The translations under genes were made by a program, and so were the position numbers. 64,000 nt of DNA from Geosiphon pyriformis uo1 (taxonomy: Eukaryota; Fungi; Glomeromycota). Below the pieces are notes generated by a model, which saw nothing but the letters and a program-made list of their open reading frames with translations, was not told the DNA's origin and ran no database searches. This document shows positions 1 through 64,000 of this stretch, one piece after another (the first letter of the stretch is position 1; the number at the start of each line of letters is the position of its first letter). The stretch covers positions 1,129,696-1,193,695 of the forward strand of contig JAAOMT010000602.1 of NCBI GenBank assembly GCA_016748015.1. Direction: 5' to 3'.

Positions 1-735
1 TGCTGTGAAAGTCAACTCTTCTACAGAAATCTTGTCTGTAGGCTACCCTAATGATTGTAATAAGAAAATAAAAGAAAAATAAAAGAAATGTAAAAGAAAT
101 AGAATTCTGTCAAGGGAAACGTTTTCTATCCAGGCCTGGAGTCACTAACAGTTTTACTGAAATTGGTAGCTAATCAATTTCGAAATGTTAGTTGGGTTTT
201 GGGGATTTTCCAAGTACAATAATTAAAGAATTTGGTTTTTCGAATTATTTAATATTTATTTCTTTTTGTGTATAGAAACGGTTTTAAAAGATAAATCTAA
301 AGTAAGATACATTTTCCAGAAGAGAAAAGCTCTTCTTTTATACAACTTGTTATAGTACTAGTCTATGAACTTGCACTTTTTCTCTTTGCTCAAATTTCAG
401 CGAACTAAAGATACATTTTGATGAATTACAAGTTATTTCACTGAACTATTGATTAATTTGGGTGAACTATTCATAATTTCGGCGAATTTCTGTAAATTTC
501 GGCGAATTTCTTATAAATTTCGGCGAATTTTTGAATGTTACAAAGTTCAGGGTATTGTGTAATTTGATCATTCTACTTTCTGTTATACTAATTAGATTAT
601 TTTAATTGAATCGTGATATGTGATAATTGATTAAATAATAAATGATAATTTGAAATGATATTAATATACTAATGAATTATAGGAATTATAAGGGTAATTT
701 CATGCTAATTAATAGCTAAAATTCTACTGGTAACA
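1..735 (-). repeat. 3' LTR of family A element (partial)
   Basis: Matches 8931..9644 and ends CTGGTAACA next to the PPT. Confidence 0.93.
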
Positions 736-1423
736 TAATCTCCTCCTCAAGACTGAGCTCCGTCAAAGTCCAAGCACTATCTGTAATATTGAGATAGTAA
801 TCTAAAATAATTGAAGTTATCTGGTCTGAAAATTGTTGAAATTTCAGTTCTGTGAGTTTGCTAATGTATTGGACTTTCATTGGTTGCAGTATTGGATTTT
901 GTAGAATATTTTCACAAGTATTAAACAAGTCATAGAGTCTAAGAGCTGCTCTAAGTTTGTAGCGAATGTTTGTTGGTCCAGCTGTTGTTTTGAATTCATT
1001 GTGGATTTGTTTTTGTATAACTTCAGGAGTGAGATTTGTTGCTTCAAGTTCCAGTTTTCGTTCATAAAGTGTTTTTCCAATTTGAAAGTATTTATAGATA
1101 GAAATGTGTTCATTGTTCTGTTCATTAAGAAGTAGTAGAAGTTTTTGTTGCATTGTAGCATTTGGTGGAATGTCAATAAGGGCAATTAAAAAATTTTCTT
1201 CTAGTGCCTGCTTCAAAAGTCTTGGTAATCTATTCTCAGAGTGACTTCTTGTTTTTCTTCTATAGGGGTGATAGTTCTGTAAATGATTTGCTATTGGGGC
1301 TGTGGTTTCTTTCTGAATGTAATTAATTTGACTTCCATTAATCGTTATAGATAAGTCAGGGAGTGTTTTCAAGGCTAACATTAATTTTTGGGATATTTGT
1401 TGAATATTTTGGGGAATAATCAT
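716..1423 (-). CDS. Extra ORF downstream of pol in the family A element (235 aa, unknown function)
   Basis: Intact ATG-started ORF co-oriented with pol. It reads through the PPT and stops ~20 nt inside the 3' LTR. Confidence 0.65.
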   Translation of the reverse strand: MIIPQNIQQISQKLMLALKTLPDLSITINGSQINYIQKETTAPIANHLQNYHPYRRKTRSHSENRLPRLLKQALEENFLIALIDIPPNATMQQKLLLLLNEQNNEHISIYKYFQIGKTLYERKLELEATNLTPEVIQKQIHNEFKTTAGPTNIRYKLRAALRLYDLFNTCENILQNPILQPMKVQYISKLTELKFQQFSDQITSIILDYYLNITDSAWTLTELSLEEEIMLPVEF

Positions 1424-1599
1424 GATAAAATTGACTAATTATGAAAAGAGAGAATAAAGAAAATTATTTTTGGATATGGGGTTTTTATTTGTTTTTGGGT
1501 TTGGGTGTTTTGTAATTATTTACTATTTTTGTCTTTGTGTTTTTATTAGAAAATTATTGTAAAATTTAAGTGTTCAAGTTTGGTTGTTGTTCTATTATA

Positions 1600-4444
1600 A
1601 TTATTGGTTCTAAATTTTGGGGAATATCTTCAGGATTAATTAAAGGGGAATGTATACCAATTTGTGGAATTAATGGTTCAGGATTGTTTCTGGAATGATA
1701 GTGTTTCAATCTGTCTCCATGTGCAACTTTTGCTAATATTTTGTTATCAAGTCTTAACTTATATGATCCATTATCTAGAATTTCGTGAATATAAAATAGT
1801 CCATCCTATTTGTTTTCAAATTTCCCACTCCATTGTTTTTCAGCCTTAGTTCTATGTAAGAGAACTTTATTTCCAACTTTAAATTTGTTGGTAATAGGTA
1901 GTAATTTGTTGTCATGTCTTTTTTTTTGTTGAGCTTGAAAATGTTCAATATGAGTTGCTGCTATTCTTTTTTTTCCTTCCAGTGTACTAAGAAGAGTGTA
2001 AGCTCTTTTTTGGAGTGTCTCTTGAAAGTTTTCTTCATTGATTGGTTGCACTGGATATGTTTCTACTGTAAAATTAATTGGTAATATTGCTGTTCTTCCA
2101 TAAGTAAGATCAAATGGTGTGTGTTTCATAGTATCTTGTTTTAGTGTTCTGTATGCTAGTAACACTGATGGAATAAAGATATCTTATTTCTGCTCAAAGT
2201 CTGTTGGGACTTTGGCTAAAGATTCACATAATGTTCTGTTGAAACATTCTACAAATCCATTTGTTTGAGAGTGATAAGGTGATGATAAAGGTCTTTTGAC
2301 ATTGAACTATTCACAAATTTCTTGTATTAAGTTGTTTACAAAATGTGTTCCTTGATCAGATAAGAGTTCAATTGGGCATCCATGTCTACAAATAATGTCT
2401 TCATAGATAAAATTTACTACTGATTTTGCATCTGCTCTTTGGATGGCTTTAGCTTCAGGCCATTTGATAAGATAATCCACTGCAACTGCAATATAACAAT
2501 TTTCTTGGGTTGTGATAGGTAATGGTCTGACTAAATCAATTCCAACTCTGTCAAAAGGTTGTCCAACTTTGATTGGATTTAAAGATTCTGTAGGGCGAGT
2601 TCCTCCTCTTTTTTGATAATTATCACAAAATTTTACATATTGTCGAATGTCTTTTTGCATGTGAGACCAAAAATAATGTTCAAGGGTTCTTTGAATTGTT
2701 TCCTCTTTTCCCAAGTGTGCTGAAGACGGATCTGTGTGCATGTTATATAAAATTGTTTTTTTTTATTCTCTTGTACTAATTTGAATGGCTGGTTTGGTTT
2801 TCTGTAATTTTTATAATAGATTTTGTTTTGGTGTATGAAATATTGTTTTGATTGGTGTTGTAAGTGGTGTTTTTTACTTGGAGACCAGTTTTCTGGCATG
2901 GTAAGAGTCTCCAAATAATTTTTAAGATTGCTGTAGTTTCTGGGATCCATTCTTGTTTGGTTATTTTGTTGATAAGTTGGTAAGTTGTGGTGGAATTGTT
3001 GTTGGTATTAATCTTGTCTCATTCTTAAGAGACTATCAATATTGGTATGTAGTTTTCCTGATTTGTGGTGTACAATATATCTGTAGTCTGCTAGGAAGTC
3101 ATTCCATCAAAACTGTTTGGCACTTTGTTCAGTTTTCTTTTTATTGAGCCATTTAAGGCCAATGTTGTCCATTATTATGTCAAATTCTTTTCCATTCTTC
3201 AGATATTGTTGAAAATGTTTAAGAGCCCAAATAACTGCAGCAGCTTCTAATTCAGTTGAGCCATATTTGAGTTCTGTTGGCTTGAGTGTTCTGCTGGCAT
3301 AGGCAATAACTTGTTCTTGGCCATTTTCATCCAATTGTGATAAGATGGCACCAAATGCTAAGTGTGAGGCATCAGTGGCTAATTGGAATCGTTTGTTGAA
3401 GTCTGGGTAAGCAAGAACTGGGGCTGTTGTTAATTTTGTTTTGAGAATTTCAAAAGCTTTTTGTTGTTCTTCAGTCTATTTGTATGGTACGTTTTTGTTG
3501 GTAAGATAATTGAGTGGTTTGGCAATTTCTGAGAATTCTTTTATGAATTTTTGATAGTAAGAGGCTAATCCCACAAATCCTCTTAGTTCTGTAGTATTTC
3601 TGGGGATTTGAAAGTTTTTGACAGCACTGATTGTTCCTGGATTTGGTTTTATTCCATCTTTACTAACTATGTGTCCAAGAAAGATTAAGCTTGTTTTTCC
3701 AAAGTAACATTTCTCAATATTTAACTTTAATCCTACTTTCTGTAATCATTGAAAAACTTCTCGCAGGTAAATAAGATGGGCTTCAAAGCTTGGTGAGTAT
3801 ACATCAGTATTATCAAGATAAACAACTACTGATTGCCACAAGAGCCCTTCATAGACAACATTCATGAGTTGCTGAAATGTTGCTGGTGTATTGCAGAGTC
3901 CAAAAGGCATAACATTAAACTCATAATTTCCTTCTTAAGTGGTGAATGCTGTTTTGGGTCTATCTTTTGGGTCCATTTCGACTCGTCAGTATCCACTTTC
4001 CAGGTCTAAAGTTGAAAAGAACTTGGCTTTTCCTAGAGCATCTAGCATGTCATCAATTCTTGAAAGAGAGTAGGCATTTCCAATTGTAATACTATTCAGT
4101 TGTCTATAATCAACACAGAATCTGATTTTTCCGTTTTTCTTTTTAACTAAAACTACTGGTGAGGCCCAAGGACTTCTTGATGGTTAAATCAATCCGTTAT
4201 TGAGCATTCTTTGGACCTCTTTTCTAATGAATTGGTGGTTGGCAGGTGGCATTCGATAAGCTTGTTGACGTTTTGGTAAAGCATTTCTTGTATGGATCTG
4301 ATGTTGAACAATGTCTGTTTTTCCCAAGTCATTGTTGTCTTTTGCAAATATATCTGCAAATTCAGCTATCAATTGTTTCAATTGTCTTTGTTGTTGAGGT
4401 TCTAAGAGACCCATATTGATTTGAGAGAGTTTTTCTTCCAACAA
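1600..4444 (-). pseudogene. pol remnant: reverse transcriptase, RNase H, integrase
   Basis: RT motifs SPVVLVKKK/IRFCVDYRQLN/MPFGL; RNase H VIAYASRTL..YGSTELE; integrase GQPFDRVGIDLV, VDYLIKWPEAKAI, LLSDQGTHF, TPFDLTYGR. Many stops. Confidence 0.93.
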
Positions 4445-4852
4445 GTGGTAGTTTTCAGTAGTGGGAATGATATTTGGATTTGGGAGTAGAGTGTGCTTTA
4501 CAATTTCGATGAAATTAGAGACAATTTGAGGGTTTTCATCTTGAAAGATATTGCTGTGTATGATTCCAATTTTTAATTTGTTTAATAAAACAATAGAGTA
4601 ATTATTGGGGTTGTAGAATGTAACTCAAAATTTTTTCATTCCTTTGGGAATATAAACATTTGGAATTGATATTTCATGCTTCAAACAAATTTGTTCATTG
4701 GATTCAAAGATTTGTTGTGTAGTGGTGGGTTTTGAGCAAGTGTAAATTTCGTGATGTTCTTCAAAAGGTGAAATGGTAATTGGCTGAAGAAGTTAAAGAA
4801 TCTGGTGAGATTCATTTTGTGTATTAAAAACTATGTTTACTGGGACTGTAAA

Positions 4853-5290
4853 TCATCCAGTTGAACCAAAACCTTGAGTTCCTCTTTCACTTTTTCCCAA
4901 TTGTTCTCTGTTGTTTACTAATTGTAAACCCGAAATGTTGATTAAGGGTAAGTAAATTGCTTGAGCAATTTTTTCAGCATGTTCAATTTTGAATGGTTTG
5001 TCTGTCTCATTCTGTAACATAATGGTAATGTCTTCAGTATATCCTGTATCTATAACTCCTCCTCTAATATTGATTCCTTTGCTTGCCAATAATGATCTGG
5101 AGGCAATTTGAATTATTGCTCCTGGTGGAATTTCAAGAGCAATTTTGAGATTGATTTTTGTCAAAGACTTTGGTTGAAGAATCAAAGTATCTTTTCCTGG
5201 GTATCTTAGGTCATATCCAGCATCAATTTCGTGTGCTTTTTCTGGTCTGATTCCTTGGCAATGGTTGTCAAAATATTTAAATTGTAGAGG
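4853..5290 (-). CDS. dUTPase domain within retrotransposon pol
   Basis: Trimeric dUTPase motifs AGYDL, ASRS, GGVIDTGY, KIAQ and RGTQGFGSTG in ORF 4853..5458. Confidence 0.92.
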   Translation of the reverse strand, partial: PLQFKYFDNHCQGIRPEKAHEIDAGYDLRYPGKDTLILQPKSLTKINLKIALEIPPGAIIQIASRSLLASKGINIRGGVIDTGYTEDITIMLQNETDKPFKIEHAEKIAQAIYLPLINISGLQLVNNREQLGKSERGTQGFGSTG

Positions 5291-6199
5291 TGGTTGCTTT
5301 TCAAGAAGATAGATGGAAGTGGTTGGTAGTTCTTTTACTAGTTCAGATATTCCAAATTCGATTTCATTTTCATTATTTTCATTTGGCAGAGGAATGCTAA
5401 GAGCATAACATTCTAAACACCATTGGTCATTACAAGGCATAACACATTCTTCGCACAATTGAATGTTTATTTGCTCTAATCGTTAAATTTGAGCTTCTTT
5501 GGTCAGATATGTGTGGCTTGCAATTTGGTGGTAGGTTTCTACTTCATCTTTATAATCGAATCCAGCTAATTCCATGGTATACTCAATATATTCAGCTTCT
5601 CTCATTTGGCAGACATCTTCTTGGGTGGCTCCATTGATCAATGCCATTGCTAGGTCAAAAATCATTTCAGCATCATGAGGGTAGTGGTAAAGTTTATTGA
5701 GAGCACTGTTGTATGCTGCATCAAATGGTGTTCCTCTTCTGACTTTTTCCGAAATTGATAGAGCATATTGACAGATTTGATCATATACTCCTTCTCTCAT
5801 TGCTACATTAATCCAATTGCATTCTTCTGGTAGCATTTCTCCACATGTAAGGCAAGGTGTATTGTCCCATTTTCCACTTTTTTTTGGAGATCCAAATCGT
5901 TCTCTATGGCATGCTTTGCAAAAGTAACAGGTACAAGTTTCATATTCCTCTTCTGGAGAAATACATGCTCCCATTAATGAAAGTTTTTTGTTGCAATCTT
6001 TGTATTTAAGTGGAATATAAAGTGGTTGTTTCCATGGTTTTGGTGTAGAATATCTAACTTTCTTTCATCTCCTTGATTCTTCAAAAATCTCTTGTTCAGT
6101 TTTTTCAGCCCAATTGAATGTTGATTTAAGAGCCATGTAGGTTTCAGTAAGTGGCATTTCTTTCTCCTCTTCAAATTCAAATACTGGAGCTTTTTCTGA

Positions 6200-8540
6200 T
6201 TGTTTGTTAAAGATACTACAGGTTGTAGGTACTATGGTATATTGTTCTTGGTATGAGATTTTAAGTTCTTAAGTTTCCCAGTTCAGGTTTGCATTGGTCT
6301 TGAGAAGCCAATCATTTTCGACTAGAGCTTGGTATTGGGGTGTATCCATAACAAGAACTTTAACTGGAATAGTGATTCCATCAATTGAAAAAGGGAAATC
6401 ATCAATTTCTTCTACTGGAGTCTTCTTCATACCATCAGCTGTGACAATAACTGTTTGAGCTGGTCTGTTTACATTTCATTTGAGTTGTTGTATCAGCTGG
6501 TAAGTGATGATACTTCCAGCTGATCCACTATCTAAGATTAAGCGAATGGGTTTTCCTTCCACTGTAGCTTCTGTGTACATGGTAGTAATTGCTTTCTGTT
6601 CATTAACTGCTGCATTACTAAGCAGAAATGGTGATTCATTTGCTTCAAATTCAAATGGAAATATATCTAACAAATTAGCATTTTGGGCAATTTGAGCTGG
6701 TGGGATAGTGTGGTTGAAAGGGTTTGATCTTAGTGCTGCAACTTCATCTTCAAAAAGTGCAATTTGTTGAAAATCCGATTCCTCTGGTATTGTAAAATAA
6801 CTGGGTTGAGTGTGATAGTGATTGGGTTTTTGCTGACCCGAATTTCGGGGAACCAACTGGTTATTTGAATTGATTCTGTTGTGATTATTCTGCAATTGAT
6901 TTTGGAGTGTGAATTGGTTATGTTGAACCAATCTTCTTGCTGGTACTTGATATTGTTGAGTGGGTGGTGTCTGATATGGCTGAATTGGTAAAGGTTGCTG
7001 ATATTGTTGCTGCATTGATTGTGGAGCTGGTGGATAGTAGTTTTGATTTTGTGGTCTTGGTGAATAATAGGTTGGTGGTGGAGATTGATAATAGGATTAT
7101 TGTGGTGAAAAATAATGTTGATTACTCCTGTTTTGTTGGTCTCTTTGTAATTTCCTACAATCTCGTTTTCAGTGTCCTGGAATTTCACAATAATGACAAT
7201 TTTTAGATTGGTTGTTGAATGGTAATCCAAAATTGGTTTGGTTGCATTATTGTGGTGGTTGATATCTTTGTGTTTGTTGCTACTGTTGTTGTTGGTTTGT
7301 AAAATAGCTTTCAACTTTCTTTGTGAGTTGGTCTATTTTTTCTTCAGCTGCTGAGCTGGTTTCTCCAATTGCAAGGTTTACAAGTTTGGTGTAATTTGCT
7401 TCTTCCATTGCCATTTCATAGCTCTTTGCATGTTTAATAGCAGTTGCTAAGTTTGCTGGAGCATGTGGATGGACTTTCTTAATCAGTTTGTCTTTTAACC
7501 CTGCTATAAACTGATCCAGAATTTGAGCATCAGAATAGTAGTCATTGGTTTCTAATTGTCAGATTTGTCTGAGAAGTTTGTTAAATCTTCCAAGATAGGT
7601 CATAACAGATTTAGATGTTTCTTGTTTGATATTGTGAAAGCGGTTTCTGAAAGTGATAGAGGTATTGTTGTCAGTGAATTGTTGTAGAAAAACATCTTTG
7701 AATGCTTGCCAGTTTTTAAATGATTCTTCTAAATTTTCAAACCATTCTTCTGCTGTTTCTTGGAGAAAATAGGGAATTGCTTTGAGCATTCTCGCTGCAA
7801 TCCAACCATTTGTGTCTTTTGCTTTTTGAACCTTGTCAAGCCATTCTTGAGGACTGGTATTATTGTCTTCACCAGTGAATTTTAGAATTTTTGCAATGTA
7901 AGCAGTTGCTATTTCTTCTTTGTTTTCTGTAATTTCTTCTGATTCCGATTCAGTTTCTTTACTTTCCAAGCTTTCTGAGTGATTACTTTCGTTTTCTTGT
8001 AAGTAATCAATGATATTGGCACTTGTTGATATTGGTTCCTGCTGTTAAGTAGGATTTCTAGGTGACTGAAAATCTTCTGGTCTGGAGAAACGGCTAAGTA
8101 GTGAACTTGGTATTTGTGGTTAAACAAGTAAAATTGGAAATGGTGTAATAGAAAGTGGTAATTTGACACTGGTTCCTTGTTCAGGTATTTGCAAGTGTTT
8201 GGCAGTTGTCTTTTGTAGTGTTGGAGTGTTTGGAGTGGTTCTTGAATATTGCTTTAATCTTTGTTTGCCTTTGTTGCTTGTTTCTGTCTCTGATTCAAAG
8301 TCAAAAGAGTATTTAGACTGTACTGGGTATTTTTCTTCACAATACTCAATAATGTTAAAATTAAGTTCTTGGAAGTAGGTAGCAAGTGTTTCACTGTTCA
8401 GGTCTTCTGTTCCTAATTGTGAATAGTGCACTAAATTATTGTAGAAGTTGCTTCTAACTTCTGAAATGTTGTAATTTCCAAAAAGATAATTGTTAATGCA
8501 ATTTTCAATTTATTGGTATACTGATTTCTTTACAACTTCA
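6200..8540 (-). pseudogene. gag and aspartic protease remnant (family A)
   Basis: Retrotransposon gag (KFTGEDNNTSPQEWL...KQETSKSVMTYLGRF), Q/N-rich linker, protease LILDSGSAGSII; frameshifted. Confidence 0.88.
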
Positions 8541-8674
8541 ATTCCGTCTGGAATGTTGAATCTTTGCTTGCAGTGGGTGTAAATTGACTGGTAATACTCT
8601 AGAGTTGCTGTGTCTGGTATGGTTGCCACTTTGAATTTGTTGTTGCTGTGTTATTTTCGTGGAAAAGCACCAAA

Positions 8675-9644
8675 TGTTACCAAAGGTTTTTGGTCTCTTT
8701 TTTTGAATGTTGTAACTGTCTATTGGTTGCAAATTCACGTTTTCTAGAAGTAGTTGAACCTCCAATAACTGAATTTATCTTCAAATTATCTCTTATAATT
8801 TGAACTGCTGGGCTTATAAGTAGAATGGCCAATTTCTTGCCAGTTACTTTATGTAGTTACGTTGTAGTAAATGTCAACTCTTTCCCAGAAATTGCTCGTC
8901 TGGAAGCTCACTAAAAATGTGTAGTTACTTTGCTGTGAAAGTCAACTCTTCTACAAGAATTTCGTCTGTAGGCTACCCTAATGATTGTAATAAGAAAATA
9001 AAAGAAAAATAAAAGAAATGTAAAAGAAATAGAATTCTGTCAAGGGAAACGTTTTCTATCCAGGCCTGGAGTCACTAACAGTTTTACTGAAATTGGTAGC
9101 TAATCAATTTTGAAATGTTAGTTGGGTTTTGGGGATTTTCTAAGTACAATAATTAAAGAATTTGGTTTTTCAAATTATTTGATATTTATTTCTTTTTGTG
9201 TATAGGAATGGTTTTAAAAGATAAATCTAAAGTAAGATACATTTTTCAAAAAAGAAAAGCTCTTCTTTTATACAACTTGTTGTAGTACTAGTCTATAAAC
9301 TTGCACTTTTTCTCTTTGCTCAAATTTTGGTGAACTAAAGATACATTTTGATGAACTACAAGTTATTTCGCTGAACTATTGATTAATTTGGGTGAACTAT
9401 TCATAATTTCGGCGAATTTCTGTAAATTTCGGCGAATTTTTGAATGTTACAAAGTTCAGGGTATTGTGTAATTTGATCATCCTACTTTCTGTTATACTAA
9501 TTAGATTATTTTAATTGAATCGTGATATGTAATAATTGATTAAATAATAAATGATAATTTGAAATGATATTAATATACTAATGAATTATAGGAATTATAA
9601 GGGTAATTTCATGCTAATTAATAGCTAAAATTCTACTGGTAACA
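8675..9644 (-). repeat. 5' LTR of family A element (970 bp)
   Basis: TGTTA...TAACA termini; homologous to 1..735 and, inverted, to 42600..43582. Confidence 0.92.
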
Positions 9645-10061
9645 ATGGCTATTAACAGAATATTAATTCTTTTTTTTTTTTTTCTTTTTTTTAATTTCAT
9701 TTATTTTTTTTATTTCTTTGTTGTTTGTTAATTTACTAACTGATTAAAAAGATTAAGCATTGAGTAATTAATATTAAAAATAGTCTAATAAAAGACTCCA
9801 AAAGAAGAATATAGAGTTTAAAAAATTTTCAGATAAGCTTACCAGAAGAGCATAACTGCCAGAATAAACCAGCCACTATGCTAAAGAAAGAAATTTGATG
9901 GAATTATAATTCCAGAAGACTACTAATACAACCAGTAAATCTCTGTTCATTATACAAAAAACTCTGTCAAAACCTTCAGATTTATTACTATCATTTAACT
10001 ATTAACTACTAAGTTATGGGTTTGTTATTTGTATTAACATCCCAATACTACACTTGTAATA
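9645..10061 (+). repeat. Partial LTR (family D-like) interrupted by the family A insertion
   Basis: Aligns with ~25430..25869 (GATTAAGCATTGAGTA, AGCTTACCAGAA, GACTACTAATACAACC) and ends TTGTAATA, a decayed TAACA. Confidence 0.65.
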
Positions 10062-11470
10062 GTGTGAAATTAGTATTAAAAGACAATGTAAAGTTCTTCT
10101 GTATGGAGTTTGCTTTTCAAGTGTCTTTGGAAGCTGTATTTTTGGTTAAGCTTACAAGTTCTGTTTACTTGGCCACCTTTAAAATTGCCAAGTCTTTGGT
10201 GGTTTCTAAGTTTGATTCCTTTTCTGCTACTGTTGTACTGTATAATGTGCCTTTGAATATGTTTGCTATTGACATTAAAATAGCTTTTGGTGTGTTTGGT
10301 AGTATTGTTTATATTGTGTTGAAACTTGCTAGTGTTTAGTAATATGTAGTTGTTTATTTTAAAAAGTTGGATTTTGTTGTATCTGTTTTGTATTATTGAT
10401 CAGTTTTGGTAAGCAAAAATAGTGTTAGAATTTTTTTCTTGATGAATCAAAATAAGACTATTTTGTTTTATAATAAGTTTAAAGCCAAGCTGATTAATCT
10501 TCTTTCTAACTGTACTGCTTTTGAAATCAGTGATATGGTTTTTTAGATTGGTGGTTAAACATGTTTCATTCCTTATTTTCCTAATTCTGATTATTGTTTT
10601 CAGTTTGCTCTGGTTACATTTGGATCTTAGGTTAATCTGGATGCTGCTATTATTAAAACTAATACACTAAAAAAGTGTCATATTTGATGGGAAACATCTG
10701 GCTATTGGCACTGTTTTAAGTTTCAAAAAATAAACTATTTGGTTGTAGATTGTAAAATGTCTCTGTTTCTTTCTCCTAAGGCTTCTAAAATATTTGTTCC
10801 ATACTTTATAAGCACAAAGTCTTATGTTAAGATGTCTGCTCTTCTGGGCTCTTTTGAATTCTCTTTTTTAGTGACTTTTACTTTTCTTTTTGAAGTTGAA
10901 AATGATTTTTTGATTTTGTTTCAACTTGTGTCTTTGAAATCTGATTTGGCCAAATTGTCAATGTTAGTTGAATCTATTGTTAAGCCTGTTAGTAGATTGG
11001 TAACTGCTTTTAAACAATTTATTAAGAGTGATTTTATGTTTAGTAGCAAACTTAGAAACAAGATTAATGAATTTATGGTGCATTTGGGTGCTTTCAACAA
11101 ATCTGTTAGTAAGTTGAAAAAAAAAGTAGTAGTATTAAAAACTGAATATAGCATGAAAAATGTTGATTTGTCTGGTGATTCTGGTGTTCTAGTTAGAGTA
11201 AGTAATAAGATATTTGGTAAATTAATGACACTTTGAGAATTTGAATCTCTTAAAGTTAGGTTCAGTCTCATGAAAACAGCCAAGTGGCTTGTTAGATTGG
11301 TTTTTAGTAGTCTTACTTTGTTTAATATAATTCAGAAGATATCTATCTTAGACAAGTTTTTTTGTAAGTTATTAGTATAATATAGTCTAAACTGGTTCAA
11401 GTAACTGGTTATATATAGAAAGTATATGAACTTCACTTAGTTTAGAATACTTAGTTTATTTTAAAATATT
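10062..11470 (+). mobile_element. Degenerate ORF1-only non-LTR element (gag-like ORF followed directly by LINE-type 3' tail)
   Basis: Broken ORF with RRM-like segment (VVLYNVPL..DIKIAFGVFGSI), decayed zinc knuckle near 10700-10755 and coiled coil. The tail GTAACTGGTTATATATAGAAAGTATATGA matches the 3' end of the LINE at ~28850-28910. Confidence 0.6.
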
Positions 11471-12827
11471 AGATAGTAGTTAAATTATACTTGTTAAACT
11501 TAATAATAAAAATAAAAATATATTATTTTTGCAATTTTTATCAAATTATTTTTAATATTATAATTTTAATATTTATTTTTTTAATTGATTAATTCAATAA
11601 TAAAAACAAAACAAAAGCAAAAAAAATAAAAAAATAAATATTTTATTAATAATTATTATTAAAAATTATTATTTTAATATATTAAAATTTTATTAATATT
11701 TATTACTTAAAAAATAACATAAATAAAATATTTATTTTTATTTTTTTGGTTTAAAATAATAAGTTTTATTAATTTGTAAATTGAATTAAAAATAGTTAAG
11801 TAAATAAAATATAAATTAATAAATTATATAATAATAATATTATTATTATTATAATATATATTTTAATAATACAAGATATTTTAATATTCTTAATTTTTTT
11901 TATATAATTTTTAGCTATTATTAATATTTTTAGAATTGTTAATATTTTACTTAAATTTTTAGTATTATATTATTTAATTAATTTTAATATATTATTAATT
12001 AAAATGAATTATATATTAATTATTAATTATTATTTTTAATTTTTTGATAAATAATATTGTTTAATAAAAACTAAATTATATTTATAAATATTTTAACAAT
12101 ATTTAAATAAATTGTTTTTTAGAATTTTTAATAATAATATATTTATATTTAAAAAATGTATTTATATCTAAACCAAACATAAAGTTTTTACAATTAATAA
12201 AAATTTTAATTATATTACCTAAAAAATTAAAAGTTTTAATTTATATAATAAATAATAATATATGAATTTATTTGAAAAATTTTTAAGTAAATTTATTTTA
12301 AACTTTAAATCTTTTTTAATAAAACATTTTATTTTTTATTTTTTTTTAATTTAAAAAGTTAAATAATAATTTAACATAAAGTTTAAAGATTTGGTTTTAT
12401 ATAAATAAAACATAAATTGTATTTATTATAAAATATTTGTTTTATATAAGTAAATAATAAAATTACATTTTGTAAAAACATTAAAAAAATTACAATTCTG
12501 TTGATTTATTAAAAATTCTCAGTTTTTTTAAAACTGCTTATTTTTAATTTTAATTATTTTAATTTACTTATTCAGATTGATTAAACATTATTTATTGATT
12601 TTAAAATAATAAAATAGTTTTTAAAAAACTTCCAACTATAAATAGTATTTTGCTTTGTTATGTGAAAAATTAAAATTAAATATTTTAATTCAACATCTTT
12701 TATTGTAAACCAAAAAATATATATAATTGATCGAATCACACTTTTTGCATAAAATTATCTATTGGTGCAATTTTTTCTTGCTTTTACCTTTGTTTCTCGA
12801 GAAGTTACATATGATACAAATTCTAAA

Positions 12828-13585
12828 ATGCCTTCAACGCAATTAGTAAAAAACCAGGTATCCCTTTCGAAAAACGGCGTCGGGGGCTTCATAATTCAAT
12901 GTCGTAAGATGGTTTTTCATTATTGCGAAAAGGGCGGAAGTAGTCGTGGAATGACGTAAGTGAAAAATTTAGTAAGAAACACAATAAAGCTTCTTTTTTG
13001 AGAACCTTAACTTGGCCTATAGAAGTATTTGGGGTCTCTATTTTTAAGGTTTGAGGATTTATTCTAATTATATCTTGAAAATTTTGTGATTTTTGGCCAT
13101 TTACGGAAAAATTGAATAATCATCAATCTGTGAATCGTTGCGTGTACTTAACAAAAACAGTGAATATGTTAAAGGTGGTTTGTTCAAGTTCGCTAAAGAG
13201 AATCCGGAAATCGAGATCGTGGTGAAACCGAGACCATCAAAACATCCTTGTATTCGTGGGATTTACCGTGAGTTTTTTTCTGACTCTTATTGTCGCCTTT
13301 TCTAAATCTTGCAATTTTATCTTTATAATTGTGCTTTTTTCTTGATAATATGTATTATTTATCCAGTTCTAGAATTTTCCTTTAATACATTTTGTAGTGA
13401 ACAACCGCGATAAGGTAATTTGTGTAAAAAACAAGACATCCGAACAAATCGAAGAATATGCACATTTGATCCGAGATTCAAGTGGGCTGTCAACTCGCAC
13501 CAGATTTAAGAAACCAGTTGTTTCAACAACGGAAAGCGTGCGTGGCATTTGGAGTCCGTTCCATACAAAAAAGCATGTGATTTAA
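12828..13585 (+). CDS. MRPL51: Mitochondrial ribosomal protein mL43 (L51/S25/CI-B8 family), 3 exons
   Basis: Exons 12828-12955, 13161-13267, 13398-13585 with GT-AG introns. Protein KNGVGGFIIQCRKMVFHYCEKGGSSRGM..FAKENPEIE..HPCIRGIYLNNRDKVICV matches the yeast Mrpl51 pattern. Confidence 0.9.
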
Positions 13586-14432
13586 GAGGTTAAAAATAAT
13601 CACTGATAATCCTGAGAGATTCCAATTGGATAAAAAAAATATCCACTGCAGGCACACAGGTAGAGGAAATTTTCTTTGAATTTTTTTATAAAAATTATGT
13701 ATTGACAAGAGGTCCTATGCTCTTTTGGGAGGAAGCATCACAGAAATTATAGTTTCCCAAGTAATAAATATGCAAATTTGGTATTTTTATTACTGTAACT
13801 TGATTAATCATTTGGAAATTAATAAGAGTTAAAGGTTATTTTCAGTACCGATTTGAAGGTTTCACACTTAAGGAAAATGAGAATCTATGTTTACAAAAAG
13901 GGCTCAAATATATCTTATACATCTCGTGAACACGATTAAAATTTTTTTATAGATATTTGGGTCCCCAGGTCAACAAATCAGTTAACAAGCAAGATACCAT
14001 TTTCATGACACATTTGCGAGAATAAAAAACTTTCAAGAGCAAAGGTGTATCGTGATATGTTTTTTATGTTCTGTTGCGCCACCTAATTTCAGGTCATCTT
14101 GCAATTAACCTATTTAGGCCAAGCTTTCGATTGTGCAACACTTTCTCGCTCGATTGTTAGATTTTAATGATTATGCCATCCAATATTATGTGTACCGTCT
14201 CCTAATTGAACTGATAACCCCTAATTAAACATACAATAACCTAAAACCTAACCACTTGTTCTCTAGACCCTCCGCAACCTTTTTACCCTCTGTATTTCGC
14301 TCGTTTGATTTTTCCCTGTTTCTTCAATTCCCTTCCTTCTATAAAAACCAAAATTGGTCTTTTGCTTTGAATTTAGCTCTTTGAATAAATATACATAATT
14401 TATAGATTGTTAGCTTGAACCGACTTTGTACG

Positions 14433-15353
<921 letters not shown>

Positions 15354-16949
15354 TCACAATGCGGAATCAGGGAGCCCCGCGTCCATATTATCCCCTTAAT
15401 TCTTTATTTCATTTTATATTTAAAATTTAAAAATAATACATATATACCCTCCTAAAGATATGTGGGAAACCACAAATTCAAAATTTTATTTTATTTTCTT
15501 TGGCCCTCTTTCCTGTTCATGAAAAGGAAAGTAAGGAACTTGGACGACTGGTAGTTTTCGGCATTAACCTTTTATCTAATTCATTTTGAAATTCCATAGT
15601 ATAATTTTGCATTATCTTCGGTTTTTCTACCATAGTACTTTTAAATACACTCACATAAGTAAAACGGGAATTTTTTAAACTTTGCCTTCCTGGATCAATT
15701 AAGCAAGCATATTTTGTTCCAATTGATGACAGTTGATAAAAATAGTATTTTTATATACACATATATTCTTTTGTCATTTCACATATAAATTTGTATCACT
15801 TTTCGAAATACTCCTTATGATTTTGGACCTCTGTCTTGTTTCGACTTAATTTTAATATATCGGAACGCGAGATGAGAATAAAAAAGCGACTCAAAAATAG
15901 TTGAATGGATTCTAGAATTTATGGAATACACTCGTTATCAGGACGATTTGTTTTTTATATATGGGTAATTGTTACTATAACGAGTGAAATTGAAATATAC
16001 CATGTACAAACTTAGATAATTACTTTTCGGATAAATATTAGAAATTTTTATAAAACGAAAATTTTTACATTCGGTTTTTATTTTTATGATATATTAATTG
16101 AATTATACATATATTAAAACTGTAAAAATATATTATATTAGCTAATTTTAATTTTGAATATTTAATAAATTAAACAATTAAAAAATATTTATATTTATAT
16201 TTAGAAACAAAAAGATTTTACAATAGTAATAAATTCTGCGTTTTATTATATTTTTGTTAAAAACAATTTTATACTTTAAAATAGATGTGGCTCATGCATT
16301 TTTTACACGTGACCAGTTATAATTAAATTTAAATTTGTACATAAATTATTATATTATTAGAAATTAAAATAATATGTTAATAAAACAAGAAATTTTTTGA
16401 TAATTTAAACAAATAACAAAAAATAATAAAAAATTTTAACAGAAATTAATTAAAAATATAAGTAATTTAATAAATATAAATAATTTCAAAATTACAATTG
16501 TTAATTGTTTTAAAAAAATCCGAAAATTATTTCTTAATTTATAATTGTTAATATAATATTATAATTTTATGTTTAATTCACAAGTATTAATTTTTTTAAT
16601 AATTTTTTTTAAATCATGGTTTTGTTTTTTTGCTTTTTAAAAATATAATAATATTATTATTATTATATATTGTATTAATATATATATTATTATTATAATA
16701 AATAAAAAACTCTTTATTTCATTAATTTTTTGTTTACAATAAGACCATTAAAATTTGGAAGAAAAAATTATATTTATTTTTTTTATATATTCTTATACTA
16801 AACTGTTTTTTTTAACACAAATTTATTTATAACTATAAAGTTAATTAACAGTTTAACTAAAACTGTAAAATTTTTTTTTTTCTTGTCAATCCTCTGGCTA
16901 TAATAAAAACGGAAAATTTATTGAAAAACTAGCTTTTTTTTTCTCCTTT

Positions 16950-18960
16950 TTTTTTTGTTTTTTTTAATTGTTTTTTCTCACACAAATTTTTTTGTTGTGA
17001 TAAAACTGGTAAACATACTTGTTAGTAGTTTTGGTTCTGGTTTAACTGGTTTGAGAACTTATTTAAGCACCAAAAAAAAACATGTAAAAAGCATCTACTT
17101 TTATAGTGCATTTTACAAAAAACCCAAAAAGTCTGTAGTCAATAATGTGATTGATTTGTCTGCTGGTTTTCTGAGCCTAAAAGATATTGATAAAGCTGAT
17201 ATCAAACTGGTAGTGTTCTAAACAAGCAATGTTAATAGTATTGTAAGTAGTATTAGTGGTCTTTTAGATGTTGAGAATATAAAAAATACAGTTGTTGAAG
17301 AAATGAGTTATGCAAATTCAGATACTTTGATAAGTAATAAGTATATGGACAAAACCATGTTAAGAAAAACTTATACTTAAACATATGTGTTGGGCCATTT
17401 TCTAAAAACACTTTTATTTATTAATATAAGCAATAATAACAATATTCTGGTGCTTCTGTTTCTTAAGTTTATTGGCTTTAAACAGTTGCTGTTGGTCAAA
17501 TTATGTGTTTAGAAAAGTGAAACTTCAAGTTTGTTAAATCATTCACATTAAATATTAAGTTGTCTGCTGTGTCCAGCAAAACTATTAGTAATAAGTTAAT
17601 TGCTGTAAAAAAATTTTTTTATTATATAGATGGTTTTAGAAAAGCCACCACTCCCTCAAAACTTTTTGAGATAATTAAATCTTCTTTTACATTTGAGTTG
17701 AGTTTGAAAAAAACAAAAAAATTGGTAGTTAATGAGAAAATTCTGGTTAATAATAATATTAAAAAACCAAACAACCATATAAATCAGGAGATAATTGTTA
17801 AGAAAATTTTGGTTAATTTTTTCAAATTAGCTATGGAATCTGTTTTTTCCAAATTTAATAGGATGGTTTTAATTAAAATGCAGTTAATTAGTCTTTGGCA
17901 AAAGACTTTTATGGAGTTTGAGTTATGAAATATTGCTGGTTTGGTTGTTTTCAAATAGTTAATTTTTATGAAAAAAGATTTTATGCATATGGCTTTGGTA
18001 GTTAATAACAAATAGTTATGAATTTTTAGAGATCTTTATTGAACTTTGTTATATATTTTGTCTGTGAGCATTATTGCTTATGATCTTTCTAATTTATTGG
18101 AATTATATAATGAGAAAATCTGTTTTATTAGTTGTAATCTTTTTTTTATATGTGTAATAAGTGTGTTATAGTTTGTTTTGCTAATAAGAAATTTAAAATT
18201 GCTGTCATTAGTTTTATTTCAGTTTTTAAGAATGTAAATTTATGTTGGACTGATCTTTTTTTAACTTGTTGTGCTTAGTATAAACAATTTAGTTATGTTT
18301 CTGGTATGTGTTTAGTAAGTGAAAATTCTAGTGGTTACAGTAAACAGTTGGTGAATTTTTAGAATCAGATTCATTTGGCAAATATTTATAAAAAAAAACA
18401 GAGACCAATTATCTATCTAGTGTTTTTTGGAAAAAAAACTTGAATTCAAATTGCCAGTAGTTCTGCTTTTTACATAGTGTCTTTGGTTTTTTTTGGTGCT
18501 GGTTTATTTTTGGATGTTAAATCTTTTCTGCTGGTTTTTTTGTATGTAAGTAATAGATTTACCACTTTTAAGCACAGTTTTATCAGTCTTACAAAGCAGA
18601 TTAATAAGCTGACTAAGAAGTTGGATGCATTTAAGCCAATAGTTTTCCAGTATAATTCTGAATATTAGCTGTTGGTAATTTTTTCATCACAGAATCAATA
18701 GTAATAAGTAAAAGTTTGAATACAGTCACTTATAGTAAAACTATTATAAGAGTAAGATATGTTAATTGTTTTATAATTGAAGAAAAATATAGACAATTTG
18801 TTAGCTATAGTTATGGGCTTAATAGTCAAGATAAACAATTTTAATTTGGATGCAAAAGATTTTTTTTTTCACTAATAGATCTGGTTTGGAAAATTGCTAT
18901 TTGTAATATTAAAGATCTTAATATCTTTATTAAGCAAGAAGATATTATTCATTAGTATAT
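16950..18960 (+). mobile_element. Truncated, degenerate LINE fragment (ORF1 and start of ORF2 endonuclease)
   Basis: Homologous to ORF1 of the 28850-35560 LINE. The start of ORF2 (LVWKIAICNI...KQEDII) at ~18880 is cut off at ~18960. Confidence 0.7.
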
Positions 18961-21900
18961 AAATATTTAAAAAAATCTTTGGCAGAAAACCTAGCAAAAA
19001 AGCCAAATACAGCTATTGGTGGCATGGTTTTTGTGCCAGGTGCTGGTATGATAAATTTTTGTATTCTCTTAATAATAAATACAAATTTTGTCTAATCTAC
19101 TACAAAGATTGGGAGCCAATTAGCTTAATACTAAGAGAAGAATTAAAAGAAGTCCAAAAGTTCTTAGAGAGTGAATCACTTGAGATTTAATCACTTATAG
19201 TAAAACAAAGAGAACTCTTCTCAAAAGAAAGAAAAATAGATATTGAAAATTTGTTGGCTAGAAATAGTCCAGTTATCTCAAAAAAAAGTGATACTTTTGG
19301 ATAAACCCATGTAATACAACATATCATCACCACTAAAGAAACTTGCCTCATCTATTTGAAATCTTATTAATTCAATTGGCACAATAATAAGTTTATCAAG
19401 AAAGAGATAAACTAAATAAAAAATTTTGAATTCATACAAAAAACCAAGAGTAAATGAGCTTTTTTAGTTATAATAGTATTAAAAAAAGATAGAACTTTAC
19501 ACTTCTGTGTCAATTATTGCCAATTAAATGCCATTACTATAAGAGACATGTACCCACTTTTCAAAATTGATGCAATGCTAAACAAATTCAATGATGCTGC
19601 TTTTTTTTCAACTATTAACTTAACTGTTGAATTTTGGCAAGTAGAGATAGATTCAGAAAGCAGAAAAAAAACTGCCTTTATTACCAAATATGGCACCTAT
19701 AAATTCACAGTTATGTTTTTTGGTCTCACCAATGTTTCTCTCACTTTTCAATGTTTAATGGACAAAATATTTGAATCAATAAAAGAAAACTTTGTTCTAG
19801 TCTACTTGGACAACATAATAGTATATTCAAAAATCTGGAATGAATATTTTAAACACTTGCAAAAGGTTTTTGATCTTCTTAAAAATGCTGGCTTTAAGAT
19901 AAATCCAATCAAATTTTTTTTGAATATTAATCCATTCAGTTTCTTGGTCATTTTATTACAAAAAATAGAATTTTCTCTGATTTAACTAAGATTAAAAAAG
20001 TCCAGAACATTAGACAACCAATGAATGTTTCTAAATTATGCTCTTTTCTTGGTTTGGCTTCTTACTATTACAAATTTATTAAAAATTTCTCCAAAATTGT
20101 CTTTTCTTTTAATCAGCTACTCAGGAAAAATATCAATTATTACTGGGCACTAATCAACAAAAAGCTTTTGAAACTCTAAAAGAAAAACTTGTTACTGAAC
20201 CAATCCTTAAACAACCTGATTTAGACCAATCTTTTATCTTGTATACTAATATATCTGGCTATAGACTTGGTGCTGTTTTTTCACAAAAAAATGAAGATGA
20301 TAGAGAACATACTATAGTATATATTAATAAAACTCTCATATCAGCAAAAAAGAACTATTTAGTTACTAAACAAGAATACTTAGCAGTAGTTTGGACTATT
20401 AGTTATTGAAATCAATATTTTCTTGGTGTGAAATTTTTAGTAATAACAAATCATTAAACTTTGGTTTGACTGCACAACAAAAAAAACTGGAACACAAATA
20501 AATAACTCACTAAATACTTTATTTGGATAAATTTGATTATGATATTCAACACTACAAAAGAGCAAATCATTAAAATGGCAATGCTTTCTCTATACTTACC
20601 ATTTAATAATAATACAACCTTTCAACCAAATCAACTTAATTATTAGTAACTTTCTCATAAACAAACATGATAATAGACTTAAACAACTACTTTGCCTTAA
20701 TAAAATTTTTGAATAAAAAACAATACCCACCAGAATACACTTGACAACAAAGAGAATATTTGCATAAACAATTAAATTTTTATTTAATTTGCCAAAACTA
20801 GTTATATAAAAGAAATAGAAAAGATCCTGATCATTCCTAGAGAGTTATTAGATTTGAAGAAAAAGAAATTGTAATATACAACATATATACTGATTCATTA
20901 GCTAAATACTTTGAAAAAACAAAAACAATTCAAAAAACTTTAGCTTACTATTATTAGTCTATCTTGAAAAAAACATTACTGAATACATAAAAACCTATAA
21001 TACTTGTCAAAAAAGAAACAAACCCAATCAAAAAGAAAATATTCATCCAATTTTTATTGGCCAACTATTTGACAAAATTGGTATAGATGTTATTAAATCT
21101 TTAACAATAACTTCTGATAACAACAGATATATTATTACAGCTACCAACTATCTTACAAAGTAGATAAAAGCAAGAGCCATCTTAAATTAAACAGTAGTTT
21201 CAATAGCCAATTTCATTTATGAAAATATTATCTGCTATTATAGCTGCTCCAAAAAACTATTATCTAATAGAGGAAGAACTTTTCTCAATACACTGGTTAA
21301 AGAACTTTGTAAAAAAATGGGAATACATTATAAACTTTTTTTTCCTTATTACCCTCAAACAAATAGCCTAGTAGAATGTTTTAATAGAATACTATGTGAA
21401 ATCTTAGCCAAAACCAGTAAAAAAACAAACTTATAGAACAAAGTACTGTCTTTAGCTTTGTTTGCTTATAGAACTGTGAATCATGACATAACAAATTATA
21501 AACCTTTATCTGTTCTATAAATACATAGCAACACTACCAATAGAAACTAACATTAAAACAATACTCTTTAAAAAAATTACAATAGAAAATTATAAAAACA
21601 TTTTGCAAAAAAAACTTAATACCATTCTTGACTTCTTGGTAGAAACATGAATAATTGCTTTTAAAAAGATAAAATAGTTCTAAGAAAAACTTAAAAAGAA
21701 AAAAAAAATCTATAAAACACTTTTCTTAAGTGTTGACAACTTAATATTAGAATACTGTTCAGACAAAGACAATGTCTATGGTAATAAATTCTTTAATTAG
21801 TAAAAAAAAATTTTTATAGTCAACAAAATTTTGAACAATAATTCTTATATTCTTTAAGATCAATCCGAAACAATCTTTAATAATTATTCTGTTTATGGTA

Positions 21901-21996
21901 TATAACTCAAAAAATATCATAAACGACCTAATTGGTTGCCCATTATGGTAATACTGACTCAAATAATCAGCAAAAATCAAGTATAAATAAATACAT

Positions 21997-23041
21997 TATT
22001 ATCCGAGTAGAAAAACTGATTTAAAGTTATGAAAAAACATGACCAAAACGTAACATAACACAGAATAGTGCACAATAACATTGGATAATGCATTATAACT
22101 TAGGATAATACAGGATAATACATTAGAATATGAGATAACACAAAATAACATGTAATAACACCAGATAATGTATTATAACATAGAATAACTAGTAATAACA
22201 TAAAAAAACAAAGCAATTACAGAAATAGTAAAACAATAGTTAGAAATAACAGAACAGTTAGAAAGCAATCTTATAAAACCAAAAAAATGTATAAAAACAA
22301 GTAGTGAAAAAAGGTAGAAAAAGACAGATATCTAGATACAAACCACTAGACAAGAATTAAATTTCCTTACTCCTTCTATCATTTATTCTATCATTTATTC
22401 TATTCTATATTTATTTTCTGAAATAAATTAATTATTGAGAAATCAAAATCACGAATTCATGTTCTTAAACTTTGGAGAATTTATGTAAATTAACTATTGT
22501 TTCATATATTTGTTTTAAAACAGATGCTTTTAGCATAACTGTCTTGAACTATTAATGATTTGGACCAGTCACTCTTGATTATGACAATTGACAATACTAA
22601 TTTATTTTTTTTTATTTTTTTTATTTTTATTTTTATTTATTTATTTTCTCTTGTAGAGTGGCAACATAGTAAAATTAACTGTCTGAAAATAAACTTTGTA
22701 ATAACCTGGTAAAAGAGAAAAGCTCCCTCTAAGTTTTGAATATTAACACTATTTTGGTAGCTTACCAGAAGGACAAAAAAACAATGCCAAATTCTAACAA
22801 CTGTATTTGTTAACTTGGAAAAGATAGCTCATATTTATAAGAAGTTGCAATTAACAAAAGCCAAAAAAACTCTGTGCTTTATAACCAAAAAACTCAATAA
22901 ATAAATTTACAACCAGTAGATAAGACTTTTAAAGACTAATAATCAAGACTAAATCAATAGAATTATGCAAAACATGTATTATTGATAATTGAGAGCACCA
23001 AATGTTATCATTTTCCTACTTTACCAAGTTTATCTGTAACA
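21997..23041 (+). repeat. Solo LTR, family D (1045 bp), TSD ACAT
   Basis: T(A)TTATCC...GTAACA termini flanked by ACAT. Removing it restores the family B sequence seen at ~38160-38190. Confidence 0.8.
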
Positions 23042-23350
23042 ACATCATTCCCAAAACAGAGATATCTTCAATTAACATAAATAATTATTTTCTGGATCAA
23101 AACATTCAAAACACTTTCTATATTTTTTATAAGTATTAGATCAAAAACTATCCAAATGCTACTCTAACTATTAGAAAATAGACTACTATAACTGATAATA
23201 GTAAAACATATACTGTTATTAGACCAAAGAAAACTACTACCAGAAGAGAAAAAATCAGTAGCAAAATAGATAAATATCTGCTAGAAAGTATAACAGCAAC
23301 AATATTTTTACTTTTCAGCACAATTGAAAAAACAATCCAAGAAATTTTGC

Positions 23351-24114
23351 TGTTACAAGAGATTTTTCTTGGTATATTTTTAATTGTTGATATTCTGTTT
23401 TAATTGCAATCAGTTTCTCGTGAGTTCCTTGATTTTATGTGTTGAATATTAATGATAATGTACTGAAGGTTTTCTCTTGATGTTGTAATATAAGCCTTTT
23501 TTTTAATTCTAGTTGTCTTTGTATGTTGTGTACTCTTTCTCAGAGGCTAATCTGAAATCTACCCACTGTTTGGGGTCTTTTCTGAAGCTATCTTTGTAAT
23601 TGTCTAATGTGTTTTTCTAATCTAGAAACATGAAATGTTAATGGCTTTTTTGTGATTTCCCTAAGTATATAATAAAGCTTTTTTAATTTAATTAGTAACC
23701 ATATGAATAATCTTGATTAGAGATTATTCTTCCAAAGGGTTCAAAGATGGAATGATAGTTTCATTTGCTAGAGAGGATATGTGAATTCTATTGTTAATCT
23801 CGTAATTGTGATGTTCATTCAATTTATTATTTTTTATTAATTCTTTTTTTAAATAAGATTTTATTTAGATATTTGTTGCTTTGAATTGAAGCTGTTTTTT
23901 CTTCATCATTAAAAACTATTGTATATATATATAATTATTGTTTTACAAAATAATGTCTTGTAATACTCTATTTCTATTATTTTTAAATAGTGCTTGCTGC
24001 TTTTGCACAATAGTGCTTGCTGTTATTTGTAAATTATTTCTTTTTATAAATTGTTGCTGTACTATTTTATGATTGGCTAATTTATAATTCCTATTAAATT
24101 CTTGAATTGTAATA
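23351..24114. repeat. Solo LTR, family C, TSD TTGC
   Basis: TGTTACA...TGTAATA flanked by TTGC; homologous to 36482..37356; splits the family B 3' ORF. Confidence 0.85.
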
Positions 24115-24470
24115 TTGCTTATAAACAAAAACTTGTTATATGGAAGACAATTAGAACTCTATGGTTACTTTAATAAAATCATAAAGGACATGAAATTAAT
24201 GAAGAAAACAACTCTTAAGATACAGACAGAAATTTTGGACATTATATGGTTAGATGTTTCAAGAGTTTTAACTATTACTAAAAGAACCAAAACTCTAATA
24301 CAAAGATTTGGTCTCTTAGATACAAAACTCATTTTGCCTCAAGTATTATATATTCTATTCACAAAAGACTTCAACAAACTAGTTAGCTTTGAGTTAGACA
24401 AAATCTTTCAAATAGATTACACTATAAATAGCTTAATTTTGCCAGAACTTAATCTTTTTGGAAAGGATAA

Positions 24471-25221
24471 TATTATGGTTAAAACTCATACTTTTTATTA
24501 GTTATCACATGTATTAATTACTGATATCATATAATTAGCCACCCTATTTTTAGATAGTAATTATTGACTTAATCAATAACCTAATTATTGATCTGATTAT
24601 TGATCTGATTATTGACTTAATCAATAACCTGATAATTGACCTGATTATTGACCTAATTATTGAACTAATCATTAATCTGATTATTGACTATTTTTGATAG
24701 CTATATAAACAATGAATTTCTTAGCTGTAAAAAGACATGTCAAAAATCAAAAAAATAAAATAAATAAAATAACAACTTTCATTTCAATTCTTCTCTTATC
24801 ACTAATTTTTCTTTTCTTATCTTCAAGTATTCAAACATCTTAGAATAAAAAATTACTTATTGGTTATTTCCTATTTTTTTCTGAAACATGTAATTGTAGT
24901 ATTTGAAAATTATTGAATAAAACATAATTGAAGAATATATCTAATACCTAATATTGAATTCTAAGAATGCCAATGTAAGACATAGAATTATATCAGTGTA
25001 TGATTATTTGTTGACAGTATGAACTATTTTTCTACTTTTAGATTCCTCGGTTATCTTTTGAAAAGTATAATAACTAAGATATTTTATGAGACTAATCTTG
25101 CACATTAAATTCATACTTATTTAATTTGCTTTTTGAAATTGAATTTCTTTTGATTTCTTTTATCATCCTACAATCTTGTTTTTCCTTGCTACTTGTTAGT
25201 TTGTTACTCCAACTCATAACA
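24471..25221 (+). repeat. 3' LTR of old family B copy with expanded 12-bp tandem array
   Basis: Reverse-complement match to 44834..45463; about 10 units like CTGATTATTGAC at ~24558-24690. Confidence 0.85.
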
Positions 25222-27107
25222 TCATTAATTATCTTATACTCCTCCCTTTAAAAGGTAGTTTTTTACAACTTGAAATGAAATTAAATTACATATTAATAAA
25301 ATATCAATTATTACTTAAATTCATATTATTATTACTTGATTAATAGAATCTTAAACACTTTCATTCTATCAACACTTTATGTTGATAAAATTCAACACTT
25401 GACTATACTGAACCAATAGCTCTTAATTATGACTATTGACAGAATACTAATTTCTTACTTTTCTTTTCATTTTTTTTTATTTTTTTATTTCTTTTGTTTG
25501 TTTATTGATTTACTAATTGATTAAAAGATTAAGCATTGAGTATTTTAACATTAAGAATAGCATGATAAAAAACCCAAAAATAAGGGTATAAGACTTAAAA
25601 AATTGAAAATAGCTTACCAGAAAAACATAACTATTAAAATAAATTGGTTAATATACTAAAAAAAAAAATTGATGGAATAATCATTTTAAGAGACTACTAA
25701 TACAACCATTGAATCTCTGTTCATTATACAAAGAACTCAACCAAAACCTTCAGATTACCAAAAATTTTCAGATCATGAAAACCTTTAAATATTACTAACT
25801 ATACAAGTTATTAAGCATCAAGTTAAATTTTGTTATTTATACCAACATCTCATATAATTACTTATAACAATGCTTAATAGCTGTTAATAATAGTGTTTTT
25901 TAAAAGTTTTTTGAAGTCTAAAGGTTTTAGTTGAGTCTTTTATATAATAGACAGAGATTTAATTAATGGTTTTTTTTTAATTTTTGTTTTTAGCATAATA
26001 ACCAGTTTATTTTAACAGTTATATTCTTCTGGTAAGCTATTTTTAAGTTTTTCTACTTTTGTTTTATGAGTCTTTTACCGGCTATCTTTGATATTAATTA
26101 CTTAATACTTAATTTTTTAATTAATTAGTAAACAAAAAAAAATAAAACAAAACAAAATAAAAAAAAATAAAAAAAAAAATAAGAAATTAATATCTTATTA
26201 ATAGTTATAATCAAAAGTTATTGGTTCAGTATGATTAAGTATTGAATTCTATTAACATAGATTGTTAATAGTACAAAAGTGATTAATATTTTTTAATTAA
26301 ATAATAACAATATAAATTAGATAATAATAAATATTTTTGTTGATATAGATATAATTTTACTTTAAGTTATAGAAAACTATTTTTTAAAAAAAGGTATTGG
26401 ATAATTACTTATCTTTAATTACTGTTTTTGCTACTGTTTTAACACTCTTGCTATATATATATAATTTGTATTATACAAAATCTTACATATTTCTACTTTT
26501 TTTTTATGTTACTTTCTGGAAATATGTTTATTTTTAAACATGTGTCATAATTTTCTGAATATATGCTTATTTATTGAGTATTATTCTCCTATTAGTTTAT
26601 TTTGTGATTTGTTTTTTCTATTTTTTTTGGTACTTTTTTTTTCATAAATAATAACAGTTTATATTAAGAGTATTTGGCCTAAAACAATGATAAAAAAAAC
26701 AATCAATTTAATTTTAACAACACAAATTTGGAATCATGTATAAATAAATTAAACAATATTTTTATTTAATTGTAAATATAAGAATATAGAAAAAATAAGA
26801 TAAAAAAATTTATTAAGTTTTAAAATTGAGATTTGTTTTTTATACATATTTTTTAATTTTATAAAATTGCTTTCAATTATTTATTATTATTAATTATTAC
26901 TTACTATTTTTGTTGTTGCTTTGTTTTTTTATATTATAACTAATTATATTATATATTATGGCTAGTTATTCTGTACTATTTTATATTAATGTGTATTATT
27001 TTGTATTATTCTAAATTATTATGTATTATTTTGTGTTATTTTATATTATTATATTTTAATTACGTTTTTTTAATGGTTTTTAAATTGGTTTTTTTACTTG
27101 GATAATA
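25222..27107. repeat. Two oppositely oriented family D-like LTR remnants (25222..25869 +; ~25980..27107 -)
   Basis: 25230-25640 matches the reverse complement of ~25990-26410; 26950-27107 matches the reverse complement of 21997-22200. Confidence 0.6.
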
Positions 27108-28849
27108 CTATATACATTTTTAATAATCTAAAAAAAGCTGTTTAAGTATTAATTAATTTTGTATATAAGTTAAGTAAGTATTATTGTTTTGAGTTATAGA
27201 GATTTAGTCTAAATATAAAACTAATATGAAAAAATATGAGTTGATTAATAACAATAGAGTAATGTTTGATGTATTTTATTCTTTAATGTTGAATTTATTA
27301 GATGGAATAATTAGACAAAATAATTAAACTAATTAATATTAATAAGTTATTTGGTATTAATTTTGGTTTTCATAAATTTTATTTGTTTTTTTCAGATTTG
27401 AATAGTAAAGTTGCTATTTACATAAATTATAGTGCTGTTTTAATTAGTCTAAATAATTGGTCATATGTAAAAAGAGCATAAATTATATTTAACTAGAATT
27501 CTTAGTTTTAGTTTTATATATTAAATAATAATTAAACTGTATTTATTAAGCTTAATAATAATAAAAATTATTATTAATAAAAAATTAATTATTAATTAAT
27601 ATAAAATTATTTTTATAATTATTATTGTTTCAAAATTATTAAATTCTAATTAATATTTTAAAATTAATTAGTTATTAATTTTAAGTTTAAAACCATTTTT
27701 TTTTATGTTTTTATTTATTTCAAAATTTTTTTTCTTTTTATATTATTAAGTAATTTATAATCAAGATTTTTTGTAAAAAATTTAACTTTTATTGCAAAAT
27801 AACTGCACAAATAATTGGTTATTTTATAATAGATTTATTAATATAAATAATTTAAAATATAAAAATATTTTGGAAAAAAATTAATTTATTAAAGATTTAT
27901 TAATTTTAACAATAATAAATTAACAACAAAATATTATTAACAATATTAAAAAAACCAGAATTTTTAATAATAATACTTAATAAAAATTAAACTTAATATT
28001 AAAGTAATTGATTTTTTTAATATTAAATATAAATTGTTTTAATTTAGTATTTTGATTTTCTTATAATTTCTAAATTTATAAACAAATTATAATTAATTTA
28101 TATTTATATAATAAAAATATTACATAAAAAGTTGTTTATAATAATTAAAAAATAATTATAAAATAAATTATTTTAGTATTTTATCTATTTAATATAATAA
28201 GATAAAAATATTAAATTACAGTTTTGTTTATAATATAAATTTGATTACTTATTAAAATTTATTAAATAAGTATTTTTTATTTTAGCAATTTATAATTAAT
28301 GTAAATTTAAATACTTTTTTGTTGTTTTAATTTTTAATAATATGTATTAACAATAATAATTTATATGTAAAACTTTTTATTTAAAAATTAAATTAATAAA
28401 ATCTTGTTAATTTATAATAATATAAAATTTATAAAGTTAAAATTAATCAATTTTGTTTATAAATTATAATAAATTACAAAAAACATATTTAATTATTTAA
28501 TTTTAAAGTTTAAGATTATATTAAAAAATTTTTTTATTATATATTAATGTTTTATATTTATTAATATTTGTGGTTTTTTTATTATTTTATTAAATAATAT
28601 AATACAAATACTTATTATTATAAAAAATTATGTTGTAAGTTTTGGTTTAAAAACATATTTTTTGTTTTTTTTTAAATTAAAGTATAAAAATTTTAATTAA
28701 CTTGAATAATTAATTATATGTAAAAAACATCAATTATATTTAATTTTAAATACTAAATTGTTATATTATATTAAATAATAATTAAATTTTACTTATTTTT
28801 TTTTAATGTTTAATAAGTAAGATCCAAATATTATCTAGCATAATATATC

Positions 28850-31800
28850 AAACTAAGTAATCTAAACTAGACACAAATCATGCACTTTCTACATGTAACC
28901 AGTTACTCAGATCAATCAAAGCAATACTACAAATCTATTTTAACAAACATTATATTATTAATACCAGAAAAAAACAACAGGGCTTACAAAAGCCAAAGTT
29001 AATACTAAGTGTTTTAGCAATTCCAAACAATTTAACAATTTCAACAGAAAACAAAAAAGACAAATTATGGACCTCAAGCAACAATAAATTATCACACAAG
29101 ATCAAGTCTCTTTTTTTCATAAATACCTTATACTTGGCCTAAACCAATTATATATCAGTATGATAAACTGCCATCAGGTTCTGAACAAATCTTATAATAC
29201 TTTCACTAGCAATCTCAATATTATTATAAATGGAGAAAGCTTTTACAAACCAATTTTTGAACAAAAAACTCTTATACAAAGTGGCATAAATAACATTATC
29301 AGAAGCATACATAAAAAGCATCTGCAAAACCCAAGATAAGACCAAATTCAGATCTGATAAAATATCTTACTAAACCAAATAAAATTTAAATAGGTCTTCA
29401 CAAATCCCAGCATTAAATATGTACACAAAAAAATAATCGGAATCTTTCACATTTTCACAATAAAAACACAAAACATTAGGATATTTCTTATTATAAAGAT
29501 GTTTTCAAATAGCAACTGGCAGATGATAGTACAAAGCTTTCATAAAATACAAATGCAAACCAGTTATAAACTTACTTATGTAATTAGCAACCATGTGTAA
29601 ATCAAGATACCAGACTAAAGCAGTATGAATCCAATTTACATTACCAGCCATGTTTTTGTTAATAATATTAGAGCCAAGTCCAATCTCTCAACATGTATAA
29701 TAAACAGCCCTAAAAATCTCATAAGCAAAATAATAAATGTTTCCAAACATTGCCATCTCACCAGTTCTAATAAACCTAATCTTGATTAGAACAGAAGGCA
29801 CAAAATCTGAACCAATAGCCAAACCAGCCAGTTTATCAGCATGCTTATTACCCAAAACACTTGAATATTCTTTAATCTTATACCAAAAAACATTGAGTCT
29901 CTTATTTCTAATAAACAATACTATACTATGTTATTCTATCCAACAACAATTATGAAAGTCTAACAAAGCCAAAACTGAGTCAGCAGCACAAATATCCAAA
30001 GCAGTTTGACTGTCCAAATACACTGCAACAGAACTGCCAAAAAGAACACACTCCAAAGCCAAAACAATTGTCTGTAATTTCACTATTATAGAAGACACCA
30101 ACTTATTAACTCCAATGCTAATACCCAAATTCAAATTAGAGAAATATGTGGCTGTGCCATATTTTATTTTATGTGTACTTAAATTTCTCAAGAATTTATC
30201 TGTATAAACACTAATGACATTTAGACCAGTAGTAGAAAAACATTGCTTCAACTTAGAAACACTACCAAAATCACAAATATCTAAAAACTGGGAGCCAACA
30301 GCAAGTAAACCAATAAAAAGTAAGAACCCGACCAAAAAATTACATGCTAAAATAAACTAACAAGGGATTGGGCCTCTTGAATCAAGTTTTTTCCAATGAT
30401 GAAAGCTCTTCCAATCAAAGATTAAACCCTTTTTATTGTACAACTGGTCAATAAAAGTGACCCCAAATTTTTTGAGTGAATGTAACACATTATAAAACAT
30501 AGAATTTCTCAGAACAAAAGACATCAGAGTGCCACCAGAAAAATAAAAAATAGACAGAAAAAAATTGTTAAAAGACATATCACAATCCAAAAACAGTCTA
30601 ACTATATCAGCCAAAAAATTATCAGCCAGACTAACATGTAACTTCACAGAGTAACACAAAGGGTAAATGGGTAACCAACTCAAAACCTGCAGCTTCAAAG
30701 ACCTATGACTAAACAAATAACTAATAAGTCCATCAGCATTTAAAAAACTCAACACAGAAACCACCTTGCACTTAATCTGCAACTGCTTAAATGACTTTAA
30801 GTCATACAATAAAGAATAGTAAAGAGCCTCATTGGGAAAATCCTTCAGCAGACTAGCATTTAACTTTAAATCTTTTTTAATCAACATATCTCACTTAATA
30901 CACACATTCTTAAAAATGAAACTAAACTGAGTTTTGTAACTGACTATTGGTTGCAACACAGCCAAGACCAAATAAAAAAATTGTTTATCTTAAATAGTTT
31001 TTTTCAAAACCAAATTGTCAAAAAACCTGATATCTAAGTAAGCTTTTATCAAACTAGATTTGAACAAATCCTCAAAAGACAAAAAAATGCTAAAATATCT
31101 ATAATACTTTTTCTTATAAGTAACAGAAATTGGCAAACTACTTATCAACAATAAAGCATTCTTAATCTTTTAATTGATAGAGATAGCAACCATTTTCTTA
31201 TTATTAATTGAAATATTATTAATCTTGAAAAGCTGTTTGCAATATCCAAAATATACTAAGTAGTTGTCTAACTGCTTCTAATCCAAATTGTGTCATCAAT
31301 AAAGACACTAGCTACAAAAAATAAAGTCATTCCATTTTGAATCTTCAGTCTGCCTGTTTTGGCAATAAATTTAGTATCAATATAATAGTTGTACAAGCTT
31401 TCTTATCATTTAATCTTACACAATAAGAGATCATAAAAAATTCTTTAGAGTAAAAGAAAGAAACCTTGCTCTGGTCCAGACCATTATGTATATAGTATTC
31501 CTCTGTTAAATCATAATCAGTCAAATCCAGTTAATTCTATTGTTATGAATGTCCTCAAAAAATCAGATAAACTGCTCACATATCTTGATCTGAACCAAAC
31601 TATTTCTTAAATGTTGTCATCCTACTGAATTATAAGTTTTCTGCATATTCTGCAAGATTAACTAGAGTTTTCAGCTTTTTTTCAAAGTATTTTTAACCAC
31701 TAAACCAACAACAAAGATAGGAGACTGGGTCATAATTCTTTTCAGCACAGAGAAATTGTTACCACAGAGAATGTTAAATTTACTACAAACCAGAGAAATT

Positions 31801-34800
31801 CTATTGGAAAACAACTTAGAAAAAACTTTGCAAGTGGTCTCAATTAACATGATCAGTTTAGTATTAGTCAAAACACTTTTTTATTCATATAGTTTAGGAA
31901 TTATTAACACCCAAGCTTCTTTCCATAGGTGAGAAACAGACTTATATACCAAACACAGATTTAAGATATCTAAAAGCATAACAAGCACCAAATCATTATC
32001 ATGCTTCTACAATTCATTCATGATACCAAACAAACCAGCAGTCTTTTTATTGGGTAGATTTTTGATTACATACACCAAGTCAACAAAACTAACAGGAACT
32101 ATGACCTTAGAGAAAGCATTATTTTTGACATAAGACAATAGTAAATATTGATATTGTTACAAATTAGAAACACAATTCAACACAATTTTTTTCATTATTT
32201 AGCCTTTTATAATTACATTAACTTTGAATTTAATCTTACCAAAATTCAGAACCAATTTATCATTAAAAACCAAATGATTTAACACTATCTTTCAGAAAAA
32301 ACATTTCAATACACTCCTAATTGTGTGGTTTTTATTAACCACAAAACTCTTTATCTGTTTCTCAATAGCAGACCTAATGCTTGACTTCTCTGCTCTCAAC
32401 AATTTAGCAAGTTTGGAGACATGATAAGACTTTCTCACATTAAAGAAAGCAGAATACATATGATCATAATTTACATCAGAGTCCACAAGATCTTGAATAA
32501 TTAAAGCCTTAATACTGTCTAAAAAAACCCAGCAATTTATAAAAAAAATGAATTTGACAACATCTTTCTCATGAGAGGTCTTAACAATTTTCAAAACCAA
32601 AAGTTCTAGTTTATAAAATCTAGAAGATTTTTTGGTAAAAACATTATCAAAATCCCTAAACCATTTTTTCTTGAATATCTTATTAGCCAAAAGAGTTATT
32701 ATTTTGCAAACAATATTCTATATTGCATCCAGATCTAAGAACTTTTTAGAAGTAGAAAACTCATTAGAAAACATCATAGTATTGGCTGTCATAGTATTTT
32801 TAAAATTGTTCTATTTTGCCTTATCAGTATCTTTAAAATCAAACTTCTAATGATCTCTATTTGCTTGCTTGTAAAGAAAGTTTAACTGCATATCCAATAA
32901 TCCACCCAAACTCACTGATACAGAAACAGTCCAATGATTAGTGTTAAAGTATTTACTAACATTCATAATATCACAATTCACTACTGTGTTAACCAAATTC
33001 AAAGAAATGAACACATAATCAATTGTTTTTTCAGCACTTCTCAAATTTTTCTATATAAGACTTTTCACAATTGAACTTCTCAATAAAAAATTAATCAACT
33101 CTAAATTAAAGCACTTCTTAAAGCTAGCATATTTGCATAAATTGTCTTTATTGAAGTTATTGTTCAAGACAACAAAAAAAAATTCACTCACAGCTTTTGC
33201 AATTAAAAAATTAATATTATTAGTCTGAAAAAAATACACAGCCAGTATTGCATCAGCATATAGTCCCAGAATTGAAACAGACAGTTTATTTCTGAATAGC
33301 AACTTGATAGAAAAAAAATGACCAGGAACTTTAAAAACTTTATACACATACTTGGCCAAAACAATATTCATAATAATTGCAATGCCAGAATTCAAGTAAT
33401 CAGAGTACAAACCAGAAACAAACACCCAAATACCACTAAACTTATCAGCAATCTAAGGATGAACTTTTCCTTTCAGCTTTGTTTTAATAATAATCAAGAT
33501 CAAATTATTCATGTTCTTGTGTTAACAAACAATATCTTTTTGTTTTACAAGATTGTTTATACTTCAAGCATTGTATGTAGCAATCTTCTAAATTAAATCA
33601 CTTATTGAGATGAAGAAAAAACCAAAAAACTCAAGCCAACACACAACTGATCTAACTTCACTAGAACTAAACCAATAGAGGCCTTAAGAGCCACTAATTT
33701 AGACTTCAAACACTCCACTTTAGTAGTTAAAACTTTTAAGCTACTTGGATCCAATATTGAAACATCAGAAAAAACAGAAAAAACAGAAGAAAAAAATAGA
33801 AGCAATAACTCAGAACAATTCACAATTATATTCAAACTCAAATTCAAACTGGTAATAATTGAGGTATCCAACACTTGAGAGAAAAAGAGTAAAGCCAATG
33901 GCACTAATTCTATGTTGCTGAGTTTGTACACAATGCCAGAGACTTGATTAGTCAAGAGCTCTAAGGAGCATTTCAGAGAGACCAAATAAGTGTTCAAAGA
34001 TAAGTCATCAGATGAAATAAGAGAAAAACTATCATCTAAATCTGAAGCACCAGAAAAAAAAGAACCAAAACCAGAACTGAAATAAAGACCACCAGAAAAA
34101 CCAGCAAGCAAGACCACTTAGGCCCAAAATTTGCTACCAAAGGCAGTAAAACAAAAAATTGAAACACTTTTCTTTTTATACAACTTGGCAAGCTGGAGAC
34201 AGATTTCTTTAAAAGCAACTCTTTTATAAGATTTTTTTGAAAATAACAGAACAAAAACACCCAAAAAATTACACTCAAGAGCTGAATAATCAAAATGCCC
34301 ACACTTTTCACAATAAACCAAATCCATCCTAACCCAAAAGAACTTTACTCTGCCAAAAATTGGCTTTATGCAAAAAGCAGATTCCAATTTTTTATCAAAG
34401 TCAAAGCCAACTATAGCACAGCAAATCTTATTGCCAGTTTTCAAAAATCAATTTATAATGCACATTTTTCTATTAGCTCCTTTTAAAAAAGTTCCAAGAT
34501 TGTGAACAGTTGTTTTTATAGCAAGGTAAATAAAAGTGCTCTAAATCAATTTCTTAACATCTAGATATCACAATTTTTCACAATTTTGGTTATATGCACT
34601 GAATCTTTTCCAATTAAGAATAATTACCTGGCTACCAATTGATCTGCCTGACTCAATTTAGCAAATTTCACCAAAGTTTTCTGTTACAGTTTAATAAGTT
34701 GTAATTAAATTAATACTGCTTTACCAAACTCAGACAAAGCAGTAACAATCATTTTTTTTGGCATATCCATGAAAATTTTTATTATTATTATGGCTTAATT

Positions 34801-35560
34801 TGAATGAATTCCTTGTTTTTTAATATTGGCATTTATGTTAATTCTCTTTTTTCTGGCCAATAAAGTGGCTCTTTTTATGATTTTCTCTAAAGTAAAGATA
34901 GATTAGATGATCCTTTCAAATTTTAAGAAGGTAGTGGTCCTCCCAAAACCATTAACTGATGAGAATAATTTTCTAACAACTTGAGTTTTTGCCATAACAA
35001 ATTTCTTTTTTACAACACTAACATTAATATCAAGAACAAAAGATTTTTTGATAAACACTTTAACTTAAGTTTTGATAATTTTCAGATCAACTCATTTTTT
35101 GTCGAAAAATATCTTAAAAGAAAAAAAAAAGTCTATTATCTTTATCTATACTATAATTGATTAAGCTAAGAAAGGAATTACAAACCAGATCAGTATTAAT
35201 TTTTTTAACTTTAGGAGTATTTGCCATCAAATTATAAAGAGAACTATTGTCAACACTAAATATAATATTATCATCTTTATTATTACCAAATATACTGTTT
35301 ATATTTAAATATATACCATCACTAGAACTTAATTTGGTTAAGAAAATATTTCTTTTGTTTTTAGAATACTTGATATTATCAACTAAAATCTTTTTCTTTT
35401 GGAAAAAAAAACTCTCAACAGGACCATAAAAAATCTCTTTAGGTGACTTTTTTTTAGACATAATACTGTTAGAAGCAGCAGCCAGATTTACCACAAAAGA
35501 ATTATTTGATTGAAAAATGTTTACAAGAAATAGCAAGAAAAAATAAAAACTTTTTTTTTG
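28850..35560 (-). mobile_element. Near full-length degenerate LINE (ORF1 + APE-RT-RNase H-Zn finger ORF2)
   Basis: ORF1 zinc knuckle CEKCGHFDYSALEC; endonuclease motifs IATYN, IDYVF; RT motifs QNMQKTYNSVG, VFIDDTIWI; RNase H VYTD..VYLDSQ..HADKLA; C-terminal CxxC. Many stops and frameshifts; no LTRs. Confidence 0.85.
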
Positions 35561-36481
35561 AAAATTTTGTTTTTTGAGGAATTTAAAAAGTAAGAAAGAA
35601 AGAAGTTTTATATTAAAAACAAATTTAATGTTAAAATAAAATTTGAATTTTTTTTTATAATTAATAAAACCAACTTTTTTTTAAAAATTGTATTTTAAAT
35701 AATAATATGTTTAATAAAATGAGTTTTATTATAAAAAAAATTAATTTTAAATGTTTAATACTTTTTAAAAATTGTTTAATTTTAAAAAATTAAAATAATT
35801 AAGTAAATTTGTCTTTAAAATTAAAATTTTAAATTATATTATATGTTAAATAAATAATTTAAGATTGTTTTTTCTGTATATAAAAGCTTAGTATAAGTTT
35901 AATTTAACTTAAATTGGCCAATTATATATAAAAAATACATAATTCAAATATATTGTTACGAGTTGGAATAACAAGTTAACGGATAGCAAGGGAGAACAGT
36001 ATTGTATGGTGATAGAAATAAACAAAGAGGGAATTACAATAAGAGAGCAAATTGAATGAGTAAGGATTCAATGTGTGTAATCAGTCTCATAAAAATAACA
36101 GTTGCTAATCTTTTCTTAAATCTGAAGGTAAAGAAATAGTCTGTGATTGTCAACAAGATAACACTGCTGCTATTATTCTATGTCTCAACTTGGCAATTCT
36201 TAGAATCAATAACAGGTATTGTTGTGCTTTTTAATCATTTCTTTATTCAATAAATTACAAGAGCAAGCCAATTGCTTCTCAGGCTAATTCTAACAAATAC
36301 AAATCAAGAAGGGGAAAAGATAAGGTATGTGAATGCCAACAAGTAGATACTTGAAGATAAGGAAAGGGAAATAAGTGATATGAAAGGAAGTAATTGATAT
36401 TGTTTTATTTCGTTACTTTGATCATGTCTTTCTACAGCTAAGGGAATCATCACTTATATAGCTATCTAAAGTGGTCAATGA

Positions 36482-37356
36482 TGTTATGGGATGGTTTTCT
36501 TGTTATATTTAATTGCTGATATCCCATTTTAATTGCAATCAGTCTTTCGTGAGTTCCTCAATTCTATTTGTGTGATAATGTCACTGTTATACTGAAGGCT
36601 TTTTTTTTAATGTTGCGATGTAAGTTATTCTTCAATTCCTGATTGTTGTGTGTATTTATGTACTCCTTCTCAGAGGCTGAACTGAAATCTACCCACTGTC
36701 TGGGGTCTTCTCTGAGGCTATTCTTGCAATTGCCTGATGTGTTTCTCTAATTTAGAAACACAGAATGTTAATGGTCTTTAGCGTTTTTTCTAATTCTTAC
36801 AATAAAGCTTTTATCAATTAGTAACAACATGAATAATCTTGATCAAAGATTATTCTTCCAAGAGATTCAGTTGATGAATAATAGTTTTATTCAATAAATA
36901 ATACAAGTAAGTTTCTTAATACTTTGGGTTGTGATAATTCAGTTTTAAATATTCTTTTTTCATTTCTTTTTGATTTAAAGGTTTCTTGAGATATTTAATT
37001 TGGAAGTATGATTTAAAGTGAAGTTTGTTGGATAAAATTGGATCTATTGCTTGATAAGTTATGATTTTTATTACTTGATTTTTTTTCCCAATATTAAAAC
37101 TACTGTATATATACATGTTTGTAGTTCTATGAGAAAACACATTGTAATACTTTCTTTTTGATATTTCAGCTTGGTGTTTGCTGCTATTACCAGTTGGTAT
37201 TGGCTGCTATTGTAAACTGGTGCTTGCCACTATCGCGAGATGGTATTTGCTACTATGTTAATCATTATCTTTCTAAGATTATTACTGCACTATATTATGA
37301 TTGAATAGTTTGTATTATTTTTATGATTCTTTTTGCTAAATTCTTAAACCGTAACA
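36482..37356. repeat. Solo LTR, family C, inserted in the 3' LTR of family B, TSD ATGA
   Basis: TGTTATGG...CCGTAACA flanked by ATGA; absent from the partner LTR at ~45355. Confidence 0.9.
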
Positions 37357-37479
37357 ATGATCAGGTTAATGATTAGGTCAATGATCAGGTCAACAGTTAG
37401 GTCATTAATCAGGTCAATGATCACTATCTAAAAATAGGGTGGCTAATTATATGACATCAGTGGTTAATACATGTGATAA

Positions 37480-38100
37480 CTAATAAAAACTATGGGTTTC
37501 AATCATAACATCATTTTCTCTAAAGAGATTGAGCTCCGGCAAAATCAAGCTATTTATAGGATAGTCTATGTGAAGAATTTTGTCTAACTCAAAACTAACT
37601 AGTTTGTTGAAGTCTTTTGTGGATAAGATATATAATACTTAAGGTGAAATAAGTTTTGTATCCAAGAGACCAAATCTTTGTATAAGAATTCTGGCTTTTT
37701 TAGCAATGATCAAAACTCTTGGGACATCTAATCGTATAATGCCCAAAATTTCCACTTGTATTTCTGAAGTTGTTTTCTTCATGAGCTTCATGTCTTCTAT
37801 GATTTCATCAAGATGACCATAGAGTTCTAGTTGTCTTCCATATGACAAGTTTTTGTCTATGGACAAGATTTTTTGTATCGTTTTTCCAATTGTGCTGGAA
37901 GGTGAAAGTATCACTGCTGTTATGCTTTCCAGCAGATATTTATCCAATTTGCCACCAATTCTTTCCCTTCTGGTAGTTGTTTTCTTTGGTCTGATAACAG
38001 TGTGAGTTCCACTGTTGTCTGTTATGGTGGTTTGTTTTCCGATAGTCAGAGTAGCATTTGGATAGTTCTTAATTCAGTACTCATGGAGAGTATAGAAAGC
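37480..38100 (-). pseudogene. Extra 3' ORF of family B (unknown function)
   Basis: ORF 37639..37947 plus its continuation past a stop through the PPT into the LTR. The same ORF appears at 23270..24501 in the older copy. Confidence 0.6.
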
Positions 38101-38199
38101 ATTTTGAATGTTTTGATCTAGGAAATAATTGTTCATATCAATTAAAGATACCTCTGTTTTGGGAATAGTGCATTTATTTATATCTGATTTTTGTTGATC

Positions 38200-41100
38200 A
38201 TTTGGGTCGGTATTACCACAACAGGTAACCAATCAGGTCGTTTGTAATATTTCTTGAGTTGCATGCCATGAACAGAGTGATCACTGAATATTGTTTCATA
38301 TTAATCTTGTAGGATATATGAACCATTGTTCAAAACTTTGTTGACTATAAAAGGTTCTTTCCAGTGGCTGGAGAATTTATCACCATAGACATTGTTTCTG
38401 TCTGAATGGTATTCCAAAACTAAGTCACCAACACTTAAAGAAAGTGTTTTATAGGTCTTTTTCTTTTTGAGCTTCTCTTGGAACTGTTTTATCTTTTTAA
38501 AGGCAATTATCCATGCTTTTATCAATGAGTCAAGAATGGTACCAAGTCTTCTTTGCAAAATGTTCTTGTAATCTCCTATTGTTATTTCTTTAAAAGGTAT
38601 TGTTTCTATATCTATTTCTATTGGTAGAGTTGCCATTCGTCCATAAAGCAGATAAAAGGGTTCATAACTTGTTATGTCATGATTTACAGTTCTGTAGGTG
38701 AATAAAGCTGAAGGCAATACTTTGTTTCATAGATTGGTTTCTTCACTGGTTTTGGCTAGAGTTTCACATAGTGTTCTATTGAAATGTTCTACTAGGCCAT
38801 TTGTTTGGGGGTGATAAGAGGAAGAGAGTTTATGACGTATTCCCATTTTTCTGCAAAGTTCTTCAACCAGTGTACTGAAAAAAGCTCTTCCTTTATCAGA
38901 TAAAAGTTCTTTGGAGCAGCCATAGTAACAGATAATATCTTTATAAATGAAATTGGCAATTGAGACTGCTGTTTGATCTGGGGTGGCTCTTGCTTCTACC
39001 CACTTTGTAAGATAGTTGGTAGTTGTAATAATATATCTGTTGCCATTAGAAGTTACTGTTAAAGATCCAACAACATCTATACCAATTCTGTCAAATGGTT
39101 GACCAACAGATATTGGATAGATATCTTCCTTGCGATTGGGTTTTCCTTTTCTTTGGCAGATATCACAGGTTTTGATGTATTCAGCAATGTCTTTTCCCAA
39201 GATAGACCAATAATAACAAGCTAAAGTTTTTTGAATCGTTTTTGTTTTTCCAAAGTGTCCTGCTAATGGATCAGTGTGCATATTGTAGATCACAATTTCT
39301 CTTTCTTCAAATCTGATGACTCTCTGGGGGCGGTCAGAATCTTTTCTATTTCTTTTATATAACTGGTTCTGGCGAATTAAATAGAAATTTGATTGTTTGC
39401 GCAAATGTTCTCTTTGCTGTTGAGTATAGTCTGGTGGGTATTGTCCTTTACCCAAAAATTCTATTAAGGCAGAGTAGTTGTCCAAGTCCATTATTGTGTT
39501 TGTTTGTGGGGGAGTTACAAATAATTAAGTTGGTTTGGTTTGAGAGGGTTTTACTATCACTGGATGGTAAGTCTGGAGAGAGCATCGGTGTTTTGATAAT
39601 TAGCTCCTTTGTAGTGTTGAATGTCATAGTCGAATTCATCCAAGTAGAGTATCCAGCGAATTATCCGTTTATGTTCCAGGTTTCTTTTGTTGCATAGCCA
39701 AACCAAAGCTTGGTAATCTGTTATTACCAAAAATTTCACACCCTTAAGATATTTGTCCCAGTAGCTGGTAGCCCAAACTACTGCTAAGCATTCTTACTTA
39801 GTAACTGAGTAGTTCCTTTCTGCTGGTGTAAGAGTTCTACTGACATATGCTACGGCATGTTCTCTGCCATCTTTGTCTTTCTGGGAAAGAACAGCACCAA
39901 GTCCATAGCCAGATACATCAGTATAGAGGAAAAAAGGTTGATCCAGATTAGGTTGCATGAGGATGGGTTCTGTAACCAGTTTTTCCTTCAGAATTTCAAA
40001 TGCTTTTTGTTGATGAATGCTCCAGTGATAATTAATGTTTTTTCTAAGTAGCTGATTGAAAGGAGCAGCAATTTTAGAGAAATTTTTGACAAACTTGTGA
40101 TAATAAGAGGCCAAACCAAGAAAAGAGCATAGTTCATGAACATTTATTGGTTGTCTAATGTTTTGAACTTTTTCAATTTTGGCTGGATCAGGGAAGATTC
40201 CATCTTTTGTAATAAGATGGTCAAGGAACTGAGTAGATTGACGTCCAAAGAATGATTTGATTGGATTGATCTTGAGACCAGCATTTTTAAGAAGGTCAAA
40301 AACCTTTTGCAAATGTTTAAGATGTTCATCCCAGGTTTTTGAATATACCATTATGTCATCCAAGTAGACTAGAACAAAGTTTTCTTTTACTGATTCAAAT
40401 ACTTTGTCCATTAAGTGTTGAAAGGTGAGAGGAGCATTTGTGAGACCAAAAGACATGACTGTAAATTTGTAGGTGCCATACTTGGTAATGAAGGCAGTTT
40501 TCTTTCTGCTTTCTGGATCCATTTCTACTTGCCAGAATTCAGCAGTTAAGTCAATAGTTGAGAAGAAAGCAGCACCATGGAATTGGTTTAGCATTGTATT
40601 AATCTTGGGAAGTGGGTACATGTCTCTTTTAGTAATGGCATTTAATTGGCGATAGTCAACACAAAAGCATAAGGTTCCTCCTTTCTTGGATACCACTACA
40701 ACTGAAAATGCCCATTCACTTTTGGTTTCCTGTATGAATCCAAGGTTTTTCATTCAAGTTATTTTCTTTTTGATAAACTCATCATTGTGCCAGTTGGATT
40801 GATAGGGCTTCAAATGGATGAGGCGAGTTTCTCTGGTGATGATGGTGTATTGTATCACATGTGTATGTCCAGGAGGTTCACCTTCTTTTGAGATAACTGG
40901 GCTGTTTTTAGCCAGCAGGTTTTCAATGTCTATCTTTCTTTCTTCTGAAGAGGGTTCTCTTTGTTCTACAACCAGTGATTGGATTTCAGGTGGTTCGTTT
41001 TCAAAGAACTTTTGAATTTCTTTTATTTCCTTTCAGGGTATCACGCTGATTGGTTCCCAATCTTTGTAATAGATCAGGCAGGACATGTATTTATTGCTAG

Positions 41101-42200
41101 GAGAATACAATGGTTTGTCGCACCAGTACCGGGCACAAGGACCATGCCACCAATAACTGTATTTGGCTTTCTTGCCTGGCTTTTTGTCAAAGGTTCTTCT
41201 GAGCATGTTATAATAAGGCCAGCAGATCAGCTTGCTATTGACAATAATTCCTTCTTTATCTGTCTTGACATTATCTAGTGGTTTGCCATTGCTGGTGAAG
41301 ATGGTATAGGCAAGTTTAGCAGTTTCTTTTTGTTCTTTTTGTTCTTCTTCTTCCTCACTTTCTTCATTATCTGATTCGTCTGATTCATTTTCTTCTGGGC
41401 TCTGCTTGGGTACTGGGAGAGTTGTCCAATGGCAACACTTAACCACAATGGGTTTCTCACCACATCTGATGGTTAGTTCACAGAGTTTATAATCAAGCAA
41501 AGCTTTTGCTTTCTTGAGCCATTCATTGCCAACAATAATGGTGTATTCTTTCACTTCAGATACTTTCATATCAGTTTCAATGCTGATGCCATTGATGTGG
41601 ACAGGAATAGCTTTGGCTATGCCAAGCCCTTTCTTCTTATCACTATGCACATTGGTCATTGGTTGTGTGAATAGTTCATCAATTTTTCTGTTAATTGCTT
41701 CAAAAAAGTGTTTAGCAATAACACTAACAGATAATCCACTGTCTAGGATCAAATTGATGAAGTAGCCAGCCACTTGGGCTTTGCAAATTAGAGAAGTGAC
41801 ATTGCTATTGTCAGCAAGTTCAGCTTGGTGAGGGCGATTGTTGGTTTTGGGTGTCTTTTTCTTTAGAATCAGAGATTTGCGAAGATCTTTTCTGAATTGT
41901 AGATGAGTCATCAATTGACTAAAGATTATATGTGCTGGGGTTTCCATGAGGTCTTTGACAACAGAATAGGGGCCGGATTTTTGTACTATTTCTGGGGGTT
42001 CCAACTTTGGAGGGTTTTTGAAAACTTTGGCTTTTGGGGGCTCATTGTTGTCAGTAGTTGATGTAAAAGCTTTATTGGGGTCCAGAACAAAATCAACTTT
42101 GGCTTTCTTCTTCTTTCTTGTGGATTCAGAGGGGTTGATTGCTAGTTCATCCATGTCATGGTCATCATTAGTTAAGTTAAAAGTGTAAAAGAGGTTTTCT
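38200..42200 (-). pseudogene. pol of family B (protease, RT, RNase H, integrase) with a few stops
   Basis: ORFs 41033..42154, 39794..40753, 38727..39491 and 38301..38717 carry canonical motifs (HHCC, DKG, YHPQTNGLVE). Confidence 0.93.
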
Positions 42201-44781
42201 TCTAGTTGGCTTGCACTCTCACCCTTTGGAGGTGTGCCTACCAGTTTAAAGACTGATAAACAGTGGCTTCAACTAGGGGATCTTCTTCAAAGAAATTGAT
42301 GTTGGTATGATTGGATCTTTGATTAGGGACATTGTTGTTGTTGTTGGGTCTGTTGTTTTGGTTGTCATTGTTTTTGGAAGCTAGAAGAGGCAGTAGTAGA
42401 TTGTTACAATCTCTTGAATAATGTTCAGTTAATCCACAATGATAGCATACAGGTGGGCCACGATTTTGTTGTCTTTGATAAGGTGGTTGCTGGGATTAAT
42501 TGAAGCATAATTCAAATCTGGGTCTTTGTGTTTGTTGATTTTCTCTGACTGCTTGGGCTAAGAGTTCTAATAACTGAGCAAGATTTGTTGTGAGTCTGTT
42601 GTTACCAGACAAAATTAGAGATATTATTTAGCATGAAATTATCTTTATAATTCCTATCATTAATTAACATATATTATCATTTCAAATTATCACTTAGTAT
42701 ATTAGCAAAATGTCTGAAATTATCATTTAATTAATAACCCAATTTGTACATAACACAAATGTAACCTAATTGCAATGATCAATCATGCAATACCCCGAAC
42801 TATGTAACATTCAAAAAGTTCACTGAAATTTGTAGAAATTTGCCGAAATAATTGATAGTTCATTGAAATATCTAATAGTTCGCAGAAATAACTTGTAGTT
42901 CGCCAAAATGTATCTTTAGTTTAGCAAAATTGTAGAAAAGAGCAAAGTTCAAGTTCATAGAATAGTGTTACAACAAGTTATATAAAAGAAGAGCTTCTCT
43001 CTTTGAGAAAATGTATCTTACTTTAGATTTATCACTTAGAACTATTTCTATACACACAAAAAGAAATAAATATCAAATAATTCAAAAAACCAAATTCTTT
43101 AAATTATTGCACTTGGAAAATCCTCAAAACCCAACTAACGTTTTGAAATTGATTAGCTACCAATTTCAGTAAACTGTTAGTGACTCCAGGCCTGGATAGA
43201 AAAACATTTCCCTTGATAAAATCCTATTTCTTTTACATTTCTTTTATTTTTCTTTTCTTTTCTTATTACAATCATTAGGGTAGCCTACAGACAAGATTTC
43301 TGTAGAAGAGTTGACTTTCACAGCAAAGTAACTACACATTTTTAGTGAGCTTCCAGATGAGCAATTCCTGGGAAAGAGTTGATGTTTACTACAATGTAAC
43401 TACATAAAGCAACTGGCACGGAATTGGCCATTCCACTCATAAGCCCAGCAAGTTCAAATTATAAGAGATAATTTGAAGATAAATTCAGTTACTGGAGGTC
43501 CAACTACTTCTTAGAAACGTGAATTCACAGCAAACAGGCATCAACAACATTCAAGAAAGAAGACCAAAAATCTCCAGTAACACTGTCTATTAACTGTTCA
43601 TTTGAATCTTGAGTGTGAGTGGCAAAAAAAGTAGCAGCCATTTGAGGGGCAGGAGCCATGACAGGAGCAGGGGCAAAAACTGGTAATGTGGATCCCAAGT
43701 GCATCCTTTGGTTATCTTCAATTCTTTGGGCAAGTTCAATGGCCATGTCTATTGTAGGGTTGTCTTTCAGGGCCAAGAGAGGCCAAAGAGCATAAGATAA
43801 ATCAGTTCTCAATCCTTTTGTGAAGGAATGAATCTTTTGTTCTTCTGTCCAGTTTCTCCCAGAGTCTACACGTTTGATTAGCTTTCTAATAGCTTTGGCA
43901 TATTCAGTCACTACTTTTTCAGGGCCTTGGGTTTTTCTTTCCAATTCCATGCACCATTTGGATATTAATATTGGGGTTCTGAACTTGGCCTCAAATTGGG
44001 TAGTAAAAGAGGTATTTTCTTCTCCAGCATTGATTGGTGTCCATCTGATTATTCTGTGTTGAGCATTGACATCTGTTTCTTGTGAGAACCAGATAGCAGG
44101 AGAGCCTTGGAGGTAGCCACCAATGATTTGGAACTTGTATTTTTCATTATACTGGTTGGCTGTGGTAGTTCTCTCAAAATCATCCAACCATTCAATTGGA
44201 TCTTGTGCATCACCTCTAAATAGTGATAATGGGGTATTGTTTCTTCTTCCTAGAGCAGTTTGTATACCTTGGAGGGTGGTCAGAATGTTTGCTTGCATGG
44301 GGTCATTAGCCATTGGTTCAGGGGTAACTGTTTGTGTAGATGAGTCTGATTCACTTGATAAAAGGTCAAAAACAGGAGCAGTTTGATAGCTTTCTTCTTC
44401 TGTTTCAAAAGGAGTTTCAGTTGCTTGATGGGCAGCAATCCAAATGTGGATTTGATGATTCAGATATTCGAAATCAGAGGGCTGTTGTTCAAAGGTTGCA
44501 GAATATAAGAGCTGATTGATACTGTTGTTTCTTTCTTCAAAGTCGTTTTCAAAATAAGCTTGGTCAAAGTAATAGGTTGTATAAGCTGTATAGGTTTCAG
44601 CTGAATGCTTGTTCAGAAACCAGTTCCAAAAGTTTTGGAATTGTCTACTGGATTGTTCTTTAAGGGGGAAGCAGATCAAGCAAAAGGGCAGAAGATTAAG
44701 TTCAATGAAATCTAGGTTGTTTTTGTTGTGTGCTGCAAAGTGTTTTTCTGATTGCTGTGGCAGATATGAGTAATCACCCAT
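42200..44781 (-). pseudogene. gag of family B interrupted by a solo LTR
   Basis: FRGDAQDPIEWLDDFE..QGPEKVVTEY..FTKGLR; the frame resumes after the insertion as EQLID-RLTTNLAQLLE. Confidence 0.88.
42600..43582 (+). repeat. Solo LTR, family A (983 bp), TSD CTGT
   Basis: TGTTACCAG...CCAGTAACA flanked by CTGT; reverse-complement homologue of 8675..9644. Confidence 0.93.
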
Positions 44782-46521
44782 ACAATAAGAGAATAAGTGA
44801 ATTTTGACAACCTCACAGAGAGCACCACTTTTATGTTACAGGTTGGAGTAACAAGCTAATGAATAGCAAGGGAAAACAGTATTGTATGGTAATAGAAATA
44901 AACAAAGAGGGAATTACAATAAGAGAGTGAATTGAATGAGTAAGGATTCAATGTGCGTGATCAGTCTCATAAAAATCACAGTCGCTAATCTTTTCTTAAA
45001 TCTGAAGGTAGAGAAATAGTCCATAATTGTCAACAAGATAATATTGCTGCTATTATTCTATGTCTCAACTCAGCAATTCTTAGAATCAATAACAGATATC
45101 ATTGTGCTTTTCAATCGTGTCTTTATTCAATGAATTACAAGAGCAAGCCAATTGCTTCTTAGGCTAATTCTAACAAATACAAATCAAGAAGGGGAAAAGA
45201 TAAGGTATGTGAATGCCAAAAAGTAGATACTTGAAGGTAAAGAAAGAGAAATAAGTGATATGAGAGGAAGTAATTGATATTGTTTTATTTCATTACTTTG
45301 ATCATGTTTTTCTACAGCTAAGGGAATCATCACTTATATAGCTATCTAAAATGATCAACGACCAGGTCAACGATCACTATCTAAAAATAGGGTGGCTAAT
45401 TATATAACATCAGTGGTTAATACATGTGATAACTAATAAAAACTATGGGTTTCAACCGTAATAATATAGTTAATATTACAGCATAACAATTTGATTAAGT
45501 ATTAAAAAATCACATTTTGTTAAAGTATTTAAACATAAACAATAATTATTATATATTAAAAAACTTTTTATTATAAAAATTTAAAAAACCCCATTTTTTA
45601 TTACAAATATTCAAAATATAATTATAATTGGTCAAATAAAATAGAGAAATTACTAAAAAGGTAAACATTTATATGAATGTATGAAAAATTTAATTGACAA
45701 TGATAATATTAATCATATTTTTAACTTAGATTTTGTTTATTTCATATGCTATTGACTTTATAAAATAAAACCTAAGAAAGTTTAATCCAGGAAATACATA
45801 AAGAGATTGTTCTTTAGTTAATAAACATATTTGACATTATTACATTACCAATTTTTAATTACATGAAAATGTTAAAGAAAACAAAACAGCGTGTAAAATG
45901 CTAACTTGGACACATGAAAAATTCTGTAAACGTACAAGCAAAATACGGACTTAACATTAATCGGGATCTAAATAGCACTTCTTGATGAAAGGTTGTTGTA
46001 ACACTATTATCCAAGTTTAATAATAATTAATCTAGAAACATGAAAATTTGAAACCACCTTGGTTGAAGATAATGGCTATATTTTGCTGAAAAGAAACTTC
46101 AATATTGATATACCCTGATTCATCCAAATAGACTTCTCAAGAGGAATTGATTTACAATTCAAAACTCCCAACGGGTAAAGGGACTAAGCTCGTGGTTGTA
46201 TACATTCTTATGAGAAAGGTTCTGTCCGCCCGTGGGGAAGTTGGAAAAATCTGCGGCACATCCGCCGGTAGCTTCAAAATGGTAGGTATATGCTTCCTCC
46301 CATGATTTTTTCTTTGTACTTTGCACCAATGCATTTCAAAGTTCCACTGCGTTTTACTATAAAACTCTATTTCCCTTGAAGAAACATAAATCTAAGGGCT
46401 CTTTTCACGATTTTGACCCGATTAACCTCTCCTTTTTTGGAGAAAAACCTTCTTTTTACTTAATCTTTATAAGTTTCGTTTTTTCTCGTCACCTTTGTTT
46501 AATAGGCAGCTGAAGAACGTG

Positions 46522-49500
46522 ATGCCCGTTTTTTCTTATTTCGCGAAGAATCTGTCGCGACTAAGCAATGCCGCGGCACAAATTTTTCACTGTCATGGAC
46601 AGTTTTGCGCTTCCCATCAAGTCACCCTCATTATATTGGCCCTTTTTTTAGTCTTTACGCTCTTCCATCCCACCTTTGAAACCTATTATTTAAAGCCGAA
46701 AAATAGCGGTCAAATTCATTTTTGGGAATCCCCTTCATCCCGTTCACCCCTAAGTAAGGAGGTTTTCGTTCAAAAATATGGCACTCGGCCTTCAGTACGC
46801 GTCGTGCAAATTCTGATAAATGCCACTGCAACACATAGAGGGCATCGGATCGGTCAAGGAAAAGGTGTCTTCGATAAGAATCTGCTGCTTTGGACATTAC
46901 AATTACAGGAGCGGATCGCTTCCACCGAGATTGTTTACCCCCCAATTTCCACTTCTCCTTTGACCCCACTCTCAAATGCAAACCCATCAGCAAGCGCTCC
47001 TAATAAATACTCACTCTCCGACTTTTGCTTCAAACCCTTCTCTGATAAAAACTGCTTGGTTCATTCTCCCCTCGAATTTTGGAGTAACAATCACGAAAAA
47101 TTGGCGTCAGATAGCGCCATCATCAACACTCTAGCAAAGGAAAAACCAAAATCTTCATTTAATATCCCCATTCCCGTTTATTCTGTATTTGGAAAACCAG
47201 AATATTCTCAAAAGACTGGTAGAATAATTGGCGCAGAATCAATTATTCTAACATATTTCTTGGAAGACATGAGCAATTGGCCTGAGGGTATGACCGTTGA
47301 AATATGGGAACTTTTATGGCAAAAAGTGATGCAGAATCAAGACATGGGCCATATTGGAGGCTCTCAGGTTGAAGCCGTCAATATTGTAAATCATGGTGAA
47401 TTGGAACATTTATTATACTATGTAAGTTTACGTTATTCTTTGTTTTTACTATCGAACTTCCACACTTAACTTAAATTATTATATTTATGATCCATCAGTT
47501 TAATAATTCCCAGTATGGGATTACAGCTGAATATAGCTTATTAGCTCTTGTATCTCTATGCTGGTTTCTGTACATATCTTTCTCGATTGGAAGATTAAAT
47601 GTGGTCAAGTCAAAGTTTGGCCTTGGATTTTCTGCAGTTGCCCAAATGATTGCATCTTTAATAAGTTCTGTTAGTATTTGTTCTCTTTTTGGAGTCACTT
47701 TTACTCTGTTTCCTTGGTAAGTAAATTTGAAAAGAATTTTAAAAATAAAAATAAAAATTTCTAAGGACATTTTTTTCCAGGGAGATTTTGCCATTTATTC
47801 CGATGATCATCAGTGCTGAAAACTGCATTATTTTGACAAATGCGGTGACCTCAACAACCATGGAACTTGAGGTCAAGGAAAGAGTCGCAATTGGTTTGAG
47901 CAATGTGGGGCTTTCCATTACCAACTACCTTGGTTTGGAGATCCTCTGTTTTTTGCTCTTTTCCGCAACGAATATTGTTTCGGTGCAAGATTTTTCTCTT
48001 TTTCTCTCCATAGCTGTAATTATCGATTACATTCTACAAATGACTTTCTTTATTACCACACTCTCCATTGATCTTCGAAGGCTGGAGGTAAAATTTTTGA
48101 TTCTACATTATAAAATTTTTCATACTTCACAATTCGAATAAATTATTGTTGTTGTTATTATTTGTCTTAGATTTCTGATTTGTATAATCGGAGGCCTCTT
48201 GTTACCAATCATAGCAATAAAAAATTGTCGACTGGTCTTAGTACAACCAATGGGAAGCCTGGTGTTTTGCCGAAACCTATTACTTTTACGGCAAGAAGGA
48301 TTTTTAGCTTTCTAGCGGTAAATCAATAATTTGAAATTTAAAAATCCCTTTATTACTTGCCTCATTTTGGTTATTTTACTGAATACTTACCCAGATCCTT
48401 ATAGTTATGGGTGTCCTTAGTAACTTCTATCCGGCAGCGGTTGATATAAAAATCACAACTTCCATTATGGCTAGTTTCAATCCCCGAAAAGCAGTCATTG
48501 CAGAACAACTGGTCAACAACACGTTCTGGATGGCCGAAACTGCATCAACTGCAGATCCTTTTTGGGAAACAGTAAACCCTAGCAAAGAGCCCCGCTATTT
48601 TGAAATTCGTCCGGCAAAACTAGTAACTATTATTAGAGAGAAAGAAAAGGATGAATTTGAAAGTCGCGATACTGTTTCAGGACAATTTGATCTTCAGCCA
48701 CATAATAAATTTGAAAAATGGAAACGCTACGTCATTATTTCCATCAAATCAACTGCTTGGTTTATTAAATTTGTAGCGGCACCCGCTGTTGGAATAGCAT
48801 TAGGAATATCTTTCTTATTGCATTTCCTCTTATCACCAGATCGATACAATAGGAAGGGCCGCGATTCAAGGGCTCCTATTATAAAATTACCAAAAAAATC
48901 ATCAAATTCTTTAGCTTCTTTTTCCCCTAGAGTGATTACCTTACGTGGTCGTCACTCAGCAGATATTGACCTTTTGTGTGCCAACTCGAAGGGTCTGGTC
49001 ATTTCTACCGCAACTGATAAACACATTACCTCCTGGGACGGAAGACTTGGTACCCCATTAAGGAAGTTGGAGAGATATATGCGTCGATGCTCGACTTGTA
49101 AATGTGGTACGACCGGAGGAATGAAAAATTGCATTTCCTGGCCAGTAAGAGCTCTTTGTGCTAGCGAAAAAGTTGAACTTGCTGCCGCAGGGTTTGAAGA
49201 TGGTGTAGTCCGTGTTTGGGATATTAACTCTGGTCAAGCAAGCCATATCCTAAAAGATACCGTGGATGATGTTGAGTCCGTTATATCAGTAATGACAGGC
49301 CATTCTCCAAAAGAACGTGTCACTTGTTTACAATTTGTTGCACGCTCAAACTCATCGGTCAACAAAAAAGAAGGGTTCTTGGAAGACTCGAGATCTGCCA
49401 TGTTGATCGCGGCATACCGCAATGGATATATTCGTGAGTGGGACCTTAAATCTGGCCAAATTTCAAACACAATTGCCACAAATCAAAAGTCTGGGATTAG

Positions 49501-51247
49501 TGTCTTATGTGTTTTAGATAACGAGTCTACAGATAACAGTCGAAATGATCTGCGAATGTATTCAGGTGCACGGGATGGCACGGTGCGTTGTTGGGTTCGT
49601 AGAATCATAGAAGGGGAAAAGGAATGTATAATTAAGGATAAAGATTCAGCCGAAGCGCGAAAAAGTTCTTGGAAAGCTGTATACACTCTTGTTGGACGAG
49701 ATGGCAATGCTATCACATGCATTGCTGCCAAGGTAGTAGAGATCAAAAAAAATCCTTATGGTATTGTCGTCACCGGTGCAGCTGATGGTGAAGTTAGAGT
49801 ATACGATTATGTGACTGGAGGACATCTCATGACATTAAGTCCAGGTGCTTTATGGAAGCAGAAACGCGAAAAAGAACGCATTCAAGAAAATTTAATATTA
49901 AAAAACGAGAAACTTCTACGGAAGCAATTACGACTACGACAAGCATATCTCAAAAGCAGCATTCTAGAAACCCCTTCTGATTCTGATGAAGATTTATATG
50001 ACGAGGACTTTGAGGAATATGAAGAAACTTCTCACAATGAATTAATCACAAACATTATTATCCATCCTTTAGAGCAAAAAAGTTGCCCTTGTGGAAATAC
50101 CGAAGCAGGAGATGGTTTTTGGATAGTTACTGGCTCACTTGATGAGAAAGTACATGTTTGGAAATTGGATCGAAATGTCATGGATTGTAGCTGCATGGCT
50201 TTGCAAATTTCGAGACCTGCTTCGCTTGCGACGAGACATAACTTTGCTAAGGAAATTTCTGAATTTGGAACTACGAGAGACAATTTAGGATATGATTTCT
50301 CCCATCAATATCGAGTCTTCAATTCGGATAAAGGAATTAGTGGCGTGATAAATGATTTTCCAGGGAAGAATGTTGTCAAATGGAATGGCGTGGTGTCATA
50401 TCGGCCTAAATTTTATGGTCGAGTCACTCAGCCAGGTGGTTCAGCGATAGTATTCATGAGGGATAATGTGGTGGGTGTTCGACAAACAAAAAAGGATAAA
50501 ATAAATTCAATAAAGTATAAATCGCAGGCAACCTCAACACGTAACGGAACCCATAGTGTTGAAGGTGAATGGGAGGTTTGGTTACTAGACCTTAATAATC
50601 CCAAACGTTTCGATAATATCCCTGACAAGCAGCGCAATAGTTTCGATACTGATCAAGAGGTAATGGAATTATTAGTAACGACAATACCATTAGTTGATGA
50701 AAGTGACTTAAAGATTGAGGAAGAGCAAAGACGGAAAGAAACTCTTAGGCGACGTGAGAAAAAGAAATCCACAGACTTACGCGGCTTCGTACCGCAAAGA
50801 CGGCGAGTTCTCAATGAAAATAGGAATTTTTCCAAGGCCAGCATAGTAGCAAAGTTCCCATCATCTACCGTCCCAACGGTTGGAACAACGTCGATTTCAC
50901 CAAACTACAAGGAAAATCCTTATAATCAACATCCTGAACACTCCAATGAAGCTCATATTCATGATGAAGAGGAGACACAAGGGCAAGTTATTGGGCAGGT
51001 TTATGACTATCGACAGAAAATGCTGAGGCGGGCCAGCATGTTGCATCGTGTGTATCCCAAAAATGTAACCAATAGTATAAATAATGAATTAACATTGGGT
51101 CTTGATGATGAGGATCAGATGAACGAACTATTGCCATTTGCGTTTATACGACAAGTGGTTAAAGTTGGGGAGGAAGGCGTTGCTGTTGGATATGGGAATT
51201 TCGTTAAGGTTGTATTATTTGAGGAGATTGATGAACCTACTTTATAA
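46522..51247 (+). CDS. SCAP: SREBP cleavage-activating protein homologue (sterol-sensing domain + WD40), 5 exons
   Basis: Exons 46522-47421, 47499-47716, 47781-48087, 48171-48317, 48395-51247. N-terminal FHCHGQFCASH, CLVHSPLEFW loop, SSD YISF..VKSKFGLG..EILPF..EN, spliced SIDLRRLEISDL (MELADL-like), C-terminal WD40 repeats. Confidence 0.88.
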
Positions 51248-52040
51248 TAACCCATATCCAACGCTCATCTGCAATTTAAAAGAACTTTATCCCAGAGGCA
51301 AAAAGTAAAAACATTTTTCATCACATTTACATAACTGTGTGTTCTCTTTAGAAATAATGGGAACCACTTGCTCTTCAGATTATGATCATTAGAAAATAAT
51401 TTGTAATAAATTCAAAAGCAGTTCGTGTGAGTTTTGCTTTAATATGAAGTTCAGACACGATTTAGAACTCTCAATTTAATTTTATATGAATAACTGCTAA
51501 AGCTTGACTGGTTCAACTTATTGGCTTCAAATAAATTAATTTATTATATAACTACTTTTTACTTATATCTTGAGCAGAAAAAATACTTTCACTCTACTAT
51601 GAGGTCTCACTTGATTTTTTAGCAGTACCATTCCCGAAAACCCTAAAAGTCAACATGAAAAAAGGAGTTTAAAAATTTCCAACTACTCCTAAGGAGTAAT
51701 GGTTGCAATGACATTTTTAAGTTCCTTGAATTTCAACAATCATTCTGTTCTAAGGTCGAGTAGTGGCTAAAACAATTTTACGCCTTACTTTATATAAACT
51801 TGCTCAAGCAGGAATTGATGATATGCGCCAGCGTATCTCCATACAGCGCATAGCATTACAAACGCGTTAAATTTCACGAGAGATTGCATCGAAACCATTT
51901 GTCCAGAATATTCTAAAGCCGAGATTTAGGATTTACATTGCCTTAGCCACAATTATAAAATGAGTAAACGAAACCTTTCCCAGCAAACCAACACTTTCTT
52001 CTACCCTTTTGTGATTTTTCTTTCCATAAACAAGTAAATT

Positions 52041-53544
52041 ATGGCAACTGCAGTTAAAGAAGCTATTAAGGATCTTAGGAGACGTATCGAGGATAAAGTT
52101 GCTATTATTACTGGTGCTGGCAGGTAAATAATTGAACTAGACCGCTTAAAACGTCGGGTACCTTTTTAACATTAAGAAGATAAATATGAGAGAAAATGAT
52201 TATTCAAACATTAAATTCGGCTTATTTTTAATAGCGGGGTCGGGTTCGAGTCTGCTGTCCTTTTCGCCAAGGAAGGTGCTCGAGTTATTGCTGCTGACAT
52301 AGACCTTAAAGCTGCTGAGAGGGCTGTTGAGAGAATAAAAGACGTCATCGGGCCGTTGCATCTTAGTAAACGCGCTCTCGCATATCAAGTTGATGTCACT
52401 AAAGAAGCAGAAGTAAAAAAATTGGTGGAGACGGCCTTAAGAGAATTTGGTGAGGTTTTGAATTGGATTTCATTTATCAATTATCAATTTTCTAATTACA
52501 TTTTTGTGATGTACCTTATTTCATATTGGAAATAGGAAAACTCGACATTATTTTCAATAACGCGGGGATAATGCATCCGCATGATGAAAATGCCCTCAAT
52601 ACAGATGAAAAAGTTTGGTAAATGTGACCTTAAAAGGCCGGCATTTCAAATTTCAAATTAAATCTTTATGCTTATTTTCAAACATGATTATTCACTTTGA
52701 TATCTTCAATGCATTGAAGGGACGTTACATTTAATACTAATCTCAAAGGTGTCTGGTACGGTTGTAAATATGCTATTGAAGCATTTCATCGTGGTGGAAA
52801 GGGTGGTAGCATTATCAATACTTCCAGCTTCGTAGGAACTTTGGGTTCAGCTACTCCTCAGATTGCTTGTTAGTTCTTTTTTTGTATCTCAATTTCTCGA
52901 ATTAAAAAAACATAATAGTTCTTAATAATCAATTTTCATCATGTAAAACTATAGATACGGCATCAAAGGGGGCTGTTATTGCTTTAAGGTATAACGCTCT
53001 TTTAATTATCATTTTTCCTTTCTTTTAATATCTAAACGATTCAATTGTTATGACATTTTTAAATGTAGCCGTGAGTTGGCCGTCACTCATGCGCGTGAAG
53101 GTATCCGCATCAACGCACTTTCACCTGGACCTCTAAATACCCCATTGCTTCAAAAGTTCCTCGATACAGATGATAAGAAACAAAGAAGATTAGTACATGT
53201 TCCTATCGGACGGTTTGGTAAGCAGTTAGAGAAAGCTTATGGTATATTAACTTCGTTTCAGAAAGATTCATGGGAAATTGCGAATTCTTAGGTGAACCAA
53301 TTGAAATCGCTCAAGCGGCTCTCTTCCTTGCCTCAGACGAGTCGAGCTACATAACAGGGACCGAGTTTAAGGTTGATGGTGGCATTACGGCTGCATACGT
53401 GGTTAGTATTGTCTACAAAGATTAAACTATTACGCTGGCCTATTTAAAATCAAATATTAATATTATTTTTAGACTCCCGAAGGTGCTACCAAGAGTGTCG
53501 CACCAAAGAATTGGAACAAGGGAGACAAAAAAGCCTCTCAGTAA
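52041..53544 (+). CDS. Short-chain dehydrogenase/reductase (classical SDR), about 8 exons
   Basis: Spliced [49 protein letters not shown]; GT-AG introns. Confidence 0.9.
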
Positions 53545-53919
53545 CTTTTGGTCGACTTGGACAACGTTCGTTTGGGATGTATATTATATTTAAAATGTAT
53601 AAAAATGTGAATAAATTATTAAAGAGTAGGTTTCCCTTTTATTATTTGTGATTAAAAGGAAGCAATCAAAAATGAATTTTTGAAAGATGTTATTTAACAT
53701 TAGGATTATAATCGTAACTTGAACATCCATCAGAATTAAAAATAAAATACTTTTGAATAATGAACAATTATATACAGGAGAAAAACCAAAGCAATTTTAA
53801 GAGCTACCAAAATTGAATTAGTCTAACATTTGCATTATAAAATGAGTAATAATAAAGTAGATTTGATGGGAGGTTGTTGAACAATGACTATTTACAATTA
53901 ATCTATGAGGATTTTGTAT

Positions 53920-56900
53920 TTATGAGTTTTGACACGATCCAACAATTAGGGGTAATTCGATTGGTGAAGATGGGGGTGTGGAAGTCTGTGTTATAATAGA
54001 GCGTCCCCGCCTAAGAATCGGTTTTCTAGCATTGTGAAACTGATTATGCTGATGGACATGATGCTGTTGAGAGGGCGCAGCCCGATTATGTTGCATATGT
54101 GACTTTACTAAATGACCAGCCGCAAGAGCTGCACAAAGACTAAGTTCACCAGCCATTACAGCAGCACAAACGATGCGCGCAAGCTTTTGAGCATTAGCCC
54201 CTGGGGTGGTGGGGTGAGGACCCCGCACTCCAAGCATATCCAACATCGCCGCTTGAGGTGGTAGAACTGTTCCACCACCAATCGTGCCTATTTCAATGGA
54301 GGGCATTGTGCAGCTAAGATGCAAGTCTTGACGATTGTTTACTCTGTTAAATGGGAAAGATGAATTTGATCAAACTCGATGACATTATAGTTAAGCAAGA
54401 AAATAAATGAGTTTACAACTTACGATTTCATCAAAGTAATGCAATTAGAACTTTCTACATTTTGCGCTGGATCTTGACCAGTTGCAATATATATTGCAGT
54501 CAATATATTGGCGGCGTGTGCGTTGAAACCGCCGATTGAGCCAGCCATTGCGGATCCAATTAGATTTTTTGAAATATTCAATTCTACAAGTGCTTCAACA
54601 CTAGTCTTTAGAACTTTTTCCACAACAGATCCAGGAATGATACATTCAGCGACGACAGACTTCCCTCGCCCTTCAATCCAATTGATAGCAGCGGGTTTCT
54701 TGTCCGTGCACTACATTAATTTTGCATCTTAAATTAACATATCAAGAAACGTTATAAAGTAATGGTTTTAAAAGATTTCTTACATTATGAACAACGATCC
54801 CGTTGGCGACATAGTTTTCTGTGGTTGAAACAGAGAGATCATAAACTTCCCGCAGGCCATTTTCATATTTATTATTAGCCGAGACATTCTCGAAACTGAA
54901 TTCCTCTTCAGACTCCACTCCGCTGTCAATTAAGTCTATGGCAAGGGTTTTCACCTTTGTAACACCCAATGTGAACGAGAATTGATTCTCGTCACTGAAA
55001 GTGTCCCAAACGTATCCACATTTCTTCAGAAATGTATCGAACTTAGCAGGGGAGACCAGATGGTTCTTTTCTACCTCAGCGTTAAAATAAGCAAGCCAAA
55101 CTGTCCAACGTGATAGATTTTCGTTGGAGTACAAGACTCCCACATTATCTATGAATTTGGAGACCGAACTTGCCGGAATATTAATTTCGACTAAAAAGTA
55201 AACCTCCTTGAAGCTAGTATTGTCAAATCTCTTTGCCGGGCTTGTTTGATAAGTTTTGTCTATCTTCCTTTGATCTGAATAGCACTCTGCCTTATGCATT
55301 TCTTTTAATGTTATTGGAACCCCCAGGCGGTAAAAGGCAGTTTTTAATTCATCAAGAGTTTTCCTAAGCGCTTGGCGCCTTAGATTATCCGCTGCAATCG
55401 TCTCCCTTCGGCCCTCCAATCGTGTAGAAATACGAGCAAGAATAAAATGTTCAGGTATAAGACAACTGCTGTGGCTTGTGTTAAAGGAGGGCACACTGCC
55501 ATTGGCACCACAAAAAGCTGCAAGGAAGCGTCGTACAACTATCTTAGGGGTATTAGCATCAGAAACCCATGTGGGAAGCTGAGTAGTTTTGCGCTCTTTT
55601 GGAAGTCCTGCAAGAAGCAGATGTCGTCCAATATTTCGCGAGAGAGCCACCTTCCACGAATTTCCCTGGGTGGTTTTGGAATAGATAACATCACGTTTCA
55701 ATCCAGGATCCAAGATCTGGGCGTCAGCAAAAATGTGATCTACATCAAGATGATGCCCAAGTTGATGGACCGGTTGATTATTTTGAGAGATATGTCCATT
55801 ACCGAAGTGATGTCCTGCTATCGTCGCGAGAGCAAGTATCTTCTCACGCTCATTGGTCATAGTATATTCACCAAAACTAAAAGCAGCCTCAAGTTGCATT
55901 TCGTGACTGTCAGATGCCGGATCTGCCGTGTTTGTGATGGCCGAACATACAACGCGATGGCCGGGGACAATCTCGCCGTCTTCGAGGATTGTTTCTGAAA
56001 TGAGATCCTCAATATTGACATAATCAGCGTCTTTGACCGTCTTACCTGGAGCAACGGCGAGCACTCGGTGATTAGGAGTCGCAACCAAGTTGCGGCCATC
56101 TTCTAGAATCAACTCGACACACTTTTTAGTGCCATTATCCCAGAAACGAATAACTTCATTGTTGGGCTGGATTTCTTTGTCATCAGCAACTTCGTAAGGG
56201 CGACCCAACTTCGTCAAAGCAGCTTTTTCCGTGTCATCATTAAAATCCTGAACCTCAATAATATCCGTGCCGTCGGCACCAACATCAAATATCTTGACAA
56301 TTGGGGCTTTGACGCGTTCGGTCCAAGACATCACGCTTTGCCCCTGGATATCGTTTTCACGACCTTTAATAGACTCGATGGGTATCGCCATGCCGTTACT
56401 GAGCGTGATTTTTGTACCTTTAGCGACGCAGTAATTTCCAGAAAGCGAAATGATTTGCATGTCAGGGAAATGTTCCGACACTACAGATAGTGCTTTTTCA
56501 CATCCTTTCGAAATCATATTCATCCCCATAGCATCGCCGGTAAATGTGGCAAACCGAATGAAAAGCAATTTACCAGCAAGTGCGGTTTTGATCCCTTGTA
56601 GACGAGCAAATCGTGAGGTAGAATTAAAAGATGTCTTTATTATTTCATAACCTTCATTTTCTAGCCATTTTTGGGCTGCACCAGCTCGCGTAATGTTTGG
56701 AAATTCTACACATGGACCACGAGTCATTCTATCCTTTGTTACTATTGTAATCGCGCCACCACCAGCATTAATTGCCTTACAGCCACGCGAGGTAGATGCC
56801 ACAAGACAACCCTCAGTTGTAGCCATAGGTATGTGGATACTTTCTCCATCAATGTTCATGGGGCCTGCCACCCCAATAGGAATAGGCATATAGCCAATGA

Positions 56901-59652
56901 CATTTTCACAACAGGCACCCATTACTTTCCCGTAATCGTAGTTTTTCAAAGGCAAAAGTGAATTTTCTAGAGATTTTGTGGCAGATGCTCGAGAAATCAA
57001 TGCTCGTCTTATTTTAACAGCCCTTTCAAAATTTCCTAAAACTTTTTCGAGAGCGTATTGAGCGATTTTCCCATTTGTAGCCAGCATCAGTATCTCATCA
57101 TCGCTCAAATTGACGGCGCCTTGACCTGGTGTTTCAAGTATTGCGAGACACTCTTCTTCAGAGCGAAGTTCCAAAACCTTTATTCCAGCATTTAAAGAAG
57201 CTGAAGGAAGCTTAGATGTGATAGCAAATTCCTCAAAATGGGTTTTAGCCTCCAAAGATTTTGCGTTATTCTGGGAGGGGGCAGCAGACGAAGCATCCTC
57301 TTCAGTTTGAGCAATAACTGAATCCTTTTTGGTTTTTGGTTTCAAAAGAGCTTTGGGTGAAGTGATTGAAACTCGGTTGACAATATCGTGCACAATCTTG
57401 GGCTGTTTGTAAGAGTTTAATAAATAAACGTTTAAAAAAATTGAAAGGGATAGGCCAAGTGATATCCACTTGGATAAGACTGGATCCTGTACGAAGTAAG
57501 ACCAAAAGTCCATGGCTGAGTCCAAGCTCTTATAAAGAGCTTGGGTTACAGGGCTATAACCAGACGTTATGCTAAATATTAGCGGAGGAGCCACATCAAT
57601 AATCAAAGGTAAATGAGCCCGAGAGCTTTGTCTATGTTGTATGAGAAGTTCATCAAGTATTGGGGATATTGTGGAGTCATTAAGGGCTAGCTGGTCTTTC
57701 TTGACATCCAAGTCTTTTAGTGCTTTTGGCTCGTCGTTATTGTGTAATGTTGTGCAATAATTCATTATGTGCATTATGACGAAACCGATTATGATTAATA
57801 ATTTTAAGCGCGCAATCATTGGATTGTCGTATTTTTTTTTCTCATCAGTAATAATGGTGTTATCACGAAATGCTTTAATTATATTTTGACGAATGTTTGC
57901 GGGGCTGCTTTTGAGTTCTTCATCCTTTTCTACAGAGGTTTTTTTTGTGTTTGCTTGACGTATCCGAGTCAACTATTATTAATTTGTAAGATTCAATCAT
58001 TAATAATTCAATTCAAATCTTAGAAAAAGAAATGAGATCTGGAATTTACCTCGAGTTTCAATGTCAACATAGCAGTATAGAATGTGTATAGGAAAAGGCA
58101 ATCGTATAACAAGATGAAAGCGGCCAAAAAACAAAACTCTTGTAAAGCTGTAACGCCAGAAGCTACACCAAAAATAAGGATAGCGGTTTCGATCAAGTAG
58201 GCACGAACAATGGAATTTGCCGATTTGCTAACACCTGCAAGCACATTATCACGAACATTATAAGGGATGGAAGCAGGGGACCTTGCCTCTGCAGAAGTCA
58301 TTGGATCTGATTTGGATTTGGATGCCTGGATTACAGCCCTCGTGAGGCTAACTGGCTTTTCGAACCCAATAGTGATGACCAAGAACGGGATGGCTTCACT
58401 ATATGTGGGAATATTATTGGGTTCAAAAATCAAGAATTCGGCTTAAAAAGAGTTGTTGAGTGATATAAATTACCTTAAGAGTATAGGATTCACGTTCACA
58501 TTGAATAAATTGACAGTTAATATCGCGCACATGAAGGCAAAAAATCCGTTTGCTATTACGCAAATTGCTAATATTAATTGAAGGAGATTCAGGTTAATGC
58601 CAATATATATATATTCAAAAAAGCATTAAATGAAATAATTTGTTATAAAATCATACCAAGAATGAATCGAGAACCAATTTTACGCATATTTAGAAATAAG
58701 GCGAGGAAAGTAAGAAGCATTAAGATGTAGCCAGCCAGAATGACCAAAATGTCCAGAGTTTCTGCCTTCTAAAAAATTTATCGATACAATATAAATATTT
58801 CTTTGTCTGAGAAATGATGAAACCCAACTATAAATCAAAAAAATTTACATGTATTAAATCCTGAACTTTCAAGAGAAGAGTACCAGCTGCTAAAGCTAAA
58901 GAGCCAAGAGATCCTTTCTCCGAATAAGATTGATGCCTTCTACCCGTTGATACCAATTCATTGTAATTGAGAGCGGCAATTTTTTTTTCCCATATATTCG
59001 ACCAATGTACACGGAATGGACCATTGACATTTAACGCATATGTAAGAATCAGGGAGGCGTCATCAATATTGAATTTGTTTAAGTCGGTTGTTTTTAGAAG
59101 CTCTTCAACATTCAAAATGTCTAGAGGCTCAGAAATCATTTGATTAATGCGTAATTTCTCCGATTCATGATCATAGAATGCCAAGGAGGTTCTGGTAAAA
59201 CAAGTTGTATTGCCATCTTCTACTTTATGGCACAAATGATCATTAAATTTCAATTTGTTTGCACCGTCGTTTATTAATAGTTCGTTCTCAATAAGACTTT
59301 GAAAATTAAGCACTGTCTTTAATATTTTTTGACTGAATAATGGTCGTGATTTTTTTATAGACTGTTCAGCGGGATTTAATAAAACAATCATCTTAAGCTG
59401 TATGTGGTTGGCTTTGGGAAGCGAGTCGTGTTTTGTGAGGGTAAAAAATTGGTCAGAATCTGGTCGAGCTATCATTTTTGTGGGTTCCATTATCGGTGTA
59501 GGATCCACGAATAAGTTGGACTCTAGGATCGAACGGAACAGGGCAGCATATGAGAATGAAGCGATTATTAGACAACATACAATCATTTCAATTGGATTCC
59601 GTGAAGAGAATCTTGCGGCCTTTCGAGCAAGCTCGTTCGTGGTTTGTAGCAT
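53920..59652 (-). CDS. HMG1: Class I HMG-CoA reductase with SSD membrane domain and an intein, 7 exons
   Basis: Exons approx. 59652-58849, 58768-58657, 58568-58474, 58398-58050, 57972-54784, 54710-54424, 54343-53920. [19 protein letters not shown]; catalytic [59 protein letters not shown]. Confidence 0.96.
54711..54783 (-). other. 73-nt phase-0 spliceosomal intron at the intein C-terminal splice junction
   Basis: Minus strand reads CAT AAT|GTAAGA...TTAATGTAG|TGC ACG GAC AAG AAA; removal gives HN|[17 protein letters not shown]. Confidence 0.92.
54784..56430 (-). mobile_element. Intein (549 aa) with degenerate LAGLIDADG homing endonuclease, in HMG-CoA reductase
   Basis: In-frame 1647-nt insertion between GNY and CTDKK. 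Block [14 protein letters not shown]; block [14 protein letters not shown]; LAGLIDADG-like IAGHHFGNG and [10 protein letters not shown]; blocks F/G VYDLSV...[11 protein letters not shown]; Cys+1 after intron removal. Confidence 0.95.
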
Positions 59653-61077
59653 GATTTTTATGGTAGGAAGGAAAAAACTTTTTTCGTGTTAAATTCTTGC
59701 AACGTTTAGGTGATGAAATTTAGGGAGTGACAGATTTTTGATATTTTGAGGTTTTTCTAGAGAAAAAAAAGAAATCTCCCTATTTATAAATATTATAGTA
59801 AAGAATATTTTTTGAGATCCACATGCAGATAATAGATTTGAGGGGAACTTTGAGTTAATCGGCGATCATTGAAAATCTCAAATTTTTTTTTCTGATATTA
59901 AGGTTTATGATTTAGCTTTTTTTGAGGGAAGAATTCTTATCAAGGACATCGAAGGGAGGGCAGACTTATGATTCATATAAATAATTACAAAATGAAAATT
60001 TCTTCCATAAAAAAAAAAAATTTATTTTAAATAAAAGTTCCGAGTTTTGTGTTTAATATCGGACAAATAAATTATCATGGTGTTTCCAATATTAGTCAAG
60101 AATATAATTGTATCCACAATTAGTATTATCTCCCTTTTAAAAGAATCCTGGGAATTGGTAACCATTCATTAATGCAGTAACCCTGAAATGTAATTATGTA
60201 ATGCAACATAAATCTAAATACACATTTCATGTCCGAGTTGGAAACAATGTGTTTTTTGCGGTTTTAATTATTAGAATTACAATACACATCACAATAGTTA
60301 AGAACTTCCAAATGTTAAATTATATCATATTATTGATTATAAATTAATTAGCGTCTTTGGCACTTTAAACATTTATTCAAGCAAATAATCACTTCCTTTT
60401 TTATTCAAATTTGCATTGTTAAAATAGTTTACCTTTTTAATATTGTAATTCAACCCTCTGGATCCATTGTTTCTCACAGTCCGAAAAAGATTTATGTTCA
60501 TTAATTTAAAGTTCAAATTATAGATTTGTTTTTCTTGTAACATCTCTGCAATCACAGAACTTTAAAAATTTAGCTAAATCTCAAATTTAGAAAGTTAGGG
60601 TTTACATTTGGGTTTATCAAACCTTCGCAATTTGTCTTTGACTATGAACAAAGAATTGCATCAACTTTAATTGAACTCACTTTTAGAATCTCGAAAGCTA
60701 ATTGGAGGGGAATTTGAGAAAAGCAGTTTGCCTGATTCGTTGCTATTGGATAGTTTAATCCAAATTTTAACCTAAATTCTCCCTCAATAAAAGTTGTTTC
60801 TTCATACAAATGATGGTTTATCAAAAATGGATAAATTGGAACTTTAAGTTTTGAATCATTTGATCCTTGGGAAGTGTATCAAGAATAAAGTTTTCGGAGA
60901 CCATGGAAAGCGCCAAGATGGTTTCAACTTCTTTCATTATTTTTAGTTTTGGAAAACTTTATAAAAACCTTAAAAACTGATCCAGAATTGCCGCTTTTCC
61001 GATATTGTCTCCTGGATTAACGTAAGTTGGTGACTGATGTATCCGAGAATTTCCAATATCCGTTTTAGTACCCGGGT

Positions 61078-61214
61078 GACTTGTAAACCTTAATTTTTAG
61101 GTACAAATTTTGATCCTATACCCGAGTATTCCAACTATATGGAGTACCGGGCATAAGTTAAATTTTGAACCTAAAAATCAATAAAAGGGTAGAAATTATA
61201 AGGGTTTACAAGTC
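61078..61214. repeat. Imperfect foldback/MITE-like hairpin
   Basis: Outer arms GACTTGTAAACC / GGTTTACAAGTC; middle TTTTTAGGT.CAAA / TTTG.ACCTAAAAA; inner CCCGAGTATTCCA-ACTATA-TGGAGTACCGGG. Confidence 0.7.
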
Positions 61215-61680
61215 TAATTACACATCTATTATTATTATTTATTATTAGAAATTTTGTTTTCATAAAGAAAAAATTATTTTCTTGTATTATTTTATTAAAT
61301 GTGTGCATAATAATAATAATTAAATTGAGTATAATCAAATATTGAAGTATTAAATGCTAAAATAATAATAAAATGAATTAAATTTGACTAATAACGCTCG
61401 TGAAATTTCTGTAATAAAAAAGTGGAAAGAAAACTCCAATTTCCATTCGAATTTTGATTTTTGAGCATTTCAAAATGATGTTTTTATTGCTATATTACAG
61501 GAAGCGACTTTTAACAAATTTATCTGACTATTTACCCCATTTCGAAGTTGAAAATGTATGAAACTTTGTCCGAACAAATGCTATATCGCTGTTAAAAATA
61601 AATAACGGATAATAAGACTGGGAATAAATTGGTAGTTGAAAACCTATTGTATTATAATTTAGAATAGTTCACTAAAGCGG

Positions 61681-63301
61681 TTAAATATCCTTTGACACCA
61701 TTCGCTTCAATTTTCTGAATTGTTCCAACCTTTGCATACCATACTCAAAATAGTCGAAGGGGATTTGGCTCTGGCCAGCTTGTACCAATCCCCAAAGTCC
61801 CCACATTACATGACTTGCAAGAACAAATACTTCACATTCTACACGCCTAGATTCAAGATTATAGTTTATGGAGTGATTGTCCGATGCACGACTAAGCTTT
61901 TTCTCTGCCTCAACATATGACTTTAGAAAATTGATCTGCTCTGCTTTGGTCGGATACCACTCGGGATGGAAGAGGTGGGGCTGACTTGAATGGTAATTAA
62001 ATCCCCATTCACAAAAATGGTTTGCAATGTCAAACCATTTATAATTGTAACCCGCATATTCAAAATCGACGACGACTAATTCTTCGCTACCATCGTTTAG
62101 CCTTAAAATATTCCCATATTGCGTCTTCAAGAAGTATTAAACATTACGAGTTAGTTTATATTAACAAAAAAAAACAATGGCACACAAAGATTGATGGGAA
62201 GGTATTTACGTCATTATGTGCGAAAACCAGTGGGGTGTCTAAGGCGAGGATCTCTTTTTTCAATTCATCAATTTCTCCTTTTAATTTTACCACGTCAAAA
62301 TCTTTCAACCTCTTGGCGCGCAAAGGATCATTTTGGAATTTTTCAGAAGAAATGACCTTGATTGCTAAAGGATACCATTTATGAATATCCACCCAAAGTT
62401 CGGGAACAACATCGCTTGGAGCCGGAAAATCTTCCACAATATGATGAAGCCTGACCATCCGTTGAGCAATATGACGAGAAGTTTCCAAATTTCGTATATC
62501 GTCGTGTGTTAAAGTTTTAGAATCTAAATACTGCTCAAATCGGCCATTTTGAAAAATTCCTAATAGCAATGGACCAATCCTGATTGAGGACAACATCCGC
62601 AGGAATTCCAATTCCTTTTCACGGGCAAGAAGTTGCTCAACTCCTATCCCATATACACGCAAGAGTACTTTTCGCACTACACGTAATGGGTCATTGTAGG
62701 AGGTGGCTGTCACAATAAAAACTCGGTTCGTCAAAGCGCCACTAATGGATTCAAGATGTATTTGGGATTGATCTGTAATATCACCCCATCCCGGAAGTAA
62801 TAAATGAATCAAGGAAAGGACTTCATTGCGAAGTTCGGGCCCCTTATGCAGTTTCCTGTTGATGCAAGAAAAATTCGATTCCGTGCAAATACGTCATCAA
62901 AAACGAAAAAAAAGTGCTTTAAAATTGAGAGAGGAATATCAATACGAAAAAAACGAGATCAATGCTCACTAAAAGCAGAGTGAGAAAAATCTTGACACTT
63001 TTCATGTTACTTACCCTAAATCAAGTATTAAATCACAGGTAGGTATTTCAGAAGGGTCTTTGGGTGAAGTACTTGAGTCAATTAATTGATTTGGATCACT
63101 TTTTGACCGAAAGAGGCCAAGATGGTGGCTTTCTTTTTTTATTTCTGAATGAGAACTTCGAGAAAACTTGGGCAAGAATAATGACCCACTGGTATCTTTC
63201 TTTCCGATCAAAGGCTGTTGACCAGAGTTGAAGTGTTTGAAGATTTTACTATTTTTAGTTTTAGGTAACTTTTGAGGTTCTTCTGCACTAACTTGAGACA
63301 T
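61681..63301 (-). CDS. Choline/ethanolamine kinase, 3 exons
   Basis: Exons 63301-63015, 62855-62210, 62124-61681. ISGALTN, VLLRVYG, spliced Brenner motif HNDTQYGNIL, VVDFEYAGYN..FDIANHFCEW. Confidence 0.93.
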
Positions 63302-64000
63302 TTTTTTAAACCAACTTGTTTACAGAAAGAGATTTGTAGCAAAGAGTGGTTCCTCGTTTTAAAGGATAATTTAGGCCGGAAGAGTGATCGTTTTACATAT
63401 AAAATAACATGATGGAAAAATGACATAATTAACTGCGTAAAAGATTCTTGTGAAAGGTCTTCTGATGTGGCGTGATATAAATAATTTCTTAAAATGACGG
63501 TTGCTTATGTCATTAAGAACCAAGCAAATCAATTTAAATATGTCATCTTAGATCAACAGACAATAGTACACAGATAAAAACAATCGTTTTAAATAATAGG
63601 ATGTAACAAATAATTATTATATGATTTAAAACAAAAACTTTTAATATTGTTTTCTAAAATTATTAAATGAATAATTTAGTATTATTAACATTTTAATATT
63701 TTATTGTATTTTAGAATATATTATAAAAACTATTACAAATAATATAAAATTACAACTTTTTTTTTGTATTTTTATGACCATATTCAGAACAAAAAGTAAA
63801 AAAAAGCAATCTTTCTTTCTTTTATTGTTTTTGTTAATTTTATATTTAAAAAGCTTTTTTAAAAGTAAAACAGCTAAACAATGTTTTTTTCTTAAATATT
63901 AAAAACACAAAACAATTTTTAATTGTTAATATAATATTTTTTTAGCTTTGAATAAAAGTTTTTTTTTATTTAAAATTTTTTCAAATGACTAATTAAAACC

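Follow-up and report, generated by a model that had tools for sequence, protein, structure and literature searches.

Eukaryotic inteins are known mostly from proteins of the spliceosome, polymerases and ATPases. The fungal inteins in GLT1 (glutamate synthase) and CHS2 (chitin synthase) are rare nuclear examples in metabolic or biosynthetic hosts (Table 1 in PMC5784728). Introns have been described at intein sites: an intron and an intein occur at one codon of Bathycoccus PRP8, as intron-only and intein-only alleles (Monier et al. 2013, PMC3749507), and Anaeramoeba paralogues carry introns at or beside intein sites (PMC10710043). Here we analysed a window of 64,000 nucleotides from the symbiotic fungus Geosiphon pyriformis, in which the gene for HMG-CoA reductase (HMGR) carries an intein in the catalytic cis-loop, directly followed by a spliceosomal intron. 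We consider it probable that this is a genuine class 1 intein with a decayed LAGLIDADG domain, residing in the only HMGR of Geosiphon, and that it is transcribed, excises itself and is probably immobile.

The host gene is laid out as follows.

53920 to 59652, minus strand: HMG-CoA reductase gene of Geosiphon pyriformis; six exons, 1735-aa precursor including the intein; public protein G9A89_010399
59652-58849, 58768-58657, 58441-58050, 57972-54784, 54710-54424 and 54343-53923, minus strand: exons 1 to 6
56431 to 57972, minus strand: N-extein part of exon 4 (linker and N-terminal half of the catalytic domain, ending in S-G-N-Y; PF00368)
54424 to 54707, minus strand: rest of exon 5, C-extein starting T-D-K-K (Asp690, Lys691, Lys692 onward; PF00368)
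54344 to 54423, minus strand: intron 5, 80 nt, phase 2; position and phase common to Ambispora and Glomus
53923 to 54343, minus strand: exon 6, C-terminal part of the catalytic domain and tail
53922 to 53920, minus strand: stop codon

The frame of 1735 codons is intact, and the public protein G9A89_010399, which is identical in sequence, carries PF12349, PF00368 and PF14890. The public annotation labels this protein merely 'hypothetical'. With a sterol-sensing N-terminal domain, a PF00368 catalytic domain and the cis-loop S-G-N-Y-C-T-D-K-K, the host is a class I HMG-CoA reductase. The PF00368 match is interrupted by the intein at profile positions 201 and 195: the N-extein matches positions 1-201 (E 6.6e-70) and the C-extein positions 195-287 (E 4.5e-36), the latter being 87-88% identical to the HMGRs of Ambispora and Mucorales. 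Four other intron positions and phases of the flanking gene are also common to Ambispora. A check for HMGR paralogues, suggested by an earlier sequence-only reading of the window, found a single gene: PF00368 matches in the 128-Mb genome were confined to three exons at this locus, with no second paralogue or intein-free copy. An antisense open reading frame at 55447..55998 matched no Pfam family, and Rfam gave no match within 53000-60500.

The intein and its splicing residues occupy the following positions.

54784 to 56430, minus strand: intein, 549 aa, a HINT splicing domain split by a LAGLIDADG-type endonuclease domain (Pfam, fold)
56428 to 56430, minus strand: Cys1 codon, block A nucleophile; Cys in 43 of 44 aligned family members
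56068 to 56079, minus strand: block B, T118-P-N-H121 (TxxH); T in 43 and H in 44 of 44 relatives
54784 to 54858, minus strand: blocks F and G, residues 525-549, with D531, H548 and N549 (Ssp DnaB intein alignment, family columns)
54711 to 54783, minus strand: 73-nt spliceosomal intron (GTAAG...TAG, phase 0) exactly between Asn549 and Cys+1 (sequence, transcript contig)
54708 to 54710, minus strand: Cys+1 codon (TGC), equivalent to human Cys688 and first codon of exon 5

From Cys1 to His548-Asn549, positions 56430..54784 read as 549 codons without a stop. The open frame around them spans 1076 codons and includes the N-terminal half of the HMGR catalytic domain as well. The insert matches the Pfam family PF14890 Intein_splicing (E 6e-17, 62 bits against a cut-off of 35.8), and T118-P-N-H121, D531 and H548-N549 fall in conserved columns of an alignment of 44 family sequences. 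An AlphaFold2 model of the intein (pLDDT 78, pTM 0.84) most closely resembled the TliVMA, PI-PfuI and PI-SceI inteins in Foldseek (probability 1.00, E 7e-12 to 1e-9). The element thus combines an exact in-frame insertion with blocks A, B, F and G, a +1 nucleophile and a HINT fold, as in class 1 inteins. The residue before TxxH is Ala117, where 37 of 44 relatives have Cys; the same change of the block-B Cys slows the Cne Prp8 intein, which nevertheless still splices (PMC6805012).

In human numbering, the intein is inserted precisely between Tyr687 and Cys688. On human HMGR, the end of the N-extein and the start of the C-extein fall on neighbouring residues (249 and 250 of 8pkn_A; 266 and 267 of 1dq8_A), so no host residue has been lost or duplicated. 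This is the class I cis-loop, which contains Ser684, Asp690, Lys691 and Lys692, Lys691 being catalytic (PMC9500038). The sequence-only reading had called the insert an intein in this very loop, and both the identification and the site are upheld by the profile match, splicing residues and predicted fold on the one hand and the human HMGR alignment on the other. It had also described an uninterrupted 549-aa insertion with all splicing residues at SGNY/CTDKK; the residues and coordinates stand, but Cys+1 is not contiguous with Asn549, as the 73-nt intron lies between them. Neither this intron nor the decay of the homing endonuclease was part of that reading, and both alter the biology.

Removal of the intron is directly visible in RNA. 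A transcript contig of 1078 nt runs through exons 6 and 5 into the final 418 nt of the intein and lacks precisely the intron: the 73-nt gap between 54784 and 54710 has CT..AC ends on the plus strand and an unambiguous position. A second transcript contig covers 903 nt within the intein. Since the intein is present in mRNA, its removal must be from protein. RNA contig coverage ends at 56173, and the junction of N-extein and intein is read from the genome assembly alone. The 1078-nt contig also uses an intron 5 acceptor 17 nt further on (intron 54423..54327, 97 nt), which shifts the frame, and differs from the genome by 1 nt at 54005; because this one contig has the frameshifting acceptor, a productive mRNA was not directly seen. 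Retention of the 73-nt intron would end the product 13 codons past Asn549 and place Val at +1. With intron and intein 0 nt apart, the codon of the +1 nucleophile is supplied only after RNA splicing.

The same site is interrupted differently in Ambispora, the intein-less sister genus, where an intron lies 2 nt downstream of the insertion site, inside the Cys688 codon; in other Glomeromycotina the site is uninterrupted. One possible, though speculative and rather doubtful, explanation is a causal link between intron and intein at Tyr687/Cys688, whereby cutting by the endonuclease in the ancestor of the Archaeosporales provoked intron gain through break repair or selected for a protective intron. 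Ambispora would then have kept the intron in the Cys688 codon, and the Geosiphon intein would be the first known to obtain its +1 codon solely through the spliceosome. If this were true, an essential enzyme of the sterol pathway would need RNA splicing before it could undergo protein splicing. We compared the cis-loop introns of Geosiphon and Ambispora for sequence homology, but the comparison was uninformative, because clearly orthologous introns of the two genera also showed no similarity above shuffled controls. Geosiphon has a second intein, in the spliceosome protein SF3B1, and an intron lies 6 nt from that insertion site as well.

The endonuclease domain has diverged at its catalytic positions.

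55006 to 55923, minus strand: degenerate LAGLIDADG homing-endonuclease domain, approximately residues 170-475 (fold, lost columns)
55786 to 55839, minus strand: LAGLIDADG motif 1, residues 198-215, with Asn211 for the catalytic Asp; Asp in 35 of 44 relatives
55483 to 55533, minus strand: LAGLIDADG motif 2, residues 300-316, with Asn310 for the catalytic Asp; Asp in 32 of 44 relatives

The domain matches I-DmoI, I-Tsp061I and the endonuclease domain of PI-SceI in fold (Foldseek), and both motif helices are present in the model (191-211 and 296-310). Active enzymes have two helices that end in a catalytic acidic residue, whereas these end at Asn211 and Asn310. In addition, a near-invariant Arg203 is replaced by Thr in motif 1 and a near-invariant Glu301 by Arg in motif 2. 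Conserved columns were lost at 9 of 22 positions in the endonuclease compared with 3 of 22 in the splicing domain, a difference that is not significant (Fisher p 0.09); with the two catalytic-Asp columns added, 11 of 24 endonuclease positions are changed against 3 of 22 (Fisher p 0.026). In published mutants of I-CreI (D20N) and PI-SceI (D218/D326), changing Asp to Asn reportedly abolishes LAGLIDADG cleavage. Judged by its sequence, the endonuclease is most likely inactive, and, taken with the split DNA target, the losses point to an intein that is probably immobilised but still splicing.

Among proteins, this intein has only distant relatives. A word-based search of 5.8 billion proteins with the intein as query returned the Geosiphon protein alone. 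Exhaustive phmmer searching recovered 325 distant relatives, the best 32% identical; 54 relatives have the same ends, Cys1...His-Asn/Cys+1. The nearest relatives are metagenomic proteins. The 150 of the 325 that were listed all have other host proteins, and none has an HMGR extein. Among the best 120 of 2128 long HMGR homologues, no HMGR besides that of Geosiphon contains an intein domain. A scan of JGI metagenomes found no relative of the intein. We also searched metagenome DNA for the pattern M-G-M-N-M ... G-N-Y-C followed by an intein-like codon, which gave at least 118 matches: 115 were ordinary HMGRs (C-V-D-K-K or C-I-D-K-K) and 3 had an intron in the Asp690 codon, with no intein among the matches listed. 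Neither the 2018 catalogue of eukaryotic inteins with its supplements (PMC5784728) nor full-text literature searches yielded an HMGR intein. The suggestion that HMGR is a new intein host is supported: these searches brought up no previous report of one in HMG-CoA reductase, although the kind of intein is known. Spread of the intein within the genome was considered and rejected, as the SF3B1 intein, the only other one of this family in Geosiphon, is approximately 21-26% identical and not its sister in a quick tree.

We weighed several other explanations for this locus. That the locus is an assembly artefact or contaminant sequence is scarcely credible: the N-terminal junction is indeed known only from the assembly, but independent transcript contigs link the intein to the C-extein exons, the intron positions and phases shared with Ambispora place the flanking gene, and the gene model in the public annotation is identical. 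It is also very improbable that the gene is dead, or that a non-splicing insert is tolerated in the protein. The frameshifting acceptor and the 1-nt difference in the sole assembled transcript would fit such a gene, but the genome has no other HMGR, the exteins are highly conserved, the frame is intact and all splicing residues are conserved; moreover, 549 aa between Ser684 and Asp690/Lys691 would be hard to square with catalysis. The intact splicing residues, the conserved single-copy host and the intein-bearing mRNA lead us to infer that protein splicing does occur.

An active endonuclease that homes into empty HMGR alleles, as in a mobile selfish element, would be compatible with the complete two-motif LAGLIDADG fold preserved in the model and with the presence of Asn at each catalytic column in 4 of the 44 aligned inteins, this one included. 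Yet Asn replaces Asp at both catalytic positions, several invariant residues of the endonuclease are gone, no relative closer than 32% was found, and the DNA target is broken by the intron directly after the intein and, in Ambispora, by that in the Cys688 codon; we regard present mobility as distinctly unlikely. Because both catalytic residues are changed and the target is split, the element is probably immobile. A conditional intein, in which redox, metal or temperature gates splicing and so switches sterol and isoprenoid synthesis post-translationally, is only slightly easier to accept and still improbable. Its appeal lies in a rate-limiting, single-copy host, a catalytic insertion site and Cys1/Cys+1 chemistry, which oxidation and metals can in principle affect; the Cne Prp8 intein is inhibited by copper and zinc via its Cys1 (PMC6805012). 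However, these properties are possible for any Cys1 intein and no feature specific to this one suggests regulation; the N-extein, ending in S-L-S-G-N-Y, has no nearby cysteine for a redox trap, the block-B Cys is Ala117, and homing alone would yield insertion at a conserved active site. In the Cne Prp8 intein, a disulfide between Cys1 and the block-B Cys was ruled out (PMC6805012).

In the explanation that we favour, a self-excising and probably immobile intein, the HMGR gene is transcribed and the spliceosome takes out the 73-nt intron, bringing the Cys+1 codon into frame. The intein is kept in the mRNA, which would give a 1735-aa precursor with its catalytic domain in the cytosol at the ER membrane. 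Self-excision of the intein would then join ...S-G-N-Y to C-T-D-K-K... and restore the loop with Ser684, Asp690 and Lys691; until then, it is reasonable to infer, the precursor would be inactive. The element would be vertically inherited, and we propose that it is retained only because loss of splicing would destroy an essential single-copy enzyme. As the sole HMGR gene carries the intein, the mevalonate pathway of Geosiphon should depend wholly on protein splicing, which makes this enzyme a clean natural case in which to ask whether metabolism is ever limited by the rate of protein splicing. With HMGR, the few known eukaryotic intein hosts now include a membrane-anchored enzyme that is rate-limiting for the synthesis of sterols and isoprenoids. 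The adjoining intron, together with the intron-only state of Ambispora, provides a datable case of intein immobilisation and bears on the interaction of introns and inteins at a single codon, described earlier solely as mutual exclusion. In practical terms, the locus offers a new, presumably splicing eukaryotic Cys1/Cys+1 intein with native flanks from the loop of a cytosolic enzyme.

Compared with known systems, the host is conventional: like human HMGCR and yeast Hmg1/2, it joins a sterol-sensing membrane domain to a catalytic domain with an S-G-N-Y-C-T-D-K-K cis-loop. The intein shares with VMA1 PI-SceI and full-length PRP8 inteins the Cys1, TxxH, His-Asn and Cys+1 residues and a HINT fold interrupted by a two-motif LAGLIDADG domain, and a quick tree, in which the branches are long, places it closest to Prp8 inteins, which lie in the PROCN domain. 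Unlike the VMA1 and PRP8 inteins, it sits in the HMGR cis-loop, is at most approximately 32% identical to anything known, lacks the catalytic Asp residues of the endonuclease and has a spliceosomal intron adjoining its C-terminal junction. It resembles the GLT1 and CHS2 inteins in being hosted by a metabolic enzyme rather than an information-processing protein, although the host is a different one. Ambispora, with the intron only, and Geosiphon together recall the intron-only and intein-only alleles in Bathycoccus. By contrast, intron and intein are mutually exclusive in Bathycoccus and Anaeramoeba, whereas in Geosiphon the two coexist, 0 nt apart.

We found that the insert in the HMG-CoA reductase (HMGR) gene of Geosiphon pyriformis (Glomeromycotina, Archaeosporales) is an intein. 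The sequence-only reading had placed it at exactly the 549 open codons of the gene model below. The encoded protein, 1735 aa long and publicly named only 'hypothetical protein', carries precomputed Pfam domains for sterol sensing (PF12349), HMG-CoA reductase (PF00368) and intein splicing (PF14890). Searches with the spliced gene used individual exons or this public protein as queries, and joined exons served only for checks of the reading frame.

59652..53920, minus strand: HMGR gene, six exons, product identical to G9A89_010399
57972..54784, minus strand: exon 4, a single open frame of membrane/linker region, first half of the catalytic domain and intein codons
56430..54784, minus strand: intein, 549 codons, frame unbroken from the N-extein
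54786-54784, minus strand: AAT codon of Asn549, followed in the DNA by GTAAG, not by a Cys codon
54783..54711, minus strand: junction intron, 73 nt, ending in TAG, phase 0
54710-54708, minus strand: TGC codon of Cys+1, directly after the junction intron

The insert matches Pfam Intein_splicing (E = 6e-17), and the match to the HMG-CoA_red profile breaks off at position 201 and resumes at 195. Searched exhaustively with phmmer, 1.84 billion representative proteins yielded 325 relatives; in those that could be delimited precisely (n = 54), the first residue is Cys in 54/54, the end is His-Asn in 53/54 and Cys comes next in 52/54. When aligned with 43 relatives, the HMGR intein retains Cys1, Thr118, His121, Asp531, His548 and Asn549, together with the majority of the remaining conserved splicing-domain positions. 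The best structural matches of an AlphaFold2 model based on this alignment (pLDDT 78, pTM 0.84) were endonuclease-bearing inteins, namely TliVMA (E = 7e-12) and then PI-PfuI and PI-SceI, with free LAGLIDADG enzymes such as I-DmoI ranking after the inteins. Pfam, the alignment and the model agree with the initial identification of an intein with its splicing residues (Cys1, block B, block F Asp and His-Asn). Between blocks A and B (window 56145-56355, approximately residues 25-95), the intein is around 50 residues longer than its relatives; this additional stretch is acidic and of low confidence in the model (pLDDT about 50). Residues 481-509 form another acidic linker of low confidence.

A check for further HMGR paralogues found none, as this locus is the sole match to PF00368 in the 128-Mb assembly. 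Against HMGRs of Ambispora and Mucorales, the C-extein shows 87-88% identity, and among the 120 best of 2128 long HMGR homologues, the intein domain is present only in that of Geosiphon. The intact state of a 549-codon insert in the sole, conserved HMGR is a strong argument for splicing of the intein. Exon 4 is 3.2 kb long because a phase-0 intron (V-K-L-L-I / I-A-G-F, approximately protein residues 470-500), common to Ambispora and Glomus cerebriforme, has been lost. The neighbouring gene (window 48407-51247, plus strand) encodes a 946-aa WD40-repeat protein with no evident link to the intein.

The insertion is exact, as the extein halves fall on consecutive residues of human HMGR: the 200 residues upstream align as far as residue 249 of 8pkn_A (...V-S-G-N-Y) and the downstream exon aligns from residue 250 (C-T-D-K-K...), as they do on 1dq8_A (266/267). 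The cis-loop includes Ser684, Asp690, the catalytic Lys691 and Lys692, and in this human numbering the insertion point lies between Tyr687 and Cys688 (PMC9500038). The human chains and published numbering confirm the class I HMGR cis-loop as the site, as the sequence-only reading had proposed. In the precursor, Ser684 is parted from Asp690 and Lys691 by 549 residues, so the precursor can safely be taken to be inactive before splicing.

That reading also had the terminal His-Asn followed by Cys+1; these residues are present but not contiguous in the DNA, with the 73-nt intron between them. Read in frame, the unspliced intron would give Val at +1 and a stop after 13 codons. Transcript data came from contigs of one public run, the RNA label of which is only a guess; the run is clearly cDNA, because its contigs skip GT..AG introns. 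A 1078-nt contig joins 54710 to 54784 at an unambiguous position and extends 418 nt into the intein, and a second contig lies within the intein (903 nt, 55271-56173); coverage includes parts of the intein and its C-terminal junction, with the N-terminal junction (56430) outside it. Because the contigs skip the intron yet contain intein sequence, the HMGR gene is expressed, the junction intron is real and the intein is retained in the mRNA, such that its removal is needed at the protein level, not in RNA.

In the 1078-nt contig, intron 5 is 97 nt long (54423..54327), its acceptor lying 17 nt beyond that of the annotated form (..54344, 80 nt); this form shifts the frame, leading to a stop after L-M-K-S-L-A-S. 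By contrast, the annotated 80-nt intron restores orthologue-like sequence at a position and phase common to Ambispora and Glomus, and for these reasons we take it to be the productive form. The 97-nt form, seen in the only transcript contig here, may be an abundant unproductive isoform, isoform proportions not being readable from contigs. The genome has GGGG at window 54005-54008 where the transcript contig reads GGG, a difference that may stem from a homopolymer error in one or the other; should the contig be correct, HMGR would have a shorter non-conserved C-terminal tail than the public model gives it.

The consensus of the intein family contains two LAGLIDADG motifs, each ending in Asp-Gly. 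In the HMGR intein, the catalytic Asp of motif 1 (Asp in 35/44) is replaced by Asn211 and that of motif 2 (32/44) by Asn310, both of which the model places at the C-terminal ends of the two central helices, and the near-invariant Arg203 and Glu301 are changed to Thr and Arg. In published work, LAGLIDADG enzymes with Asp-to-Asn mutations lose cleavage. Of the columns that are at least 80% conserved, 9/22 are changed in the endonuclease part versus 3/22 in the splicing part (Fisher p = 0.09), or 11/24 versus 3/22 with the two catalytic columns added (Fisher p = 0.026). Judged by these residues, the endonuclease part is decaying, and the HMGR intein is likely to be splicing-competent and no longer mobile. 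Nothing in these data supports the earlier proposal that splicing is conditional on redox, metal or temperature, beyond the sensitivity common to any Cys1 intein. The block-B Cys of most relatives is Ala117 here, a change that slowed the Cne Prp8 intein without stopping splicing (PMC6805012).

Inteins are a well-known kind of element, for which HMGR provides both a new host and a new site. Neither Table 1 and the text supplements of the 2018 survey of eukaryotic inteins (PMC5784728) nor the main text of the Anaeramoeba study of 2023 (PMC10710043) lists HMGR, and full-text literature searches gave nothing relevant linking inteins with HMG-CoA reductase or with Geosiphon, in line with the novelty first suspected; the sequence was already public, its intein unremarked. 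The nearest inteins are only about 30% identical. They occur in metagenomic proteins, namely family-B DNA polymerases, two acetyltransferases (one MYST, one GCN5-type), ribonucleotide reductase, Prp8 and a PI3/PI4-kinase-domain protein. The HMGR intein clusters with two Prp8 inteins in a quick tree, although on long branches. GC3 differs mildly between the intein (0.42) and exteins (0.32-0.35), which weakly suggests a foreign origin.

The spliceosomal protein SF3B1 hosts the one other intein of this family in the Geosiphon genome. Its identity to the HMGR intein is 21-26%, the quick tree does not place the two as sisters, and its LAGLIDADG motifs are degenerate too. According to the supplement of PMC5784728, recorded SF3b inteins are limited to the oomycete Hyaloperonospora.

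G000:C416, about 40543-41859, minus strand: SF3B1 intein (locus L006, ORF 172..1743; upstream exon 1884..2909), junctions ...K-V-E-E-S / C-L-T-G-D ... V-V-H-N / C-I-D-L-V-G-R
L006, about 1765..1931, minus strand: SF3B1 spliceosomal intron, GTATGT...TTTAG, ending 6 nt upstream of the intein Cys1 codon
L010 3943-4018 (Ambispora gerdemannii HMGR) and L012 3838-3907 (A. leptoticha HMGR): intron within the Cys688 codon, phase 2

Thus, each of the two Geosiphon inteins is inserted 0-6 nt from an intron. Exon maps of HMGR orthologues showed that four other Geosiphon introns equal Ambispora introns in position and phase. At the cis-loop, the Geosiphon intron has phase 0 and immediately precedes TGC, and the introns of the two Ambispora species, which belong to the same order and lack the intein, are 74 or 68 nt long (TG^C or TG^T) and sit 2 nt downstream of the Geosiphon intein insertion point. 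The intron is absent from the HMGR genes of Glomus cerebriforme, Acaulospora, Cetraspora, Jimgerdemannia and Lobosporangium (five genes, Mucoromycota/Glomeromycotina). From this distribution, an intron at the Cys688 codon is specific to Archaeosporales, its 2-nt offset going with the intein. This offset would fit either a single ancestral intron that slid or two separate gains, and comparison of the Geosiphon and Ambispora intron sequences did not discriminate between them. Three metagenomic eukaryotic HMGRs (L053 ~999, L071 ~3838 and L094 ~3302) read S-G-N-Y-C-I and then GTAAG, an intron that interrupts the codon for Asp690 at 7 nt past the point of intein insertion, which indicates that the cis-loop coding region gained introns more than once. 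In the closest precedent, PRP8 of Bathycoccus, an intron and an intein use one and the same codon without ever occurring together (PMC3749507). A further precedent is Anaeramoeba, with introns at or adjoining empty intein sites (PMC10710043). In Geosiphon, intron and intein coexist.

What the first reader, a model, noticed from the sequence alone, without database searches (positions are those of the whole stretch)
54711..54783. Spliceosomal intron exactly separates the intein's terminal Asn from the Cys+1 nucleophile: RNA splicing gates protein splicing
Seen: CAT AAT|gtaaga..73 nt..atgtag|TGC ACG GAC AAG. If the intron is retained the product is [15 protein letters not shown]-stop, with no +1 nucleophile and no catalytic Lys/Asp/His. 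Established: class 1 inteins need Cys/Ser/Thr at +1. Inference: active HMGR needs two sequential splicing events at the same junction. The intron also interrupts the DNA homing site. Either the intein invaded an exon-intron boundary, or the intron arose afterwards, or it acts as immunity against endonuclease cleavage.
Basis: partly seen in the sequence, partly recalled or inferred. Interest (0 to 1): 0.88.

Follow-up and report, generated by a model that had tools for sequence, protein, structure and literature searches.

The report
Intron abutting an intein in HMG-CoA reductase
In the only HMG-CoA reductase gene of the fungus Geosiphon pyriformis, a real 73-base intron sits exactly between the last codon of a self-excising protein element (intein) and the cysteine it needs; this is probably a relic of the known link between inteins and introns at homing sites, not a regulatory switch.

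Summary
On the minus strand a 73-nt GT..AG intron (54711-54783) lies in phase 0 between the intein's terminal Asn codon (ends 54784) and the TGC Cys+1 codon (54710). A cDNA-like public contig skips exactly these 73 bases and keeps the intein sequence. NCBI's own model for Geosiphon pyriformis, G9A89_010399, reads [15 protein letters not shown].

'RNA splicing gates protein splicing' holds only in the trivial sense that any intron must be removed first. I found no evidence of regulation.

The new result is comparative:
- Both Ambispora species, the closest sampled relatives, lack the intein but have an intron 2 nt downstream, in phase 2 of the same Cys codon.
- Ten other fungal HMGR genes have neither element there.
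- Every other shared intron keeps its phase.

So the intron is restricted to this lineage and tied to the intein's homing site. This resembles Bathycoccus PRP8 and Anaeramoeba, except that here both elements sit together in one allele. The intein's endonuclease has Asn in place of both catalytic Asp residues, so the system looks fossilised. The order of events is unresolved. The scan had already noted the intein itself (s1-495475).

I rate this a new variant of a known kind, of moderate interest.

The parts
54711..54783 (-). Junction intron: 73 nt, GTAAGA...TAG, phase 0, between intein Asn549 and extein Cys+1
   Evidence: Sequence. Skipped exactly in the cDNA-like contig. Spliced in NCBI model P0001. 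Unique in the genome. GC 0.22, like the neighbouring introns.
54784..56430 (-). Intein coding region: 549 codons, from Cys1 (CVAKGT...) to ...NGIVVHN
   Evidence: Pfam Intein_splicing scores 62.3 bits against a cut-off of 35.8. Translation. Block B is TPNH. Retained in the RNA contigs.
55792..55836 (-). First LAGLIDADG motif ([15 protein letters not shown]), with Asn211 where relatives have the catalytic Asp
   Evidence: Translation. Alignment with 28 related intein segments.
55495..55533 (-). Second LAGLIDADG motif ([13 protein letters not shown]), with Asn310 where relatives have the catalytic Asp
   Evidence: Translation. Alignment.
56431..57972 (-). N-extein part of exon 4, ending ...[10 protein letters not shown]. 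It holds the linker and the first half of the HMGR catalytic domain.
   Evidence: Pfam HMG-CoA_red profile positions 1-201. Exon map.
54424..54710 (-). Exon 5: begins with Cys+1 ([11 protein letters not shown]...) and ends ...NCITLMK + TC. It carries the catalytic Lys and Asp.
   Evidence: Translation. Pfam positions 195-289. RNA contig.
54344..54423 (-). Last intron: 80 nt, phase 2 in the in-frame model. The RNA contig instead uses an acceptor 17 nt further on (intron 54327-54423, 97 nt), which is out of frame.
   Evidence: Gene model. RNA contig. Position shared with Ambispora and Rhizophagus clarus.
53920..54343 (-). Exon 6 to the stop codon. It carries the catalytic His (VKSHM) and the C-terminal tail.
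   Evidence: Translation. Pfam positions 287-368.
58050..59652 (-). Exons 1-3 with two introns (exons 58849-59652, 58657-58768, 58050-58441), encoding the sterol-sensing membrane domain
   Evidence: Mapping of P0001 on the window. Pfam PF12349 on P0001.

Best explanation
Shown. The single HMG-CoA reductase gene of Geosiphon pyriformis carries a 549-aa class-1 intein inserted at SGNY|CTDKK, three residues before the catalytic Lys. An ordinary U2-type 73-nt intron is placed in phase 0 exactly at the intein/C-extein boundary. Expression therefore needs pre-mRNA splicing, which brings Cys+1 and the C-extein into frame, followed by protein splicing. This is the normal order of gene expression, and I see no evidence that it is a switch.

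Shown. The intron's position is not random. It belongs to a lineage-restricted intron at the intein's homing site. Intein-free Ambispora has an intron 2 nt downstream, inside the Cys+1 codon. Ten other fungi have no intron there.

Inferred. The intron is tied historically to the intein's homing site. It was either gained at breaks made by the homing endonuclease, or selected because it destroys the endonuclease's target. Both ideas have been proposed for Bathycoccus PRP8 and for Anaeramoeba. The system is now fossilised: both catalytic Asp residues of the LAGLIDADG endonuclease are Asn. The intein is kept because precise loss from an essential single-copy gene is hard.
For: - Sequence and reading frames.
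- A spliced RNA contig removes exactly 54711-54783 and keeps the intein.
- NCBI's model has the same junction.
- There is one HMGR locus in the 128-Mb genome.
- Intein family match and motifs.
- Ambispora leptoticha and A. gerdemannii read TAC/TAT TG|gtaag...ttag|T/C ACG and have no intein.
- SGNYCTDKK is uninterrupted in Rhizophagus clarus, Gigaspora rosea, Diversispora eburnea, Entrophospora, Acaulospora, Jimgerdemannia, Mortierella, Phycomyces, Basidiobolus and one unnamed fungus.
- All other shared introns keep identical phase across these taxa; only this one differs, by 2 nt.
- The chance of an intron within 2 nt of the site is about 0.001-0.01 (my arithmetic from the counts).
- Asn211 and Asn310 stand where most relatives have Asp.
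- Precedents in the literature: PMC3749507 and PMC10710043.
Against: - No RNA data can show or exclude regulated retention, because contigs drop minor forms.
- Canonical homing into an allele that already had the intron should erase the intron, and any homologous recombinant should keep it in phase 2, not phase 0. No single simple event yields the Geosiphon structure.
- Orthology of the Geosiphon and Ambispora introns cannot be tested by sequence. Even introns that are certainly orthologous are at noise level.
- Only two Ambispora genomes represent the sister lineage. No Archaeospora or Paraglomus locus could be fetched.
- The cleavage site of this endonuclease is unknown.
Confidence: 0.72

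Rival explanations
1. Regulatory gating. Retention of this intron is used to control how much splice-competent precursor is made, so RNA splicing acts as a switch on protein splicing and on HMGR activity.
For: Retention would give a precursor without a +1 nucleophile and without the catalytic Lys, Asp and His. HMGR is a classically regulated enzyme (general knowledge).
Against: The same is true of any intron upstream of essential residues. This intron is typical in size, signals and composition. The only RNA contig is spliced here. Ambispora has the intron without any intein, so the intron does not exist to serve an intein. A retained transcript has an early stop upstream of another intron, and so would be expected to be degraded (inference).
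Confidence: 0.07
2. History A. One intron was gained in the common ancestor of Geosiphon and Ambispora. The intein arrived later in the Geosiphon line through a non-canonical, end-joining type of integration at the exon end, with a 2-nt shift of the boundary.
For: This needs the fewest intron gains. The intron is present in both lineages and absent outside them. Only Geosiphon has the intein among thousands of HMGRs scored.
Against: It needs a 2-nt slide, whereas all other introns keep their phase. An intron at the target should block endonuclease cleavage, and canonical repair would delete it (inference from the homing mechanism). No donor lineage is visible: the nearest inteins are about 32% identical.
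Confidence: 0.3
3. History B. The intein entered an intron-free site in the ancestor by normal homing, and introns were then gained at the endonuclease's cut site. One gain, in phase 2, occurred in empty alleles, made them resistant and survives in Ambispora. The other, in phase 0, occurred beside the intein and survives in Geosiphon.
For: All outgroups offer an intact, intron-free target. The 2-nt offset lies within the 4-nt stagger typical of LAGLIDADG cuts around insertion sites (general knowledge, not tested here). It matches the 'intein-primed intron gain' and barrier ideas in PMC3749507 and PMC10710043. The endonuclease is decayed and the intein's codon usage resembles the host's (r = 0.79), which suggests long residence.
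Against: It needs two gains and lineage sorting. There is no known reason for a break at the intein/C-extein junction of an allele that already holds the intein. The 7-nt direct repeat at the intron ends is not significant.
Confidence: 0.3
4. Coincidence. An ordinary lineage-specific intron happens to lie next to an unrelated intein insertion.
For: Introns near inteins occur elsewhere without comment. One example is Phaeosphaeria nodorum RPA2, with an intron at alignment position 1192 and the intein at 1195 (PMC1635734). The sample of lineages is small.
Against: The chance is about 0.001-0.01 (from counts). This is the only intron whose phase differs between the sister lineages. The genome's second intein (SF3B1) also has an intron ending 6 nt from its junction. 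Two independent published cases show the same association.
Confidence: 0.15
5. Intein decay. The Ambispora intron is what remains of a degenerated intein that became spliced out at the RNA level.
For: It is listed as one scenario for Bathycoccus (PMC3749507).
Against: In Geosiphon the intron exists beside an intact full-length intein, so the intron is not made from the intein there. The Ambispora introns are 68-74 nt long and AT-rich like their neighbours.
Confidence: 0.04

Closest known systems
Bathycoccus PRP8 site-d intein and polymorphic intron (Monier et al. 2013, PMC3749507)
   Same: A spliceosomal intron lies in the very codon where an intein inserts. It is absent from other relatives. 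The intron-bearing, intein-free form corresponds to Ambispora.
   Different: [quoted passage not shown] In Geosiphon both sit in cis, with the intron abutting the intein's last codon. The host gene (HMGR), kingdom (fungi) and phase (0 and 2, against 1) also differ.
Anaeramoeba paralogues with introns at or near intein sites (Gallot-Lavallee et al. 2023, PMC10710043), and Eupenicillium prp8 as cited there
   Same: Introns lie at or within a few nucleotides of intein target sites in copies that lack the intein. They are interpreted as barriers to homing.
   Different: Those cases compare paralogues, and the intein and intron are again in different gene copies. Here they are orthologues in sister genera, plus one allele carrying both.
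Nuclear fungal inteins with LAGLIDADG endonucleases (VMA1, PRP8 and the relatives found here in PolB, MYST and GCN5 proteins)
   Same: Cys1, TxxH, terminal His-Asn and Cys+1 are all present, and the insertion is in a highly conserved active-site loop. The intein has the same two-motif endonuclease architecture.
   Different: HMGR does not appear in the main text of the 2018 survey of eukaryotic inteins (PMC5784728). The nearest relative is only about 32% identical. Both catalytic Asp residues are Asn.
Phaeosphaeria nodorum RPA2 and Chlamydomonas RPB2 inteins (Goodwin et al. 2006, PMC1635734)
   Same: Each has an intron in the same gene within a few codons of the intein (alignment positions 1192 against 1195, and 1688 against 1696).
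   Different: The introns are not at the exact junction. The authors did not discuss the proximity, and no intein-free sister with an intron at the site was reported.

Membership tests
Class 1 intein | N-terminal Cys/Ser nucleophile (block A) | tested here: met
   The intein starts [10 protein letters not shown] directly after SGNY.
Class 1 intein | Block B TxxH | tested here: met
   TPNH aligns with TPDH/TPNH of 28 related inteins.
Class 1 intein | C-terminal His-Asn followed by Cys/Ser/Thr at +1 | tested here: met
   ...NGIVVHN, then Cys, but only after the 73-nt intron is removed. With the intron retained, +1 is Val.
Class 1 intein | Match to the intein splicing domain profile above the curated cut-off | tested here: met
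   PF14890 scores 62.3 bits against a cut-off of 35.8, E = 6e-17.
Class 1 intein | Protein splicing activity | not testable with these tools
   Inferred from intact motifs and from HMGR being single-copy.
Active LAGLIDADG homing endonuclease | One catalytic Asp/Glu at the end of each of the two LAGLIDADG motifs | tested here: not met
   Asn211 (GNG) and Asn310 (ANG) stand where most of the 28 relatives have Asp (TDG, GDG).
U2-type spliceosomal intron | GT..AG ends and removal from RNA | tested here: met
   The ends are GTAAGA...TAG, and exactly 73 nt are absent from the cDNA-like contig.
U2-type spliceosomal intron | Size and composition like other introns of the gene | tested here: met
   73 nt and GC 0.22, against 77-215 nt and GC 0.21-0.29.
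U2-type spliceosomal intron | Branch-point sequence | tested here: inconclusive
   TTAAT-like motifs lie 6 and about 27 nt before the acceptor. I used no model of the branch site.
Intron at an intein homing site, mutually exclusive with the intein (Bathycoccus type) | Intron in the codon of the insertion site in an intein-free homologue, absent from other relatives | tested here: met
   Two Ambispora species have it, in phase 2 of the Cys codon. Ten other fungi do not.
Intron at an intein homing site, mutually exclusive with the intein (Bathycoccus type) | Intein and intron never occur in the same allele | tested here: not met
   Geosiphon carries both, adjacent in cis.
Regulated intron retention ('gating') | A retained isoform whose level varies with conditions | not testable with these tools
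   Only one run was available, kept as contigs, which drop minor forms.

The most novel reading that the evidence does not exclude
Cuts made by the intein's homing endonuclease at the HMGR site seeded new spliceosomal introns in early Archaeosporales. On this reading, the 2-nt difference between the Geosiphon (phase 0) and Ambispora (phase 2) introns is the footprint of a staggered LAGLIDADG cut repaired with captured filler DNA. Geosiphon would then preserve, in one allele, both the invader and the scar. That would make it a natural record of endonuclease-primed intron gain.
Probability: 0.25. Interest if true: 0.8.

Novelty: new variant of a known kind. Interest (0 to 1): 0.55.

Why it matters
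How new spliceosomal introns arise is an open question. Repair of double-strand breaks is one leading idea, and inteins provide a natural nuclease that cuts one defined site. Two earlier cases, Bathycoccus PRP8 and Anaeramoeba, showed introns at empty intein sites. Geosiphon and Ambispora add a fungal case in an enzyme outside the usual replication and splicing hosts. As far as I could find, it is also the first case where intein and intron share one allele at the same junction.

That arrangement constrains the models. Simple homing cannot produce it, and the idea that the intron acts as a barrier and so excludes the intein is not universally true. The case is testable with a few more Archaeosporales loci and one endonuclease assay.

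As a practical point, annotation pipelines and intein surveys that work on single ORFs will miss the +1 residue of this intein.

Tried and rejected
- **Intron orthology by sequence.** Geosiphon-Ambispora alignment scores are no better than shuffles for the junction intron. The same holds for three introns that are certainly orthologous, so the test has no power.
- **Direct repeat at the intron ends.** TAATGTA occurs at both ends of the junction intron. Its uncorrected p is about 0.04 among 27 introns tested, and an ancient intron scores better. It is not evidence for insertion.
- **Repeated 'introner' family.** The 73 nt match only themselves in the 128-Mb genome.
- **Intein removed at the RNA level.** Rejected, because the RNA contigs contain 418 + 903 nt of intein sequence contiguous with exon 5. 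A cryptic donor just after the intein's first codon (GTCGCT) is poor and would leave an extra Cys.
- **Second, intein-free HMGR copy.** None was found.
- **Other HMGR inteins.** None appeared among the candidates scored from 5.8 billion proteins. The exhaustive profile search found no relative above about 32% identity, and there was no match to solved structures by sequence.
- **Recent foreign origin of the intein.** GC3 is 0.42 against 0.34 in the extein, but the codon-usage correlation is 0.79. There is no clear foreign signal.
- **The two inteins of this genome as recent copies of each other.** They are only 23% identical.
- **Spliced models.** I sent no self-joined spliced model to any search tool. 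The only spliced protein searched was the database's own P0001, and exon pieces were used by reference.
Full report
**What is there**

The window's minus strand carries a six-exon HMG-CoA reductase (HMGR) gene. The exons are 58849-59652, 58657-58768, 58050-58441, 54784-57972, 54424-54710 and 53920-54343. The large fourth exon is one open frame. It runs from the linker and first half of the catalytic domain (Pfam HMG-CoA_red positions 1-201), through ...SLSGNY, straight into a 549-codon insert that begins CVAKGT and ends NGIVVHN.

That insert matches the Pfam intein splicing domain above the curated cut-off (62.3 bits against 35.8). It has Cys1, a TPNH block B and a terminal His-Asn. Directly after the Asn codon comes gtaaga...atgtag, 73 nt (54711-54783). 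Then comes TGC ACG GAC AAG..., which translates to [20 protein letters not shown].

In all other HMGRs the sequence reads SGNYCTDKKP without interruption. So the intein sits between Tyr and the conserved Cys, three residues before the catalytic Lys of the cis-loop. The assignment of Lys, Asp and His as catalytic residues rests on the published HMGR literature, not on a test here.

**Is the intron real?**

Yes. One public run (X1, kept as Logan contigs) holds a 1078-nt contig identical to the window that joins 54784 to 54710. It skips exactly 73 nt, with GT..AG ends on the gene strand and no ambiguity in the cut position. The same contig also lacks the next intron. It extends 418 nt into the intein, and a second contig covers 55271-56173 inside the intein.

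The genome has one HMGR locus and one copy of the intron sequence. A contig lacking two introns must therefore come from spliced RNA, even though the run's record does not say it is RNA.

The organism is Geosiphon pyriformis. Its NCBI protein G9A89_010399 (P0001, 1735 aa) is 100% identical to the query and reads ...[18 protein letters not shown]....

**What 'gating' amounts to**

The gene is single-copy, and the exons after the intron carry Cys+1 and the catalytic Lys, Asp and His. Active enzyme therefore needs RNA splicing and then protein splicing at one junction. That statement is correct, but it describes the ordinary order of expression.

- The intron resembles its neighbours: 73 nt against 77-80 nt for three of the four others, and GC 0.22 against 0.21-0.29.
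- The only RNA contig is spliced at this site.
- Ambispora keeps an intron at this site without any intein.

I found nothing that points to control, and contigs cannot measure retention.

**The comparative result**

I fetched genomic loci for 12 intein-free fungal HMGR genes and mapped introns by threading each database protein on its locus.

- **Ambispora.** Both A. leptoticha and A. gerdemannii belong to the same order as Geosiphon and are its best protein matches. Gene order is also conserved in A. leptoticha, the one locus where neighbours were examined: SCAP-like gene, short-chain dehydrogenase, HMGR. Both species read TAC/TAT TG | gtaag...ttag | T/C ACG. That is an intron in phase 2 inside the very Cys codon that serves as +1 in Geosiphon, 2 nt downstream of the intein insertion point.
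- **Other fungi.** Rhizophagus clarus, Gigaspora rosea, Diversispora eburnea, Entrophospora sp., Acaulospora colombiana, Jimgerdemannia, Mortierella, Phycomyces, Basidiobolus and one unnamed fungus from a Logan assembly all have GGN AAY TAY TGY ACN GAY AAR uninterrupted.
- **Other introns.** On the protein alignment, every other intron that Geosiphon shares with other taxa keeps exactly the same position and phase. Only this one differs, phase 0 against phase 2.

With five or six introns per gene, the chance of one falling within 2 nt of the intein site is about 0.001-0.01. This is my arithmetic from the counts.

**State of the intein**

Among thousands of HMGRs scored, only the Geosiphon protein covers the intein. 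An exhaustive profile search of 1.84 billion representatives found nothing closer than about 32% identity. The top hits examined were inteins in family B DNA polymerases and a MYST acetyltransferase, plus a GCN5-type protein.

I aligned the intein with 28 of these relatives. The two LAGLIDADG motifs are recognisable, but each has Asn where most relatives have the catalytic Asp: Asn211 in GNG and Asn310 in ANG. From what is known of this enzyme family, such a protein may still bind DNA but should not cut it.

Codon usage resembles that of the host gene (r = 0.79), with somewhat higher GC3. Together these point to an old, immobile intein that persists because precise loss from an essential single-copy gene is unlikely.

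**How it most likely came about**

The literature already links inteins and introns at one site.

- In Bathycoccus PRP8, an intein and a 135-bp intron occupy the same codon in different alleles and are mutually exclusive. The authors raise replacement, entry through recombination, and intein decay as possible origins (PMC3749507).
- In Anaeramoeba, introns lie at or within 3 nt of intein sites in paralogues that lack the intein, and are read as barriers to homing (PMC10710043).

Ambispora fits this pattern. Geosiphon does not, because both elements are in one allele.

Reasoning from the homing mechanism (inference only): canonical break repair from an intron-free donor would delete a pre-existing intron, and any homologous recombinant between an intein allele and a phase-2 intron allele would keep phase 2. 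The phase-0 arrangement therefore needs one of three things:

- a non-canonical integration at the exon end plus a 2-nt shift;
- an intron gained beside an intein already in place;
- two separate gains at the cut site.

The 2-nt offset is within the 4-nt stagger that LAGLIDADG enzymes typically leave around their insertion sites. This is general knowledge and a lead, not a test. I give the 'intron first' and 'intein first' histories about equal weight. Pure coincidence gets about 0.15 and regulatory gating under 0.1.

**Limits**

- Orthology of the Geosiphon and Ambispora introns cannot be tested by sequence. Even certainly orthologous introns of the two genera align no better than shuffles.
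- A 7-nt repeat at the intron ends is not significant.
- Only one RNA-derived data set exists here, and it does not reach the N-extein/intein junction.
- No Archaeospora or Paraglomus locus could be obtained.
- I sent no self-joined spliced model to any search. The only spliced protein used was the database's own P0001, and exons were otherwise used by reference.

**Comparison with what is known, and novelty**

HMGR does not appear in the main text of the 2018 survey of eukaryotic inteins (PMC5784728) or of the Anaeramoeba paper. No paper in the library joins 'intein' with HMG-CoA reductase as a natural host.

For the finding in hand, the association of an intron with an intein site is a known kind. 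Near co-occurrence in one gene has been tabulated before without comment: Phaeosphaeria nodorum RPA2 has an intron 3 alignment positions from the intein (PMC1635734). What I could not find described is an intron abutting the intein's last codon together with an intein-free sister lineage whose intron is 2 nt away. I class it as a new variant of a known kind.

**Verdict**

- The mechanistic headline, gating, is not supported beyond the trivial sense.
- The evolutionary reading is partly supported, and sharpened by the Ambispora result.
- Interest is 0.55.

Noticed in passing
window 54327-54423 (minus strand): The RNA-derived contig removes 97 nt from the last intron, using the acceptor at 54327. 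The in-frame model removes 80 nt, using the acceptor at 54344. The 97-nt form shifts the frame and hits a stop four codons later (LMKS-LAS-stop), which would delete the catalytic His region. It may be an unproductive alternative 3' splice site. Its share of transcripts is unknown.
   Followed up: partly
window 54005: The RNA contig has one C fewer in a CCCC run than the genome. The genome version keeps a C-terminal ...GSCQNS that resembles the Ambispora ends (GSCLRS, GSCLKS). The contig difference therefore looks like a homopolymer error or a variant.
   Followed up: partly
G000:C416, locus L006 about 430-1950 (minus strand): The genome's second intein, in SF3B1, also has an intron very close to a junction: GAG|gtatgt...tttag|GAA TCT, then TGC TTA (Cys1), so the intron ends 6 nt upstream of the intein. 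Its C-junction (VVHN-CIDLVG) has no intron. Its LAGLIDADG motifs also lack the Asp residues (GYVTSKS, GGKAV). It is only 23% identical to the HMGR intein.
   Followed up: partly
window 48407-53545 and locus L007 1-2242: Gene order is conserved between Geosiphon and Ambispora leptoticha: a SCAP-like sterol-sensing/WD40 protein, a short-chain dehydrogenase, then HMGR. Two sterol-sensing-domain genes are therefore neighbours.
   Followed up: no
window about 57780 (alignment column 565): Geosiphon has lost a phase-0 intron (before ...IIGFVI) that is present in both Ambispora species, Rhizophagus clarus, Gigaspora, Diversispora and Phycomyces. As a result, its fourth exon is an unusually long 3189 nt.
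   Followed up: no
loci L007 and L008, second intron: The NCBI models of the two Ambispora HMGRs skip 30-45 conserved residues of the sterol-sensing domain (around ...[16 protein letters not shown]) by calling introns of about 300 nt. These are probably annotation errors, not real differences.
   Followed up: no
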